A stretch of 64,000 nt of DNA, taken from assembly GCA_016708025.1 (NCBI GenBank), contig JADJGQ010000003.1, positions 448,457 to 512,456 of the forward strand, written 5' to 3'. The translations under genes were made by a program, and so were the position numbers. Of the stretch, positions 1 to 64,000 are shown one piece after another (within the stretch, counting starts at the first letter, position 1; each line of letters starts with the position of its first letter). Below the pieces are notes generated by a model. That model had not been told where the DNA came from. It did not search any database and saw only the letters and a program-made list of their open reading frames with translations. Origin of the DNA: a bacterium (GTDB lineage Bacteria; Zixibacteria; MSB-5A5; GN15; FEB-12).

Positions 1-3000
1 CGCCAATTATCCCCACTACGAACGCACGAACATACTTAATCCAAGTCTGCAGTATCCGATCGAGGCCCCAGCCTTCCAAAAGGGAAAGCAGTACGCCTGG
101 CAAGTACAGATTTTAGACAGCCGCGGCTATCCGCCGTCATCCAACAATGGACTGAGTGAGACCTGGAGTTTTCTGTACGATGCCGACACCACCACTCCTG
201 TCGAGTATCGTCGCATAGCTGGGCGAGTGATCGACTCTGCCACCAATCAGGCGATCACCGGCGCAACAGTCGTTTATCGACCGGTCAGATTGCGTGTGAC
301 AGACAGCGACTCAACCTGGGAAGTAAGCGATGATTCCATTCTGGCGATCAGCGGACCGTCGGGTGACTTCCGGATCGATAGCGCGATAAACAAAAGCTAC
401 TATGCTTTGACCGTTAGTCAGAAAGAATATCGTCCGAAAACTGCTATTGGCAGTCAAATGTATCTTAGTGGTGATATCGCGGAACAGGTAGTTCGCCTCA
501 CCTACCTCTCTCCCGGTATGCGTCGACTCGCCGGTATCGTCAGAGATTTCTTCACCAATGCGCCGGTGCCGAATGCGACTGTCACTTACCACGTTGTCAC
601 AGCTGTGACGACGACCGATACCAGTGGCGCCAATCACACTACTTACAATGACCATCCCCGCAAGCAATTGCAGACGGTGACCGATGCTCAGGGACGATTC
701 GAGTTCACTGAAACCGCCGATTCATCATATTACAGTCTCCAGTGCAGCGCCCCACCCGCCTACCTTGACTGCAAGGAGTCCGGCGAGACTCAATACCAGC
801 GCGGTGATATCGACAACTATACGCTGTTGATCAAGCCAAACGCCTGCAACCTTGCTGGTACCCTGACCTGGCCGGCGTACGAAGGGGTTGTCCCACTTCC
901 CAATACCATGGTGCAGTTGGTGAGGCTCTGCCGTGTCGAACACCGCACCGTGCAATTGCTACTCGGAGTATTCAGGACAGAAACCACAACCGAAGAAGTC
1001 GTGGCTTGCGGTCCCGAGGTCTCTGCGTATACCGGCCCAGATGGCCGCTTCGTTTTCACTCGGCTTCTTCCGCAGAGTCCCGATGATTTTGATCGGACCA
1101 ACTTGTCCGGGAATTTCGTCTATTCGCGTACGGTGGTCTCCAGACTGGTTGAGCTGACCTACAAAGTTAAAGTCGTCGATCCGAAATTTCAGCCCTATCT
1201 GTCGGTTGATTCCTTCGTCTTCCAACCGGGCGAAACGATCGAAACCGGCGAACATCAGTTAAAAGCCAAAGCCGGATCTATTGTCGGCCTGGTGCGCTGT
1301 GACACCGTGCCGGTCCCCGGCGCGAATGTCTACTTGTACAAAGCTGCGCGACGAACCCGAACTCCGGGCAACGCCTCTGCCGCTGGTACAAAGTCCGGCG
1401 CGAATGGAAGACTGCTCGGCTCGGGTGAGTCTGGTTCCTCCTCCGGCGACTCTGGCAGTTGGACCAACGAGCAGACAGGTCGACCCTCCGGAGAACCCCT
1501 CGCTCGAACCGCATCGGATCAGCAGGGAAACTACTTCTTTGCGCAAGTCCCGATCAACGACCCGCAACAGTCAACCGACCAGTATACTGTCTGGTTTGAT
1601 ACCGATGAGCACAACGATGCCGTCCGCGCCGCCCGTCTCGACCATGAGGGTCAGGCGGACACGGTCGATGTCAATTTGCTCCGCACCGGCGGACTGATCT
1701 ATGGCACGATCGTTGACAAGGGTGGCGCGTTCATTTCCGGCGCACGTGTCGAACTGCATCGACTGACCGACACACTCGCAGATTCGACAGCGACCTCATC
1801 CGACAGTCTGGTTGCCTGGAAGCAGACCGGCGAATCAGGCGCGTTCTCTTTCGCTGATCTTGAGCCAGCCACTTACTGGCTGACGTCCAGTCGGTCCGCA
1901 TACTCCACTGAAACGACGGGTCGATTCGAAGTCACATATGGTGATCGGCATCTCCGCGAACTGACGCTCAATCAGGCACAGGGAACGATTGCCATCACCG
2001 TGACTGATAAATCGTCCAGCAAGGGGATTCGCGACGTTTCGATCAAGTCGCCGCAGGTACCTTCGCTCGTCGGCTTCACCGCCGACAGCGGCAAGATCGT
2101 TGTTGACGCCATCGCTGATACCATCACCCTGCAGTTCCGCATGATCGGCTACGCCGACCTGGATACCTCCATTGTTGTGCCGCCACTCGATACGGTCAAA
2201 GTGAAGGTCACTCTTAATAAGCGGACCGGTGAATATCGACTGACTGTCATTGAGAAGGGAAACACTCCCGGCAAACCGCTCTCTGATATCCTGGTGACGG
2301 TCGGCAAATCCGACACGGCAACCACAGACTTCAACGGATATGCCATTTTCAAAGCGGCGCCTGCTGGAAAGCAGAAAATCAAAGTCTTCCCGCCGGACAC
2401 CAAGTACTACCTCAAAGATTACATCCCGTATGAAACCGAGGTAGAGATCCGCGAAGGGTTCAATCCCGATACCCTCGTAGTACAGCTTGTTCCGGCCGCG
2501 CGTCTAAGCGGTAAAGTGATCGATGCTGACTCTGCTAAGGCACTAAAAGACGTTTTGGTCAAGTTGGATGGTGGCTCCATTGAGACTCACACCAACGAAG
2601 ACGGCGAGTTCACGCTCAAGAATCTTCCGACTAATGAGACGATCAAGTTCCTGGTGAGAAAGGCCGGCTTCCGCAGCCTGTATCATACTTACGACAAAAA
2701 ACTGGTGGCAGGCGACAAGATCGAAGGTGTGACGATCAAGCTTGAGCGCTCCCCGATCGATTCGCTCATGGGCTTCGCTATTGCCCTGGATTCCATCGTC
2801 AGCAAGACCGGAGGAAACAGCCGCATCTTTGGCGCTATCGTTGATCTCCCCCCGACTTTCGGACTCAAACTCAAAGAATCCGGTACCGTACTCAACTTCA
2901 GCGACGTAGAAGTTGATGCTTCTTACAAGCCGGTCAACGATACTATCCGACTCTCCGCCAAGGAGCTTGCGGTCGAACTCTTTGGTTGCGAAGCAACCAT

Positions 3001-5071
3001 GAAGTACACTGATGGCCTGCAGTTGGAATGGGTCGACTCATCTAAAGCAGGCCGCATAACCGGAAACTTCACGATCAAAAACGTCTTCGAGAAGATCTTC
3101 CCGGATACAAAACTCCCTGAACTTTCGATCCCCAAGCAGTACGCCCCGTCATTCTGGGCAGGTGGTATCAATCGCGGTCTGGAGAAGTTCGGGCTCACTG
3201 CGACTGATTCGGAGATTCAGGCGAAATTCAAAGGTGTCGGACTCGGACTGGATTACCAGAAGACCTATGTTGACACCGGCGGCCTCCATCTGGCCGGTTC
3301 TCTCATCTTCAAAGAATATAAGGTCGGATTCGAGAATCTGAATCTCGGGCGTGATCCGGTCAGTAACGATATCGTCTTCAAAGCGGTCACCATCTCAACC
3401 AAGCCGCCTATCACTCTCAAGTTCGGTGTCTTTACTTTCGTCGACTCCTCTATGACCTGGGAGGCGACCGGCTTCCGCGCTTCGGGCGCGATCATTGTCC
3501 CGCCGCTCAACAACTGGACGGTCGGCTTCAAAGACCTGCGTATTTCGCCCGAGGGAGAGTTCCTCAGTCTGACGCTGAATCTTGACGAAAAGAACGGGAC
3601 GATCAAGGTACACGGACAGACCTTCCAGGTTAAGTCGCTGGAATACGGTACCGAGAATTTCGAGTCGGATACTCTTCCGCATAACCGGTTCTTCTCCTTC
3701 ACCGGTGAAATGAAATTCACCAAGTTGGACAAGCCGGTAGAGATCAAAGTCCGCTATAGCCAAAGCGACCAGTTCACCGGCAAGCTGACGTTTAACCAAT
3801 CCAAGACTTTCGCCGGATGTGTCACCCTGCAACTGGAGTCAATCGAACTTGGCTATGACAAAACCAAAGATGACCGCTTTGTCGGCTTCTCGGGCGGTGT
3901 CAAGTTTGGTTCGATCAAAGGTCTCTCCCTCCAGGCAAGTAACCTTCGCTTCTGGATGAGCGGCGCCGTCTCGGTTGATGAGATCAAAGCCGACTTCATC
4001 GCCGGTCCGGCCGAGATCGCCATCAAGATCCATTGGACGGATAGTCTCTTCGACGGAAGCGGCCTGATCCGCATCAAACCGGTCTTCAGCATGGGTGCGG
4101 AGTTCCGCTATGCGGGAAGCCAGGACTGGTGGATCAAAGTCACTGCCGGTATGCGTGTGCCGATGGGCCCCTGCGAATTGGTCGAGGTCCGCGGCGGTAT
4201 CGGCCGCAAAGACGACACCTGGCGTTTCCTCCTCGGTGGTCGCATTTCGCCTGCCAAACTAGATAAAGGGATCTCACTCGATATTGATGTCGAGGTTCAT
4301 TCCACTCCCAAAGGGGTGATCATCCTCGGCAACGCCTCGGTCGAAGTCGCCGGGAATCTCCAGATCGGGCGCGCCACCCTCGAGATCAATATCCCAGAGG
4401 AACGTGTCGTTGGCTCGATCGTCCTTGAATACAACAAGGAAGCTCTGGTCATCGGCGCTCAGGTTGATCTGGGCGTGCAGTTCGGTAAGTACTGGTATGT
4501 CCACGGTATGGCCAAGATCAAGTTCCTGGAGTTCTTCCATGCGGACGGCGTATTCGTTATCGCCAACAACTGGGAATGGCAGCACAAAGGAACACTGAAG
4601 AAGATCAGCGGCATTTATGTCGAATTGAACTCAGACTTCAGAGTTGACGCCAACTGGCGCGTGATCCGCTGGGGGCTTTACTTCGATCGTCATGGCATGA
4701 TCTACATCGGCTGGAACGGTGATTTCGCCGGATCGATCGATATGCGGGGCGGCGCCAATGCCTGGATCGGTCTCGATCTGGGTATTTTCGAGATCAGCCT
4801 CATTCAGGCGCAGGCCAACATGGCGTTCGCTGCCGCCATCTCCAAGACAGGTCCAGAGTGGGCCGCCATGGCTCATGGCAATTTCTCGCTGGAAGCTACC
4901 ATCGGATACTGCAACAATGCCAGATGCTGGTCGATCTGCTGGACATGCATCCTCCGCATTTTCGGCAAGTGCATCATCCCATTCCCGACCGGCGCCAAAG
5001 CCTGCGCCGCGATGTCGGCTGATGTCAGCTACAGTACGAGCCGTGGAACCAGTGTCAGTGTGAGCTTCTAA
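1..5071 (+). CDS. Giant exported/surface protein whose 5' end lies outside the window. It has tandem CarboxypepD_reg-like beta-sandwich repeats, then about 800 aa of beta-rich sequence of unassigned family and a Cys-rich tail.
   Basis: Frame 2 has no stop from nt 2 to the TAA at 5069-5071. Translated by eye, nt 2-226 read ANYPHYERTN...EYRRIAGR, so the 1614-aa track ORF is only part of a longer protein. Repeated units match carboxypeptidase-regulatory-like domains, e.g. IAGRVIDSATNQAITGATVVY, LAGIVRDFFTNAPVPNATVTY and LSGKVIDADSAKALKDVLVKL...NEDGEFTLKNLP. Confidence 0.75.
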   Translation, partial: ANYPHYERTNILNPSLQYPIEAPAFQKGKQYAWQVQILDSRGYPPSSNNGLSETWSFLYDADTTTPVEYRRIAGRVIDSATNQAITGATVVYRPVRLRVTDSDSTWEVSDDSILAISGPSGDFRIDSAINKSYYALTVSQKEYRPKTAIGSQMYLSGDIAEQVVRLTYLSPGMRRLAGIVRDFFTNAPVPNATVTYHVVTAVTTTDTSGANHTTYNDHPRKQLQTVTDAQGRFEFTETADSSYYSLQCSAPPAYLDCKESGETQYQRGDIDNYTLLIKPNACNLAGTLTWPAYEGVVPLPNTMVQLVRLCRVEHRTVQLLLGVFRTETTTEEVVACGPEVSAYTGPDGRFVFTRLLPQSPDDFDRTNLSGNFVYSRTVVSRLVELTYKVKVVDPKFQPYLSVDSFVFQPGETIETGEHQLKAKAGSIVGLVRCDTVPVPGANVYLYKAARRTRTPGNASAAGTKSGANGRLLGSGESGSSSGDSGSWTNEQTGRPSGEPLARTASDQQGNYFFAQVPINDPQQSTDQYTVWFDTDEHNDAVRAARLDHEGQADTVDVNLLRTGGLIYGTIVDKGGAFISGARVELHRLTDTLADSTATSSDSLVAWKQTGESGAFSFADLEPATYWLTSSRSAYSTETTGRFEVTYGDRHLRELTLNQAQGTIAITVTDKSSSKGIRDVSIKSPQVPSLVGFTADSGKIVVDAIADTITLQFRMIGYADLDTSIVVPPLDTVKVKVTLNKRTGEYRLTVIEKGNTPGKPLSDILVTVGKSDTATTDFNGYAIFKAAPAGKQKIKVFPPDTKYYLKDYIPYETEVEIREGFNPDTLVVQLVPAARLSGKVIDADSAKALKDVLVKLDGGSIETHTNEDGEFTLKNLPTNETIKFLVRKAGFRSLYHTYDKKLVAGDKIEGVTIKLERSPIDSLMGFAIALDSIVSKTGGNSRIFGAIVDLPPTFGLKLKESGTVLNFSDVEVDASYKPVNDTIRLSAKELAVELFGCEATMKYTDGLQLEWVDSSKAGRITGNFTIKNVFEKIFPDTKLPELSIPKQYAPSFWAGGINRGLEKFGLTATDSEIQAKFKGVGLGLDYQKTYVDTGGLHLAGSLIFKEYKVGFENLNLGRDPVSNDIVFKAVTISTKPPITLKFGVFTFVDSSMTWEATGFRASGAIIVPPLNNWTVGFKDLRISPEGEFLSLTLNLDEKNGTIKVHGQTFQVKSLEYGTENFESDTLPHNRFFSFTGEMKFTKLDKPVEIKVRYSQSDQFTGKLTFNQSKTFAGCVTLQLESIELGYDKTKDDRFVGFSGGVKFGSIKGLSLQASNLRFWMSGAVSVDEIKADFIAGPAEIAIKIHWTDSLFDGSGLIRIKPVFSMGAEFRYAGSQDWWIKVTAGMRVPMGPCELVEVRGGIGRKDDTWRFLLGGRISPAKLDKGISLDIDVEVHSTPKGVIILGNASVEVAGNLQIGRATLEINIPEERVVGSIVLEYNKEALVIGAQVDLGVQFGKYWYVHGMAKIKFLEFFHADGVFVIANNWEWQHKGTLKKISGIYVELNSDFRVDANWRVIRWGLYFDRHGMIYIGWNGDFAGSIDMRGGANAWIGLDLGIFEISLIQAQANMAFAAAISKTGPEWAAMAHGNFSLEATIGYCNNARCWSICWTCILRIFGKCIIPFPTGAKACAAMSADVSYSTSRGTSVSVSF

Positions 5072-5090
5072 CCGGATTGAGTAGAGGAAA

Positions 5091-7148
5091 ATGACTATGC
5101 ACATACTGCAATCAACACTCAGGCTCGCATCACTGATGCTCCTGACGATATTCCTTCTGCCGGTCCTCTCTACTGCGCAGGAGGAAGCCGAATTCGGCGT
5201 TTACCCGATGTCCGGGCCGGAGGGAATTCTCCTGGTCATCCAGGGACAACCCCTCCATCCGACCGTCGCCTCTCAGAACTCCGGTTGGGTCGGTTATCAT
5301 ATCTACCGCAAGGCAGACAGTGACACTAGTTATATCCGGATCACGTCCCAGCCGGTGTCGCGCGTCGGATCACTTGAGGAACTCGAGGCTTTTGCCGGTG
5401 GACCGATCGATGGACTGGAACGACTTGTTGGTCTCACAACCAAGCAAGAACTCTGGCAGCGGCTGGCCGCGAATGATTCGTCTGCGATGATCCTCGGCAT
5501 ATTCAGTCGCTCATTCTACGAAGCGATGGGTTTGTTGCGATGGGACCGCCTGGTCGAAAAGGGGAAAGCCTACAGCTATCGCGCTACCCGCGTCGACAAA
5601 AACGGCAAAGAATCTGAAGCCTCCGAACCGGTCAGCGCAACCTACGGCACTCCCCCCTTCTCACTGCTCGGGCCACTCGACCCGCAGATCGCAAATACCA
5701 AGAAAGGCGTCGAGTTAACTTGGCAAAGAAATCCTGACGATTCCGGCGGAATGAGCTATTCCGTATATCGCACACCGGACCTCGAGGGTTCTTTCATCCG
5801 CCTCAATCGTTACTCATTGATCCTGACTCCCGATTCCGCCACCGGCGAACCGCGCGGCACCTTTGTCGACACGACCGCCAGTCAGGGTCATGGATATTAC
5901 TATGCCGTCGTCTCAACTGACTATGCCGGCAATGAGAGCACCCGCGATAAAGTCCTTTCGATCCATGTCGCCGATCTGCTTCCTCCACCCATTCCACAGA
6001 ATGTCTTTGCTGATCCGGATGAGCTCGGAATCACGATCCGGTGGGACAAAGTCGACGATCCGGCGACTGCTGGCTACTATATCTACCGTAGTCTCGACCC
6101 TGACAGCAATTACATCAAGATCACCGAATCACTGCTTCCCTACGACACCGGGTGGTACATGGATCGCACTGCCACGGTGACCGATCGCGTTTTCTATCGT
6201 GTTTCTGCCGTCGACCAGTCCGGGAATGAGTCCGCCCCGTCCGCGCGGGCGCTCTCCCTCTACGAAAACTACGTGGTACCGCTTCCTCCGCAGGAAGTTC
6301 GGGCAATGCAGTCCGACAGCGGTGTTGTGATCTCGTGGATACGCAATGAAGAACCGGACCTGCAGGGATATTACCTCTTCCGCGCCGACAATTACGGCGG
6401 TGAACTGACTCAGATCTCCCCGTTGATCCCTCCGGACACACTCAATTATCGCGATTCATCGGACTACCTTTCCCCGCGCGGCGAATACTGGTACCTGGTG
6501 CAGGCGATCAATTTCACCGGCATCACCAGTCAGTATTCCGTACCAGTGGCGGTCAGCCCCTCCAAGGAAGAGTCTCCGGAACAGGTGCTGGCATTCTGGG
6601 GATATTATGAACCGGGCGCCGGCAGACTCTTCTGGCGTGCCCCCGATGATAATATGGTCGCGGGGTACAATCTCTATCGAACGACTACCGGGGATACCAC
6701 ACAATGGATTCTCCTCAATGCAAAGCCGCTAGACCGCACAGTCGGCGAATACCGCGACACGCTGGTCTCCCCAAATCAATTCTATCGCTATCGCATCTGC
6801 TCCGTGGATCCGAAAGGTCTTGAAGGCGACATGTCGCACATCGTCTCCTTTGTCACCTTTGAATCCGTCGCTCCACCTCCCGGAGGACTTCGTGTCGTCA
6901 GCACCGATGGCACGCCAAAACTGATCTGGAATCAGTCTCAGTTGAAGGAAATTGTCGGCTATCGCATTTACCGTCGCCAGGATAATATCGCCATGGCCAT
7001 TCATCCTCAGATGCTACCTGCCACGGCTAATGAGTATCAGGACACAACCGCCCAGCGAGGCATGAAGTACTACTACTCCATAAGCTCGGTGGACAGTTGG
7101 GGTCGCGAAAGCGAACGTAGCCCGGAGATAGAATACCTGGTTCGCTGA
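5091..7148 (+). CDS. Secreted protein with about six fibronectin type III-like domains
   Basis: N-terminal signal peptide (LASLMLLTIFLLPVLSTAQE). Six units end in the FN3-like strand motif: YSYRATRVDKNGKES, YYYAVVSTDYAGNES, FYRVSAVDQSGNES, WYLVQAINFTG, FYRYRICSVDPKGLE, YYYSISSVDSWGRES. It lies 19 nt downstream of the previous stop. Confidence 0.75.
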   Translation: MTMHILQSTLRLASLMLLTIFLLPVLSTAQEEAEFGVYPMSGPEGILLVIQGQPLHPTVASQNSGWVGYHIYRKADSDTSYIRITSQPVSRVGSLEELEAFAGGPIDGLERLVGLTTKQELWQRLAANDSSAMILGIFSRSFYEAMGLLRWDRLVEKGKAYSYRATRVDKNGKESEASEPVSATYGTPPFSLLGPLDPQIANTKKGVELTWQRNPDDSGGMSYSVYRTPDLEGSFIRLNRYSLILTPDSATGEPRGTFVDTTASQGHGYYYAVVSTDYAGNESTRDKVLSIHVADLLPPPIPQNVFADPDELGITIRWDKVDDPATAGYYIYRSLDPDSNYIKITESLLPYDTGWYMDRTATVTDRVFYRVSAVDQSGNESAPSARALSLYENYVVPLPPQEVRAMQSDSGVVISWIRNEEPDLQGYYLFRADNYGGELTQISPLIPPDTLNYRDSSDYLSPRGEYWYLVQAINFTGITSQYSVPVAVSPSKEESPEQVLAFWGYYEPGAGRLFWRAPDDNMVAGYNLYRTTTGDTTQWILLNAKPLDRTVGEYRDTLVSPNQFYRYRICSVDPKGLEGDMSHIVSFVTFESVAPPPGGLRVVSTDGTPKLIWNQSQLKEIVGYRIYRRQDNIAMAIHPQMLPATANEYQDTTAQRGMKYYYSISSVDSWGRESERSPEIEYLVR

Positions 7149-7173
7149 ATAGGATTAACCGGCAAATAAGCAT

Positions 7174-8874
7174 ATGACAAGTTCCCGATCCACTGGTTGG
7201 CTGAGCGCTCCCCTATTCATGGTGATCCTCGTTACCGGAATGGCGATGGCTCAATCTGATTCCTTGACCGCCAAGTCCTCCGGCTCGAGCTCTGCGCTCC
7301 GCTTCTCGGGTGAAATTGGGGCGTTTGGCGAACTCTACAATATGTCCGGCCGCCCCGACAACCGACCGTCATCCACCGGGCGGGTATTCCTCCGCTCCAC
7401 TCTGACTGCCTGGGAATCCATCAGCACCAACCTGAATCTGGTTCTTTCAACCGAAGGGAATTCCGCGCGCCAGGAAATCAACCAGCTTGATTTCAATCCG
7501 CGGTGGCGTTGGGGTGAGATGCACCTCGGTGACTTCACGACCGAATACACCCCGCTTACGCTTAACGGCATTCGCGTCCGCGGCGGATCGCTGATGCTGC
7601 AGCCAGGGAAGTTCCGGCTCGGTCTGCTCTCCGGTCGAACCAACCGCTCCGTGTCGACTGATTCCGATCGGCGCAGCTACGAACGGACGATCTCTGGTGG
7701 AGTGATTGGGATCGGCCAAACCCAGGGGTCACACTTCAATCTCACTTTCCTCACGGCCCGAGACCGCCTTGGTTCGCTGGCAGATATTCCGACCGACACC
7801 ACGATCGATACGCTCGGCATCGGCGATGATTCCACACAGAACCCGGTCAGTGTGACTCCGCAGGAGAATCTGGTTGTCTCGGCGTTGACAAACCTCAAGC
7901 TGTTTGATCGACATGTCACCTGGAGAAGTGAATTCAGCGCGAGTGCCATCACTCGTGATCGCCGCGCCGACCCGGTTGAGTCCGAAGATATCCCCGCTTT
8001 CCTCGCCGATATCTTCACCCCACGCGTCAGTAGCGGCGCTGATTACGCCTACACCACTGATCTGAATCTCGATCTCAAGAAGGTCGCGTTCACGGCGGGC
8101 TACAAATACATCGGCCCCGGCTATGTCTCCCTTGGAGTTACTTCTCTCCTCCCGGACCGCCAGACGGTCTCTGCCGGTATGCAATACCGTCATTCACGCG
8201 GCATGTTTAAGCTGGATGGCTCACACCAGACAGACAACCTGATCGACCAGAAGCTTGCAACAACGACTCGAACCCGCTTCTCCTCGGTCCTCACCTATCG
8301 TCTCGCCCGAGGCTGGAATGCCAATGCCGCTGTCACCGTGGCAGGTATGCAAAATGATGCCGCTGTGACCTCTTCCAAGGTCGATTACACCAGTCTGATG
8401 CTTCGCACTGGCCAAATCATGACTTTCTCGCGACGCCTCGGTCTCAAGATGCTGTCGCTCGACTATACGTATCAGCATGCCGAGGATCCCACCCCGGGTC
8501 GACAAACCAGTCGACTGGCCTCGCACTCGGCTACCCTCGGTAGTGCGATTGGCCTCACCGAATCATTGGAACTGACTGCTCAGTCAGGACTTGTCTCTTC
8601 GGAACGCGGCGACTCTCCTTCCGAATTATCACAAACCTATGCTCTCGGCCTCCGCAAATCTGCCTTGCAGGCGCGGCTGATGCTTTCAGCCACCACCACG
8701 ATCGCCGTGCAATCGCCGCATACCTCTTTCCGCAATGCCTTGCGCGGAAACTACCGGCTGACTCAAACCCTGTCGATGACCGCCGAGGTGGAAACCACCC
8801 TGCTTCGAGGCGGTCCGTCCACCAATCAGTACGAGGAGATCGCCTCGCGCCTGATGGTGACCCGGCAATTCTGA
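7174..8874 (+). CDS. Putative outer-membrane beta-barrel protein, family unassigned
   Basis: Signal peptide (LFMVILVTGMAMAQS), an alternating hydrophobic/polar strand pattern throughout, and a terminal aromatic residue (...MVTRQF). It lies 25 nt after the FN3 gene. Confidence 0.6.
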   Translation: MTSSRSTGWLSAPLFMVILVTGMAMAQSDSLTAKSSGSSSALRFSGEIGAFGELYNMSGRPDNRPSSTGRVFLRSTLTAWESISTNLNLVLSTEGNSARQEINQLDFNPRWRWGEMHLGDFTTEYTPLTLNGIRVRGGSLMLQPGKFRLGLLSGRTNRSVSTDSDRRSYERTISGGVIGIGQTQGSHFNLTFLTARDRLGSLADIPTDTTIDTLGIGDDSTQNPVSVTPQENLVVSALTNLKLFDRHVTWRSEFSASAITRDRRADPVESEDIPAFLADIFTPRVSSGADYAYTTDLNLDLKKVAFTAGYKYIGPGYVSLGVTSLLPDRQTVSAGMQYRHSRGMFKLDGSHQTDNLIDQKLATTTRTRFSSVLTYRLARGWNANAAVTVAGMQNDAAVTSSKVDYTSLMLRTGQIMTFSRRLGLKMLSLDYTYQHAEDPTPGRQTSRLASHSATLGSAIGLTESLELTAQSGLVSSERGDSPSELSQTYALGLRKSALQARLMLSATTTIAVQSPHTSFRNALRGNYRLTQTLSMTAEVETTLLRGGPSTNQYEEIASRLMVTRQF

Positions 8875-8960
8875 ACCAACTCGCCACCCTTCCCGAACAT
8901 CACCTAACCGCTCCGTCTTTGCCGGTACCGTGATCGGCCTGCCGCGCTCCCTGAAAAGCG

Positions 8961-8990
8961 TTGACAACATGGAGCCCTAATGTATATTAT
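8961..8990 (+). promoter_or_regulatory. Sigma-70-like promoter for the first tail-fibre-domain gene
   Basis: TTGACA at 8961-8966, then TATATT at 8983-8988 (16-nt spacer) or TATTAT at 8985-8990 (18-nt spacer). A 6-bp hairpin (AGGGCC/GGCCCT) sits at 9003-9020 in the leader, and AAGGAG at 9065-9070 precedes the ATG at 9077. Confidence 0.5.
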
Positions 8991-9076
8991 TAAAGAAGTG
9001 TTAGGGCCGGGTCTGGCCCTCATACCGTCATCCAGTTACAGCATTACATCATTCAGCACCTAGTAAGGAGTGCCTC

Positions 9077-11614
9077 ATGCGCCAGTTCCTCACTCTCCTG
9101 ACCGTTCTTTGCCTGGCATTTACGGTCTCACCTATTCTGGCCGGTCCGATCGCCGACTCGCTCGCATTCCAGGGGCGTCTCACCGATGCATCGGATGTCC
9201 CGGTTCCCGATGGACCGCGTGACCTCACCATCTCCCTCTGGACTGACTCGGTCGGCGGCACTATGCTCCATAGTGAAGTCGTCGTTGTGACCGTCAGCAA
9301 AGGACTCTATTCGACCTGTATCGGCTGCGCCAGCAGCTCGTTTTTTGATATCTTCAAAAGCCAATCCGTTTACCTGCAGGTACAATTGGCCGGATCACCA
9401 CCGATGACCCCGCGCACCCAGATGCGGAGCGTACCGTTCTCGGTCTCATCGTCGAGCCTTCATAATCAGGGCACAATGCCCGGCGGTTCCGTTATTAGTG
9501 CCGCGGTCAGTTCTGTCGGAAACCTCGCCGGTGGCGGCGGCGGTGCAGCAGCCGCTTCGTATGCGCGACTCGCCGCAGATAGTGATGGCGATGGTCATGA
9601 CGACTTTGTCATCACCGATAGCGCCAGAACGGATGGCGCTCATTCGGTCATGGGTGGGGATCTGGACGGTGACGGAATCCCGGACGTTGCCATTGCCTCA
9701 GTGGTGCGTCCCACAACCGCCAGTCTCGCCATCAAAACCAAGGGGACCAGCGCCCAGCGCCTTAGCGCTGGCGGCGACTGCGACGATACCGACTCTGAGA
9801 TATACGCAGACTGCGACGACGACAATGACGGCATTGTCGACCGCTCCGCTGCCTTGCGCATTACCCCAACCACATCGAGTCTGGCTATCAATAGCAAAGG
9901 GACCAGCGCCAAGCGACTGCGCGCCGGCGGTGATTGCGACGACACAGACTCCGAACTCTATACCGACTGCGACGACGACGACGATGGTCTCATAGACCGG
10001 TCAGCTGCCTTACGTATTACTCCAACCACCTCGAGTCTGGCGATCAAAACCAAAGGTACCAGCGCCCAACGCCTCAGCGGCGGCACAGACTGCGACGACT
10101 TGAGCGCGACCAATTACCTCGACTCTGACGACGACGGTGATGGCATCCCCGAAGATGAAATCGAGTCATCAGTCATGCCCGGAACCTGCAGCGTGGCCAT
10201 TAAAACCAAAGGGACTGGCGCCGACGCAAATCGCGTCGTCACAACCACCACGCCGGACTCTGTAGTCACCGAACAAACCTTTGAGTTCGAAAACTCCCTC
10301 CTCATGCCTGCTCTGATGAAGGCCAAAGAAAAGGCCAATCGAACCAAGTGCTCCAACAATCTGCGCTATCAGTCACCGGTCACTGTCCATGAAGGCGAAC
10401 TGGCCGTTGATTCCACCGGCTCTGGATTGAACATGTTCTCCGACGACGATGGCGACGGTATCCCGGAGTCCTCAGTAAAGGTCGGCTCGGGTGCATCGCT
10501 TCTCGGAGGCGCACTTCCAGGTGGAGCGGTCTTATCGGCACGCTGCGACATTGACGATGACGGCGATGCCGAAGGCGAGATTGTGTCCTCCGTCGTGCCA
10601 GGTACGTCCGCTGTAGCCATCAAAACCAAGGGGACCGGCGCTGACAAAAACCGGACAGCAGCAAGCTCCTGCGACGACAGCTCGGCGGTCGACTATTTGG
10701 ATATCGATGATGACGCCGACGGCATCTCAGAGGCATATGCGGTGAGTTCCGTTGTCGCAGGGTCCGGCGGCGGCGGAGGTGGCGCCGCATCAGCTTCTTA
10801 CGCCGCGACTGGACGTTGGTACACTGACTCCGACGATGATGGTGTCCCGGAAGGTGACATTGAAGCAATAGTCACTCCCACGACCAACAGTGTCGCTATC
10901 AAGACCAAAGGGACCGGTGCCGATGCGAATCGCGTTGTGATCACGCAAACCACCGATACCACTCGTGCATCTACGGTCACATCTGTCGATCTCGATGGCG
11001 ACGGACTTGCGGACAGATCAGTAACTATGGACTGCGATGATACCGACGGCGGCATAACCGTAGAAGGCGCTTCCAGCGCGGTTAAAATCAAACACAAAGG
11101 CTGGGATGGCTTGATCTACGGGCGTATGGCCATCGAAACCGGCGGCAACATTGAAGTTGATTTCGGCGGTAACGGTGTCGGCTTCGTGTCTCAACGGTTT
11201 GGCATAGGCGTACTCTCGCCGACGAATCCGCTTGAACACTCTTCAGGCGCGCACTTGACAGCCGGTGGCGTCTGGACCAACGCGTCAGATGAAAATCTCA
11301 AAGAGAACTTCCAGCCGGTTGATGGCGCTGAACTGCTCGAGAAGATCGAACAGCTCCCAATTTCCGAGTGGAACTACAAAACTGAATCCGACGAGATCAA
11401 GCATATCGGCCCGACCGCCCAGGATTTCCAGGCGACGTTCGGAGTCGGTTCTGATGGCAAGTCGATCTCGACGATCGATCCTTCCGGCATCGCCCTGGCC
11501 GCGATTAAGGAACTCAAGAAAGAGAATACCGAACTGAAGAAGCAAATCGAAGAACTCTCTGGCCTGAAGAACGAAATTGAGCAACTCAAGAAGCTGCTCA
11601 TGGAAAAGAAGTAA
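9077..11614 (+). CDS. Signal-peptide protein with acidic Ca-binding-like repeats and a C-terminal tail-fibre/endosialidase intramolecular-chaperone (Peptidase S74-like) domain plus coiled coil
   Basis: The C-terminus reads GGVWTNASDENLKENF...LPISEWNYK...HIGPTAQDF...IDPSGIALAAIKELKKEN, then a heptad-like tail. The N-terminus reads LAFQGRLTDASDVPVPDG...ISLWTDSVGG. DxDxDG-type acidic motifs recur. A strong RBS is present. Confidence 0.8.
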   Translation: MRQFLTLLTVLCLAFTVSPILAGPIADSLAFQGRLTDASDVPVPDGPRDLTISLWTDSVGGTMLHSEVVVVTVSKGLYSTCIGCASSSFFDIFKSQSVYLQVQLAGSPPMTPRTQMRSVPFSVSSSSLHNQGTMPGGSVISAAVSSVGNLAGGGGGAAAASYARLAADSDGDGHDDFVITDSARTDGAHSVMGGDLDGDGIPDVAIASVVRPTTASLAIKTKGTSAQRLSAGGDCDDTDSEIYADCDDDNDGIVDRSAALRITPTTSSLAINSKGTSAKRLRAGGDCDDTDSELYTDCDDDDDGLIDRSAALRITPTTSSLAIKTKGTSAQRLSGGTDCDDLSATNYLDSDDDGDGIPEDEIESSVMPGTCSVAIKTKGTGADANRVVTTTTPDSVVTEQTFEFENSLLMPALMKAKEKANRTKCSNNLRYQSPVTVHEGELAVDSTGSGLNMFSDDDGDGIPESSVKVGSGASLLGGALPGGAVLSARCDIDDDGDAEGEIVSSVVPGTSAVAIKTKGTGADKNRTAASSCDDSSAVDYLDIDDDADGISEAYAVSSVVAGSGGGGGGAASASYAATGRWYTDSDDDGVPEGDIEAIVTPTTNSVAIKTKGTGADANRVVITQTTDTTRASTVTSVDLDGDGLADRSVTMDCDDTDGGITVEGASSAVKIKHKGWDGLIYGRMAIETGGNIEVDFGGNGVGFVSQRFGIGVLSPTNPLEHSSGAHLTAGGVWTNASDENLKENFQPVDGAELLEKIEQLPISEWNYKTESDEIKHIGPTAQDFQATFGVGSDGKSISTIDPSGIALAAIKELKKENTELKKQIEELSGLKNEIEQLKKLLMEKK
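9710..10177 (+). repeat. Three in-frame tandem copies of a 156-bp (52-aa) unit inside the CDS
   Basis: Units start at 9710, 9866 and 10022 (PTT[A/S]SLAI[K/N][T/S]KGTSA[Q/K]RL..GGDCDDTDSE[I/L]Y.DCDDD.DG..DRSAALRIT). The third copy is diverged. Degenerate AIKTKGTGAD units recur near 10196, 10617 and 10896. Confidence 0.85.
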
Positions 11615-11645
11615 ACACCATCTGTTGATGGTTTCTTGATTCCGG

Positions 11646-11675
11646 GGGCGAGTCTTCTATCGACTCGCCCTTTTT
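11646..11675 (+). terminator. Rho-independent terminator
   Basis: GGGCGAGTC (11646-11654), a 7-nt loop, GACTCGCCC (11662-11670), then TTTTT (11671-11675). Confidence 0.75.
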
Positions 11676-11779
11676 ACACGCACTACTGCCTGTGACTTTC
11701 ATTCCGCGCACAGGCCAAAATCTACTTCCGATGATAAGAACGCTGTAAACGATAATTGGGATCACCAAAGGAGTACCGT

Positions 11780-14218
11780 ATGCGTCGCACTCTCGTCTGG
11801 AGCCTCACCTTCATCGTGGCCGCCCTTGCTTTTGTCGGCGCTGCGACAGGAGCCCCCTCTACTGTTAGCTACCAGGGTCGTCTCACCAGCTCGTCGGGCA
11901 CTCCGGTCGCCGATGGCTCCTACTCTATCACCTTCAGCATCTGGACTGACTCGGTCGCCGGCTCAATGATCTGGAGCGAATCACAGACTGTCCAGGTAAC
12001 CGGCGGTGGGGGACTCTTCTCCACCCAGTTGGGCGGCCTTCAGCCGCTCGGAGGAGAGTTGATCATTCATGCTGACGACGAACTCTTTCTTCAGACCGCC
12101 GTTTCGGGTACGCCGCTCTTACCCAGGTTGGCCCTGGGATCGGTTCCGCATGCCTTTGTGTCTTCCAGCGTGAGTCAGACTGTACCGGGGAAAGGCTCTG
12201 TTCACATGGGCGTGGGAGAAGACACGACCAAGATCATCACAACCCATGAGAGCTTCTCTAATCTCCTCGACTCCTACGTTCACCTCACCGATGATCGCGC
12301 ACTCATGGGACTAAAGTCCTACAACCCATCACAATCATATCGGGGCTCCAGTAATAGTGAGATCTCTGGAAGTGTTATTCGGAACTTTCTTGATCTCGAT
12401 GATGACGCTGATGGCGTCCCGGATGTCGTGGAAGATATGTCGGTCCAGCCTGGAACCGCTACTCTGAGTGTCAGTTCGTCAAAGAGACGTTTTAATCTGA
12501 TGGACGCCTTCCCTCAGCGCTTTGTGGTGAGTGCCCACGACTCAGACACGGCCAGTTCGGTCAGTTCTGCGTTGGAATCAGACGCGGATGCTGACGGCAT
12601 CGCTAATGGAAGCGTCTGGGCAAAGGTCGACAACACCGACGTGATCAGTGTCGCCGGAGTTGATGTCGATGAAGACGGCGACACCGATGTTGGCAACTCT
12701 TCCTCGGCCAAGATTTCACGTTCGATTCTCAAGACCTTCTTTGAGCGCGGCGATAAACCGACGCAAAGCCAGATCGTTGACAGCGTCGACGAGAACGGCG
12801 CATATCATGGCACCACTCGGTACACCGGTTCAGACTTTGAAAGATTCCATGTCAGCCTGATGCCGGACTCGGCTGTCGTTTCAACTGAAGCAAGCAATCC
12901 CGATGGGTCATCTTCGAGCCGCATGCGAGTCCGTGTCAACGAACTCGAAGCAAGACTACAGTCAATAGGAATACTGGCCAGGTCAAGCTCCACGAGTTCG
13001 CTCACGCCGGATTCGGCTTCTGAGACAATTGAAGTACATGGTGCTGGCGCACAAATTGGAAGAGTCGTCTCTGTTTCGTCGAGCACCGATATCGACAGTG
13101 CAGTGACCGAGATCCTCGGGCAGGATGCGACTAGCGCTGGCAGTATTCGACTCACCGCGCAACCAGCCGGACCGACTGTGGTGAATCTTTCGAGTATGGA
13201 TGCCTCCTCCGGCACGCCCATCATAAAGGGTAGTGCCCTCATGACCTCATCCCCCAGCAGTGTTGCACACTCACTGGAGTGGGATGAAGATGGAGATGGT
13301 GTCTTTGATCGCCGGGTCACCGAAGATTGCGATGATGACGACGCCGGAATCTCTATTCAGGCCGGTGTTGCCATTCCCAAGTTCATCAACGTCACAGCCC
13401 AGGCTCAGGCTGCCGCGCAAAAGGCTGATATCGGAATGTTGATGGGAGTCGGCTCGGATACTACCATAAAAATCGGTGCCGATGATGATGAGGCTGGAGT
13501 CACCATACAGTCCGGAGTCGCCATTCCGAGGTTCATCGAAATGAATGCCAAATCGCAGAGTTCAGCCCATCAAGCCAGCGTTGGACTTGTTATGGGCGCC
13601 GGCCCCGATACTGCGGTCGCAGTTTACAGCGACGAATCAGAAACTAAGCTCAGATTCAAGGCACCCCAATCCGGCCATTATACCTTTGATTTTGCATTCA
13701 CGCCCGCCAGTGGTTCGGTCTCTATGACTGATTCACTTGGCGCGATCTCCATGCAAATGGACGGCGATGGTCGCTTGGGAGTTGGCGGACCGGCTCATGC
13801 CAACAATCCCATTGATCATCCCTCCAGTGGGGCACACTTGACTTCCGGCGGTGTCTGGACCAACGCGTCCGACGAAAATCTCAAAGAGAATTTCAGGATG
13901 GTAAATGGCGAAGAACTCCTGGAGAAGCTCGAAGAACTTCCGATCAGCCAGTGGAACTACAAGAGTGAATCTGACAATGTGACCCACATCGGCCCGACCG
14001 CGCAAGACTTCCAGAAAGTCTTTGGCGTTGGCGAGAACGACAAGACCATCTCGACTATTGATCCCTCCGGTATCGCTCTTGCCGCGATCAAAGAGCTGAA
14101 TAAACAGAACCTTCAACTCCATGAAGAGAGCAAGAAGATCAGGAAAGAAAATGAACGACTGCAGAAAGAGCTGAATGAGTTGAGAGCCAGAGTCGACAAA
14201 CTGATCTCCGGCAAATAG
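11780..14218 (+). CDS. Paralog of 9077-11614: signal-peptide protein with the same N-terminal module and the same S74-like C-terminal chaperone domain
   Basis: The ATG at 11780 is preceded by AAGGAG (11768-11773), so the track start at 11756 is probably too early. N-terminus: VSYQGRLTSSSGTPVADGSYSITFSIWTDSVAGS. C-terminus: GGVWTNASDENLKENF...LPISQWNYK...HIGPTAQDF...IDPSGIALAAIKELNKQN, plus a coiled coil. Confidence 0.8.
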   Translation: MRRTLVWSLTFIVAALAFVGAATGAPSTVSYQGRLTSSSGTPVADGSYSITFSIWTDSVAGSMIWSESQTVQVTGGGGLFSTQLGGLQPLGGELIIHADDELFLQTAVSGTPLLPRLALGSVPHAFVSSSVSQTVPGKGSVHMGVGEDTTKIITTHESFSNLLDSYVHLTDDRALMGLKSYNPSQSYRGSSNSEISGSVIRNFLDLDDDADGVPDVVEDMSVQPGTATLSVSSSKRRFNLMDAFPQRFVVSAHDSDTASSVSSALESDADADGIANGSVWAKVDNTDVISVAGVDVDEDGDTDVGNSSSAKISRSILKTFFERGDKPTQSQIVDSVDENGAYHGTTRYTGSDFERFHVSLMPDSAVVSTEASNPDGSSSSRMRVRVNELEARLQSIGILARSSSTSSLTPDSASETIEVHGAGAQIGRVVSVSSSTDIDSAVTEILGQDATSAGSIRLTAQPAGPTVVNLSSMDASSGTPIIKGSALMTSSPSSVAHSLEWDEDGDGVFDRRVTEDCDDDDAGISIQAGVAIPKFINVTAQAQAAAQKADIGMLMGVGSDTTIKIGADDDEAGVTIQSGVAIPRFIEMNAKSQSSAHQASVGLVMGAGPDTAVAVYSDESETKLRFKAPQSGHYTFDFAFTPASGSVSMTDSLGAISMQMDGDGRLGVGGPAHANNPIDHPSSGAHLTSGGVWTNASDENLKENFRMVNGEELLEKLEELPISQWNYKSESDNVTHIGPTAQDFQKVFGVGENDKTISTIDPSGIALAAIKELNKQNLQLHEESKKIRKENERLQKELNELRARVDKLISGK
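13343..13642 (+). repeat. Two in-frame tandem 150-bp (50-aa) units
   Basis: AGISIQAGVAIPKFINVTAQAQAAAQKADIGMLMGVGSDTTIKIGADDDE is followed directly by AGVTIQSGVAIPRFIEMNAKSQSSAHQASVGLVMGAGPDTAVAVYSDESE. Confidence 0.7.
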
Positions 14219-14240
14219 ACTATCATCACCCGAATGACCA

Positions 14241-14269
14241 CAGGCCAGGCATCATGCCTGGCCTGTTTT
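14241..14269 (+). terminator. Rho-independent terminator between convergent genes
   Basis: CAGGCCAGGCAT / ATGCCTGGCCTG palindrome at 14241-14265, followed by TTTT at 14266-14269. Confidence 0.75.
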
Positions 14270-14309
14270 GTGACAACCCAAAAGAAGGAGATGTCCCAGC
14301 TACCAGGAC

Positions 14310-14747
14310 TCACTTGGTTGTGGTCGTTCGAACATACTCTTCCAGCGACTGCCGGATCATGCTTCGAAGGCTGTCGTCATCCCATGGCTTCGTGAGAAAT
14401 TTGTGGCAATGCAGAATGCTGTCGGCGATCGGTTGAGGAACCGACTGGGCTTTGGTCGCTCCCGTCAGCATGATCCGGATACAGCGCGGATTCCGAGACT
14501 CCATGACAGCCAGCAACTCTGCGCCTGTCATTTCCGGCATGGTGTAATCGCTGATCACCACCGCAAACTCGTGCGTCGCCATTAACTGCATCGCCGACAT
14601 ACAGTCATTAGCCGTGAACAGGGTATATGGTTCGCGGCGCAATGCTCGCTGTAGCGCATTTAGAATAGACGGTTCATCATCCACCAGCAGGATGGCGTGC
14701 TTTCCCGCTTCTCCCTGCCCTTCATTCCCACTCATCGAAACCCCCAA
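14310..14747 (-). CDS. Single-domain response regulator (receiver)
   Basis: ILLVDDEPSIL...VVISDYTMPEMTGAELL...IMLTG...KFLTKPWDDD, i.e. REC with an RpfG-type LxKPW ending. Confidence 0.85.
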   Translation of the reverse strand: MGVSMSGNEGQGEAGKHAILLVDDEPSILNALQRALRREPYTLFTANDCMSAMQLMATHEFAVVISDYTMPEMTGAELLAVMESRNPRCIRIMLTGATKAQSVPQPIADSILHCHKFLTKPWDDDSLRSMIRQSLEEYVRTTTTK

Positions 14748-14760
14748 TTATATCAATTTT

Positions 14761-17700
14761 TCACTCTTGCTGACTCGACCCGTTTCCGCTGCTCACAATT
14801 GCGACGGTGCCCTCAACGATTCGACTCGTTGGCTGGACCGGCTGATCAATTATTCTGTCAATCGCCGCAAGAAGCTCTTCCGGCTGGAACGGCTTTTGCA
14901 GAAGCTCACAATCATCTCCCACCACGCCATTCCTTCCTAACACGTCATCTGTGTAACCTGACATGTACAGTGATCGACATCCGGGATACCGCGATCGCAC
15001 CAGATCCCCCAACTGACGGCCATTCATCCCCGGCATAATAATGTCAGTGATCAGAATGTCAGGAGTGATCTCCCGCCGTCGCAGCATCTCGATCGCTTCC
15101 TCGCCCGAAGATGCCTCGATCACCTGATGCCCGGATTGCTCAAGCACTCGCCGTACCAACTGCCTGATCGCATGTTCATCCTCGACGAGACAAACCAGTT
15201 TGCTGCCTCTCGCGATTAAAGACTGGCCAGTTTTGTCCTTCGGTGACACTTCGATATGCGATACTGGTTCCGCTGGTAACCAGACTTCAAACGTTGTTCC
15301 TTCTCCGACCGCACTCTGTACTGTAACTACGCCATTTGCCTGATGGACTATGCCATAAACGGTAGAAAGTCCCAATCCTGTCCCCTTGCCGACCTCCTTG
15401 GTCGTGAAGAACGGATCGAAGACGCGGTCCATGGTTGCCTGATCCATACCGCACCCGGTGTCGCTACAGATCAATTGCACATGCGCAGTCAGATCCGTGA
15501 AATCGTTGGCTGATAATAGTGGAGCCATCCCCAGAATCGCCTTGGTCCTCAGGGTGATCTTCCCTCCCTGCGGCATCGCATCTCGCGCGTTCACCACCAG
15601 ATTCAGGATCACCTGCTCAAGTTGCGCGGGGTCGATCACGACATGCGGAATGTGCGGGTCAAATTCAGTTGTGAGGATGATATTTTCGTCCAGGATACGG
15701 CTTAACATCTTTCGTAAATTGTCGATGATCGCATTCACATTAATCGACTGCGGTCGACTTATCTGCTTCCTGCTGTATGCCAGCAGTTGCCGGGTTAACG
15801 AAGCGGCCCGATTGCCGGTCTCCAGTATCTGCGCTATATCTTCCCGGTGAGGGTTATCTTCAGGAAAGTGTTTGAGTAACATATGGCTGTGGCCGATGAT
15901 CACGGTCAACAGGTTATTGAAATCGTGAGCGATCCCACCGGCCAGAATTCCGACTGCCTCCAACTTTTGCGATTGCAGCAACTGCTGTTCGAGATTCCTC
16001 TGCAGCGTCATGTCATGTTTGACCGCCACGAAGTGCGCGATCTTTCCCTGACTATCCAAAACAGGCGAAATGGTCGCGCGCTCAACGAACTCATGACCAT
16101 CCTTGGCGACATTGATCAATTCACCGCGCCAGATCTGACCGGAGGTGATCGTCGACCAGAGTCGCGAATAGAATTCGCTGCTCAGTTTGCCGCTCTTCAG
16201 AACAGCCGGAGTTTTGCCGATCGCCTCTTCTGTGCTATAACCGGTCACTCGCGAGAAAGCCGGATTGCAGTACTCGATCGTCCCGAGTGGATCGGTCACT
16301 ACGATCGCTTCATCTGCTGCCTCGATCGCCGCATTCAACAGCGACTGCCGCAGCACCATTCGATAGTGTTCATCAACGTCGTAGACGATCCCCTCAAGAA
16401 ACGCCTGCAGGCCATCTGACGAGCTTGAAGGGCTTGCTTGCTCCATCACCCATCGAAAGGTCCCGTCTTTGTGCTGGACACGGTACGAGACATTAAGCGG
16501 CATCTGCGACTCGATCGCCTCTTCCCGAGCGCGCTCTACTGCCCCCTGATCGCCCGGATGGATCAAGGGCATTTCGCTGCTATTTACACAAAGGATAAGC
16601 TCTTCCGGCGAATAGCCGAAAATTCGCGTCGAACCTCCGCTCGCGAATTCCAGCAGACGCTCGGGACGCATCTGGCGTCGGAAGGCCATCCCCGGCAGAT
16701 TGTTCATCAGCGATGCCAGCATTCGCTCGCTCTCGCGCAGCGCCTGTTCCGCCTGATTCCGCTGCGATATATCGCGGCACACGCAAAAGATCAGCTTCTG
16801 TCCATTGCAGGTCGCTCCGTTGCTCGTGATCTCGACATCCACAAGACTGCCGTCTTTCTGGCGCATGCGGGTTTCAAATTTCTCTCCGGCCGCGTCCGAC
16901 TTCCTCAGCATTTCGAGAAGTTCTTCTGGCGTCCATGTGGTGTCCCAGTCCCATACATGCAGTGAAGCGGTTTCCTCGACCGTGTACCCGAGCATCTCAG
17001 CGAATCGGTTATTGCTTTCGTAGACCGCACCCGTTTCCGTCAACACGACAATGCCATCTCTCGACTGCTCGATCAGGATCCGACGGCGGATCGCTTCCTC
17101 CGCCAGCATTCGGTCGGTATCTTTTCGATCTGAGATGTCGCGCACGAAAACCAGGATCGCCGGCTCTCCATCCATGCCGATAACCGTGGCCGTGATCTCC
17201 GAATCGCACATCGTCCCATCAGCCTTGACTAGACGTAGCTCCATCGGCGCAAAATGCGTTTCGCCATCCGAACGCCGATTGATCCGTTCGATCACCTCCA
17301 GATGCTGTTCTGGGTCGACAAAGTTCAGAACACTCTGACCAAGCAGTGACTCGTCTCTTCCCACACGGAGAATGTCACGCATCGTGCTGTTGAGATAGAC
17401 TATGATTCCGCTCCGATGAACGATGATCCCATCTGGAGTTGTTTCGATCATTGCCCGAAAACGTTCTTCACTCTCTCTCAGCCGCTGCATTGCGTCGCGT
17501 TGCTCCGTGACGTCAAAACAGACGCCCACAAATCCGCTGATCCGGCCGTCTGCTTCACGAAGCGGACGTCCGCCATCCCTGATCCACCGATACTTCCCGT
17601 CGTATCTTCTTGCCCGATACTCCAGGTTCATTGACTGTCCACCTTCTATCGCCTTGGATAGCCGGGCCGTGTACAATGGAAGATCCTCTGTATGGATCAC

Positions 17701-18138
17701 CGACTCCCAGTTTTCTCCCGTCTCCTCGACCAGAGATCGACCGGTGAATTCAAGCCAGCGTTGATTGCAGTAGATTCGCTTGCCCGTGGCGTCGGTTCGC
17801 CAGGCCATTGCCGGGATCCCCTCGAGCAACGAATGGTAGTTGTCTCGCTCAGACTCGACCTGGCGAAGCAGTTGTTGGTAACCCTGGTCGAAATAGCGGT
17901 CAAAAAGTCTGTTGAAGTACCACGCCATGGTCGCTACTACCGCAACCAGGAGCGATGCCCCGACCAGTGAGGTAATAAAGTCTGTTAGATGCTCCAACTG
18001 ATACTCGCGTACTAGTTGCCGTCCAAAATGCTCCCAGATTAAAACGCGCACGACGACAAACGCAGGAACTGAAATGACTATCCAGAGCCAAACCTTCCCT
18101 TGAAACTCCCGTCTCCAGTTTTGCACCGTTTGCTTCAT
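14761..18138 (-). CDS. Membrane-anchored multi-PAS hybrid sensor histidine kinase (HisKA + HATPase_c + C-terminal REC)
   Basis: Two N-terminal TM helices and several PAS-like segments. H-box HDFNNLLTVIIGHSHML; ATPase motifs NLVVNARDAM, DTGCGMD, GKGTGLGLS; C-terminal receiver DILITDIIMPGMNG. Confidence 0.9.
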   Translation of the reverse strand: MKQTVQNWRREFQGKVWLWIVISVPAFVVVRVLIWEHFGRQLVREYQLEHLTDFITSLVGASLLVAVVATMAWYFNRLFDRYFDQGYQQLLRQVESERDNYHSLLEGIPAMAWRTDATGKRIYCNQRWLEFTGRSLVEETGENWESVIHTEDLPLYTARLSKAIEGGQSMNLEYRARRYDGKYRWIRDGGRPLREADGRISGFVGVCFDVTEQRDAMQRLRESEERFRAMIETTPDGIIVHRSGIIVYLNSTMRDILRVGRDESLLGQSVLNFVDPEQHLEVIERINRRSDGETHFAPMELRLVKADGTMCDSEITATVIGMDGEPAILVFVRDISDRKDTDRMLAEEAIRRRILIEQSRDGIVVLTETGAVYESNNRFAEMLGYTVEETASLHVWDWDTTWTPEELLEMLRKSDAAGEKFETRMRQKDGSLVDVEITSNGATCNGQKLIFCVCRDISQRNQAEQALRESERMLASLMNNLPGMAFRRQMRPERLLEFASGGSTRIFGYSPEELILCVNSSEMPLIHPGDQGAVERAREEAIESQMPLNVSYRVQHKDGTFRWVMEQASPSSSSDGLQAFLEGIVYDVDEHYRMVLRQSLLNAAIEAADEAIVVTDPLGTIEYCNPAFSRVTGYSTEEAIGKTPAVLKSGKLSSEFYSRLWSTITSGQIWRGELINVAKDGHEFVERATISPVLDSQGKIAHFVAVKHDMTLQRNLEQQLLQSQKLEAVGILAGGIAHDFNNLLTVIIGHSHMLLKHFPEDNPHREDIAQILETGNRAASLTRQLLAYSRKQISRPQSINVNAIIDNLRKMLSRILDENIILTTEFDPHIPHVVIDPAQLEQVILNLVVNARDAMPQGGKITLRTKAILGMAPLLSANDFTDLTAHVQLICSDTGCGMDQATMDRVFDPFFTTKEVGKGTGLGLSTVYGIVHQANGVVTVQSAVGEGTTFEVWLPAEPVSHIEVSPKDKTGQSLIARGSKLVCLVEDEHAIRQLVRRVLEQSGHQVIEASSGEEAIEMLRRREITPDILITDIIMPGMNGRQLGDLVRSRYPGCRSLYMSGYTDDVLGRNGVVGDDCELLQKPFQPEELLAAIDRIIDQPVQPTSRIVEGTVAIVSSGNGSSQQE

Positions 18139-19511
18139 GCAGGATCGACGTGCCCTTCCTGGCGACGCGGCTTACGCATCACCCAGATCTCTCCCGCCGC
18201 CGGATCCAGACGAACGATCGCCCTGATCCGGGCGATATTCTGGGCAGTCAGGCAAGTGCCGCTGGCCGCCAGCAATGATCCGGTCATCGTATAAAGATCG
18301 CGGGCCAATATGTAGTTTGGCGCAAGATCGGAAGGACCGATTCGCAAAATATTGTCGTTCGCGCGACGGTCATTCATTCGATTGATGTAATCCAGAGTGA
18401 TCTGAACCAGCCGTGACGGGAAATCCTGATCTGCCATCTCGGCGATCGTCTGACACGCAAATTGGAACGCAAATTCCGGACTTCGCGACGGACGCATGAT
18501 CAAATGGTCGTAGGCATCAACGATTCCCACGATATAGCTCTCGGTGAGCGTGGAAAGCCCTTTCTGCCCTGTTGGGAAGCCACTGCCATTATACCGTTCG
18601 TGATGTTGCTGAATGATCGTCGCGATCCGATCGTAGTAGCTGATCCCCTTCAAGTAATCCGTGCCGCTTTGCGGGTGCGTTTTGTACAGATCCAGCTCTT
18701 CCCGACTATAGTCGGCCGCATGCTTTTCTACCAGGAAGATCGGGAAGCCGAGCTTGCCGCCATCATGCAACAACGCTGCTATCTCGAGATCGCGAATCTC
18801 CTGACGGCCCAGCTTGCAGAGCTTGCCTATCTCGACCGCGTGTTCCGCGACGCGCCGACTATGGCTTCCCAATTCCGGACGGGCCGACTGGATCAACGTA
18901 AAGAAAACTTTGGTGCTGGAATACAGCGCGTCCTCGAGTTGTTCATTCAGGGCGCGGGCAGTATACAGCGCATCAGCAAGCTGGGTTGTTCTCGCTTGCA
19001 CCTGCTCCTCGAGTTCATTGTTGGCTGCTTCGAGTCTGGCGTTCTGTTGCTGCGTCAGCACGAGGAGACGACGGTTTTCATCATGCAGACGGCCATACTC
19101 CACTGCCTGACGGACCGCCAACCGGAGTTCCTCATCCTTCCACGGTTTGAGGAGAAACCGGTAGATCTCTCCGTCGTTGACTGCCTTTTGAACCGCCGCC
19201 AGATCGGCCTGGCCGGTGAGCATAAGACGGACAGCGCGTGGCCGCTTTTCCTTGACTCGCGCGAGGAACTCCGCTCCGGTCATCTGCGGCATCCGATGAT
19301 CCGAGACTATAACATCTATACAATGCGCACTGAGGGTTTCGAGCGCCTCTTTGGGCGAACCGACAAAGTGGCAATGCAACCCGGCCTCATTGTGAAATAC
19401 GCGTTGAAGCGCACGCAACACCGGTGCTTCATCATCTAAAAACAGCACTTCCGCGGTGGACTGTGTCGCCTCAGCCTGCTCCCGCTGCGGTTCTTCTGTC
19501 AATGTGGTCAT
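18135..19511 (-). CDS. RpfG-like response regulator: REC + HD-GYP domain (putative c-di-GMP phosphodiesterase)
   Basis: REC (VLFLDDEAPVL...IVSDHRMPQMTGAEF...RFLLKPWKDEEL), a coiled linker, then HSRRVA...LLHDGGK...HHERYNGSGFP (HD-GYP with GFP in place of GYP). Its ATGA stop/start overlaps the kinase gene. Confidence 0.85.
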   Translation of the reverse strand: MTTLTEEPQREQAEATQSTAEVLFLDDEAPVLRALQRVFHNEAGLHCHFVGSPKEALETLSAHCIDVIVSDHRMPQMTGAEFLARVKEKRPRAVRLMLTGQADLAAVQKAVNDGEIYRFLLKPWKDEELRLAVRQAVEYGRLHDENRRLLVLTQQQNARLEAANNELEEQVQARTTQLADALYTARALNEQLEDALYSSTKVFFTLIQSARPELGSHSRRVAEHAVEIGKLCKLGRQEIRDLEIAALLHDGGKLGFPIFLVEKHAADYSREELDLYKTHPQSGTDYLKGISYYDRIATIIQQHHERYNGSGFPTGQKGLSTLTESYIVGIVDAYDHLIMRPSRSPEFAFQFACQTIAEMADQDFPSRLVQITLDYINRMNDRRANDNILRIGPSDLAPNYILARDLYTMTGSLLAASGTCLTAQNIARIRAIVRLDPAAGEIWVMRKPRRQEGHVDPA

Positions 19512-20335
19512 GTCCGCTCCAGAGTCGACAGTTGGTATTCCACTTCTTCCGGCAACTGCCGGGCGATCTCCTGCTGGTCCGCAGGAAGATCAGCTGTTTC
19601 CATCGAACCAATGGCAGGACACGAAAGACCGGTAGCTCGTGCCAGATAGTCAGCCGTCGAGAGTATTTTGTGAGGTGATTCGAACTCCTGCTCCACCGCT
19701 TCCGCGTGGTGGTGCTGGACGATCTCCACGATCAGTTTGGGGAAACGCCAGTTAGTGCACAGCGATGCGGCGATCTCCGCATGTGACCCGTGAAACAGCC
19801 GCTGTTCCACTTGCCAGTAATCTTCGTTGGTGTGCCGCATGGTGTTGACGATCGCTTTCCAGGACTCCGGCCAGTGATAAGCGACAATGACCTTACCGAT
19901 GTCGTGGATCAAACCGGCCAGATACAATGAGTCAGCCATCGACGTGAGCTTGTGCACCGCCAACTTGTGAGCGGCAATCGCGGTGGCATTCGAGTGTTTC
20001 CAGAATTCCGACATGTCAAAAACATCCACCCGAGGATGCAGAGCGGAGAGACCGGTCATCAGCGAAGCAGCCGTGGTAATATTCTTGATCGTATTCATCC
20101 CCAGCACCAGCACCGCCTCCTTGACACTCAATACCGGACGGGCCAGCATATAAAACGGCGAATTCGCCAGATGAACCACGCGCATAGAGAGCGAAGGATC
20201 AGCGCTGATCACATTGGCAAGCTCGGTCGCCGATGCACTGTCATCATTCAACAATGAAAACAGCCTGGTCGTCACCTTCGGAAAGGGAGGTAGTGCCGAA
20301 AGATGGTCTACAACATCTGAGATCGATTGCGTCAT
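19508..20335 (-). CDS. HDOD domain protein
   Basis: LPPFPKVTTRLFSLLNDDSASATELANVISADPSLSMRVVHLANSPFY...AGLIHDIGKVIVAY. ATGA overlap with the downstream gene. Confidence 0.8.
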   Translation of the reverse strand: MTQSISDVVDHLSALPPFPKVTTRLFSLLNDDSASATELANVISADPSLSMRVVHLANSPFYMLARPVLSVKEAVLVLGMNTIKNITTAASLMTGLSALHPRVDVFDMSEFWKHSNATAIAAHKLAVHKLTSMADSLYLAGLIHDIGKVIVAYHWPESWKAIVNTMRHTNEDYWQVEQRLFHGSHAEIAASLCTNWRFPKLIVEIVQHHHAEAVEQEFESPHKILSTADYLARATGLSCPAIGSMETADLPADQQEIARQLPEEVEYQLSTLERT

Positions 20336-20339
20336 TAAT

Positions 20340-20885
20340 TCACTCCACCATCAATTCAGGTGTTTCCGCTTGTTTCCGTGACTCCAGCGTCATGATCCGC
20401 TGGATCTCGGGTGGTGCCGTCGCAAGAACTTCCGGATGCTGTTTCTGGAGGTACACGAGGACCAACTCCATTTCAGTCAGTTGGTTCTTCAGGCTGGCGA
20501 CATCCTGCCGCAGCTTATAATGAGCGAGCGCTATATAAACATTGGCCTTGAGGTCGCTGTCGGTCCACGGCTTAAGCAGGAATCGGAAGGCTTCTCCCTG
20601 GTTGACCGCTCCAAGCACTGCCTGCATATCCGACTGTCCCGAGAGAATGATGCGCAACGTGTCCGGCCAACTGTCGCGGATCTTTTTGATCAGCTCAACG
20701 CCGGTCATCCGCGGCATGATATTATCAGTCACTACCAACTGGACCGGACGCGAACGCAACAGCTCCAGCGCTTCTTCACCGCCGGATGCCACCAGAACAT
20801 CGAATGACTCCCGGTGAAACAGGCGGGTCAACGAACGGAGTATGTTCGGTTCATCATCCACAAATAGTACACTGTAACGATCCAT
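20340..20885 (-). CDS. Response regulator receiver with a short C-terminal helical extension
   Basis: VLFVDDEPNILRSL...VVTDNIMPRMTGVELI...IILSG...RFLLKPWTDSDL. Confidence 0.85.
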   Translation of the reverse strand: MDRYSVLFVDDEPNILRSLTRLFHRESFDVLVASGGEEALELLRSRPVQLVVTDNIMPRMTGVELIKKIRDSWPDTLRIILSGQSDMQAVLGAVNQGEAFRFLLKPWTDSDLKANVYIALAHYKLRQDVASLKNQLTEMELVLVYLQKQHPEVLATAPPEIQRIMTLESRKQAETPELMVE

Positions 20886-20895
20886 CCGTCGTTCC

Positions 20896-22563
20896 TCACA
20901 CCGTTTCCGCCTCTACCGGAGTCAACACGCCGGGGAGAGGAAGTTCTATGCTAAAGGTTGTCCCCCTGCCAGATTCACTTGTCACACTGATATGGCCGCC
21001 GTGCCGCTGGATTATCCCATAGGAGATGCTGAGCCCCATACCCGTCCCTTTGCCCGGCGGCTTGGTCGTAAAAAACGGATCGAAAATGCGCGACAAATGC
21101 TTGTCGGGTATTCCGGCGCCGTTGTCACGTATCTGGATCTTGATCACATTGTTGCGTTCTGAAGTGCTGATCGTGAGAATTCCCGTGTTCTCCACCGCAT
21201 GCGCCGAGTTCACGAACATATTCGTGAAGACCTGAACCAGTTGATTCGGAAAGCAGGAGAGGTCCGACAGTTCACCGAATTCGCGCACTATCTCCAGCTT
21301 GTATTTCGTTTCGTTGCGCACCAGGTTCAGAGCATCGTCCAATAGACTGTTGATCTGGCAAACCTGCGGTACGTCTCCCTCCACTCTTGCGAAGGTCTTG
21401 AGATCGGTGACGATCTTCGAGACGCGCATCAACCCATCCAGCGTCTCTTTCATCAGACCGCTGATATCCCCAAAGATATATTCGATATCAAGTGACTGCC
21501 GTGTCGAGCTGACGCGTTCCTGCAGATGCTGGGGTAATTGCACGGCGCGAGTCGTCTCTTCGAGCGCTGTCGTATACAATTTCACCGCTTCCACATATTG
21601 CGCCAGGGAGTTGCAGTTGCTGATGACAAACCCCAGCGGATTGTTGATCTCGTGCGCGACCCCTGCGGCCAGTTCGCCGATCGAGGCCAACTTGGCCGTC
21701 TGAAGCAACCGCCGCTGCAGGATCTCCCGCTCGGTTACATCGTGGACGATCAACACAACCGCCGCAATACTCTCTTTATGTTTGATCGCATAGGCGATCA
21801 GGTCGAGGCGCTTTTCAGTGATCGAATTCGTGAAAGTGTCGCGCTGCATCTCCCCCGTGGCCAGTACCTCTCGCGCCGCACGAAGCATCGGCTCGCGACA
21901 CGCGTCCGGCAATAACTGGCTCAACGGATGACCGTGATACCCAGCCACCAACGGGCTGATCATCCCCAACAGCTGGACTGCAAATTCATTTAGCAGATGG
22001 GTGCATTGGTTGTTGTCGATTGCCACCAGACCAAAGTTCGCGTTCCGGATTATTCCCTGGAGCAGCTCTTTTTCTGCAAAGAGTCGTTCGGTCCGGAAAG
22101 CCAGCTCGCGATGTTGCTCCGCAACTTCCGATTCAAGTTGCCGCCGTGCGATCACCAGGTCGCGCTCGATACACGCTTGCTGATAGGCTCGATCAACCAG
22201 CGTCAGTAGCTGATCGGGTGTAAACGGCTTTTCGAGAAATCCGAACGGACGAAGTCGTATTGCCTGCGAGACGGATTCATATTCCGCAAAGCCCGTGATG
22301 AATATCACCGGGATAGTGGAATCAACAGCGAGGATCTGTTCCGCGACCTCTACCCCCGAAAGTCCGGGCATCCGAATATCAGTGATGATCAACCCAAAGG
22401 CATTCGTGTGGATCAACTCGATCGCTTTTGCTCCATCACCGACCGATTCACATGAAAAGCCGGAGGCGATGATCGCTCGCTGCAGCAGATCACGTATCTC
22501 CTTTTCATCGTCGATGAGGAGAACCCGAAACGCCAGCTTTTGTCGCTGCTCTGCAGACATCAT
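20896..22563 (-). CDS. REC-PAS-like-histidine kinase (N-terminal receiver fused to HisKA/HATPase_c)
   Basis: [14 protein letters not shown]...[13 protein letters not shown]-box [10 protein letters not shown]; DNGAGIP; [15 protein letters not shown]. Confidence 0.9.
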
Positions 22564-22917
22564 TCAGATAGCCACCCCTTTTTGGATAAAAAAGCATCAA
22601 TCGGACCACATTACTTAAGGTCGACAAATCAAGCAATACCTTGACTTGATTCCATAGATTCAACAATCCACCTCGGCGGCGACGATAGAATAGTATTGAG
22701 GAGTGTGATTTTGCTGCCGCTCGCTAGAAAGTCGCCTGGCAAAATCCACTTTCTCTCGCTAAGGGATTGCCTGGCAATTTGATATGTCGAAGATTCTTTT
22801 TCTAAGATTTCGCCTGTTCCGTTCCGAAACATGGAGTAGCCCGGTAGATGTCGCGATTTCTTGTTCGCCGACTCAGGAAAGTCTGCCGGCCAGTCAAGCA
22901 AGCAAAAGGAGATGTCC

Positions 22918-23634
22918 ATGAAACGGATCAATCTGCTGTCGGCCCTCGCCCTGCTGTTGGTTGCCGGTTCCCTGATGGCCGCCAACCCAAAGTCCAAGTC
23001 GGACTACAGTAATGGAAGTGCTTCGTCACCCACTATCCGCGCTTTCACCGGGCAGGTGCTCACCGGATATTATGCCGGTGTTGGTTTACACTGCAGTGGA
23101 ACACTCAATCACTTTGCGGTAGGGTTTCCTTTCAGTGTACGGTTCGGTCTCGGTTACGCACGCGTAGCGACTGGCGATGCCGTCGCGGCTCGTCGCATTT
23201 TCATCGACAACAACACCAACGGCTCGCCGCGAGGCTGGGCTAAGTTGTGGGATACTCGACTTGATGTGCTTTATCCCGTGAAGATCGCCTCACTGCAATA
23301 CTCCAATGTCTATGGCGGCGTGCGTCACGCCTATTATAACTCGCACTTCGAGTACATCGGCGGCAACGAGACGTTTGATGTTACCACCAATGCCTGGGGT
23401 CTTGGCGGCGGTCTGGAATCCTCATTCCCGGTCAGTCCGCGCGTTTCGATGTTGTTCACGGTCGGTGCGGATTATTATTTCCGGAGTGAACTCTCCGGCC
23501 ATGACACCTATTACCGTCCGAACGGCGACGACCTGCATGCCAAGGAAGATTACACCTATGATGACGCCGATGCAGCGATCGCTCAGCCCGATGTTGAGGT
23601 GCGGCTGATGTTCGGTGTCTCGTACAAGTTTTAG
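22918..23634 (+). CDS. Small outer-membrane beta-barrel protein (OmpW/OmpA-barrel-like)
   Basis: The ATG at 22918 lies 6 nt after AAAGGAG (22905-22911), so the track start at 22861 is likely too early. Signal peptide MKRINLLSALALLLVAGSLMA; the protein ends ...MFGVSYKF. Confidence 0.6.
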   Translation: MKRINLLSALALLLVAGSLMAANPKSKSDYSNGSASSPTIRAFTGQVLTGYYAGVGLHCSGTLNHFAVGFPFSVRFGLGYARVATGDAVAARRIFIDNNTNGSPRGWAKLWDTRLDVLYPVKIASLQYSNVYGGVRHAYYNSHFEYIGGNETFDVTTNAWGLGGGLESSFPVSPRVSMLFTVGADYYFRSELSGHDTYYRPNGDDLHAKEDYTYDDADAAIAQPDVEVRLMFGVSYKF

Positions 23635-23741
23635 TGCAGAGTCCTCGACAGCGTCTGGCCAGGTCCTCGGCCACGCTCCTCCATGCTTGTTCGTGTTAAC
23701 CTGAACCGAAAGGGGCCGTTCAACCGGCCTCTTTCGTACCA

Positions 23742-23999
23742 ATGGACGGGACTATGCAGAATATCATGAGACTGAATACGCGCGCAATGATGTGTGCTGC
23801 TTTGGTACTGACGGGATCTCTGCTGATTGGCGGTTGTGCCACCAGTGGACAGATCTGCACCAAGCCTCCGGTCGCCGCCGAAGAGTTGCAACTCGATAAG
23901 CAGCTCAGCAAAGAGATCATCGACGACCACATTTACTTCTCGAAAGAAGCCTCCAGTGGTGGTCGGTCGTTTGGCGGAGGCGGATGTGGGTGTAACTGA
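23742..23999 (+). CDS. DUF4266-type small lipoprotein
   Basis: Lipobox LLIGGC and the family-typical tail HIYFSKEASSGGRSFGGGGCGCN. The start is ambiguous (23742, 23754 or 23766). Confidence 0.7.
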   Translation: MDGTMQNIMRLNTRAMMCAALVLTGSLLIGGCATSGQICTKPPVAAEELQLDKQLSKEIIDDHIYFSKEASSGGRSFGGGGCGCN

Positions 24000-25270
24000 T
24001 GCGCATCAAACCGATCAAACATGCGCTGGCGTCGCTCACCGCTGTGGTACTTGGTTCGACCGCGCTCACCACGCACGCCCAAAATCGCTCGGAAAGCTCC
24101 ATCCTCTTCTATAGTGAAAAGGATCGGATCAAGGCGACCGAGGCGATGTTCAACCTGACCAGGCAGCTTAAGAATCAGTTTACTCTGAATCTGAATCTGA
24201 CCTATGATGGTCTGACCGGAGCTTCGCCGACCGGCGGTTCTCCCTCAAAGTATCCGATGACCATTACCCGGTCATCGGGCGGCGGCCGCGTGGTGACTGC
24301 CGCAGGAGAGATCCCGATCGACAAGAGCTTCCAGGATACTCGCTTTTCCGGCGACATGGCGCTTTCGCGCAGATTCTGGGAGCGCACCACTTTTACCGTG
24401 GGATTGCACCTCTCCAGCGAACATGACTACAAGTCGACCGGTTTCAGCGGCGCCGTCTCTCAGGAATTCGATGGCGGCAAAACTGCCCTCAGCCTCTCCG
24501 GTTCGATCGCTCGGGACAATGTCTCCATGCTTGGTGGCATGCCGGAGCCGTTTACCGATATCACGGCAGAGGATGAAGATGATGGCGAGCGACGACTCGG
24601 ACGAGATGGCCGTCGCAAGACCACCTATGACCTGGTCGCAGGGGTCACTCGCATTCTTGGCAAACGGACCATGCTCCGTTTTAACTATTCGCTATCGGAT
24701 GCCTCCGGCTACCTGACCGATCCTTACAAGATCATCAGTGTGGTACAGCCAGTTGACTCCGCCGATCCGGGCGAACCAGTGCAGAACCTGCATGAAAAGC
24801 GTCCCGACCGAAGAACCGGCAACGCGCTCTTTGGTCAGCTACGCCACTCGATCTCTTTGGGAGTTCTCGATGCTTCCTATCGATACTTCTGGGATGATTG
24901 GGGAGTTGTTTCGCATACTACTACTTTTTCCCTGCGCCACGACTTTGGAAAATCCGGCGCGGTGAAACCGTCGATCCGATGGTACCAGCAGTCTCGTGCG
25001 GATTTCTCCCGCCCATTCCTGGTTCAGGGAGTGCCGTTACCGCAGTATGCTTCGGCCGACAGCCGTCTGGCCAAATTCTCAGGATTAACCTACGGACTTG
25101 GCTACGACCTGCCGATCTCGCTCGCCTCTACCCTGCAACTGTCGTTGGAGTGGTACTCGCAGAGCGGAGACCCAAGCCCGCCGGAAGCGTTCGGACCGCT
25201 GCAGGAGTTTGATCTCTTTCCCGACCTGAAAGCGTTTATGCTCCGCATCGGTTATGCCAAAGACTTTTGA
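23999..25270 (+). CDS. DUF3570-type putative outer-membrane protein
   Basis: Signal peptide ending THAQ. At 423 aa it fits the size I recall for this family, and it is beta-rich. It is translationally coupled to the DUF4266 gene through a TGATG overlap at 23997-24001, which is the usual partner arrangement. Confidence 0.65.
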   Translation: MRIKPIKHALASLTAVVLGSTALTTHAQNRSESSILFYSEKDRIKATEAMFNLTRQLKNQFTLNLNLTYDGLTGASPTGGSPSKYPMTITRSSGGGRVVTAAGEIPIDKSFQDTRFSGDMALSRRFWERTTFTVGLHLSSEHDYKSTGFSGAVSQEFDGGKTALSLSGSIARDNVSMLGGMPEPFTDITAEDEDDGERRLGRDGRRKTTYDLVAGVTRILGKRTMLRFNYSLSDASGYLTDPYKIISVVQPVDSADPGEPVQNLHEKRPDRRTGNALFGQLRHSISLGVLDASYRYFWDDWGVVSHTTTFSLRHDFGKSGAVKPSIRWYQQSRADFSRPFLVQGVPLPQYASADSRLAKFSGLTYGLGYDLPISLASTLQLSLEWYSQSGDPSPPEAFGPLQEFDLFPDLKAFMLRIGYAKDF

Positions 25271-25278
25271 TCCTCGCA

Positions 25279-25303
25279 AGGCCCGACTTCAGTCGGGCCT
25301 TTT
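25279..25303. terminator. Hairpin terminator between convergent genes
   Basis: AGGCCCGAC (25279-25287), loop TTCA, GTCGGGCCT (25292-25300), with a T run through 25303. Confidence 0.7.
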
Positions 25304-25316
25304 GCATGCCCACGTT

Positions 25317-25751
25317 TTAGCTGGATACGGGATATCGTTTGCGGAAGGTGATAATGCTGTTCCCCGATTCATGCCGGTAACCCAGCTGATCGGCGAACTT
25401 TCTGACCAGGTGGAGCCCCATTCCACCGTGGCGGCGTTTTTCTATCGGAACATCCAGATCCGGAAGTGAGACAGTAGTGATATCAAACAGCTCTGCATCG
25501 AAGTCGGTCATCTCAAGTTCAATCCACTCCTCGGTTTGCTCCAGAGTGATCCGAACCGGCTGATGACTCTTTGTGCTGTACTTCACAAGGTTGGTGAAAA
25601 GTTCTTCGGCGGCCACAGTCAGTGCAAACGCGGTCTGTTCGTCGAGTGCCCCTTGCCGGGCGAAATCGCCGACAAATCCAAACAGGTCATCGACCGACCC
25701 CGCCTCTTTGCGCAGCACACAGGTCATTTTCATGCCGCTATCCCGATACAA
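25317..25751 (-). CDS. RsbW/SpoIIAB-like anti-sigma-factor serine kinase (HATPase_c_2)
   Basis: AAEELFTNLVKYS...RRHGGMGLHLVRKFADQLGYRHESGNSIITFRK. No STAS or sigma partner lies next to it. Confidence 0.7.
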   Translation of the reverse strand: MYRDSGMKMTCVLRKEAGSVDDLFGFVGDFARQGALDEQTAFALTVAAEELFTNLVKYSTKSHQPVRITLEQTEEWIELEMTDFDAELFDITTVSLPDLDVPIEKRRHGGMGLHLVRKFADQLGYRHESGNSIITFRKRYPVSS

Positions 25752-25921
25752 GACTGTGACATTCCATGATTATACTAGCCCCTCTGATTTCCCGCCAGAC
25801 CGTTCTTTCAGCGAATCAGGTGGCCGCTTGACAGCCGCCGCGTCGTGCAGTACCTTCGCGCGACACCACATACCATTGATCCAACTCCCCGGGCAACACG
25901 AGAGGGAAATCGATTCCGGAA

Positions 25922-27091
25922 ATGCTGCGCGAAACCTACAACGCCAAGCTGGTTTTAGAGGATGGCCGCCTCTTTCCCGGCAATCGCTTTGGCGCTCGAA
26001 CCGATGCCATCGGCGAGGTCGTTTTTAATACCGCCATGTCCGGCTATCAGGAAATTCTCACCGACCCGTCTTATTCCGGCCAGATGGTGGTGATGACCGC
26101 CCCGCAGATCGGTAATTACGGGATCGCTCAGGATGATGCCGAATCCCGCCAGCTTTTCCTCTCTTCCCTGATCATCAAAGAACTGAGCCGCGTTGCCAGC
26201 AACTGGCGGTCGATCCAAACACTCGACGACCATCTGGCGGCTAACAATATCCCGGGGATAGAGGGGCTGGATACTCGCGCACTAGTTCGCCACCTCAGAA
26301 CATTCGGCGCCATGCGCGGTGTCATTGCGAACATCACCGACGAAGATCGAGACCTGATCGCTCGCGCCCGCGCACATCCTTCCATGGCTGGAGTCGATCT
26401 TGCTTCCACAGTCACGCTTGGCCGACGGTACCAATGGGACAGTCAGGAGCTTCTGCTCAATGGTCACTGGCATCAGCAAGATCTCTTTTCAAATTCGATT
26501 CAATCATCGCTGCATGTGGTCGTCTATGACTATGGCGTTAAGTATAACATCCTTCGCTGTTTAACCCGGCTCGGCTGCAAAGTAACAGTCGTTCCAGCCT
26601 CCACTTCGGCAAACGACATATTGGACATTAAACCGGATGGCCTCCTGCTTTCGAATGGACCCGGCGACCCTGATCCATTGACCTATGCGACAGATAATAT
26701 CAAAGCGATGCTTGGCCGACTGCCGATAGCCGGTATCTGTCTCGGGCATCAGCTGTTGGCTTTGGCCGCCGGTGGGAAAACGTACAAGCTAAAATTCGGA
26801 CACCGCGGAAGCAATCATCCGGTGATCGACCATCGCACCGGCAAAGTCCAGATCACTGCCCATAACCACGGCTTTTCCGTTGATGCCGACTCGCTCCGGG
26901 ATCGCACAGTTGATATCACGCACATCAATCTGAATGACCTGACAGTCGAAGGATTGTCTCTGCGAGATGTCCCGGCCATCGCCGTGCAATATCATCCCGA
27001 AGCCTCACCCGGACCGCACGACGCGTTTCCCTTCTTTGACAGTTTCATCGCACTCATGAAGCAATGGCAGGAGCCTCACAGCCATGCCTAA
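25922..27091 (+). CDS. carA: Carbamoyl-phosphate synthase small (glutaminase) subunit
   Basis: [37 protein letters not shown]...GICLGHQLL...HNHGF. Overlaps carB by 8 nt. Confidence 0.95.
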
Positions 27092-30000
27092 ACGTACCGA
27101 TTTGCACAAGATCCTCGTGATCGGATCCGGCCCGATCGTGATCGGACAGGCATGTGAGTTTGATTATTCCGGCACACAGGCTATCAAGGCGCTTCGCTCC
27201 GAAGGGATCGAAGTTATGCTGGTCAATTCCAACCCGGCCACCATTATGACCGACCCAGAGCTGGCCGACCGCACCTATATCGAACCGCTGACCGTTCCCT
27301 TCCTCGAAAAGATCATTCAGCGTGACCGTCCGGACGCCATTCTCCCAAGTGTGGGTGGCCAAACGGCGCTCAACCTCGCTCTTGCCCTGCATAAAGCCGG
27401 CATACTCGAGAAGTACAACGTCCAGTTGATCGGTGCATCTGCCGAGGCTATTCGCCTCGCCGAAGATAGAGAGCTCTTCAAGCAAGCGATGATCGAGATC
27501 GGTCTGGATGTCCCTCGTTCGTCGCTCGTCTCAAACCATGCACAGGCGAAAAGCTTCGCTAAACAGAACGGCTTTCCGATCATTGTCAGACCGAGTTTCA
27601 CGCTTGGCGGGTCCGGCGGCGGCATTGCTTACAATCTGGAAGAACTCGATTCGATCGTCACTCGTGGCTTCGCCCTCTCTCCAGTCGGACAAGTGCTGGT
27701 CGAGGAATCACTGCTTGGCTGGAAAGAATACGAACTTGAAGTTATGCGCGACTGCCGCGATAACTTTGTGGTTATCTGCTCGATCGAGAACTTCGATTCA
27801 ATGGGTGTCCATACCGGTGACTCTCTTACCGTGGCTCCCGCACAGACACTGACCGATAAGGAGTTTCAGCGGATGCGCGATGCCGCCGCCGCTATCCTCC
27901 GTCGTGTCGCCGTGGAAACCGGTGGTTCCAATGTTCAGTTTGGCGTCAATCCCCGCACGGGCCGACTGGTCGTGATCGAAATGAACCCCCGTGTTTCACG
28001 CTCCTCTGCACTCGCCTCCAAGGCGACCGGTTTTCCGATCGCCAAGATCGCCGCTAAACTGGCGATCGGTTATACCCTTGATGAGATCCCTAATGATATC
28101 ACGCGCAAAACTCCTGCCGCGTTCGAACCGGCGATTGATTATGTAGTCACTAAGATTCCGAAATTTGCTTTCGAAAAATTCCCCGGCGCCGATGCATCAC
28201 TTGGCATCCAGATGAAGTCTGTTGGCGAAGTGATGGCGATTGGCCGAACCTTCAAGGAGTCGCTCTTTAAGGCGCTTCGCTCGCTCGAGGCTATCAAGCC
28301 GTTTCGCCCCGGCGCAATGACGCGCGAGCAGTTCACCGCCGCCCTCGCCACCCCCAATGAAAACCGGCTACATTATATAGTACACGCGCTCGATGTCGGC
28401 TGGTCGGTTGACGAGGTCAACCGCCTCACGCAGATTGACCCCTGGTTTCTCGACCATGTCGCCCAGTTCGCGGAACTTCAGCGGCAGATCCGGGGTCGAA
28501 GCCTTGACTCGATTGAAAATACCGAGCTGAGTCTCGCCAAGAAATTCGGCTTCTCTGACCGCCGTATCGCCTATCTCACCAATTGCGACGAGGATCAGGT
28601 CCGTCAGCGACGCCACGATATCAATCTCCGCCCAGTCTTTAAACGAGTGGATACCTGCGCCGGTGAATTTGAGTCATTCACTCCGTATCTTTATTCAACC
28701 TATGAAACCGAGGATGAGTCTGAACCGACTGCCCGCAAGAAAGTAATGATCCTCGGTAGCGGCCCCAATCGTATCGGGCAGGGGATCGAATTCGACTACT
28801 GCTGTTGTCATGCATCATTTGCGCTCCGCGAAGCCGGTATCGAAAGCATCATGGTCAACTGCAACCCGGAAACGGTTTCGACCGATTACGACACAAGTGA
28901 CCGGCTCTATTTCGAGCCGCTCACTCTCGAAGATGTACTTGAGATATATGACAAAGAGCGCCCCGATGGCGTGATCGTTCAATTCGGCGGACAGACACCG
29001 CTTCGACTCACGATGCCGCTTGCCAACGCCGGCATTCCGATACTCGGCACGCCGCCGGATTCAATCGATCTCGCCGAAGATCGTGAGCGATTTGCGGAAT
29101 TCCTGAATAGGTTTAAGATCCGTCACCCGGATCATGCGATCGCGCGCACGATGGCCGAAGGTGATGCCGCCGCTCAAAAGCTCGGCTTCCCGCTTCTGGT
29201 CAGGCCGTCCTATGTCCTCGGCGGGCGTGGAATGGCGATCATCTATGGCATGGCGCAATTCCATGCCTATCTCGCCTCTGCCTTTGATGCCGCCCCCGGC
29301 CAGCCGATCCTGATCGACAAATTCCTGGAGGATGCCTACGAGTTTGATGTCGATGCTCTTTCCGATGGTAAGCAGTGCATTATCGCCGGGATCATGCAAC
29401 ATATCGAAGAGGCCGGCGTGCATAGCGGCGACTCAACCTCTGTTCTCCCTGCTTACATTAATGATGCCGCTCGCATGGAAGAGATTCGTCAGGTGACCCG
29501 TCAACTGGCTCGTGAACTCAAAGTGGTCGGCCTGATGAATATCCAGTACGCTGTCGCTGAGGGAGAACTGTATGTGCTGGAGGTTAACCCACGGGCCTCT
29601 CGCACTGTCCCGTTTGTCGCCAAGTCGACTGGTGTGCCGCTGGCCAAGATCGCTACTCGTCTGATGCTTGGACAGACACTCGCTGAGATCGGATTGACGC
29701 GTGACCTTGAAGTTGACCGCTTTTTCGTCAAATCGCCGGTCTTTCCATTTATCAAATTTCCCGGCGTCGATCCAAAGCTTTCCCCCGAGATGCGCTCAAC
29801 CGGCGAGGTCCTGGGCATCGGCGACAATTTCGGCACCGCCTTCTACAAAGCACAACTTGCTGCCGGAATCAAACTACCGCATGACGGCAAACTGCTGATC
29901 AGCGTCAATGATCGGGACAAAAAGGGGATAGTCGCAATTGCCCGACGATTCGCCTCGCTCGGCTTTTCGATCGTCGCAACCGGTGGAACCGCCGGTTTCC

Positions 30001-30302
30001 TCCGCGATATGGGGGTAGCGGCAGAGTCCGTCCTCAAGGTCAGCGAAGGTCGACCTAACTGCGTTGATATCATCAAGTCCGGCGATATCGGACTCGTCAT
30101 AAACACCCCACTGGGAGCAACTTCCGCCCAGGATGGCTGGTCGATCCGGACCGCTGCTATACAGAACGGCATCCCCTGCATCACCACCCTCTCCGGTGCC
30201 ACCGCCTCGGTCGAGGCAATTGCCGCTTTCCAGGAGGCAAAAATTTCCGTAGCTTCCCTCCAGGAAATACATACGGCCGCGACCGCCGAAATCGGCAAAT
30301 GA
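27084..30302 (+). CDS. carB: Carbamoyl-phosphate synthase large subunit
   Basis: 1072 aa with duplicated ATP-grasp halves ([24 protein letters not shown]... and [24 protein letters not shown]...) and a C-terminal MGS-like domain. Confidence 0.97.
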
Positions 30303-30335
30303 CCGATTTATGAGCCGTTTCGGCGAAAGGACATT

Positions 30336-31589
30336 GTGACCACACCTACGCCAACTGGCTTCCATGGGCTGGGTATCGCCCCTGGTCTGCAACATGCTAT
30401 CGCAAAACTGAAATTCACCGAACCAACCCCCATCCAACGCAAGTCGATCCCGATCGCCCTTGAGGGGAAAGATCTGATCGCCGTCGCCCAGACGGGAACC
30501 GGCAAAACGCTGGGATTCGGCATTCCGATGATCCAGCGGCTCGCTCAGCTAAAAGGCCGCGGCCTCATCCTCGTCCCGACACGCGAATTGGCGATCCAGG
30601 TGGATGAATCTCTGATGGCGGTTGGACGCTCCGTTGGTCTTCGCACGGCCGTGTTGATCGGCGGCGTTTCGGAAGTCACCCAGAAAAAAGCGCTCGAAAA
30701 ACAGCCTCGCATAATTGTCGCCACACCTGGTCGACTGGTTGACCTGATGGAACAGCGAATCGTCAATCTGTCCAATATCGAGATACTCGTACTCGATGAG
30801 GCCGACCGGATGCTGGATATGGGCTTTGCCCCGCAACTTAACAAGATCATCCGCATGGTTCCCAAAGTGCGCCAGACCATGCTTTTCTCCGCGACCATGC
30901 CGCGCGAGATCGTTTCATTAGCGCAGCAACATATGAAGATCCCGATCCAGATCGAGATCGCCCCGACCGGATCGACTGCGGACAATGTCGAACAGGAAGT
31001 CTTCTTCATCGAGAAGGCCGCCAAAAGATATCTCCTTGAAGAACTGCTCAAGCAGTATCAGGGCTCGGTGCTGGTCTTCTCGCGAACTAAGCATGGCGCG
31101 AAGAAACTGACTCGCGACATTCGCGGTGCCGGCTTCTCGGCCGCTGAGATACACGCCAATCGTTCACTGGCACAACGACGCGAGGCGCTCGATGGATTCA
31201 AGTCCGGCAAGTATCGTGTCCTGATCGCGACGGATATCGCCGCTCGCGGGATCGATGTGATTGGAATTGAACTGGTCGTCAATTTTGATCTGCCGACCAA
31301 CACTCAGGACTATGTCCACCGCATCGGACGGACAGCTCGCGCCGGACGAGCCGGGAGAGCTATCTCATTCGCCACTTTCGATCAGCGTGAAGATGTTCGG
31401 GAGATCGAACGATTGATCCGCTCTGCTTTGGCGGTCAAACAGGTGCCGGCACTTCCATTTGATCGCGCTCCCCGGACGCAGGTCAAATATGAGTCGGAAG
31501 TAAGAACCAAGCCGAAGTCTGAGGGTCCGGCCTTTGGCCGCGCGCCGCGTCGCCCCACCGACCGTGAAAAACGGAGAAAGCTGCGCTAG
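30336..31589 (+). CDS. DEAD-box ATP-dependent RNA helicase with a basic C-terminal tail
   Basis: Q-motif TPIQ, AQTGTGKT, PTRELA, DEAD, SAT, HRIGRTARAGRAG. GTG start. Confidence 0.9.
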   Translation: MTTPTPTGFHGLGIAPGLQHAIAKLKFTEPTPIQRKSIPIALEGKDLIAVAQTGTGKTLGFGIPMIQRLAQLKGRGLILVPTRELAIQVDESLMAVGRSVGLRTAVLIGGVSEVTQKKALEKQPRIIVATPGRLVDLMEQRIVNLSNIEILVLDEADRMLDMGFAPQLNKIIRMVPKVRQTMLFSATMPREIVSLAQQHMKIPIQIEIAPTGSTADNVEQEVFFIEKAAKRYLLEELLKQYQGSVLVFSRTKHGAKKLTRDIRGAGFSAAEIHANRSLAQRREALDGFKSGKYRVLIATDIAARGIDVIGIELVVNFDLPTNTQDYVHRIGRTARAGRAGRAISFATFDQREDVREIERLIRSALAVKQVPALPFDRAPRTQVKYESEVRTKPKSEGPAFGRAPRRPTDREKRRKLR

Positions 31590-31600
31590 CCGCTTTCCCC

Positions 31601-34246
31601 TTACTTTATTGCCGCATCCCAGTTCAGCGTTACCAACGTTGAACTGGTGCTCTGATCCGACAACGGAATGTTCACCAGAAAACGCTGCCCATCCGCACTC
31701 ACCGCGTACCGGTGCTGAATAAGTCCCGCTCCATTGATCCGTTGATTGAACAACTTCTTCGGGACGCCGGCCTCAAAAGATCCCTTGTCTGTCACCACTG
31801 GGACCGCCACAAAATCTCCGCTGTTGTCATAGTAGAAGAGCTCTTTGCCATCGGCTCTCCAAGACGGCGCAAATCCAATATTCGCGGTGATCTGCCACTT
31901 GCCGCCGGTTGGCGAGTTCTCCCTTACATAAATCTCAAAGCGTCCTGACTCGTTGCTCTGATAAGCAATATATCTGCCGTTGGGGGAAAATCTCGGTCTT
32001 CGTTCCTGGTGTGGCGTACTCGTAAACTCAGTGAACTTGCCACTATCACCTGCACTGAGCAGCCAGATGTCCCATTCCCCTGACTGTTGCCCCACTGCGA
32101 TCGTGCGACCATCTCGCGACCAGTCGCTCGCACCTACATTCCCTCTGGTGGTAAACACAACGCGTGGTTCTCCGATACCATTCGCCTGTTGTTCCATCAG
32201 CTTGTACGTACCACCCGCATCATTGCTATACACGATCCTGTTCCCATCCGGGGACCATTTCGGCCAGACATCCGTGTCCGAGGAAAAGGTCAATCGAGTC
32301 GGAACCTCACGCACCAGATCGTACACCCAGATATCCTCAGCCTGACTTTGCTGATCGAATAATCCATAGGCCAGTCTCTTTTCATCCGGCGATAATTCAA
32401 TATCGCGGTATGGCGCTGACGGGCCGATCGTATCGATCGGCTTTCCATCTCGGTTGAACCAGACCAATTTCCCGGCATCCGCAATCGAGCCAACCTGATA
32501 CACCAATGTTCCGTTGTCGGCGACAGAAAACAGATATGCACCGAAAGCCTGGGCCACGCGCTCGGCTACCGGGACCGACTCGCCGACAATGTCCAATTTG
32601 TCCATCGAAAACGGCTGAGCCAAGAGCACGCCTTCCCGAATATGCAGAATGTACCCGGCCGCGCTGTAGTCGATTTGTGACGAAGTACGGAACAACTTCT
32701 TACCTTCCGAACCGTCGTTGGAACCAACACAGACCGTATAGATACCGCCGGATTGACTTGACGTGTCGATCTGAATCAGGTAGAGAAAGTGCTTTCCATC
32801 TGGCAGCGCACAGGGCCACGCATGCATCAGCTCCTTCTCGGTCTTGGAGAAAGTAGTCGCGGCGGTTGCGGTTCCGCCGCTCGCGGGTACCTTATGCAGT
32901 GAATCGCCGACATTATTATCAAAGATAATGTTCCCGTCTTTCCCCCATGTCCCGTCCGAGCCGGCTGCCTCGGTGATCAGTTGGGCGGGGCCACCGGTCA
33001 CCGCCATCTTCTTCAATTGTCTACCGACAAAGAACGCCAAATATTTACTGTCCGGCGACCAGAAAGGACGGCCAGCCCCCTCGGTTCCGGGAAGCTGGTA
33101 CAGATCCAGAGAATTCATCGGTCTGACCCAGATGGAGCGCACACTGTTCGAATCAAATGCCTGAACCGCCAGCATCTTCCCGTCGGGAGACAGCTTGAGC
33201 CAGTCAAAGCGCATCCCCGTGTAAGGACGCTCAATCGTGAACCGGTGGACTTCCTTCTCAGGTTCCTTTTGCATCAAGCGCATACCGAGCAGACCTAGCG
33301 CACTGACGATCGCCACCGCCGCCACGATCCAGCTCGCGTGCAAACGTCGGCGACGTTGTGCCACTACCGGCGCCGGGATACCGATCTGCGAACCACCCGA
33401 TGTGATCCAATTCAGTTCGCGCTTCAAATCCCCGGCCGACTGCCAGCGATCATCCGGCTCTTTCGCCAGACATTGCGTCACCACTCGCTCCAGCGTTGGC
33501 GGCGCCATCGGCTGGATCGCCGAGATCGGTCGCGGCTCTTCTTTCATGATCGATGCGATCAGACTCGCCTGGCTTTTACCTTCGAATGGACGTTTCCCTG
33601 TCGCCATCTCATAGAGCACGACACCAAACGAGAAAAGATCGGAACGGGCGTCCGCCTCTTTCCCTTCCAACTGCTCGGGTGACATATACTGGAATGTCCC
33701 GACGATCGTCCCTTCGGTTGTCAACGGCGACGAGGTCCGGGTCATCGAAAGATTGGTCACCGCGCCGGTCGTCTGAAATTTCGCCAATCCGAAATCCAGC
33801 AGCTTGGCGCCATTCTTGGTGATGATGATATTGGCCGGCTTGAGATCGCGATGAACCAGCCCCTGCTTATGCGCTTTATCGAGCGCATCGGCTATCTGCA
33901 TAGCGATCTTTAGCAACTCTGCCGTTTGCATCGGCCCCTTTTCCAGCACTTTGGAAAGCGACTCCCCTTCAAGATACTCCATCACCAGGTAGTCGATCCC
34001 ATCCTGCTGGCCGATATCGTAGAGCGCGCAGATATTCGGATGGTTGAGACTGGAGATCGCACGAGCCTCGCGGTCGAATCGCTGGCGAAGTTCCGGTGTG
34101 GCTGCCGTCTGGGAAGGAAGGACTTTGATCGCGACTATTCGATCGATCCGCGTATCTTTGGCCAGGTAGACCTCGCCCATACCGCCGGCACCAAGCGCCG
34201 ACTGAACTTCATATGGACCCAGCTTTTTTCCCAACAATTCAGACAT
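31601..34246 (-). CDS. Ser/Thr protein kinase, one TM helix, then a periplasmic TolB-like beta-propeller
   Basis: [33 protein letters not shown] helix [19 protein letters not shown]. Repeated SPDGK/WSPDG propeller motifs. Confidence 0.85.
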
Positions 34247-34515
34247 CCGTACCTCAATAATGATGGAGTTTTGGATATTGGCGCTATGAGTAAGGGGTAA
34301 CCTAACCCGGTTCGAGAGGACAGAATAGAGTTATTCTATCCATATTGCAAGCGGTTTGTCAGAAGTGATGGAGCGACTTGTGCTCAGGTGAAAAAAAGCA
34401 CGAGCCCATGGACCAGTAGCTCGTCCGGAGAACCTGAGGATATGCGCTTGAGTAAGGTCTACCGGCCCGCTATCGCATCAGGCAACCCAACTGCAAGATT
34501 CGCCTGCTGAAGAAC

Positions 34516-36027
34516 TCACCTGACTCTGGCGATATCGCCGGCTGATCGACGTCGGGCACTGTCACTGATGACGGAATTATTCAGGTAAACCGAGATAGTC
34601 TCCCAGCCAGCCACCAGATCAATGTCACCATCGCCATCCATATCGACAGCCTCGACATCAAAGCAATCATGTGGCTCTTCAAGCTGCAAGGGAGCAGCAA
34701 ACGATCGTGGCCAGACCGCATTTAACAACAGAGTAATACCATTTATCGTCTCATTTGCCAGTGCCAGATCAATGTCGCCATCGCCATCCAGATCGGCGGC
34801 AGATATGGCGCGACACATACCGGTCGCACTGCACGTGTCCATGTACGGACCAAACCAACCGTACCCGGAACCATAAAGCACAGTCACCAATTCGGTGAAT
34901 CTGTTGGTAACCGCCACATCCGGGAACTCATCTTCGTTCAAGTTGGCAATGACAATCCCGTCCGGAATCTGCCCGGCCGACGGGCGCTGCACCTCATCAA
35001 AGCTCCCCAGGCTGTTATTGTGATAGACCGATATACTGGATGAATAGTAATTCGAGACTGCCAGATCAATGTAGCCGTCGCCGTCGAGATCCGCTTGAGC
35101 AATATTATAGGGGGCAATCCCCGTTGCATCCTGATCTGTCAACATAAACTGACCATTCCCGGCGTTCAGGTATATCTGCAAGCCGACTGAACTGCCAATG
35201 AGCGCCAGATCATTTCTTGAGTCGTTATTGAAATCTGCGATGGCCACACCATGCGGTCCATCAAAGAGGTACCATGCCGTGTCGATAACCAGCACACCCG
35301 GTGCTATCTGCGTGAAAATGAACAGAGAATCCAGATTAGAGCTGATGGTTACGATATCGAGGTCGTCATCACCATCCAGATCACCAACATCGCCATCGCC
35401 CATCATCCTGGTAAACGCTATCTCCGGTTGCGGTGTCAGCTGGCCATGTCCGTCATTGGTCAGAATACCGATTCCCTCCCAGTAATCGAATTTGACGACA
35501 TCGCTGTCGCCGTCATTATCTATATCAGCGACTTTGAAATTCTCGCTCCCATACGAGCTAGCGGTTCGCAACGGTTCAGCAAAGAGTGGCAACAGATGCG
35601 CGGAATCAAGGTTTGACAGCCCTGACTGATTTCCTACCTCATCCAATGCTCGTACGCAGAAAAAGTACTTGCTTGCAGGTAGGAGCGAAGTGAAGACAAA
35701 ATGTTCAGAGTCGCCGGGCTGGCTTGGCAGCGGCTCACCATCACAGAATAGAGCGTCATCCCAGGTGGCAAAGTCAACGATCGGAACGGTCGAGCATCGA
35801 ACGTCATACGATGTCGCTCTACCTTTCGATCCGTTGTCGCCGGTTGCTATCCAAGTCAGTCTGACCATGGCAGAACTGACCTGCACGGCTGAAAGACTGG
35901 TGATCGGATCCGGCGCCAGATTGTCGATTGCCGGTTTGTTGGGGCCACCATCGCATCCCGATAAGACGACAAAAATCGCCACAAGAAAGCTCGGTAACAA
36001 TTTTACAAATGTTTGCAGGTGCTGCAA
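34516..36027 (-). CDS. Lipoprotein with an N-terminal FN3-like domain and seven FG-GAP/VCBS-type repeats
   Basis: Lipobox VLSGC. Repeats include DIDNDGDSDVV, DLDGDDDLDIV, DFNNDSRNDLA, DLDGDGYIDLA, DLDGDGDIDLA and DMDGDGDIDLV. Confidence 0.75.
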   Translation of the reverse strand: MQHLQTFVKLLPSFLVAIFVVLSGCDGGPNKPAIDNLAPDPITSLSAVQVSSAMVRLTWIATGDNGSKGRATSYDVRCSTVPIVDFATWDDALFCDGEPLPSQPGDSEHFVFTSLLPASKYFFCVRALDEVGNQSGLSNLDSAHLLPLFAEPLRTASSYGSENFKVADIDNDGDSDVVKFDYWEGIGILTNDGHGQLTPQPEIAFTRMMGDGDVGDLDGDDDLDIVTISSNLDSLFIFTQIAPGVLVIDTAWYLFDGPHGVAIADFNNDSRNDLALIGSSVGLQIYLNAGNGQFMLTDQDATGIAPYNIAQADLDGDGYIDLAVSNYYSSSISVYHNNSLGSFDEVQRPSAGQIPDGIVIANLNEDEFPDVAVTNRFTELVTVLYGSGYGWFGPYMDTCSATGMCRAISAADLDGDGDIDLALANETINGITLLLNAVWPRSFAAPLQLEEPHDCFDVEAVDMDGDGDIDLVAGWETISVYLNNSVISDSARRRSAGDIARVR

Positions 36028-36146
36028 TTGGACCTCCCATACCTTAGATTCACCCGACTACTCTTCATAAGATACGCTTTGGTAGAGATTTTCGCCAGTG
36101 GCACGTGCAAGCGAGGAGCTAAAGAATCCCATTTTTACCGTGATTG

Positions 36147-36175
36147 TTGACTAAATTGACGATATTTGCTATTAT
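36147..36175 (+). promoter_or_regulatory. Sigma-70-like promoter
   Basis: TTGACT (36147-36152), a 17-nt spacer, then TATTAT (36170-36175), about 34 nt upstream of the ATG at 36209. Confidence 0.5.
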
Positions 36176-36208
36176 TACTACAACTTACTTAATGATGAGG
36201 CGACGGGA

Positions 36209-37399
36209 ATGGATAGATTGATTTACCTCGACAGTGGTGCCACCACCTTTCCGAAACCTGAAGAGGTCTACCAGGCGATTGATTTCACCTATCGGAACTA
36301 CGGGGTGAATCCCGGACGGTCCGGTTATGACCTCTGTATCGCTGCCGGAGAAGTAGTTGAAAATACGCGCAAGTTACTGACCAGCTTCTTTAACGGAACC
36401 GACCCGAATCGACTGACCTTCGCTTACAATGCGACCGACGCGCTCAATCTGGCTCTGTTCGGGTCTTTGAAATCGGGCGATCATGCCATCACCACCACCC
36501 TTGAACATAACTCGGTCCTCCGCCCCCTTTATCATCTCTGGCGGGATCATGGAGTCGAGGTTGACCATGTGCCGTTTGACAAAGACGGCTTTGTCTCCCC
36601 CGATGAGATCAAGAAGCTCTTCAAGAAAAATACCAAGGTCGTGGCCGTCAATCACGGATCGAATGTGATCGGAACGGTGCAGGATGTTTCTACAATCGGT
36701 AAACTCTGCCGCGAACGCGATGTCACTCTGATCGTTGATGTCTCCCAGACTGCAGGGAAGATCCCCATCGATATGCAGGCAATGAATCTCGACATCATCG
36801 CCTTCACTGGTCACAAATCGCTGATGGGGCCGATGGGGATCGGCGGCCTGTATGTGCGCGAGGGAGTTGAGGTTTGTCATACTCGCGCCGGCGGGACTGG
36901 CGTCCGGTCAGCTATCCGTTCGCATCTCGACGAATATCCGTACCGCCTCGAGTATGGTACGCCCAATCTCCTCGGCATCGCCGGTCTCCAGGCCGGCGTG
37001 AAATGGCTCCAAAAAGAGGGGCTGGAGAATATCGAACGGACCGAAACCAGGATGCTTCGATTACTCCGCGATGGCCTAAAGAAGATCGACGGAATCACAC
37101 TGTATTGTCAGGACGATCTGGCCAACCATATCGGGGTGCTGTCGTTTAATGTCGATGGAACTGAGGCGGCCGAGGTCGGCACAATGCTGGACGTTGACTA
37201 CAATATTGCCTGTCGAACCGGACTACATTGCGCGCCGATGGTTCATGAACAGCTCGGCACAGATAAAATTCACGGCTCGGTTCGTTTTGGGATCGGGCCA
37301 TTTACTGTTGAATCGGATATTGAAACTGCGGTCAGTGCGGTAGCGGAGATCACACAGATGAGACACGCTGTCGCCGCCAACGGCCGCCGGCATTCATAG
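36209..37399 (+). CDS. Class V aminotransferase-fold enzyme, cysteine desulfurase family
   Basis: IYLDSGATTFPKPEEVYQAIDF...GVNPGRSGY...FTGHKSLMGPMGIGGLY (PLP-lysine region)...RFGIGPF. Confidence 0.8.
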   Translation: MDRLIYLDSGATTFPKPEEVYQAIDFTYRNYGVNPGRSGYDLCIAAGEVVENTRKLLTSFFNGTDPNRLTFAYNATDALNLALFGSLKSGDHAITTTLEHNSVLRPLYHLWRDHGVEVDHVPFDKDGFVSPDEIKKLFKKNTKVVAVNHGSNVIGTVQDVSTIGKLCRERDVTLIVDVSQTAGKIPIDMQAMNLDIIAFTGHKSLMGPMGIGGLYVREGVEVCHTRAGGTGVRSAIRSHLDEYPYRLEYGTPNLLGIAGLQAGVKWLQKEGLENIERTETRMLRLLRDGLKKIDGITLYCQDDLANHIGVLSFNVDGTEAAEVGTMLDVDYNIACRTGLHCAPMVHEQLGTDKIHGSVRFGIGPFTVESDIETAVSAVAEITQMRHAVAANGRRHS

Positions 37400-37400
37400 A

Positions 37401-38741
37401 TCAGGCGGGCGGGTTCAATACCAGCGCGTCGGCCACCATCTCGGTGACGGTTTTTATATCAACACCGAGTTTGTAATGCTTGTTGAGTTCTGACAACTGA
37501 TCGATGCAGTTGTGGCACGGCGCAACGACCACCTTGGCGCCGGTCGCCGCGATCTGGTCTGCTTTCATTTGTCCGGCCTTGATTCGTCTTTCGGCGTAGC
37601 GAGTCATTGACAACTGCCCACCGCCGCCGCCACAGCAGAAATTCTTCTCCCGATTGGGATTCATCTCCACCAGATTCGAAACCGCCTGTCTCAAAACAAC
37701 GCGCTGTGGATCTACCACGCCGCCGAGCCGCCCGAGATTGCAGGGATCATGGAGTGTCACTGGCTTGGTGTGCTTGCCCGGATCGACCGTGATTTTTTTC
37801 TCTGCCAGCATGCGTTCCAATATATCGAGTATGCTGATCTCCGGAATCTCGTGAGGTTTCCCCCGCCACTCCGGTCCCTCCCATCGATTGGCATTAAAGC
37901 CGTGGCCGCACTCCCCGAGGATGATGGTTTTGGCGCGGAGTCGTATTGCTGTATCCTGGAGGCGTGAAGCGATCAGCGCCGATTTTTCATCATCACCACT
38001 GAACAGCCCATAATTGGTGACATCGTAGTTGTCCGATGCAAAAGTCCAGCTCACTCCGGCAGCATAAAAGATCTTTCCGGCCGCCAGTAACGAAAGCGGA
38101 TAGAATTTTGCTTCTCGTGGATTGATCGAATACAGGTAGTCGACATCCGTCTTATCCAATGGGAGCTCCGCGGTGGGGTCGCCTGTCTCTCCCTGTAATT
38201 CCTCGGTCAACCAGGCGATAGTATCGAGCCATTCCTCTTTCGAGATCCCCATATTATTGCCGCTATTGATCGCGGTGTCGACTGTCGATTGGAGCGAACT
38301 CGGAACCAAACCGGCCGATGCCAGCGCGGTACGTCCGCGGCGAATGATCTGGTGGATGCCGATTCCCATCGTGCAATTGAGCGTGCATCGCCCGCACAGA
38401 GAACAGCGACCATACAGCGAATCGACCCATGCGGCAACACTGCCGGCATCGAGTGGTCGCGCGCCAACCAGCTTCGGAAAGAACCTCCCCGCGACAGTAT
38501 GCCTGCTCTTATAGAAATCGGCTATCAACCCGGCCTTGTACGCCGGAATTGCCTCGTTCTCTGGATTGGTCAGGAAATAATGACAGCTATCGGCGCAGAG
38601 ACCGCAATGCACACAGGTCAGGATCTGCGAAACCAGTTCTCCATCGAGCGTTGCTTCCAGCGAAGCGATTATCTGGTTTAGCTGCTCGGATGTAGCCGGG
38701 CTGTCCAGTTTGCATGCGTTGACATCGGGTCCGCTGGTCAT
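37401..38741 (-). CDS. HdrD/DsrK-like iron-sulfur protein (two ferredoxin-type clusters plus CCG domains)
   Basis: CVHCGLCADSCHY and CSLCGRCTLNC (CX2CX2CX3C twice). CCG-type motifs HDPCNLGR and NFCCGGGGGQ...APCHNC. Confidence 0.7.
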   Translation of the reverse strand: MTSGPDVNACKLDSPATSEQLNQIIASLEATLDGELVSQILTCVHCGLCADSCHYFLTNPENEAIPAYKAGLIADFYKSRHTVAGRFFPKLVGARPLDAGSVAAWVDSLYGRCSLCGRCTLNCTMGIGIHQIIRRGRTALASAGLVPSSLQSTVDTAINSGNNMGISKEEWLDTIAWLTEELQGETGDPTAELPLDKTDVDYLYSINPREAKFYPLSLLAAGKIFYAAGVSWTFASDNYDVTNYGLFSGDDEKSALIASRLQDTAIRLRAKTIILGECGHGFNANRWEGPEWRGKPHEIPEISILDILERMLAEKKITVDPGKHTKPVTLHDPCNLGRLGGVVDPQRVVLRQAVSNLVEMNPNREKNFCCGGGGGQLSMTRYAERRIKAGQMKADQIAATGAKVVVAPCHNCIDQLSELNKHYKLGVDIKTVTEMVADALVLNPPA

Positions 38742-38744
38742 CTC

Positions 38745-39401
38745 TTATGCTCCTGCCTGATCATGTGGAAGCACCCCCCGGCGCCCGAAATACTTACCGA
38801 AAGTCACCCGGCTGACGAAGAAAAAGCAGCAATGCCGAATCTTCCCCAGTGGCAGGTAGAGCAGCAGCAGGATCGCACTGATATGCAGAAGCGGCGTCAG
38901 GTCTGGTTCATAGATTGCCACAGCAGCCGCCAGTAGAAAGATGTCGACCAGAAGATTGGCCAGGAAATCATCCGGATGGCTGATCGCCCGCAAGTACCGT
39001 GTGCTGATCCGCTTTATGAGTAACCCAAAACCAGTCAGACATCCTGCGATCACCGGCGCTACTAAAATTGCATTCCAGAATTGACCAGTTTGCGGAGGCG
39101 CGAGCGAAAGCAGAAGCAGCAGAAATGCTGCAAAGATCCCTATATGGTAGATCACTCCGGCGACATACGTCGCTATATGCTGACGCGCGGAATCTTTCTC
39201 CCACGGCATCATCCCTTCGACAAACGCATAGCGGATACCCGCGCTTTCACTCCCAACCGCTAGCGCATACGACTTTCTCTCTCCAAAAGAGCGAGCTTTA
39301 CGCAAAGCAAGGATCAGGCCGACCAGCGCAAATGCAAATGCGCCGATCACCGCATACTTCAGAAGAGAAAGTGGCCCAATCCATAGATCAGACACAGCCA
39401 T
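38745..39401 (-). CDS. Polytopic membrane protein, possibly a NarI/DsrM-like dihaem cytochrome b
   Basis: Start chosen at the ATG at 39401 (MAVSDLWIGPLSLL...), because the track ORF start would run through dsrC. About five hydrophobic helices. His pairs HIATYVAGVIYH and HISAILLLLYLPLGKIRH have NarI-like spacing. Confidence 0.45.
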   Translation of the reverse strand: MAVSDLWIGPLSLLKYAVIGAFAFALVGLILALRKARSFGERKSYALAVGSESAGIRYAFVEGMMPWEKDSARQHIATYVAGVIYHIGIFAAFLLLLLSLAPPQTGQFWNAILVAPVIAGCLTGFGLLIKRISTRYLRAISHPDDFLANLLVDIFLLAAAVAIYEPDLTPLLHISAILLLLYLPLGKIRHCCFFFVSRVTFGKYFGRRGVLPHDQAGA

Positions 39402-39708
39402 CCGGTTTGGGAAGGCCGGCCAGTTTGCACGCTCCCTTGGCGGGGCCGGAGGGAAACAACTCATAGATACGGCGCAGCGGAAGACCCGATGATTTGCAGA
39501 CGGCACGGACCATGGGTGCCATATTCGTTTCCAGGAAATGCCCCCGAATAAACTCGATCACTTTCCAATGATCGGGAGTCAGCTCATCAAGTCCCTCTTC
39601 GACTTTGGCCAGAACTTTAGCGACCTCGTGGTCCCAGGCAGTCGGGTCAGAAAGAAAGCCCTCTTCGTTCAGTGCCAGAGTCTTCCCCTGTACTTCTATA
39701 TTCGACAT
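39388..39708 (-). CDS. dsrC: DsrC/TusE-family sulfur-relay protein with both C-terminal cysteines (DsrC type)
   Basis: Starts at MSNIEVQGKTLALNEEGFL and ends ...GPAKGACKLAGLPKPDGCV, the canonical C-x10-C-V arm. It has 106 aa from the ATG at 39708. Confidence 0.85.
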   Translation of the reverse strand: MSNIEVQGKTLALNEEGFLSDPTAWDHEVAKVLAKVEEGLDELTPDHWKVIEFIRGHFLETNMAPMVRAVCKSSGLPLRRIYELFPSGPAKGACKLAGLPKPDGCV

Positions 39709-39870
39709 CGCAAATACCTCCGTCGTTACCGAACCAATATACCACCAATTCTGTCTTAAGACCAACAAAATTGTCCACGATGTTTGAGTCGGTAATGTTG
39801 TGCGGGAGGCAGAGATATGATGACCGGCCGCCACAAGCTGACGGCCGGTCTGCAAGTATACTAAAGAGTA

Positions 39871-40569
39871 TTACTTCGGAAGGGATTTCATGCAGAAGAA
39901 CCAGTCGAGACACTCGTAATCGTCGCCGGCATTGTCGACACGGTCTTTCGCCACGCCGCAGGAGCCCGGAGGCGGAATGATCACTTTGTCCCCCGGACGC
40001 CAGTCCGCCGGGGTGGCTACCTTATGCTTGTCAGAGGTCTGCATGGCGACCAACAAGCGCATGATCTCGTCGAAATTCCGCCCGTTCGACAACGGATAAT
40101 AGATTAGGGCACGGATAATTGACTCAGGGTCGATGAAAAAGACCGCGCGAACCGCCTGCGTATTGCTGGCGCCCGGCTGAACCATACCGAACTTCTTGGC
40201 AACATCCATGGTCAAGTCAGCGATCACAGGGAATTTGACCTCAACGTTTTCCATCCCGCGATACTTGATCTTCTCTTTGATCGAACGAAGCCAGGCAATG
40301 TGGCTGTAGTGGGAATCGATCGACAGACCGATCAATTCGGTGTTCAGTTTCTTGAATTCCGGCTCCATGGAGGCGAAAGTCATAAACTCCGTCGTGCAAA
40401 CCGGCGTGAAATCCGCCGGATGTGAGAACAGGATCACCCATTTCCCTTTGTAGTCGGCCGGGAAATTGATCTCGCCCTGGGTGGTGACGGCATGAAAGGA
40501 CGGGGCCTTTTCGCCGATCAGCGGGACGCGAACGTCATCCGTCCTCTGTGCCAATGTCGATTCACTCAT
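39871..40569 (-). CDS. Peroxiredoxin, Prx6-like subfamily with a C-terminal CxDWxFC motif
   Basis: GKWVILFSHPADFTPVCTTEF, with C-terminal YECLDWFFC. The ATG at 40569 is preceded by AAGGAG. Confidence 0.9.
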   Translation of the reverse strand: MSESTLAQRTDDVRVPLIGEKAPSFHAVTTQGEINFPADYKGKWVILFSHPADFTPVCTTEFMTFASMEPEFKKLNTELIGLSIDSHYSHIAWLRSIKEKIKYRGMENVEVKFPVIADLTMDVAKKFGMVQPGASNTQAVRAVFFIDPESIIRALIYYPLSNGRNFDEIMRLLVAMQTSDKHKVATPADWRPGDKVIIPPPGSCGVAKDRVDNAGDDYECLDWFFCMKSLPK

Positions 40570-40600
40570 GATTTGCTCCTTGTGTATTGGTTGTTCGGTC

Positions 40601-41137
40601 TCAATTTTTCTTCTTTGTTGCTTTGCCTGTCGCCTCACTGCAGTGATGGCAGATCCCCCGCAATTCGATACGCGTCTCCTGCACCCTTCCTATCATTTGC
40701 GCTGCAGCCGGAGTTCGCAGTGCTCTGTACTCACGACTTTGGAAATCGTAGACAGTTTCGCACTGGATGCAGACAAAGTGATGGTGCGGACCGAGATTGG
40801 CATCGAAACGGATCCGATCTGGTGATGAATCAACGGTATGTAGCAGGTGCAGATCCCGGAGGAGCCGGACCGCCCGATAGACCGTATCGAGTGAAACTCG
40901 CGGAATACGCTTCTGTACTCCCTTGTAGATAGTCTCTACATCGGGATGAAGTTCGCTTGAGGCGACCGCGCGAAAGACTTCTTCGCGAGCGCGCGTCACT
41001 TTGACCTGATGCCGATCGCAGATATCGTAGAAGTGATCGATCCGCTGCGCTATTTCTTGCCCGTTTTTCAGTGCCGTCTCCAAATAAGAATCATTACTAC
41101 CACATGGATAGTACCATCTATAATCGAAATCGGCCAA
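40601..41137 (-). CDS. Fur-family metalloregulator, probably PerR-like from its context
   Basis: A winged-helix region (VTRAREEVFRAVASS...SLDTVYRAVRLL), then HHHFVCIQCETV...CHHCS. It lies 31 nt upstream of the peroxiredoxin. The TTG start is uncertain. Confidence 0.8.
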   Translation of the reverse strand: MADFDYRWYYPCGSNDSYLETALKNGQEIAQRIDHFYDICDRHQVKVTRAREEVFRAVASSELHPDVETIYKGVQKRIPRVSLDTVYRAVRLLRDLHLLHTVDSSPDRIRFDANLGPHHHFVCIQCETVYDFQSREYRALRTPAAAQMIGRVQETRIELRGICHHCSEATGKATKKKN

Positions 41138-41171
41138 TAGAAGTTCAAACTATTTCAGAAAAAACGCACCT

Positions 41172-41193
41172 TTGTATACCAAAGAGTACACAA
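41172..41193. promoter_or_regulatory. Candidate Fur/PerR operator
   Basis: Inverted repeat TTGTATAC-N6-GTACACAA (7 of 8 positions complementary), about 35 nt upstream of the regulator gene. Confidence 0.4.
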
Positions 41194-41242
41194 TGACGGG
41201 TTAAATATCGGATGAAGTTAGTCGGACTAAAACAAAGTAAGA

Positions 41243-42202
41243 CTAACGGGTGTCGGCGCGTAGCTGCGCGACAGTCGCCTTGATCCCGTCGTAGTATGAT
41301 GTGAATCGAAGAGCAGGGAGTGCGTTGCGCAATCTGCTGCCATCCAGAATGACCGGCTGCTCCTGCAAATAAGCCATCTCTTTCAACTCCCGTAGTAGCG
41401 GCGAGAAAAGCCCCAACACCGTCAACATGGTTTTGCCGACCGCCATATACTTTGGTTTATCCATTCCAAATTCAGCGTAGACTTTCTGCGCGAATTCGTG
41501 TACGGAGATGGTCTCATCTGATGCGACATTATAAGAAACGCCAAATAGCTCCGGTTGATCGATCAACCCGGTTATGACTGCACCAATATCCGGGGTATAG
41601 AAGAACTGATGCGGAGTCTCAACCGGTGCAAAGACATTGGCCGTCTTTCTTTTGGCTGCCGCGCTGAAGACCTGCCAGGCCAGGGAGTTCTCCGCGTCGA
41701 AACCGTAGAAATCGGGTAGTCGCAGTGAGAGTACCGACAGCCCATTCTGCCCGTGCGATGCCAGCGCGATATCCTCCTGCTGTTTCCGATACTCTCCCTT
41801 AACTGAACAGGGGATTCGAAGATGATCTTCGGTCACCTTTTCAGACTGCGGCAATCCGTAGGGATAGACATTGGTGATCAGGATCAACTTCTTCAGCCCG
41901 ACCTGTCGCGCCGCTTCGAGACAGACATGCATCATCGGTGGATACTGCGCAAAATCCTTCTTTGTATATGGAAGGCCTATCGCGTAGATCGCCGTGTCGA
42001 CTTCTGCAAGCGCGGAACGACATCCTTCTATCGTCGTCAGATCCGCGGTCTGGATCTCAACCGACTGACCCGCAAATGCGCGCGTCAACTTCTCCCGGCT
42101 TCGACCGACCACGCGAACAGCGAGTCCTTGTTTGAGAATTTCCGGGGTCGCTCCCTTGCCGATCGCGCCCGCCGCACCAAGGATGGCTACTTTTTTCTGC
42201 AT
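41243..42202 (-). CDS. NAD(P)-binding epimerase/dehydratase (extended SDR / NmrA-like)
   Basis: MQKKVAILGAAGAIGKG Rossmann motif. The start was moved to the ATG at 42202. Confidence 0.75.
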   Translation of the reverse strand: MQKKVAILGAAGAIGKGATPEILKQGLAVRVVGRSREKLTRAFAGQSVEIQTADLTTIEGCRSALAEVDTAIYAIGLPYTKKDFAQYPPMMHVCLEAARQVGLKKLILITNVYPYGLPQSEKVTEDHLRIPCSVKGEYRKQQEDIALASHGQNGLSVLSLRLPDFYGFDAENSLAWQVFSAAAKRKTANVFAPVETPHQFFYTPDIGAVITGLIDQPELFGVSYNVASDETISVHEFAQKVYAEFGMDKPKYMAVGKTMLTVLGLFSPLLRELKEMAYLQEQPVILDGSRLRNALPALRFTSYYDGIKATVAQLRADTR

Positions 42203-42328
42203 ATGCGGGAGTATACAAAGGCTGATTTTCGCTGTCATCAGTTTTTGATCGAATTGTCAGTGAAATTGGCTGGCCGATCCAACCTGTCCTCTTTAACTTG
42301 AGCAGAAGCCGCGACTAGAGAAAGCAGG

Positions 42329-42812
42329 ATGAACTTCAAGATGAATGAACACGCAGATGCCTTCTGGAGAGAATTTCTGGCAACTCTCCCCCCGGACCAT
42401 CACGCCCACTCGCGTCCGATCCCGGTCGCCGAAGGATTCGGTGACAATCCGGAACTTGCCGAAGAACTTGGGCAGTTGATCCATCAGGGGATCAAGACCG
42501 CCACCTGTGCCTCCCTGTGGGAACACGAATTGGAGGGATTGCCGATCCCCCAGGCGGGCCAGTACGAGATAGTCCTGGATGGTCAGAACCGGCCGCTCGC
42601 GGTCTACCTCCTGACTGAGGTGACAATCCGCCCCTTTTGACGAAGTGGATGCTTCCTTTGCATTTGAGGAAGGCGAGGGGGACCGTTCATTAGAGACTTG
42701 GCGCGAAGGGCACTGGCGGTTCTTTGGCCGCATCCTTAAGCCGCTTGGCCTCGAGGCTGACCCCAAAATGCCACTGATCTGCCAACGATTCCAAGTCGTC
42801 CATAAACGATAA
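42329..42812 (+). pseudogene. ASCH-domain protein interrupted by one frameshift
   Basis: Frame 1 ends ...LLTEVTIRPF* at 42640. The next frame, from 42639, continues DEVDASFAFEEGEGDRSLETWREGHWRFF...HKR*, which is the expected ASCH continuation. The break falls at the CCCCTTTT run (42631-42638). Confidence 0.75.
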
Positions 42813-43049
42813 AATCGGTCTATTAGTCACCCGGACAGATCAATCCACTGTTTTTGGGGGCGGCTCCGGCCGCCCAACAGATTTCGCTGCTTCGGATGCA
42901 ACATTTTGTTTCCCGGCTCGTCATTGCTAGTGAGATACCTGAAGACTCATTACGTTTGGCCGGCGCCCCTCTTTTTCAAGGTGGGGCAGGACCTCCCGGC
43001 CCGACTTGCACCGAAACAGATTCATAGGCAGTCGATCATGTACGCTTGA

Positions 43050-45351
43050 TTGACCAGGAGTGGCATCATGCGATCGATCTATGCCTTGCGGGGAACTTCC
43101 CTGGCTGGTCTGCTCATTATTGCGCTGTTCTCATCATCCCCTTCAATGGCAACATCTCTCACCGCGACAAGTTTCTCGCCGGAATTGGCGCTGAAATCCG
43201 CCACCGCTGAGATCAAAGTCGATGGCCGCATCAGTGATAGCGGATGGCAGCATGCCTCAGTGATCGATCAATTTGTGGAGATCCGACCGGGGAACAATAC
43301 CGCACCCGCAGTCGAGACCAAAGTATGGGCGACCTATGATGACCATGGCATCTATGTTGCGTTTCTCTGCAAAGATGATCCCAACAGCATTCGCTCCACT
43401 CTCTGCCAGCGCGACCAGACGACCAGCGACGACATGGTGATGATCGCCCTCGACACCTACGGCAACGGGACCTGGGCCTACGAACTGATGGTTAACCCGC
43501 ACGGGGTCCAGCGCGATCAACTCTGGTCGGTCTCTGCGCAGACCGATATCGGTTTCGATCTTGGTCTGGGAGTCCGCCGCTATGCGAACTGATTCCGGCT
43601 ATCAGGTGGAGATAGCGATCCCGTTTGCCAGCCTGCGCTTCCCCGACAGCGATCAACAATCCTGGCGGATCGACTTCCGCCGCGTTCGCCCCCGCGACAC
43701 GTACATGCAGTACGCCTGGTCGGCGGTCGATCGCAATCAGCAATGCTATCCTTGCCAGTTCGGGACGATCAGCGGAATCGAAAATGTCAATCCCGGTCGT
43801 GGGATCGAATTGCTTCCGGCGTTTGTTGGATATCGCACCGGCGAGCGTCTCTCAAGCGAATCTTTTCAGGAGCATGACCCCAAGGGCTCAATGTCACTGA
43901 CCGGTAAGTATACCACCACATCGGATATCACGATTGAGGCCGCGATCAATCCCGACTTCAGCCAGATCGAATCGGATGCCGGTCAGATCGATGTCAATTC
44001 AACTGTCGCCCTGCTCTACCCGGAGCGACGTCCCTTCTTTAATGAAGGGAGTGACATCTTCCAGACGCTCTTTAATTCATTCTATACACGCACAGTCGCC
44101 GATCCATCGTTTGCGGCCAAGATCACCGGTCGGCTACCCAAAACTCGCTTTGGACTTCTGAGCGCTGTCGATGAAAACTCTCCGTATCTCATTCCTGTCG
44201 GTGAATTCAGCCTGCCCACTTTGAACAGCGGTCGAAGCTATGTTAATGTGCTCCGTGGCACACAGACTTTGGGGAGTGGCTCTCAGATAGGGCTGATGCT
44301 GACTGACCGGCGATTCCGCCACGATGGCTCCGGCAATATCCTTTCAGGTGACTATGTCCTTCGCCTTGGGCAGAAGTATGTTATCGATGGTCAGTACCTG
44401 ATGAGCCACACGGCCGAAATGAATGAACCGACACTGACTGAGCGCTTCAACGGCATTACCTTCGATCATGGGAAATATACGGTCGATTTCGATGGCGAGT
44501 CATATTGGGGGACCGCATTCATACAGCGGATTGGACGTTACTCCGAGCACTGGAATCTGACGCTCGACTACAATCAGGTCAGTCCCAGCTATCGCACTCA
44601 CACCGGGTACGACCCCGTTAATGACCATCGAAGCAGCTCCATCTATGGTTCGGTGACAGCCCGTCCCAAGGGCGGGATCATTGAGACTTTTCAGCCCGGG
44701 GGATTTGTCTTTCGACGGTTCAACTTTGACGGCGACCGCCTGAATGAAACCAATGCCCTCAATTGCTTCGTGGGATTCCGGTTCGCGCAGTCCTCGATCT
44801 TCATGGCTTACCGCGACATATTTGAGTCTTTTGCCGGATACGACATTGACGGTCTGTATACGCTGGTTGGACAGTTCTCCGCCCGACCGCATAGTCGTCT
44901 ATCGACCTCGGTGGAGGTTTACTCCGGCACTGCCGTGACTCACTTCCTGCCCGTTCCGGAAAAGGCGAACGAATTGACGGCCGTGCTCGGCCTCAATTTC
45001 AAACCGATCGACCGGCTGACGATTGAATCAAACACAACCTATTACTCGATCTCCGATCGCGCAGCCGACACGGCATACTTTGATGGATATATCTCACGAG
45101 CGCGTATTCAGTATCAGTTCGCCAAAGAGTTGTCGATCCGACTGGTGGCTCAGTATGACGACTTTGGCCGGGTTTGGTCGGTCGATCCGCTGCTGACCTA
45201 CCGTCTCAGTCCATTCTCAGTTTTTTATGCCGGTTCAACGATGGACTATCAGGATTGGCCGGATCTCCCCAACGATCCGAATAGCCCCAGCGCATGGCGG
45301 CTGGCGCAGCGTCAATTTTTCCTGAAACTGCAGTATCTGTTTCAGGTCTAG
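43050..45351 (+). pseudogene. CBM9-like / DUF5916-type outer-membrane-associated protein interrupted by one frameshift
   Basis: IKVDGRISDSGWQHA...YDDHGIYVAFLC...DDMVMIALDTYGNGTWAYELMVNPHGVQRD ends out of frame. Frame +1 from 43561 continues VWESAAMRTDSGYQVEIAIPFASLRFP. The two ORFs together give about 770 aa. Confidence 0.7.
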
Positions 45352-45464
45352 CGTATTCTCCCACCCTCCGCCGCCCGTCAGCCCGATGGTGTAACCCACC
45401 TCGGGACCGGGCGGCGGACTCCAATTAAACCTTCTCGTCGCCCTTCTTTTGGGCGAATCCTCCG

Positions 45465-45481
45465 CAATAGTCGGACTATTG
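45465..45481. promoter_or_regulatory. Perfect 8-1-8 palindrome (candidate operator) upstream of the porin/symporter pair
   Basis: CAATAGTC-G-GACTATTG, flanked by direct repeats GAATCCTCC[G/A]CAAT. A possible promoter is TTGACT (45509-45514), 17 nt, GATATT (45532-45537). Confidence 0.35.
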
Positions 45482-45568
45482 ACGAATCCTCCACAATCAT
45501 GGTTCATCTTGACTCTGTTCGGTAATTGCCTGATATTGTCGCTTCAGGTAACGTAGGGACATTTTGCT

Positions 45569-46882
45569 ATGAACAGACATCTTGCATTTTTCTTGCTCTT
45601 GTTTCTGGTGATCTCTTCAAGTCTTGTCGAGGCCGCAGATTCAACCTCAATAGTAAAGGTCGGCGTCACGCTCCGCAGTCGTATCGAAACGACTGATTAT
45701 GCCACCAATCTTGGTTTCAATACCTCGCACTTTCCGATTTCCGGGACAAGTTACTATCGTCAACGTACTGGCCTGATGGTCCAAGTCATGCCAATTCCGA
45801 AGTACGAGTTGGGGATCAGGCTGACCAATGAATTCCGGCGCTACTTTGCCCCTACCGGCACAAAACGTACTTATGATGAAGTGGTCTTTGACCAGTTGTA
45901 TGTCAAAGGAGACAGCATTGGTGGACTGCCGCTAGCTGCAACTATCGGCCGCCAGAACATTACGCTTGGCGAAGGGTTCTTGTTCGCAGAGGGTGGTCCT
46001 CTCGATGGTTCTCGCACGGCCTATTTCAACGCGGTCAATCTGGCCTGGCAATTTTCTGCAAAGAGCACTATGCGTGTGATTTTCGCCAATCAGCAGAAAG
46101 ATGATGACATCCTTCCGGTGATCCATGACCAGCACAAGGGACTCACAGAGGGAGATGAAAAGTCCGCACTAGTCTATTTCAATACTTCGCTCGGCACTAT
46201 CAAGCTCGAGCCATATCTGATGCAGATGGAGCGTAATGCATCGAGCAAGCTCCCCCATGCCGGAATTGGATGCATCGGCCTTCGCGCCCAGGCACCAATC
46301 ACGCCGCAGATCACGATCACGGGTGAACTGGCCAAACAGTTCGGTGATTGGGGAGATCAGGATCACACAGCACTGGGTGGCTACGGCTATTTCGAGTGCA
46401 AAACCAACTGGCCACTCTATTTCCCATCGATTTTTACTGTGGGAGGCGTTTACCTCACCGGCGATGACGAGTCGACCGCAAAACATGAAGGATGGGATCC
46501 GCTCTTTGGCCGCTGGCCGAAGTGGTCCGAGTCGTATGTCTATACACTCACCAATGAGACGGGTGTTGCCTACTGGAGCAATTTTGCTTCATTGTTTCTG
46601 AAAACCTCCGCCCCGATCGGATCCGATCTGATCGCCACGATGGAGTACCATTACCTCATGGCGGACGAATGTCCAACGCAAGCGATGCGTTGGAGTTACT
46701 CAGTCTTCGCCGATGCGGTTGGCACCTCTCGCGGGGACCTGACTATTATGAAACTGAGTTACCGGATCAAGCCACGCCTGACAGGGCACATCTTGTATGA
46801 GCATTTTGACCCGGAATCATTTTATGCAGACTTCGCCAAGTCTTCCTCCTGGATGCGGATGGAAGTGATGTTGACTTTCTAA
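45569..46882 (+). CDS. Putative outer-membrane porin-like beta-barrel, family unassigned
   Basis: Signal peptide FLLLFLVISSSLVEA, beta-strand periodicity, and the ending ...RMEVMLTF. It lies 16 nt upstream of the symporter gene. Confidence 0.55.
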   Translation: MNRHLAFFLLLFLVISSSLVEAADSTSIVKVGVTLRSRIETTDYATNLGFNTSHFPISGTSYYRQRTGLMVQVMPIPKYELGIRLTNEFRRYFAPTGTKRTYDEVVFDQLYVKGDSIGGLPLAATIGRQNITLGEGFLFAEGGPLDGSRTAYFNAVNLAWQFSAKSTMRVIFANQQKDDDILPVIHDQHKGLTEGDEKSALVYFNTSLGTIKLEPYLMQMERNASSKLPHAGIGCIGLRAQAPITPQITITGELAKQFGDWGDQDHTALGGYGYFECKTNWPLYFPSIFTVGGVYLTGDDESTAKHEGWDPLFGRWPKWSESYVYTLTNETGVAYWSNFASLFLKTSAPIGSDLIATMEYHYLMADECPTQAMRWSYSVFADAVGTSRGDLTIMKLSYRIKPRLTGHILYEHFDPESFYADFAKSSSWMRMEVMLTF

Positions 46883-46898
46883 CGTCTGGATATCGACT

Positions 46899-48349
46899 AT
46901 GCTCGCAAAACTGATCATAATTTCGCTCTTTGGCCTGATGATCATTGTTATCGGGATCATCGGGATGCGACGGACCAAGACATTTTCGGATTATTTTCTC
47001 GGCGGCGGGACGATCGGACCATTCATGACCGCATTCACCTACGGCGCGGCTTACTTCTCGGCGGTGCTGTTCATCGGTTTTGCCGGAAAGGTTGGCTGGG
47101 ATTTCGGCCTCTCCGGTCTTTGGGTCGGAATCGGCAACGCCGTTGTCGGAGTACTAGGCGTCTGGTGGATCATGGGATGGCGAATCAAACAGATGTCAAC
47201 CACGTATGGTGTCGACACGATGCCGGAATTCTTCGAAAAGCGGTTCCACAGCCCGGCGTTGAAACTGTACAGTTCGATTGCCATTTTTGTTTTCTTTGTC
47301 CCGTATTCAGCCGCGGTCTTTATTGGACTGACCTACCTCTTTCAAGTGAATTTCGGCATAGACTTCGGCCTGGCTCTTCTCTTCATGGGGATCTTCACTG
47401 CGCTCTACCTGGTCATGGGCGGATATAAGTCGATGACTATGATCGACGTCATTTTTGGGATCATCATGGCTATCGGTACGGTTGTACTCCTGGCGACAAC
47501 ACTGGATAAGACCGGCGGGTTCAGTATGCTCAAGACCGATCTGAGCGCAATACATCCAAAACTGATCGACCCGGTTGGCCCTCCCGGACTCTGGCCGCTC
47601 TTTTCGCTCGTCTTCCTGACTTCAGTGGCGCCGTTCGCCATGCCGCAATTGGTGCAGAAGTTTTATGCGATCAAAGATCAACGCTCGATCCATATCGGGA
47701 TGGTAGCGTCAACGCTGTTTGCGCTCTTGATCGGCGGCGTTGCTTATTTTTCCGGCGCAACCTGCCGCGTGTTGATGTCTCCGGAATCTTCTCCCTCTGC
47801 ATTCAGTAACGGCAAACCTATCTTCGATGCACTCATGCCCGAGCTGCTGGCCAATATCATTCCGCAGTCGCTCTCTATTCTGATGTTGCTGTTGATCCTG
47901 TCGGCCTCTATGTCCACGCTGGCGGCACTGGTTCTGATCTCCAGTTCATCGGTCGCCAAGGATGTCTATGCCGGCTTCATTAATAAGAAGGTTACCGATA
48001 GACAACTGACCATGCTGATGCGAATCTGTTCTGCCGTCTTCGTATTGCTTTCGGTGGTCCTGGCCTACTTCAAGCCAGCATCCATCGTGGCTATTCTGGG
48101 AATTTCGTGGGGAGCGATAGGCTCGGCGTTTTTGGGACCGTTCGTTTGGGGTCTTCTCTGGAAACGGACCTCCAAACTGGCGGCGATCACATCATCGGTG
48201 GTCAGCCTGGCGCTCTGCGTCGGGCTGTATATTAGTGGGACCCCTCACCGCAGGCAGGGACGATCGGAATGCTCGCCTCCCTTATCTCTGCTCCGTTGAT
48301 CAGCCTGGTTCTGCCCGACCGGCAGGCTGCGTCCGCGCAGAACCGATAG
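46899..48349 (+). pseudogene. Sodium:solute symporter (SSS) family transporter with a frameshift near the 3' end
   Basis: Multi-TM SSS-like sequence. After ...GLYIS (about 48236) the track frame reads GTPHRRQGRSECS*. The frame starting at 48239 instead reads DPSPQAGTIGMLASLISAPLISLVLPDRQAASAQNR*, a plausible last TM helix. Confidence 0.75.
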
Positions 48350-48413
48350 CGCGGTTCACTCCTCTGCTACTCTATACTATAATAGAGGAGCGGTCCAGAA
48401 AACCGGACTACTG

Positions 48414-48758
48414 TCAGTCCTTTTCTTCGGCGTAGCCGCTGAGCACCCGATTGACGTGGGAGCAAACATTGTCACACAACGAAAAGACCCTCGGATTGGC
48501 AATAGAATAGAGGACGAAAGACCCCTGTTTCGTCTTTTTGACCATACCGGCGCGGGCAAGGATCCCGAGGTGACGGGAGATATTCGGCTGGGTCCAGTCG
48601 AACAGCGCGACCAGATCCTGTACCGATTTTTCCCCGGACTTCAAGGCCCGCAGGAGTTTAAGCCGGGTCGGGTCGGACAATGCCTGGAAGCATCCGGCGA
48701 CCAGTTCGAGCATTTGCTCGGGCATCTGCGAAAAATCTGTTGCTTTTTTTGTTGGCAC
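48414..48758 (-). CDS. ArsR/SmtB-family transcriptional regulator
   Basis: FQALSDPTRLKLLRALKSGEKSVQDLVALFDWTQPNISRHLGILARAGMV. Divergent from the efflux genes. Confidence 0.85.
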   Translation of the reverse strand: MPTKKATDFSQMPEQMLELVAGCFQALSDPTRLKLLRALKSGEKSVQDLVALFDWTQPNISRHLGILARAGMVKKTKQGSFVLYSIANPRVFSLCDNVCSHVNRVLSGYAEEKD

Positions 48759-48778
48759 ATTTATATATAACTATATGT
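48757..48778. promoter_or_regulatory. AT-rich imperfect palindrome, candidate ArsR operator
   Basis: ACATTTATATATAACTATATGT (ACAT...ATGT ends) in the divergent region between the ArsR and MFP genes. Confidence 0.35.
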
Positions 48779-48831
48779 TTATCTGTTTGTCAAGAGCCGA
48801 CAAAAAAAAAGTTGACCATAAAGGAAGAGGT

Positions 48832-49827
48832 ATGAGAACAACCCTGTTACTTTCCGGATTGCTGCTCGCCGCGGCGCTCACCGGATGTAGTTCCAGCGAA
48901 CAGACGGCGAATACCGCAACCGGAACCCCCAAGCCGGTCAGCGCGGTCAAAGCGGATCGTCTGACGACCGGCGCGCATGACGAGATCATGGGGACAGTCC
49001 GCGCCCGCAACACCGCCGACCTGAGCACCAAGGTTCAGGCGCGCATCGACCGGATCCCGGTAGTGATCGGCAGTCGGGTAAACAGAGGCGGCACACTGGC
49101 CGAACTGGATACCCGCGAATTCAAGGCCCGCGTTCAGCAGGCGCGCGCCGTGAAGGAGCAAGCCGATCTGGATCTGACCCGCTACACGTCGCTATTGGAC
49201 AAAGATGCCGTCACCAAGCAGGAGTTTGACGCAGTCAAGGCGCGGGCATCGGTAGCAGAAGCGAATCTCGATGAAGCCGAAGCGCTCATGAGCTACGCGA
49301 CAATCACCGCCCCCTTCTCCGGAGTCGTGACACGCAAGATGGTTGATGTCGGCGATTTGGCGATACCCGGCCAGCCGCTTTTCACTCTCGAGGAAGAATC
49401 AGCGCCGCAGTTTGTGGTCACCATTCCGGAATCACAGCGCACTAAGATCGCTATCGGCGATCAGGTGCAGGTAGAAATATCATCGCTGGACACCGCCATC
49501 ACCGGCACGGTGAAGGAGCTCTCCCCCAGCGCAGACCCGGTGACCCGGTCGTTTATCGTGAAGATCGATCTTCCAGCCTCGATCGCGCGCCCCGGCCAAT
49601 TCGGTCGGTTGCTTCTTTCTGTCGGAGGGGATGAGTCGATCTACATTCCCAGCGCGGCGCTGGTTCGTCTTAATGCGGAGAATGTCGCGGTGCTTAAGTT
49701 TGTCCGAACTGGACGTTCCCTTGGCGACAAGATCGAGATTCTTGCCGGACTGGAGAGCCACGACCTGGTCGTGACCCGTGGATTGACCGGTCTAGTCGAT
49801 GGCGACAAAGTTGAGGTCCAGCCATGA
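48832..49827 (+). CDS. RND efflux periplasmic adaptor (membrane fusion protein), lipoprotein
   Basis: ATG at 48832 after GGAAGAGG. Lipobox AALTGC. Typical hairpin and lipoyl motifs ([14 protein letters not shown]..., [10 protein letters not shown]). ATGA overlap with the permease. Confidence 0.85.
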
Positions 49828-52800
49828 GCCAGGAACATCACACAGTTCCGGCCCACGGCCTCGCTGGCATGCTGGCGAAGGGGTTCATTAATTCCAAACT
49901 GACCCCACTGCTTATTTTAACTTCAGTACTGCTTGGCGCATTTGCGGTGGCGATGCTCCCCCGCGAAGAAGAACCGCAGATCAAAGTGCCGATGGTTGAC
50001 GTCATGGTTTCGGTCCCCGGCTTCACCGCCAAGGAAGTCGAAAACCGCGTCACCGCTCCCATGGAGAAACTGATCTGGGAGATTCCCGGAGTTGAATATG
50101 TCTACTCCATCTCCCGCCCCGAAGAAGCGCTGGTGATCGTGCGTTATCTCGTCGGTGAGGATGTCGAGAAGAGCCTGGTCAAGCTGAACCAGAAACTCCA
50201 ATCGAACTTCGACAAGATCCCGCCGAATGTTTCTTTCCCACTGCTGAAGCCCCGCTCGATCGATGATGTCCCGATCCTTGCGATGACCTTCCATAGCGCG
50301 GAACTGGATCATTACTCGCTCCGGCGCGTGGTCGCCGAGGTCGAGGATCAGATCAAGCAGGTGCGCGATGTCTCAGAGACAAACATAATCGGCGGACTCC
50401 GCCGTCAATACCGGATTCAGCTCGACCCGGAAGCGCTCGCCGCGCGGCAACTTGACCCGTTACAGATCATCCCGGTGCTCCGTCAGGCAAATCGCCAGAA
50501 CAAGGCCGGGTCGCTGGTATACAACAATCAGGAAGTGGTAATCGAGACCGGCGGATTTATCCGCTCGAAAGAGGATGCCGAAAAGGTTGTCCTCGGGGTC
50601 TATAACAACTCCCCGATCTACCTTCGCGATGTCGCCAAGATCATCGATGGTCCGGAGGAGCTGAATCAGGTTGTTTTGTTTGGTTCGGGAGCCGCGATCG
50701 GCCCGCATCACGAGGAGGAAGCGGCGGTCACGCTTTCAATTGCCAAGCGTCCAGGGACCAATGCGATCCAGGTCGCCGAACATGTTCTGGAGAAAGTCCA
50801 TTTCCTCGAAGGAAAAGTGATCCCGTCGAATGTTGATATGACGATCACCCGCCACTATGGCGAAACAGCCGAAGAGAAATCGAACGAGCTGCTATTCCAT
50901 ATGATGATCGCGGTTTTTTCCGTGTCGTTGCTCATCCTGCTGGCCCTGGGATGGCGCGAATCGATCATCGTAGCGCTGGCGATACCATCAACTCTCGCGC
51001 TCACTCTTCTTGTATTTTATCTTGCCGGATTTACGCTCAATCGTATTACGCTTTTCGCGCTGATCTTCTCAATCGGTATTCTGGTGGATGATGCGATCGT
51101 GGTGGTGGAGAATATCACCAGGCACTTGCATCTTGCGCAGAACAAGGGGCGACATTGGGCGAAGATCGCGATCGATGCCGTCTCCGAGGTAGGCAATCCC
51201 ACTATCCTTGCCACCTGGGCGGTGATCGCGGCAGTGTTGCCGATGGCGTTTGTCGGCGGACTGATGGGGCCATACATGCGGCCGATCCCGATCGGCGCGA
51301 CCGCGGCAATGCTCTTCTCGCTGGTGGTCGCATTTATCGTGACGCCATGGGCGGCAGTGCGTGTACTCAAATGGGGAAAATCGAAAGAGCATATCATTCA
51401 TGATGCATCCAATGAGGATTGGTCAACGCGCGCATATCGCCGTCAGATGACCAAACTGATCACCAAGCCGAAAACCCGAATGATCTACCTGACCACTATC
51501 ACCGTGCTGTTGGTTGGAGCGATGGCGCTTGTCGGCATCGGCTGGGTGCAGGTGAAGATGCTCCCGTTCGACAACAAAAACGAATTCCAGGTTATCATTA
51601 ATATGCCGGAGGGGAGTTCGCTCGAAGAGACTGTCCAGGCCTCTCGCGAGATCGCCGGAGCAATCGCCAAAGAGTCCGAGGTAACGGATTACCAGATCTA
51701 TGCGGGGAATGCATCGCCATTCAATTTTAACGGTCTGGTGCGGCATTACTTCATGCGGCGCGGCTCTTATTCTGCGGATATCCAGGTCAACCTGGTCGGG
51801 AAGGGTGAGCGGTCTGACCAGTCGCACGATATCGCCAAGCGGGTACGCCCGCGCGTGGATGATATCGCGAAGAAGTATCGCGCGGCGGTGGCGATCGCCG
51901 AGGTACCACCCGGCCCGCCGGTCTTACAGACTCTGGTAGCGGAGATCTATGGACCGACTGATTCCACCCGCACCGCGCTTTCGCGCAAGGTCGAGGAGAT
52001 CTTCAAATCGACGCCCGGCGTGGTTGATGTTGACGCCTACGAAGAGATGGATCAGCCAAAACTGACTTTCACGATCGATCATGAAAAAGCGGCGCTCCAC
52101 GGCATCACCGCCGGAGATGATCGGCCAGTCGGTGAAACTTGCGGTCCAGCGGGATACAGGTCGACATCGGACATCGCGACAATGAGCGCGAAGATGTCGC
52201 GTTAATACTGGAACTCCCCCGCGCGCAGAAAACCTCCGCGGCGGATATTCTCGGCCTGCAGATACGGATGCCGAACACGGTTCAGTCGGCGAATGCCGCC
52301 GATGCACCGCTGGTGCCGCTGCGAGAACTGGTGACGGTAATTGATACGATTGCGGAGAAAACAATCTATCGGAAAAACCTTATGCCGGTGACATATATCA
52401 TCGGCGATGTCGCGGGTGAGATCGAGTCGCCGGTGTACGCCATCATGGATATGAACAAAAAGCTGGAGAAGCTTGAGATGATCCAGTATGGCGGGACAGA
52501 GAATAAGCTGCAGATTCTCAATGCGAGTATGCCGTTCTCCACTCTCGAGCCCGCACTTAAGTGGGATGGTGAGTGGCATATCACGATAGAGGTCTTCCGC
52601 GATCTGGGGATCGCATTCGCCGCAGTACTGATCCTGATCTATATTCTGATGGTGGGATGGTTCCAGTCGCTGTTGACGCCGATCATCGTGATGGCGGCGA
52701 TTCCGTTCTCGCTCATTGGGATCATGCCGGCGCATGGCGCGATGGGGGCGTTTTTCACGGCAACCTCGATGATCGGATTTATGGCGGGGGCGGGAATTGT

Positions 52801-53083
52801 CATACGAAACTCAATCATTCTGGTCGATTTCATTGAGCTTCGTCTAAAGGAAGGGATGCCGCTGGCGGAAGCGGTGATCGATGCCGGCGCGGTGCGGTTC
52901 CGTCCGATGTTGCTCACGGCCGGCGCAGTGATTGTCGGTGCAGGAGTGATTTTGTTCGACCCGATCTTCCAGGGTCTGGCGATCGCATTGATGGCGGGCG
53001 AGGTCGCCTCGCTGTTGATCAGCCGTGTGGCGGTCCCGATTCTGTATTATGTCGGGCATAAGAAGCAGTATCCTGTGGCGTAA
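49824..53083 (+). pseudogene. RND (AcrB/CzcA-type) inner-membrane efflux permease interrupted by frameshift(s) near 52105-52165
   Basis: The 793-aa and 314-aa ORFs are the N- and C-terminal parts of one roughly 1080-aa RND permease. No outer-membrane factor gene lies adjacent. Confidence 0.85.
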
Positions 53084-53186
53084 AATGTATGCCCTTCGAC
53101 TTCGCTCAGGGCGACGATTATAGTACTTGAAGAGATCAGATGGCGGGTTCGGAAACGGACTCGCCTTTCTTATGCTCATCGCTCCC

Positions 53187-53219
53187 CACTGCCTCACCAC
53201 TGCCTCACCATTGCCTCAT
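53187..53219. repeat. Three tandem 11-bp units
   Basis: CACTGCCTCAC CACTGCCTCAC CATTGCCTCAT, followed by the further GCCTCATCC copy. Confidence 0.8.
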
Positions 53220-53582
53220 CCTTCCCCTTCCCCCGCCTCATCCTCCGCCCGGAAAAGCCTAATCCTGAACTTGATTCAGGATCCATGGGCGGTGCCGGGG
53301 TGGAATCATCAGGTTGTTGGAGGAGAATCGATTGACCTTTGGCGGCTGGCGTTGGGTTTTGGTTCGATATCAGATTGCCGCCGAAGCGTGGGATGGTCCC
53401 TCTACTAGAGGGGGGAGTTCAGGGAGCGCTAGCGGGGTAATACGGGAGGGGATAGAGCATTGGCAGGATTTTTGAAGCTTGGCGTCCCGGCCCACGGCAG
53501 GCGAATGAGAGCAGCTCATTTAGTGATTGCCAAGCGGCTTCCTACTATGCAATTTAGAAGCAACAAGTGAGCAGAAAACAAG

Positions 53583-54795
53583 ATGGGTAATCGAACAAAG
53601 AGCGCCAATTCAGAATTTAGGCTTGCAATTACTGAACAAGATGTCTTTCGAGCTAGAATTGCTGGCGAACTTGTGAAGCGTCGTAAACGTCCGACGTTGA
53701 TAGACTTGTTCGCTGGAGCGGGGGATGACGCTCGGCTTCACCAAGGGACTCGGGCACTGTTTTGAGCCGGTGTGGGCAAATGATATTGATGAGGCTTCCG
53801 TTACAACCTACCACTTGAATTTTGACTGCCACTGTGTGTCAGGAGACCTTATAGATATTTTGGCTGCCAGGAGTTACAAGATTCCTCATGCAGACGTGGT
53901 CATTGGAGGGCCACCATGCCAAGGGTTCAGCCTGCTTAACAAGAATCGGGACGGTGATCCGAGGAAGCAACTATGGAGACCGTTTCTTGATGTAGTCAAG
54001 CACTCTAAGGCAAAGCTGTTTGTCATGGAAAACGTCCCGCAGTTGCTTGGTACACCAGAGCATACAGAGATTCTTGGTTATGCCAAGAAACTAGGTTTTC
54101 AGACCGAGTCGCGTGTATTATGCGCAGCAGACTATGGAGTATCCCAGAAGCGGTATCGCGCCTTCATTATTGGGTGTTCATTTGCAGATCCGAGGATCTC
54201 CTTCCCGCCTAAGAAATCGCATTATAACCCTTGTAATGGCAGCACTCTTGATTTATTAGAATCGAATGGTGCATTTTTGACAAATCCCCAAAAATGGAGG
54301 ACAGTCAGAGATGCAATAGCGGATCTTCCACAGCCAACAGGTACCGAAATAGCTGCAGTAGCGCCACCATTCGACCTTCATTTCGGCAGGACGCCGACTC
54401 AGAAGTCCCTTCAAAGATATCGTGCAATTCCAGAAGAAGGAATGAACAGGTTCGACCTACAACGACGCGCCCTTAAATTGACTCCAGATTGCTGGATAAG
54501 GAAGACTTCCGGCGGGACTGACCTGTTTGGGCGCTTATGGTGGGATAAACCCGCTTTAACTATTCGAACAGAATTCTTCAAGCCAGAAAAAGGTCGGTAC
54601 CTTCATCCGTGTGAACATCGGCCGATTACGCACAGGGAAGCGGCGCGCCTGCAGAGTTTTCCAGATGATTTTCTATTCCACGGTTCAAAGACTCAAATCG
54701 CAAAACAGATCGGCAACGCAGTTCCTCCAATGTTAGCTGCTCGAGTCGCAGACTGCGTTTTTTCTCTTTGGCTCTCTCAGGAACAAGCTACATGA
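53583..54795 (+). pseudogene. DNA (cytosine-5)-methyltransferase, frameshifted inside motif I
   Basis: LIDLFAGAG is followed out of frame by MTLGF; the expected sequence is FAGAGGMTLGF. Downstream motifs are intact: GGPPCQGFS, ENV (FVMENVPQL), QKRYRAF, GNAVPP. Confidence 0.85.
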
Positions 54796-55202
54796 GCGAC
54801 GTTTTTTCTAGTAAGAAGCGCAGCGAGATAATGTCGCTTGTGAAGGGGCGCGATACAACACCCGAAAGAATAGTAAGATCACTCCTTCATCGAAATGGAT
54901 ATCGCTTTTCTGTTCATCGGTCGGACCTACCCGGAAGACCCGATATAGTTCTAACAAGACATCGTACTGTTGTATTTGTAAATGGCTGTTTCTGGCATGA
55001 CCACAAAGGATGCAAAAGAGCAAGTAAACCACAAAGTAATAGATTGTTCTGGATGGAGAAAATTGAATCTACTAGGATGCGGGATCAACGGAATGGCAGA
55101 TTATTGCGAAAATTGGGTTGGCGTGTTTTGACCGTATGGGAATGTGAAACCAAGCGCGACAACTTCCTGGCATCAAAGATTCGGAATTATTTCCAACGAT
55201 AG
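54792..55202 (+). CDS. vsr: Very-short-patch repair endonuclease
   Basis: KKRSEIMSLVKGRDTTPE...GRPDIVLTRHRTVVFVNGCFWHDHKGC...WRVLTVWECE. ATGA overlap with the methyltransferase stop. Confidence 0.9.
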   Translation: MSDVFSSKKRSEIMSLVKGRDTTPERIVRSLLHRNGYRFSVHRSDLPGRPDIVLTRHRTVVFVNGCFWHDHKGCKRASKPQSNRLFWMEKIESTRMRDQRNGRLLRKLGWRVLTVWECETKRDNFLASKIRNYFQR

Positions 55203-55215
55203 GCGGACAAAAACA

Positions 55216-56154
55216 ATGCCAAGACGGACAAAATGTGAGCAACCCGAGTCCCACCGAATCGAACTAATCGACTTATTGATGAATTTTGAGGCGGAGCTCA
55301 GATCCAAAGACCTACGTCGAAAAGTCCTCTCACTAGTCGACGCATATCGATTGCTGCACAACTTAGGAAGTTCACTAATTCCAATGGAGATTGCCAAGTC
55401 GGCCAGGGATCGCATTCTTTGCTACTTTAGGAAATACCCTTCGACGATAATCGATGGAGAGGAAATCATGGTGGTTTCCGGAATTAGTGAGTGGGCAAGA
55501 AGGGTGCGAGAGCTTAGAGTTCAATTTGGATGGAGCATCATTAGTGGAATCACAGCCAAGGAGATGCTGAAAGAGGAATCTCCTCTTGTCATTAACGGCG
55601 TTGAAATCAGCGAAATGAAACCGAATCAGTATTTTCTCGCGAGCCCAGAAGAAGATCGGGAGGCTGCTAGGCGTTGGCATGTAGCCAACGACATCCGAAA
55701 GGGAAAAGGCGGCTCGAAAGAGAAAATTATTGAATTCTTCCGTCAAAACGTGGGTCAGCCAATAAGCGGAGAAGAATTACGTTACGCTGCTAATGACAAA
55801 TCAGAATGGGCCAGACGTGTGAGAGAACTCAGAACTGAAAATGGCTGGCCAATTGTTACACGCAATACCGGCAGACCAGATCTACCTGTTGGAATGTATG
55901 TGCTCGAACAGGACCGACAGAGCCCCGAACATGACAGGAACATTCCCGATTTGGTACGACGCACAGTCCTCGAACAAGCAAAGTACCGTTGTGCTAACTG
56001 CAAATGGCATCACAAGAAGTGGAATCGATCGGACCCGCGATTTCTCGAGCTTCACCACAGTGTTCCGCATTCTCACGGTGGAAAGAATGAAGCCGAGAAT
56101 CTCATTGTATTATGTAACGTCTGTCACGATCAGATTCACAAGAAACGTCGATAG
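55216..56154 (+). CDS. HNH nuclease with a duplicated N-terminal winged-helix-like module; probable restriction endonuclease of the cassette
   Basis: C-terminal CANCKW...LELHHSVPHSHGGKNEAENLIVLCNVCHDQIH (HNH). Two copies of SEWARRVRELR..GW.I lie 105 aa apart. It starts 13 nt after vsr. Confidence 0.7.
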   Translation: MPRRTKCEQPESHRIELIDLLMNFEAELRSKDLRRKVLSLVDAYRLLHNLGSSLIPMEIAKSARDRILCYFRKYPSTIIDGEEIMVVSGISEWARRVRELRVQFGWSIISGITAKEMLKEESPLVINGVEISEMKPNQYFLASPEEDREAARRWHVANDIRKGKGGSKEKIIEFFRQNVGQPISGEELRYAANDKSEWARRVRELRTENGWPIVTRNTGRPDLPVGMYVLEQDRQSPEHDRNIPDLVRRTVLEQAKYRCANCKWHHKKWNRSDPRFLELHHSVPHSHGGKNEAENLIVLCNVCHDQIHKKRR

Positions 56155-57232
56155 TCCCCCCTACTTCCGCACCTAGCGTGTACTGGCCGTACATGTCCTT
56201 GGCGTAGTCCATCTCTTTATCCCAGCCGAAGTACTTCCCCATCTCGCGGGCAGGTTCGGTATCATCGACGTTATACCCCAACACCGTAAAGCCGGTCTTT
56301 TCGAGCAGCTCCTGCGTAAACGGGCAGCGGCCATCGGACCACGGCACATATTTCTCGTCCGGCCCGCTCAGTTTCGGATGGAGATTGTAGATCATGAAAT
56401 ATCCCCCCGGCTTAAGCAGATCGTAGATAGTTTTCACATAGGCGGAATCAGTGACCCCCAACTGCACCAGCATGCGCGGGTCAACCTCGCGCTCCGGATG
56501 AATGTACCCATGCTTGAGCGTGTTCTTGGAAATAAACAGATCGTAGCCCTCGCCGACAATGGCGCGCGTCGCGCTGTCTGCGGGGAATGAACCGAACGCG
56601 AGCGTGAGGTGTCCCGGCGCTCCCTCCCCTGCCACACGCGCACGCGCGATATAGCCGGCATCGGCAGGCTGCGCATAGAGCAGTTTGAGAAGCGGGTCAA
56701 CTTCGATACCGGTGACATTCGCGCCGCAGGAGGCCATCAGGCGGAGATGGCCGATCGAACCGAAGCCGTAGTCGGCAATACGGGCGGAATCCAATTTTGC
56801 CAGGCCGGCTATGCCGACGAGGTCGAGCGCGCGGGCGAAGGCGAGCGGTGTGCCATAGCGGGTGAAGTAGTAGAACTCTTCGCCGACATCGCGTCTTTCG
56901 TAGCCTTCAATGGATTGCTTCGTCGCTTCGCTCCTCGCAATGACATTGGACGTGTCTGTGGCTTTTTTGTATTCAGCTTCGGACATGTATGAGCGGGTCG
57001 TTTTGTTGACATAAACGACGCGGGATTCGATCGACGGTAGATCGGGGACCGCCGCGAGGAATTGTTTGGCGATGGGTGAAGTGACGAAAGTCGCAAGCGT
57101 GTCCGCCTGGAGATTCAGCACTTCGAGTGCGGTGAGGGTGTCGCCGGTGGTGTCGGTCTGGGCGACGGATGATCCGGCGAGGGTGGCGCTGATGAGAAGC
57201 GCGATTGCAAAGATGGTGCGAAGGTGGCGCAT
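56102..57232 (-). CDS. Exported class I SAM-dependent methyltransferase-like protein, with its C-terminal 17 codons read from islet DNA
   Basis: Start moved to the ATG at 57232 (MRHLRTIFAIALLISATLAGSSVAQ signal peptide). Motif I-like IADYGFGSIGHL...VTGIEVD; YDLFISKNTL; LKPGGYFMIYN. Confidence 0.6.
   Translation of the reverse strand: MRHLRTIFAIALLISATLAGSSVAQTDTTGDTLTALEVLNLQADTLATFVTSPIAKQFLAAVPDLPSIESRVVYVNKTTRSYMSEAEYKKATDTSNVIARSEATKQSIEGYERRDVGEEFYYFTRYGTPLAFARALDLVGIAGLAKLDSARIADYGFGSIGHLRLMASCGANVTGIEVDPLLKLLYAQPADAGYIARARVAGEGAPGHLTLAFGSFPADSATRAIVGEGYDLFISKNTLKHGYIHPEREVDPRMLVQLGVTDSAYVKTIYDLLKPGGYFMIYNLHPKLSGPDEKYVPWSDGRCPFTQELLEKTGFTVLGYNVDDTEPAREMGKYFGWDKEMDYAKDMYGQYTLGAEVGGTIDVSCESDRDRRYIIQ
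56912..56944. repeat. Short palindromic element copy A (inside the CDS, in frame)
   Basis: GGATTGCTTCGTCGCTTCGCTCCTCGCAATGAC, translated on the minus strand as VIARSEATKQSI. Confidence 0.7.
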
Positions 57233-57283
57233 TCTGGTTTCCCTTATGTTTACTCGGGCAGACGAGGACGTCTGCCGCGCAAA

Positions 57284-57310
57284 GTCATTGCGAGCGTAGC
57301 GAAGCAATCC
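57284..57310. repeat. Short palindromic element copy B (inverted relative to copy A)
   Basis: GTCATTGCGAGCGTAGCGAAGCAATCC. Its reverse complement shares both ends (GGATTGCTTCG...CTCGCAATGAC) with copy A. Confidence 0.7.
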
Positions 57311-57507
57311 ATTGATTCCGCGCGAAGCGCAGCCTCCCATACTTACGGTAAGGTAACGGTTCAGTTGCAGGGATGCGAGGGGGAAATTGCGCCCTCACCG
57401 TCCGCCGATAGCAGGCCCCCTCTCCCAGAGGGAGAGGAGAAATTTCTGAGGGATTGGATGTAGGGGGCCTTCGTTGGCCGGGCGAAGATGGGTGGATGTT
57501 CGAAAAA

Positions 57508-57536
57508 AGCCTCCGGAGAGTATCCGGAGGCTTTTT
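57508..57536. terminator. Bidirectional hairpin terminator
   Basis: AAAAAA-AGCCTCCGGA-GAGT-ATCCGGAGGCT-TTTT. It lies about 50 nt beyond the end of the minus-strand gene at 57584. Confidence 0.7.
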
Positions 57537-57583
57537 CGTATACACGTCCGTGTGCAAGTCCGCAAAGGGACGGGCATTTCTCT

Positions 57584-59657
57584 TTACGGACAATTGGGCA
57601 AGGTCGGGCGTGGTACCTGCGTCAGATAGGCTATCAAGAGCGACAGATCAGACAGGTCGATAGAGCCTGTGGTGTTGACGTTCGCTTCCGGCAGGCATGG
57701 CAGGACCGGACGCGGAACAATTGTCAGATAGCTGATGAGCAGAGAGAGATCCGACAGGTCAGGCGTTTCAATAACGCCATCGTTCACATTGCCGGTGGTG
57801 CCAACACAGCAACTGACTGTCTGGCAGGAATCGCCGACACCATCGCCATCAGAATCCTCCTGCAACGGATTGTATTTGTTGGGGCAATTGTCGCACAGAT
57901 CGCCGATCAGATCGAAATCGACATCAGACTGCGTTGGATTTGAGACAGTCGGGCAGTTGTCACAGATCGCCAACTCCATCCAGGTCGCCATCAAGCTGAG
58001 TCGGATTCGAGATGGTCGGGCAATTGTCGCAGGCATCACCAAAGGTGTCGGCATCGGTATCGAGCTGATTGTTGTTCGTTACCGCTCTGCAGTTGTCGCA
58101 GGCATCGCCAAGCGTGTCGAGATCGGAGTTGACCTGCGAGGGATTGGGCGTGAAGTCGCAATTATCGAGCGAATCGATAATGCCGTCATTGTCTGTGTCA
58201 CAGGCGAAAACATTCTCAAAGATGACATCCTGATCGACACCATTGCGGCCATCGTTCCAGACGATGCCGAAGGGATTGATCAGGTTGAAATCCGAATCGA
58301 AATAGGACCCGATGTATTGTCCCAAAGGACGCGGAATGGTGCTAACCGGTGGGAATGGACCATTGCGCGTGAGTATGCAATCCTGAAACGTAACGCCACA
58401 GTCGCGCGAGATGGATGACCAGATCTCGACGGCGTTGTTGGCCAGGTCATTGCGACGGTCGTTGTAGCTGACTATCACCGCGCCGGTGTTGCGGTCGAGA
58501 GTGATCGTCGGCGCCCATTGATCGCGTCCATTACCAACCGGGTCCTGATTGACGCGCATCGGCGGGAGGAATGATCCGGGAGCTCCGCCAGCCGGACTGA
58601 CGGTCATCCAGATATCGATATCGGTTCCGGTCGGACCGGGAGCATCCCAGACAATATAGACATAACTGGGACATCCGCCGGCAACACCTTGTCAATCGCG
58701 AGGTCAACCGTATTGGCGACTTCGATTCCCGGAGCGAGTGTGGGAGGTACAGGAAGAATTCCACCGGTAATGATTGCGGCAGGGACCATGGCGCACCGCC
58801 GGTAGGAGTCGGGTTCCAAGACATCACGATGTTACCTGCCAGAATGTCGCGCCAGATACAGTAAGTCGCGCCGGGAGGGAGAAATCCTGTTCCGGCTGGG
58901 CCGGCAAAATCGAGGGCTGGCTTATGTCCTGCAGATACGCGCCATGCGGCATGCCCGGCATGACTGGGGCGGGCCGAGAAAGTGCCGGATAGGGGAAAGG
59001 TCCGCCAAAAGCAGATTTGTGGAGGAGGACCAGATAGCGGCAAGGTCGGCAGGATCATTGTAGAAGTTCAAGTCTCCGTTGGGTCGCCATCGATGTCGGT
59101 GGATTGCACCCAGGCATAAGTAGCCTCACCCATCATTGGAACGGGGATACCAGGGACATCAACAATGGAAGAGCTGGGTAGTCGAACCATTGATTGATTG
59201 CCGGGCTGATACTGATCGGAAAAAGGTGCGGCGAACGGTGCGCCACCGCCAAGACTTCAGACATGTAGACCGCGTTTCCGATCGGCGTGAATTGCTGTCC
59301 CTGGTCCAAAGGCAGTGCCGCCCATCATGAATCCACCACCTGGAGCAGAGCCAAGTGAAGGGTTCCAGTCGCTGGATAGGGGGCGGCGCGGTCACACCCA
59401 TTGGCAGCCAGGAACCAGAAGCGCCGAAAGCCGGTGACCATGCCCAGTCAATCGTCACCGCCTGGAAAAAGGCCTGGCAAATGATTGTTGTAAAGGTGTA
59501 GATCTCTCCCGGTTTGATCTCGTTCCAGGAGACTGCTGTGTTGTTTTGTTCGGACCCGGGTGGATGTCCGGAGCCACGGGTGAGTTAGCCATGACACTGA
59601 ACCCAGGAAGCAGATGATCGCGGCAACTCTGCTGAATGAGAGAATCAGGCGAACCAT
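57584..59657 (-). pseudogene. Secreted BNR/sialidase-like protein with thrombospondin type 3 repeats and a twin dockerin-like C-terminal tail, broken by at least five frame changes
   Basis: Recognisable pieces lie in all three minus frames. They are a signal peptide (MVRLILSFSRVAAIICFLGSVS), [13 protein letters not shown] (BNR), repeated D.D.D..GD.CDNCP..(S/Y)NP.Q, and [12 protein letters not shown]...[13 protein letters not shown]...[14 protein letters not shown]. Confidence 0.7.
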
Positions 59658-59941
59658 TTTTCACCTCCATGAGATGAACGCCGGTTGGGGAACCGGTGAA
59701 GGTTGAAGATACATCTGTATATCAGAAGACTCAGTTCATGGTCGCCGGAACGATCAATGCAAAAAATGCACGGAAGTGATCCGGTGAAGCTTTCGATGGT
59801 GTATTGAGCGCTTAAAATGGAGTGGTGAAATAGTGACGACGGAGCTTGGCGAAACTTTTACCTGATCAGTCATTCACTCCAGACATAACGTAGCGTACCA
59901 TGTCTTCGTTTGCAAGGAGAAAATGAGTGAGACGAGGAGAA

Positions 59942-60834
59942 TCAACTAACAGAACCTGACTTACTCTTGTTCGGGAGTTGGATACCCGACAGGGCTAAGC
60001 CGATGACAATACATGCGCCGCCGATGCCACTGTGCATGGTGAACTGCTCTCCCAACTGTCCAGGCCGCCGCCGCCGCTCGAATACCGGCTCCAGTGCAAA
60101 GATAAGTGACACACGGAGTGGTGACGTGGCGCTGAGCAAACATCTGGATGACAAAAGGCAGAAAGTGTCGGAAAGAGGGCGAGAAAAATGATCGCACTCC
60201 AGGCAGCATTGGTGGTGACATCGAAAGAGCGCCCGGTGATTGCGGTCATGGCAATACTGCCCAGGCCAACCAATAGAAACTGCTGACAACTGATGGCGAT
60301 AGGATCGACACCCGCCTTGATGTACTTATCGGAAAGCAACAAGTGCAGGGCGTAGGCCATCGAAGCGACGATCGTCAGCAGGTCGCCGATGTTGACTTCT
60401 TTCAGGCCGCCGGTGAGTATCCAAAGACCGACCAGCGATATGACCGAGGCGATGATCTCCATCAAAGTGGGGCGACGCCTGAAGAGGGTCACGAGAAAAA
60501 CCGGCACCCAGAGAACAAACAGGCCGGTGATAAAGCCGGAGTTTGAGGCGGTGGTGTAATTCAGACCGACTGTCTGCGTGACATAAAGTGTCCAAAGAAC
60601 AACGGCAAGAAAGAGACCTTGGCGAATATTCGGGAGAACCGGTTTACGTTTGATCAGGAGATAGCCCAACAACAGGCCACCGGCGATCAGAAAACGATAG
60701 CCGACCATAGTCACGGCATCGACGCCGGTCAGCGCTGATTTGACAATGACAAAGGTCGTTCCCCAGATAAGGGCGGCATAGAATAGTCCGGTGTCGGACC
60801 AAAACTGTAGTCGTCGAGAGGGGGATTGATTCAT
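59942..60834 (-). pseudogene. EamA/DMT-family transporter with several frame changes in its last 250 bp or so
   Basis: The sequence is intact through ...IIFLALFPTLSAF. The expected continuation (..VIQMFAQRHV.., SLIFALEPVF, AAAAAW, LGEQFTMHSGIGGACIVIGLAL) is then scattered over three frames. Confidence 0.8.
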
Positions 60835-60868
60835 TGGCGTAACTTACTTCAGACAGAGAGGCGCAGCG

Positions 60869-61246
60869 CTACCGTGGTTTCCTGCGTGGGATCTTTTGGT
60901 TGAAGGCGCAGATTTCTTCTTCATGGAGCCACGGCGATTTTGGCTGCCATTGGAATTTCAGGTCAATACGGTCGCGGAAACCCAAAGTAGATCCCTTCGC
61001 TTTCGAGTAGACTGTGCTGGACTTCGTACCCTTCACCCGGCGGAGCGAGATCTTCCCTTCGCGATTAATAACGCGGAACCAGGGGAGTTTCTCGGATTCG
61101 GAGCAGCCATGTAGCACCCACCCGACAGACCGTGGGTCACGAGGATTGCCGGCCATTGCGGCGACCTGACCGTAGGTAGCAACCTTTCCGCGCGGGATCT
61201 TGCGGATCACCTGACAGATCGCTTTGACGACAGGAGATTTCGTCAC
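60869..61246 (-). CDS. Alkyltransferase-like (ATL/YbaZ-type) MGMT-family DNA-binding protein
   Basis: IPRGKVATYGQVAAMAGNPRDPRSVG...LPWFRVINREGKISL, with Trp in place of the MGMT active-site Cys. GTG start overlapping the upstream stop (GTGA). Confidence 0.75.
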   Translation of the reverse strand: MTKSPVVKAICQVIRKIPRGKVATYGQVAAMAGNPRDPRSVGWVLHGCSESEKLPWFRVINREGKISLRRVKGTKSSTVYSKAKGSTLGFRDRIDLKFQWQPKSPWLHEEEICAFNQKIPRRKPR

Positions 61247-62073
61247 CGCGATTTCTCTGTCAGATCGGTTGAAATGATCGGCGCGTAGATATCGGGGCGA
61301 CGGTCTACGAACAGATCGTTGCGGGGGTTGACCGCTTTGTCGCGCGACTCTCTCGGATCGATATCAACGGTGATCACCGCTTCTTCCCTCTCGGACCGGT
61401 GACAATGACATTTCCGCGGACATCGCAGACGACCGAAAGGCCGGTGAAGTTGAGGCCTCCTTCGGAACCGATCCGGTTGGCGGTCACGACCGCAACTCTG
61501 TTTGTCATGGCATGTATAGGTACAGCGCGCTGACATTTGCCTGGAATGACCAGATTGGCAGGATGGCAAATGATATCCGCGCCTTTGAGGGCAAGCAGGC
61601 GCCAGACTTCGCCAAACCACCAGTCGAAACAGATCAACATGCCGATGCGGACGCCATTCACCTCAAAGACGGGCGCGCCGAGATTGCCGGGCTGGAAAAA
61701 TCTTTTCGTTCAAATAGAGATGAAGTTTGCGATACTTGCCTATGACACCATCGCGAGTGAGCAGGATCGACGAGTTGTAGAGCTGTTTTCCATCGCGCTC
61801 GTTAAGGCCACTGACGATCGTGCAGTTATGCTGTCTGCAGAATGCATGGAGATAGCCGGTGAATGGGCCATCGATGACGGATTCAGAACTTGCCCACGCC
61901 TGTTCCTGCGAAGTGAAGTTGTATCCTGAATTGCAGAGTTCCGGCAGGACGACCAGATCTGAGCCGATCGCCTGAGGCATGAGACGGTCCAGGCTTTGCA
62001 GGGTGGCTTGCAGGTCGGCCAAAGCCGGTGCAAACTGAATGATAGTGATCCTCACAAGTATGCCCTCACGCAT
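61243..62073 (-). pseudogene. Carbon-nitrogen hydrolase (nitrilase superfamily) with two frameshifts
   Basis: LVVLPELCNSGY...KLHLYLNEK in frame 1. (NLGAPVFEVN)GVRIGMLICFDWWF...VTANRIGSEGGLNFTGLSVV in frame 2. EEAVITVDIDPRE...DRRPDIY in frame 3. Confidence 0.8.
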
Positions 62074-62243
62074 GGGGTGGTGCAGTTTCGACAGGCCCGA
62101 CTGGACTCAATGTCAGGTCGGTTTGGGCGTGAGGCAACCACTTTTTCGAAAGCCAAAATTGGACAAGTTTACCCACAACAAGTGACCCGGGGCTATGCGT
62201 ACCTAACAGGTGGCCCTGGTACGCAACCCGCAAGACACCTGGA

Positions 62244-64000
62244 GTGACCATGACTCGAATATTGATGGCAATTGCGTTGATCTCTCTGACCCTTCTCCCC
62301 CTTGAACTGACCTGGACCCGCATTTTCTCAGCAGAATTCTTCTATACCTTTGCGTTTCTTGTTCTTTCGCTGGCGATCCTGGGACTTGGATTGGGTGGTC
62401 TGATGTTGCGACTATGCAAGGCGGCGGATCGCGATCTGCTGTTAAGTCCTTATCTGGCAATCTCAGGGCTCTGCGCGCTGGTGGGGCCGATGCTGGTATT
62501 TCAATTGGGCCTCGATTTCTCGGCCCTCTTCGCCAGTATGGCAATGGTGGGAAAACTGCTGGTGACGGTTCTGATTCTGATGTCCGCGTTCTTTTTTGGC
62601 GGCATGGGGCTGGCCATGATCTTCAAGCGCCGTTCCGCAGAGATGCCCCACCTTTATATGGCAGATTTGATAGGCGCAGGGCTGGGACTGTTGGTTGGAC
62701 TCTGGGGAATGAATCAATTCGGCACTCCGGTCGCATCGGTACTGGTAGCCCTGCCTATTCTGATGGCCTCGTTTCTGCTTGCCGCCGGATGGATCCGGAT
62801 TCTCCCGGTAGTGTTGCGGTGGCGGTCTTTATCGTAGCTCCGGGGGGCGAACGGCGTCCCTCAACGGCCCCTCGACGGGAACATGCGCAGTGATCTACAC
62901 GCACTGGGATGCCGTCTCTAAATTGAAAATGTACGACTATGGTCCGGACTATCGCGGATTGAATATAGATAATGTCGCCAATTCGCCGGTAAATCGAGTC
63001 GACGGAAAATGGGAAGATATCAATCCTGATTCCGGTTGAGTGGGGATCGATGTCTCCTATTTGATACAGCAGTTTGATTCCTGCAGATTCCTTTCGCTGG
63101 GATCCGGCGGCGGCGGTGATGTTTTGCAGGCATTGGTGGAAGGTGCGACTGAGGTTCACGCGGTTGAGGTCAACCCGCACATCAACTGGATGATGCTGAA
63201 TGATGACACGACCGGTTACCACAAGGCGCCGTTCGTCCCCGATAGCAGTTGGAGCGTGGCACAGGTTGATTCAGCCAGAGCGGTGTATGATACGACACGG
63301 ATGCTTTTTCGGTTGCGGAGTTGCCGGGAATCTCTATCGCGATCCACGGTGACTGTTAGTAACCGAAGATGCGCGCTCATATGTCCGGAAATTCGGGGTA
63401 AAAAAAAAAAAAAAAGAAAAAGTTTGAGTGTCATCTACTCGCTCAGTTCGAATAGCTGGGCGGCTCTGGCATCAGGCGCGTTTGCCCTGGCAAAGAACTA
63501 TCTCTTACGACCGGGGCATTCGAGGATTTACTGGGAGGCTTTCCGACAGCGGCTTCCTGATGATGGAACATCAGGTATACACGCCGAGATTGGTATCAGA
63601 GGCATTGGCCGCGCTGGAGAACAGAGGTGCTCTCGGCGGAGCAAGCGGCATCTCTGACCCGTCGCGGCATATCGCGGTGTATGACTTGCCAAAATGCGGC
63701 GAAGATATTGCTTCTCTCGAAACGGCCGTTGACCGATTCACTTCGCTACTATGCGCTCCGGGCCGCTTACTCCGGAACGATTCGGCCAGATCCATCTGTT
63801 GTATCCTCCAGCGAACGAGTCATTGGCGAATAATCAAATCGCGCGGATCGTTAACGATGGCTGGCGAAAGCGCAGTTCACGAAGATAGATCTCTCCCCGT
63901 CTCCGACAACCGACCGTTTGTCGCGCAACTCGGGCTCTGGCGCAATTTGACCTCGGAGAATATGCAGAAGGTTTCAACTATGCCCGGAATTCTCCGGCTT
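62244..64000 (+). pseudogene. Spermidine-synthase-like membrane protein (multi-TM N-terminus plus methyltransferase fold), several frame changes, runs off the 3' edge
   Basis: TM region LELTWTRIFSAEFFYTFAFLVLSLAILGLGLGG. Then IYTHWDAVSKL, LSLGSGGGGDVLQALVEGATEVHAVEVNP, SWAALASGAFALAKNYL and ...DNRPFVAQLGLW appear in different frames. Confidence 0.65.
63400..63421. repeat. Homopolymer A16-G-A5
   Basis: Read directly: sixteen A (63400-63415), G (63416), five A (63417-63421), inside the spermidine-synthase-like gene. Confidence 0.95.

Follow-up and report, generated by a model that had tools for sequence, protein, structure and literature searches.

A probable Type II restriction-modification cassette with vsr occupies a variable chromosomal slot in Zixibacteria

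Within a contig assigned to the Zixibacteria, an AT-rich group of genes lies between a gene for an AcrB-type transporter and a convergent conserved gene (here, the host gene) whose open reading frame runs into the last gene of the group. The arrangement raises the question of what kind of DNA this is, how it came to lie there and whether its arrival cost the host gene its 3' end. A first-pass annotation, made from the letters of the sequence alone, had proposed that a mobile islet with an 8-bp inverted repeat at its ends inserted here recently and replaced the 3' end of the host gene. Here, we report a computational analysis of the 64,000-nucleotide stretch that contains the locus (hereafter, the window) and of related loci. 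On the combined evidence it is highly probable that the group forms a Type II restriction-modification operon on the chromosome, with vsr as one of its genes, that it fills a variable slot in Zixibacteria and that the apparent fusion is an indel artefact. The features of the locus are listed in Table 1.

Table 1. Features of the locus, in window coordinates (strand given as + or -; a dot marks unstranded features).
Feature	Position	Strand	Remarks
Intrinsic terminator hairpin of the upstream AcrB-type transporter gene	53142-53165	+	10 pairs followed by a T-run; fold z = -4.2
Perfect palindrome ATCCTGAACTTGATTCAGGAT	53262-53282	.	backbone; fold z = -2.4; one copy in the window
Conserved non-coding block of ~50 nt	53397-53449	.	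consensus CCCCTCTATTAATGGGGGCGGA…GATAGCGG.TGTAATACGGGGG
Conserved leader before the methylase start codon	53516-53582	+	hardly differs even from L001, whose coding sequence has only 63-74% identity
C5 cytosine DNA methyltransferase gene	53583-54795	+	PF00145, E 9e-52; TIGR00675
vsr, very-short-patch T:G mismatch endonuclease gene	54792-55202	+	PF03852, E 9e-27; TIGR00632, E 2e-40
Putative restriction endonuclease (HNH) gene, 312 aa	55216-56154	+	PF01844, E 1e-8; stop codon 56152-56154
TCCCCC spacer between the convergent stop codons	56155-56160	.	part of the right inverted-repeat arm; backbone, of variable length
Spurious ORF extension by frameshift	56102-56160	-	last 19 of 23 non-native C-terminal residues (GAEVGGTIDVSCESDRDRRYIIQ) and stop
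Host gene, secreted SAM-methyltransferase-like protein, true extent	56161-57232	-	native TAG stop 56161-56163

The segment 53583-56154 is an ordinary three-gene restriction-modification cassette that encodes a cytosine methylase, a Vsr repair nuclease and an HNH nuclease. The three co-oriented genes named by the first-pass annotation were borne out by profile matches (PF00145, TIGR00632 and PF01844), and its details of gene spacing also hold, namely the ATGA overlap (ATG at 54792-54794 over TGA at 54793-54795) and the 13-nt gap between vsr and the HNH gene (55203-55215). It was correct on the identity of the methylase but took the gene for a single ORF, overlooking a 2-nt deletion that splits it in the assembly into the ORFs 53583-53765, which holds motif I (DLFAGAG), and 53725-54795, which holds the remainder. 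The break follows a run of five G residues at 53720-53724, where the window reads GGGGG and the relative L004 reads GGGGGGC, and adding GC restores a methylase of 404 residues with motifs I, IV, VI, VIII, IX and X. All six motifs are present in the window, including FxGxG (I), PCQ (IV), ENV (VI), QxRxR (VIII) and GNAVP (X), with motif I in the other frame. The match to PF00145 scores 177 bits against a cut-off of 22, with the alignment beginning at profile position 15, and that to TIGR00675 scores 155.5 against 100.65. The orthologues in L001 and L004 are intact at 403 residues and are 70-77% and 95-100% identical to the window methylase, respectively. The vsr product covers all of TIGR00632 (profile positions 1-119 of 119) at 137.7 bits against a cut-off of 97.85, scores 93 bits with PF03852 and is 78-79% identical to the L001 and L004 copies. 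As no match to a promoter consensus was found in the leader, its role as the promoter, operator and ribosome-binding region of the cassette can only be presumed.

The N-terminus of the HNH protein is helical. It is followed by two winged-helix-like repeats, marked by two copies of …SEWARRVRELR..GW.I…, and by a Cys4 HNH domain at the C-terminus, which scores 35.2 bits with PF01844 against a cut-off of 21.4. The residues C259, C262, H280, H281, N295, C300, C303, H304 and H308 are invariant in 32 homologues and are all found in the window protein, which thus has the catalytic His/Asn and the Cys4 zinc ligands of the ββα-metal HNH superfamily. The AlphaFold model has a pLDDT of 88 and no whole-chain fold match for it was found in the PDB. 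The same C-terminal ββα-metal core and CxxC…CxxC zinc ligands occur in the HNH-type Type II restriction enzymes KpnI, Hpy99I, PacI, SphI, MboII, MnlI and HpyAV (reviewed in PMC4081073), but beyond the core no sequence or whole-chain fold similarity to the solved enzymes is detectable and the N-terminal architecture differs.

Is this nuclease the cognate partner of the methylase? It could instead be a modification-dependent Type IV nuclease like McrA, or nick DNA as a partner of Vsr in repair. Among solved structures, the HNH core is closest in sequence and fold to that of E. coli McrA, a modification-dependent enzyme (PDB 6ghc, E 2e-7), the top PADLOC hit was a Type IV model that led a Type II model by a narrow margin (E 1.2e-8 vs 1.4e-8) and Vsr-HNH fusion proteins exist (Pandoraea plasmid pPO70-1 and P0234). 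However, the similarity to McrA is limited to residues 246-310, and the N-terminal 240 residues form the winged-helix repeats and hold no counterpart of the 5mC-reading domain of McrA. McrA stands alone, whereas the window HNH family, which is widespread, is always paired with a methylase: an orthologous methylase gene adjoins the HNH gene in all 57 loci that had a full-length HNH gene and enough flanking sequence, plasmid copies included, in varying gene orders and, among the loci listed, at 47-66% identity to the window methylase. A vsr gene is present in 41 of these loci and lacking in 16, and a pairing that is constant across all 57 is the signature of a methylase-nuclease pair rather than of an accessory to Vsr or a Type IV enzyme that acts alone. 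Furthermore, if the nuclease were directed by methylation, the active methylase next to it would expose the cell's own genome to attack, unless the two specificities differed. A role outside a cognate pair is hence quite unlikely, and the McrA-like class does not fit the protein. Adjacent methylase and nuclease genes, kept together across unrelated genomes, are what places the cassette among the Type II restriction-modification systems.

Other Type II systems with a linked vsr share the translational coupling of C5-methylase and Vsr through an ATGA overlap, and the adjoining nuclease gene; the difference lies in the nuclease, here an uncharacterised HNH family with tandem winged-helix-like domains. 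The classic methylase-Vsr pair is Dcm/Vsr of E. coli. No characterised prototype of the cassette was identified by the searches made. Conservation of the methylase target-recognition region (74-94% within Zixibacteria, 53-60% relative to plasmid copies) equals that of the catalytic core, which makes a shared specificity plausible. The observed/expected ratio of the palindrome GGCC is 0.79 in cassette-bearing and 0.91 in cassette-free sequence, a weak hint of avoidance.

The composition of the cassette deviates from that of its surroundings, as the first-pass annotation had proposed, although its hand counts (40% and 43% GC inside, 58-70% outside) overstated the contrast. The cassette genes have 47.1% GC, the lowest value of the window, against 54.8 ± 1.4% in equal-sized windows elsewhere (z = -5.4), their GC3 is 40-47% against 59-69%, and the tetranucleotide distance, compared over the whole window, peaks at the cassette. 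In other genomes the same family is AT-richer than its own flanks in 52 of 76 loci.

Empty sites, which the annotation had proposed to look for in related genomes, do exist: the same AcrB and host genes enclose no cassette in L027 and in L220-222, where their stop codons are 355 and 170 nt apart, respectively. These alleles were either never occupied or have lost the cassette by deletion. Three further relatives (L006, L012 and L224) carry other cargo at the site, and the cargo seen in the slot comprises a PDC-S02-like defence candidate, a RAYT-like transposase with flanking REP palindromes or a gene of unknown kind. The locus thus combines presence/absence polymorphism among close relatives, the swapping of unrelated restriction or defence genes, a GC content below that of the host and the lack of a recombinase of its own, and the cassette is a known kind of system, Type II restriction-modification with Vsr, in a variable hotspot. 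At 50-65% identity, the same gene set recurs in other phyla, in IMG/VR viral contigs and on plasmids of Proteobacteria. Horizontal mobility of the cassette is supported by the empty-site relatives, the deviant composition and this wide distribution; presence/absence or alternative cargo together with deviant composition is what is expected of a horizontally acquired islet in a variable hotspot.

Recency, on the other hand, was not supported. Two other Zixibacteria lineages (L001/L002 and L003-L005) have this cassette at precisely this position, and their alleles share only 55-75% DNA identity, being more diverged than the flanks (80-90%). Relatives with the same three genes and the same gene fusion at the site had been named as what would speak against a recent insertion; relatives do have the three genes here, though not the fusion, which goes part of the way towards that refutation. 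The window copy itself is a mosaic, with a methylase-vsr half like that of L004 and an HNH half like that of L001: from 53440 to 55150 it is 82-98% identical to L004 and 63-74% to L001, and from 55150 to 56160 it is 81-94% identical to L001 and 50-65% to L004, while the flanks are ~80-90% identical in all pairs.

The proposed boundaries of the islet fared no better. The two octamers exist (AGGGGGGA, 53409-53416; TCCCCCCT, 56155-56162, immediately past the HNH stop codon), but both arms lie in backbone sequence that cassette-free relatives also carry. The left arm, together with the hairpin CCCTCTA-C-TAGAGGG, is part of the ~50-nt block, which was aligned in the window, L001, L004, L006 (with unrelated cargo) and L224 (with transposase-like cargo); it is present in deep lineages and missing from the empty alleles. 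Apart from one 10-mer match, the block is absent from 128 restriction-modification loci of other taxa, and this distribution indicates that it belongs to the locus and not to the cassette. The right arm is a C-run of variable length beside the host stop that also occurs in L012, L006 and the empty L027; read on the host strand, the spacer past the host stop is GGGGGA in the window, GGGGG in L001 and in L012 (with other cargo), GGGGGGGGA in L004 and GGG in L006 and L027. The repeat is no better than chance: the octamer has three copies in the window against 1.4 expected, and when the upstream intergenic region is shuffled, 49% of the versions pair at least one 8-mer, in inverted orientation, with the 100 nt that follow the HNH stop. 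Of the 80 inverted-repeat pairs listed for the region, the 25 longest do not include this one. Folding of the 61 nt around the hairpin is no better than that of shuffled sequence (z = +0.5). With arms that are backbone, run lengths that vary between lineages and an 8-mer at chance level, the cassette does not qualify as a transposon or IS-like element with terminal inverted repeats. A repeat search of the region found no target-site duplication or direct repeat at the cassette junctions, and neither a long target duplication nor flanking repeats of catalogued kinds were found at the locus.

The DNA also retains the native end of the host gene. The convergent ORF (56102-57232) does overlap the HNH gene by 53 nt and ends TIDVSCESDRDRRYIIQ, and the final 17 residues of its extension are antisense to the HNH gene. 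However, 13 of 13 homologues end …YGQYTL(V/M/L)(R/K)K, none of these 13 carries the extension, and the window DNA retains L-V-R-K-stop in another frame. A 1-nt insertion within 56172-56175 hides the native stop; in the simplest case it is T56174, where the window reads CCTAG and both L001 and L027 read CCAG. Removing one base gives a host protein of 356 residues whose last residues are YGQYTLVRK; its stop then lies 6 nt away from that of the HNH gene, and in intact relatives the host stop lies 5-9 nt before the HNH stop. The apparent fusion into the HNH gene thus arises because one extra base shifts the frame, and the native C-terminus that was said to have been replaced is still encoded in the window. 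The model of a recent insertion bounded by the repeat accounts for the deviant composition and the empty alleles, and the overlap and the octamers on which it was built are real; given the retained stop, the backbone arms at chance level and the deeply diverged alleles at the same site in two more lineages, it is extremely improbable.

The extra base is one of at least seven frame-breaking indels, relative to intact orthologues, within 17 kb of the window: two 1-nt insertions in the AcrB gene (52113 and 52146), the 2-nt deletion in the methylase gene, the 1-nt insertion in the host gene, plus frame switches in an EamA gene, a TSP3-repeat gene and a gene of 793 aa. Were these real, the locus would be decaying, with a methylase pseudogene, an inactivated AcrB and a host protein 20 residues longer at its C-terminus. 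The window host ORF is identical to the deposited protein P0001, which has the extended form, the insertion that turns CCAG into CCTAG lies outside a homopolymer and the methylase lesion is a loss of two nucleotides and not one. We nevertheless consider real lesions unlikely. Nearly all genes longer than 1 kb in these 17 kb are affected, housekeeping-type ones included, the orthologues are all intact in relatives whose AcrB is 93-95% identical, and over the 3.26-kb AcrB gene the two frame-breaking bases are the sole length differences between the window and L001. In restriction-modification systems a broken methylase next to an intact restriction gene is normally lethal, and if the methylase frameshift were real, the intact nuclease gene alongside would be unexpected. 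The host fusion, the split methylase and the split AcrB are most likely single- or double-base indels introduced as assembly errors; they are not consequences of cassette insertion.

How, then, is the slot filled and emptied? The AcrB terminator is kept in L001, L003, L004 and the empty allele L220 and is backbone, not cassette. The palindrome is identical in L001-L004 and is also found in the empty alleles L027 and L220; since it lies only 25 nt from the host stop in empty alleles, the variable segment can reach no further to the left than this palindrome. The slot might be a dedicated exchange site, integron-like or mobilised in trans, at which the block or the palindrome serves as the recombination site of an enzyme encoded elsewhere. 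Unrelated cargo is always found with the ~50-nt block on one side and the host stop on the other, the right junction is defined to within 1-2 nt, the palindrome directly abuts the variable segment and one allele (L224) carries a Y1 (RAYT-like) transposase. Against this, the ORF list and a profile search found only the three genes and no recombinase gene in or beside the cassette, in agreement with the first-pass annotation; target duplications are absent, the right end shows no conserved motif other than the G/C run, and in the available sequence neither the block nor the palindrome has a second copy. The mosaic breakpoint falls in a stretch that is conserved between alleles, as plain homologous recombination predicts. 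We therefore regard a dedicated exchange site as very unlikely.

In the favoured reading, a restriction-modification operon in a variable slot, the C5-methylase would mark a specific sequence on the host DNA and the HNH protein would recognise DNA through its two winged-helix-like domains and catalyse cleavage through its Cys4 HNH domain; by inference, it would cut the same sequence when unmethylated. Vsr would repair the T:G mismatches left by deamination of 5-methylcytosine. This is the logic of the Type II systems with a linked vsr, in which the cell's own DNA is marked by methylation, unmarked DNA is restricted and 5mC deamination is repaired. The operon would occupy the slot between the terminator of the AcrB-type efflux gene and the stop codon of the convergent conserved host gene, and its gain, loss and swapping would most likely proceed by homologous recombination, in the conserved flanks as well as in conserved stretches of the cassette itself. 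No recombinase need be invoked for exchange at this slot.

The feature belongs to a known kind of system and occupies a small variable hotspot: three co-oriented genes (here, the cassette) lying between an AcrB-type RND transporter gene and a convergent secreted SAM-methyltransferase-like gene (here, the host gene). The gene arrangement is as the first-pass annotation had described, with an ATGA overlap between methylase and vsr and a gap of 13 nt between vsr and the HNH gene, all of which were re-found in the sequence. It had overlooked that the methylase is split in the window, motif I (DLFAGAG) lying in the first ORF and the remainder in the second; the Pfam match begins at profile position 15 because motif I sits in a separate ORF. 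The methylase orthologues of the cassette-bearing relatives are unbroken at 403 aa. The cassette had also been described as clearly more AT-rich than its flanks, and its composition is indeed deviant (47.1% GC against 54.8 ± 1.4% in equal-sized windows), although the size of the contrast obtained by hand counts did not hold. Nowhere in the window is GC lower than here (z = -5.4 relative to equal-sized windows elsewhere), tetranucleotide distance within the window is highest at the cassette, the GC content of vsr is 43.3%, and GC3 is 40-47% in the cassette genes against 59-69% in neighbouring genes. The GC content of the cassette is equally low in relatives (46.9-47.0%). A leader 5' of the methylase start is near-invariant among cassette alleles, in which coding identity is 63-74%, and is probably a promoter or operator; a promoter scan 5' of the methylase gave no match to the sigma-70 consensus.

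Positions of the cassette, its neighbours and the intergenic elements in the window
Feature	Position	Strand	Remarks
AcrB-type RND transporter gene	49824-53083		1-nt insertions at 52113 and 52146, 33 nt apart; ORFs of 793 + 314 aa
11-nt tandem repeat (CTCACCACTGC-like, ~4 units), then C/T-rich tract	53182-53225		right after AcrB terminator
Perfect 8-5-8 palindrome ATCCTGAACTTGATTCAGGAT	53262-53282		one copy in window
Conserved block (…CCTCTATTAATGGGGG…TGTAATACGGGGG)	53397-53449		~50 nt, non-coding
Left octamer AGGGGGGA	53409-53416
Leader	53516-53582		67 nt
C5 cytosine methyltransferase gene	53583-53765 + 53725-54795	+	Pfam PF00145, E 9e-52; TIGR00675
vsr	54792-55202	as methylase	TIGR00632, E 2e-40
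HNH-domain gene	55216-56154	as methylase	PF01844, E 1e-8
Right octamer TCCCCCCT	56155-56162
Host gene, ORF as read	56102-57232	-	overlaps HNH gene by 53 nt
Host gene, corrected	56161-57232	-	TAG stop at 56161-56163
Palindromic CCCTCTCCC…GGGAGAGG-type motifs	~57405-57440		upstream of host gene

The HNH protein had 3295 database matches; after its orthologue in L001, a relative carrying the same cassette (P0121, 93%), the 119 listed matches are proteins of ~310 aa with 57-65% identity over near full length, Nitrospirota and Candidatus Sulfobium being among the sources named. The family occurs in several phyla, on plasmids and on viral contigs. A methylase gene was adjacent in 57/57 loci with sufficient flank and vsr in 41 of these, the gene orders being methylase-vsr-HNH (34 loci), methylase-HNH (16) and others (7); these methylases match that of the window, at 47-66% identity among the listed loci. 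Proteobacterial plasmid copies are arranged as a methylase followed by a Vsr-HNH fusion in Pandoraea and as vsr, HNH and a convergent methylase in Sphingomonas. Vsr and HNH form one protein of ~440-452 aa at positions 4581-5939 of L010 (Pandoraea plasmid pPO70-1) and in protein P0234, and the plasmid copy is annotated as 'Vsr' only. IMG/VR viral contigs contributed 27 copies matched over at least 250 residues (L172-L198), in which a methylase-HNH pair, mostly without vsr, is separated by a constant 20-nt gap; the copies appear to form a group of close relatives carried by prophages.

In the AlphaFold model of the HNH protein (pLDDT 88), a helical N-terminus is followed by two winged-helix-like repeats and, at the C-terminus, by an HNH domain with Cys4 ligands. 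Among solved structures the match was confined to the HNH core of E. coli McrA, with no whole-chain relative, and the Pfam and NCBIfam searches returned generic HNH models only. The best-supported assignment for the cassette is a putative Type II restriction-modification system with Vsr, in which the predicted HNH nuclease and the C5-methylase would form the restriction-modification pair, cleavage and its methylation sensitivity being predictions, and Vsr would correct the mismatches arising from 5mC deamination. Type II enzymes with an HNH domain form an established class (PMC4081073). The target-recognition region of the methylase is as conserved as the catalytic core, which is consistent with a single specificity across the methylase family. 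As a guide to the recognition sequence, palindrome avoidance was compared between ~108 kb of cassette-bearing and ~52 kb of cassette-free sequence; GGCC/GGGCCC was only weakly depleted, and CTAG was depleted throughout. The nearest solved methylase, M.HaeIII, matched the catalytic core only, its recognition region remaining unmatched, and the literature searched for a characterised prototype of a methylase-Vsr-HNH system yielded general reviews only.

Two cassette-bearing relatives, L001 and L004, show that the cassette is not of uniform descent. Window flanks are 80-90% identical to both; from 53440 to 55150 (leader, methylase and most of vsr) the window is 82-98% identical to L004 and 63-74% to L001, while from 55150 to 56160 (HNH) the corresponding values are 50-65% and 81-94%. 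The same switch is seen in the proteins, the methylase being 95% identical to that of L004 and 77% to that of L001, and the HNH protein 62% and 93%, respectively. L001 and L004 share 55-75% identity across the cassette, lower than in their flanks. The changeover lies within the 3' half of vsr; the three alleles share 81-87% identity there, which makes it a natural place for homologous recombination. The cassette has therefore been at this site in several lineages and has had its halves swapped for divergent alleles, the restriction-modification cassette itself being recombinant. One shared specificity, if it holds, would explain the tolerance of mixed allele pairs. The segment 53509-53800 is 96-98% identical to L004, above the level of the flanks, which suggests that the exchange of this part was fairly recent. 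Of the recent horizontal insertion proposed at first, the horizontal origin stands and a single recent insertion does not, recency applying only to the exchanged part near 53509-53800. Restriction-modification units are known as mobile, allelically substitutable cassettes (PMC2853133).

The site was compared among relatives, of which all those taxonomically labelled are Zixibacteria MAGs.

Content of the site between the AcrB-type and host genes in relatives, with identity of the host protein to that of the window
Content	Loci	Host protein identity
Same cassette	L001/L002	79%
Same cassette	L003-L005	73%
Empty, stop codons 355 nt apart (AcrB C-terminal part 96%)	L027	80%
Empty, stop codons 170 nt apart	L220-222	78%
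PDC-S02-like defence candidate (E 6e-8)	L012	77%
Unknown cargo of ~0.85 kb	L006	68%
RAYT-like Y1 transposase, REP palindromes on both sides	L224	69%

The locus is a clear, small case of a defence-gene hotspot flanked by two conserved genes that converge, with empty, restriction-modification, PDC-S02-like and transposase alleles. In L012 the start of the gene matching PADLOC PDC-S02 lies at 7268-7489, at the same right junction, and the contig stops after 74 codons; a family search with the L006 cargo gave no matches. The L224 allele (1230-1900) encodes a 159-aa RAYT-like (IS200-type Y1) transposase between near-identical 45-nt REP palindromes (CCCAGGTTCTCTCGCCGCGCTTCGCTCGC.CGGAACCTGGGCTAC), recognised by a weak Pfam match (E 0.003) and, by eye, by HUH and YIHxNP motifs. 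In L008 and L009 the same REP lies after the host gene, and a search of the window for the element was negative. On the right, the variable segment ends no more than 1-2 nt from the HNH stop codon (56154/56155); on the left, it starts between 53287, a limit set by the empty alleles just past the palindrome ATCCTGAACTTGATTCAGGAT, and ~53450, a limit set by L006 and L224 just past the conserved block. This block is kept in L001, L004, L006 and L224 despite their differing cargo, whereas the empty alleles lack it; it matched nothing in Rfam and did not fold significantly. Since it occurs in deep lineages and not in the empty alleles, these may never have been occupied or may be deletions.

The first-pass annotation had taken an 8-bp inverted repeat, its left arm part of a hairpin, as the boundary of the cassette. 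Both octamers exist, and their role as a boundary was rejected, the repeat being at chance level and both arms occurring also in relatives without the cassette. The window contains three copies of the octamer (1.4 expected), and when the upstream intergenic region was shuffled, 49% of the shuffles gave one or more 8-mer inverted repeats with the 100 nt past the HNH stop; the inverted repeats listed for the region all exceed 8 nt, and folding of the 61 nt surrounding the hairpin was no stronger than that of shuffled sequence. The conserved block, which L006 and L224 carry beside unrelated cargo, includes the left arm and the hairpin. Adjoining the host stop codon, the right arm consists of a G/C run whose length varies (on the host-gene strand, GGGGG in L001, GGGGGGGGA in L004 and GGGGGA in the window); L012 and L006 have this run beside other cargo, and the empty allele L027 has it too. 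The comparative data settle that repeat and hairpin are not the ends of an element, and the inverted repeat seen by eye is low-complexity backbone sequence. At the cassette edges, neither target duplications nor terminal repeats of greater length or imperfect match were found.

Other intergenic elements were observed nearby. The palindrome ATCCTGAACTTGATTCAGGAT is kept in L001-L004 and in the empty alleles L027 and L220, lies in otherwise poorly conserved intergenic DNA and adjoins the variable segment. The tandem repeat and C/T tract after the AcrB gene differ in length among the window, L001 and L004. The CCCTCTCCC…GGGAGAGG-type motifs, which recur in the intergenic region of L027 (7290-7340), may be a dispersed REP-like repeat. 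In a terminator scan the AcrB terminator was the sole convincing candidate, and an Rfam search of the intergenic regions gave nothing but a sub-threshold Thr_leader match outside the locus.

The host ORF does run into the HNH gene, as first noted; the proposed replacement of its native 3' end failed, as that end is recoverable by deletion of one base. The host protein is identical to the deposited MAG protein IPH75_13320, encoded on a 513-kb contig, and has >1000 homologues; the C-terminus …YGQYTL(V/M/L)(R/K)K is found in 13/13 aligned homologues, and the extension GAEVGGTIDVSCESDRDRRYIIQ in the window protein only. Relatives read ACG CTG GTG AGG AAG TAG at the 3' end and the window ACG CTA GGT GCG GAA GTA GGG. 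Removing one base, most simply T56174 (CCTAG to CCAG, as in L001 and L027), yields a 356-aa protein ending in YGQYTLVRK; the host 3' end was therefore never replaced, and the host/HNH "fusion" is a one-base frameshift. The corrected stop is 6 nt off the HNH stop (56152-56163), the spacing being 5-9 nt in cassette-bearing relatives, and no terminator was found between these convergent stops.

The lesion is one of at least seven frame-breaking indels within 17 kb, counted against intact orthologues. They include the two insertions in the AcrB gene, whose orthologues in L001, L004 and L220 are unbroken at 1085 aa, a 2-nt deletion in the methylase (GGGGGGC to GGGGG), and frame switches relative to L001 in genes for a TSP3-repeat protein, an EamA transporter and a 793-aa protein (~57964, ~60110, ~62850). 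Phase variation at the methylase G-run was considered and ruled out, the tract being unconserved (GGGGGG in L004, TGGCGG in L001). In relatives with AcrB 93-95% identical, all the indel-hit genes are unbroken, and the pattern fits assembly error much better than biology. Locus tags with an IP prefix, as in IPH75_13320, presumably denote long-read activated-sludge MAGs.

The original observation is partly confirmed and its interpretation partly supported: the horizontal origin stands, and 3'-end replacement, bounding by the repeat and a single recent insertion are rejected. A bolder and, in our view, unlikely reading is that the gap between the AcrB and host genes would be a dedicated cassette-exchange slot, marked by the 50-nt block and by the host stop with its G/C run, where defence or selfish cargoes of unrelated kinds replace one another without a resident recombinase, and in which the methylase-vsr and nuclease halves are exchanged independently among alleles 25-40% different in protein. 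The locus is also a cautionary case, an insertion-made "gene fusion" having been traced to one extra base in an indel-rich assembly. Determination of the recognition sequence of the HNH family would be straightforward, and the exchange slot, if real, would require recognition specificity to have been kept despite this divergence of alleles, within a family of winged-helix-HNH nucleases that is uncharacterised and numbers in the thousands.

Follow-up and report, generated by a model that had tools for sequence, protein, structure and literature searches.

Introduction

The pairing of a DNA methylase with a very-short-patch repair endonuclease has its paradigm in the Dcm-Vsr couple of Escherichia coli, and vsr genes linked to restriction-modification (R-M) systems have been named. 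The role of Vsr is to repair the T:G mismatches that arise when 5-methylcytosine (m5C) deaminates. McrA, a 5-methylcytosine-specific enzyme of E. coli, has an HNH core. In Helicobacter, Campylobacter, Neisseria and Haemophilus, the phase-variable methyltransferases of phasevarions carry tracts of poly-G or of short repeats. Some C5 methyltransferases are naturally split, among them M.AquI with its alpha and beta subunits; the boundary then lies in the variable region that separates motif VIII from motif IX, and each part folds.

The locus described here lies in a window of 64,000 nucleotides, by which we mean the whole stretch of DNA that was analysed. It contains a C5 cytosine methyltransferase gene (M) whose open reading frame (ORF) is interrupted, followed by genes for Vsr and for an HNH nuclease:

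53583..54795, + strand: C5 cytosine DNA methyltransferase gene (M), 2 nt short of a single 404-codon ORF
53583..53765, + strand: ORF of the N-terminal M fragment, 60 aa, with the conserved N-terminal extension and LIDLFAGAG
53720..53724, + strand: G5 run at the frame break, between Gly codons 1 and 2 of motif I (GxGG)
53725..54795, + strand: C-terminal M ORF, 356 aa, from MTLGF through motifs IV, VI, VIII and X
54792..55202, + strand: vsr (very-short-patch repair endonuclease), matching PF03852 and TIGR00632, free of frame events
55216..56154, + strand: HNH nuclease gene, 312 aa, PF01844, presumed restriction partner, 0 frame events

The locus resembles a type II m5C R-M system with a linked vsr in having motifs I, IV, VI, VIII and X, a vsr gene overlapping the end of M, and a nuclease gene immediately downstream. 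It departs from such systems in that the nuclease is an HNH protein of ~310 aa with a repeated N-terminal module instead of a PD-(D/E)xK enzyme, and in that the frame of M is interrupted. As in phase-variable methyltransferases, a homopolymer inside the ORF coincides with the frame change, but the tract is only 5 nt long, its counterparts in relatives have 2-4, and two nucleotides must be added for the motif to be restored. As in M.AquI, two ORFs together span one C5 methyltransferase, but here the split falls within the AdoMet-binding loop, the first ORF ends with 13 out-of-frame residues, and the 120 closest relatives are single chains. McrA (structure 6ghc) shares with the nuclease the CxxC...HH...N...CxxCH beta-beta-alpha-Me core; the match is restricted to this core of ~65 residues, the N-terminal 245 residues of the HNH protein are unrelated, and its genomic coupling to a methylase and Vsr runs opposite to expectation for an enzyme that is methyl-directed. 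If the break in M were real, it would raise a small puzzle, since the cell would have to tolerate a restriction nuclease in the absence of the methylase that protects against it. The evidence presented below indicates that this puzzle stems from the quality of the sequence.

The Methyltransferase Gene and the Break in Motif I

A preliminary description had placed a break in motif I of M at a G5 run, and this is confirmed: the frame changes at 53720-53724, between the ORFs 53583..53765 and 53725..54795. The DNA at this point reads TTC GCT GGA GCG GGG G, directly followed by ATG ACG CTC GGC TTC. After LIDLFAGAG, the 60-aa fragment continues for 13 residues out of frame and then stops; its last residues, written as ...LIDLFAGAGDDARLHQGTRALF or as ...RKRPTLIDLFAGAGDDARLHQGTRALF, are followed by the stop codon. 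The 356-aa ORF begins with MTLGFTKGLGH at 53725. When the methylase of the orthologous locus L001 is used as a tblastn query, its residues 1-47 align to 53583-53723 in frame 3. Both of the repairs put forward earlier are reproduced: removing one nucleotide gives FAGAGMTLGF, and adding two gives FAGAGGMTLGF within a protein of 404 aa.

Profile searches place the protein within the C5 methyltransferases. Even unrepaired, the 356-aa ORF scores 177 bits against PF00145 (cutoff 22), over profile positions 15-320. The score rises to 189.5 bits when one nucleotide is removed and to 199.8 bits when two are added, with the latter match starting at profile position 3; this +2 version also scores 176.8 bits against TIGR00675 (cutoff 100.65). 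As sequenced, motif I (F-x-G-x-G-G) is out of frame with the rest of M, and only the addition of two nucleotides brings it into frame. The later motifs PCQ, ENV, QxRxR and GNAVPP, which had been described as intact, are indeed all present, within motifs IV (GGPPCQGFS, with the catalytic Cys), VI (MENVPQ), VIII (QKRYRAF) and X (IGNAVPP) of the 356-aa ORF. The 120 best homologs, which are 64-76% identical, mostly ~390-440 aa long and share the N-terminal extension, all carry G-x-G-G-[ML]-[TS]-[LV]-G-F in a single frame (119 with L, one with V). Since the GxGG form occurs in every one of them, M is 2 nt short of the state of its family. The best match in protein databases, P0001, is an intact protein of 403 aa that is 76% identical over 100% of the repaired M, and the nearest solved structure is M.HaeIII (1dct, E 3.9e-30).

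Apart from the break, the gene looks healthy. Frameshift-aware alignment reveals a single frame event, and the repaired protein deviates at 1 of the 180 columns with a conservation of 95% or more (the mean for homologs is 1.85) and at none of the 103 invariant ones. The idea of pseudogene decay was rejected on these counts and on the dN/dS values given below. A GGAG sequence lies 6 nt 5' of the ATG at 53725 (window positions 53715-53727). Translation of the 356-aa fragment would thus still be possible with a genuine break, although the missing AdoMet-binding loop should leave the product inactive.

Vsr, the HNH Nuclease and Their Cassette

The ATG of vsr (54792) overlaps the stop codon of M (ATGA). 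The preliminary description considered both downstream ORFs intact, and the profiles agree. Vsr matches TIGR00632 over its full length, with 137.7 bits where the cutoff is 97.85, and residues 3-122 can be aligned with the E. coli Vsr structure 1cw0 (E 8.8e-28). The 312-aa HNH protein has a complete CxxC...HH...N...CxxCH core at its C-terminal end, deviates at 0 of 55 family-invariant columns, and is 93% identical to its ortholog P0121, its best match in the protein databases. Residues 246-310 align with the HNH core of McrA (E 2.4e-7), and PADLOC models for type II and methyl-directed type IV nucleases score almost alike (REase_II 1.4e-8 vs. mREase_IV 1.2e-8). Judged by these matches, the core appears to resemble McrA as much as it does type II enzymes. 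The N-terminal part of the protein contains a tandem repeat, at residues ~89-110 (...SEWARRVRELRvqfGWsI...) and ~195-216 (...SEWARRVRELRTENGWPI...), which is probably a duplicated DNA-binding module.

The nuclease belongs to a family with 3,292 matches at E<=1e-10, proteins of ~310 aa that are 60-65% identical and are almost all unnamed or labelled as hypothetical or HNH endonuclease. One of them, P0234, is a Vsr-HNH fusion. A scan of GTDB genomes for the HNH protein recovered three sequences, the 93% ortholog and two relatives with ~60% identity, and a metagenome scan recovered one locus, at 59%. Look-ups of the exact HNH, Vsr, 356-aa M and CarA sequences matched no entry in the public collections. 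The cassette, flanked on one side by an RND efflux operon and on the other by a gene for a hypothetical protein, would be a three-gene type II-like R-M system made up of a C5 methyltransferase, Vsr and a putative restriction nuclease of the HNH type. In unrelated genomes, the genes for M and the nuclease lie side by side and are inherited together: the M-Vsr-HNH order recurs with different flanks in four unrelated contexts (L001, L008, L009/L010 and L011/L012), and at least nine matches to M and HNH apparently come from common contigs. The persistence of this order argues that methyltransferase and nuclease are a cognate pair.

The cassette also forms an island of lower GC content, 0.46-0.47 over positions 54000-56000 as against ~0.55 in the flanks. 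In L008, it lies on a 5.99-Mb chromosome and adjoins a DDE transposase (5314-6405). The low GC content and the transposase neighbor are consistent with horizontal mobility. One literature search for a described system combining Vsr, an HNH nuclease and an m5C methylase turned up only a general review of homing endonucleases. M-Vsr-HNH is a widespread, mobile and experimentally uncharacterized type II-like cassette, and it is this cassette alone that constitutes the mildly useful biology of the locus.

Frame Breaks in the Neighboring Genes

P0001, the closest intact methylase, comes from a metagenome-assembled genome (MAG) of an uncultured member of the Ignavibacteriales, GCA_964503315.1, where its gene lies on a contig of 239 kb. 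The order of genes on this contig (MarR, MFP, AcrB, M, Vsr, HNH, a 343-aa hypothetical protein, TSP_3 and EamA) is syntenic with the window. In the MAG (loci L001 and L004), every gene is intact, including AcrB (1085 aa), M (403), HNH (312), TSP_3 (743), EamA (301 aa), the carbon-nitrogen hydrolase (270 aa) and an 823-aa protein. Intact M is present in three assemblies, the MAG itself and two Logan assemblies with identical sequence. All intact L001/L004 orthologs served as rulers for a custom frameshift-aware protein-to-DNA aligner. The resulting tally of frame events leaves out gene ends, namely the C-terminus of SSF (48247), the start of MarR (48810) and an N-terminal event in the 823-aa protein.

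Between 52.1 and 64 kb, this alignment finds 39 frame events, 38 of them outside M, and the tally has none between 45 and 52 kb. The preliminary description had not mentioned that about 40 breaks, including the one in M, fall within these 12 kb. The affected neighbors are as follows:

49824..53083, + strand: AcrB-family RND pump gene, two separate +1 insertions, at ~52113 and ~52147
57587..59657, - strand: TSP_3-repeat protein gene, 15 frame events, at 57965 and 58689-59614
59942..60834, - strand: EamA transporter gene, 5 frame events at the 3' end, 59953-60156
61243..62073, - strand: carbon-nitrogen hydrolase gene in three pieces, 2 events, at ~61390 and ~61701
62180..64000, + strand: ortholog of the 823-aa protein, ~15 frame events (14 counted, at 62812-63901, and 1 at the N-terminal end)

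The remaining genes are clean: there are no events in p436, MFP, Vsr or HNH and none inside the 343-aa hypothetical gene, while SSF has one near its C-terminus. In the AcrB gene, the insertions (GCC-G-GAG and GGT-C-CAG) are 33 nt apart, and the intervening stretch of 11 codons is conserved in a third frame. Its two ORFs match Pfam ACR_tran at positions 12-734 and 755-1019, and the identity to the intact 1085-aa ortholog is 93-95% (93.5% in the frameshift-aware alignment, with its 2 events). The carbon-nitrogen hydrolase shows a similar division, with Pfam CN_hydrolase positions 1-126 and 141-238 on separate ORFs. After correction, the TSP_3 protein is 80.9% identical to the intact 743-aa ortholog and has 0 stops. 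The conserved 823-aa gene also contains a GGGTA16 insertion of ~19 nt (~63397-63415, the A16 run being 63400-63415) that is absent from the ortholog and that looks like a homopolymer or consensus artefact.

The events are densest in two tracts, 58.7-60.2 kb and 62.8-63.9 kb. The two shift classes are about equally represented, with 18 and 21 of the 39 events, and there is a moderate enrichment at homopolymers: 18% have a run of at least 4 within 3 nt (background 5%), and 10% a run of at least 5 (background 1%). Such even shift classes and homopolymer enrichment fit the consensus errors of what was presumably a noisy or poorly polished assembly. A reference-free measure gives the same picture: ORFs of 200 aa or more cover a fraction of 0.85-1.0 of the bases in most of the first 52 kb, compared with 0.54-0.76 in the region 52-64 kb.

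Decay or Artefact

Once their frames are corrected, the scrambled genes retain 78-86% identity to their orthologs and have 0-1 in-frame stops. Ratios of nonsynonymous to synonymous substitution (dN/dS) were calculated by the Nei-Gojobori method on the frame-corrected codons. The ratio is 0.062 in the TSP_3 protein (residues 1-330) and 0.055 in the 823-aa protein (residues 217-580), and each of these segments spans 14 events. Values for the heavily scrambled neighbors are 0.055-0.076, and those for scrambled genes overall are about 0.05-0.14, compared with 0.04-0.14 for clean genes and 0.076-0.106 for the clean halves of the TSP_3 and 823-aa genes. Fourteen neutral indels within 1 kb should bring with them many neutral substitutions and some nonsense codons. 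Because these accompanying substitutions are absent, the indels in the neighbors are not evolutionary. On this evidence, the scrambled genes are under full purifying selection and have at no time evolved as pseudogenes. Thus many breaks fall in conserved neighbors whose corrected translations remain conserved, and neither M nor these genes carry marks of evolutionary decay.

M is located in a sparse stretch, 52.0-58.6 kb, with 4 events in 6.6 kb. At this rate, the background by itself would put ~0.7 events in a gene of 1.2 kb. A break in M and none in vsr, HNH or the 343-aa hypothetical gene is what such a background predicts.

Interpretation of the Break

We consider that the break in M is an indel error in the consensus of the assembly, with a probability of roughly 0.8 as judged from the sequence, because about 40 similar breaks occur in conserved genes of the same 12 kb. 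In the organism, M would most likely be one ORF of ~404 codons reading GCG GGG GGN ATG (FAGAGGMTLGF), with a true G tract two bases longer than the assembled one. The 2-nt deficit would then be one instance of a process that has scrambled at least five conserved neighbor genes over the final 12 kb of the window. The cause would be technical, either a low-coverage or unpolished long-read consensus or a collapsed mixture of strains. The lethal paradox of an orphan nuclease is then most likely absent from the organism. Some observations weigh against an error: the deficit in M is 2 nt while most of the other events are compatible with single-base errors, the region 53.7-57.9 kb (M, vsr, HNH and the hypothetical gene) is otherwise clean and puts M in the sparse part, and the methylase genes of R-M systems do get inactivated in nature.

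The preliminary description had offered a homopolymer sequencing error and a phase-variable tract among its explanations. The 38 further breaks and the purifying selection favor the former, and the latter finds no support in the G5 length, the need for +2 and the runs of 2-4 in relatives. Between these stands a genuine and very recent 2-nt deletion that inactivated M, which we regard as unlikely. The cell could have survived it if the HNH protein were weakly expressed or, in line with the remaining alternatives of the preliminary description, if this protein were inactive or not a classical methylation-sensitive type II enzyme, or if another methylase covered its sites. The break is after all present in the sequence, M lies where indels are sparse, and a clean stretch of 4 kb follows it. 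The nearness of the HNH core to methyl-directed McrA as much as to type II enzymes also makes the lethality of an orphan nuclease uncertain, and the body of M has a history different from that of the HNH gene, so the cassette is evolutionarily dynamic. However, M has no second lesion and no relaxed constraint (1/180 conserved columns), the local rate of artefacts alone already predicts ~0.7 events in it, and AcrB, only 1.6 kb upstream, has two breaks that are clearly non-evolutionary. The tight conservation of the M-Vsr-HNH cassette further implies that the nuclease depends on M. It is improbable that the window has captured the cassette just after a real 2-nt loss knocked out M in its AdoMet loop and left the HNH gene intact. 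Were this the case, the HNH family, with more than 3,000 members, would be non-lethal without its methylase, for instance because it is methyl-directed like McrA or needs an activating signal.

Two further explanations would keep M functional at least part of the time. The G tract could be a contingency locus at which slipped-strand mispairing switches M on and off, as part of an R-M system or a phasevarion. The break does coincide with a homopolymer in a coding region, and other bacteria do have phase-variable methyltransferases that carry poly-G tracts, but known hypermutable tracts are typically at least 7-8 nt long, far longer than G5. Runs of this kind are also ordinary here, with 60 G/C runs of at least 5 in the 64 kb (none of at least 7) and about one G5 run per kb. 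An ON state would need +2, and -1 removes the second Gly common to 120/120 homologs. In addition, the corresponding G runs do not exceed 2-4 in the ortholog and three further cassettes (GGC GCT GGC GGA ATG, without a G run, in the ortholog; runs of 3-4 in the other three), and a cell with M off beside an active cognate nuclease would destroy itself. The site thus offers neither a hypermutable tract nor a conserved one that toggles the frame by one unit, and phase variation is very improbable. A full-length M might also be produced by programmed recoding, through +1 ribosomal frameshifting on GGG-G or transcriptional slippage. Here, a tRNA-Gly slipping by +1 from GGG (53721-53723) to GGG (53722-53724) would find a perfect match again, and reading would go on with ATG ACG. 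Yet the product, FAGAG-MTLGF, lacks the Gly found in 120/120 homologs, the gene is one ORF in all relatives, with no slippery tract, and none shares the site, and with ~40 other frame breaks nearby a special mechanism is unnecessary. Programmed frameshifting was rejected on account of the lost Gly and of the absence of the site from relatives, and we give recoding next to no credence.

The region 52-64 kb must be regarded as unreliable for any inference that depends on reading frame, and calls of pseudogenes, split genes or phase-variable tracts within it are suspect.

Frame Errors and Divergence Elsewhere

One further split lies outside this region. At ~43561-43592, a CBM9/DUF5916 protein appears to be divided between two ORFs, 43050-43592 and 43561-45351. 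If one base near 43577 is skipped, the result is a 766-aa protein in which the CBM9_1 score rises from 22.5 to 38.2 bits and the match spans the junction. The split at ~43.57 kb appears to be a sporadic frame error in an otherwise clean part of the window. The ORF overlaps at 25.9, 39.4 and 40.6 kb were considered as splits and rejected, as they are distinct intact genes (CarA, DsrC, AhpC and Fur).

The comparison of 53583-56154 with L001 (6001-8572) also reveals a mosaic of divergence. In M and the 5' half of vsr, nucleotide identity is 61-73%, 70% of the 4-fold sites are different, and the M protein is 76% identical. From ~54,950 through HNH, nucleotide identity is 80-96%, 33% of the 4-fold sites are different, and the HNH protein is 93% identical. 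Nucleotide identity to the ortholog falls right after motif I, and the frameshift was examined as a possible recombination junction. This was rejected because the N-terminal 46 codons (69.6% at the protein level) are as divergent as the body of M, and because the sole sharp boundary is at ~54,950, inside vsr. The chromosomal genes that flank the cassette have a divergence intermediate between those of the M and HNH parts. The pattern suggests that either M and the 5' part of vsr underwent allelic replacement within the cassette, or the HNH half was recently exchanged.
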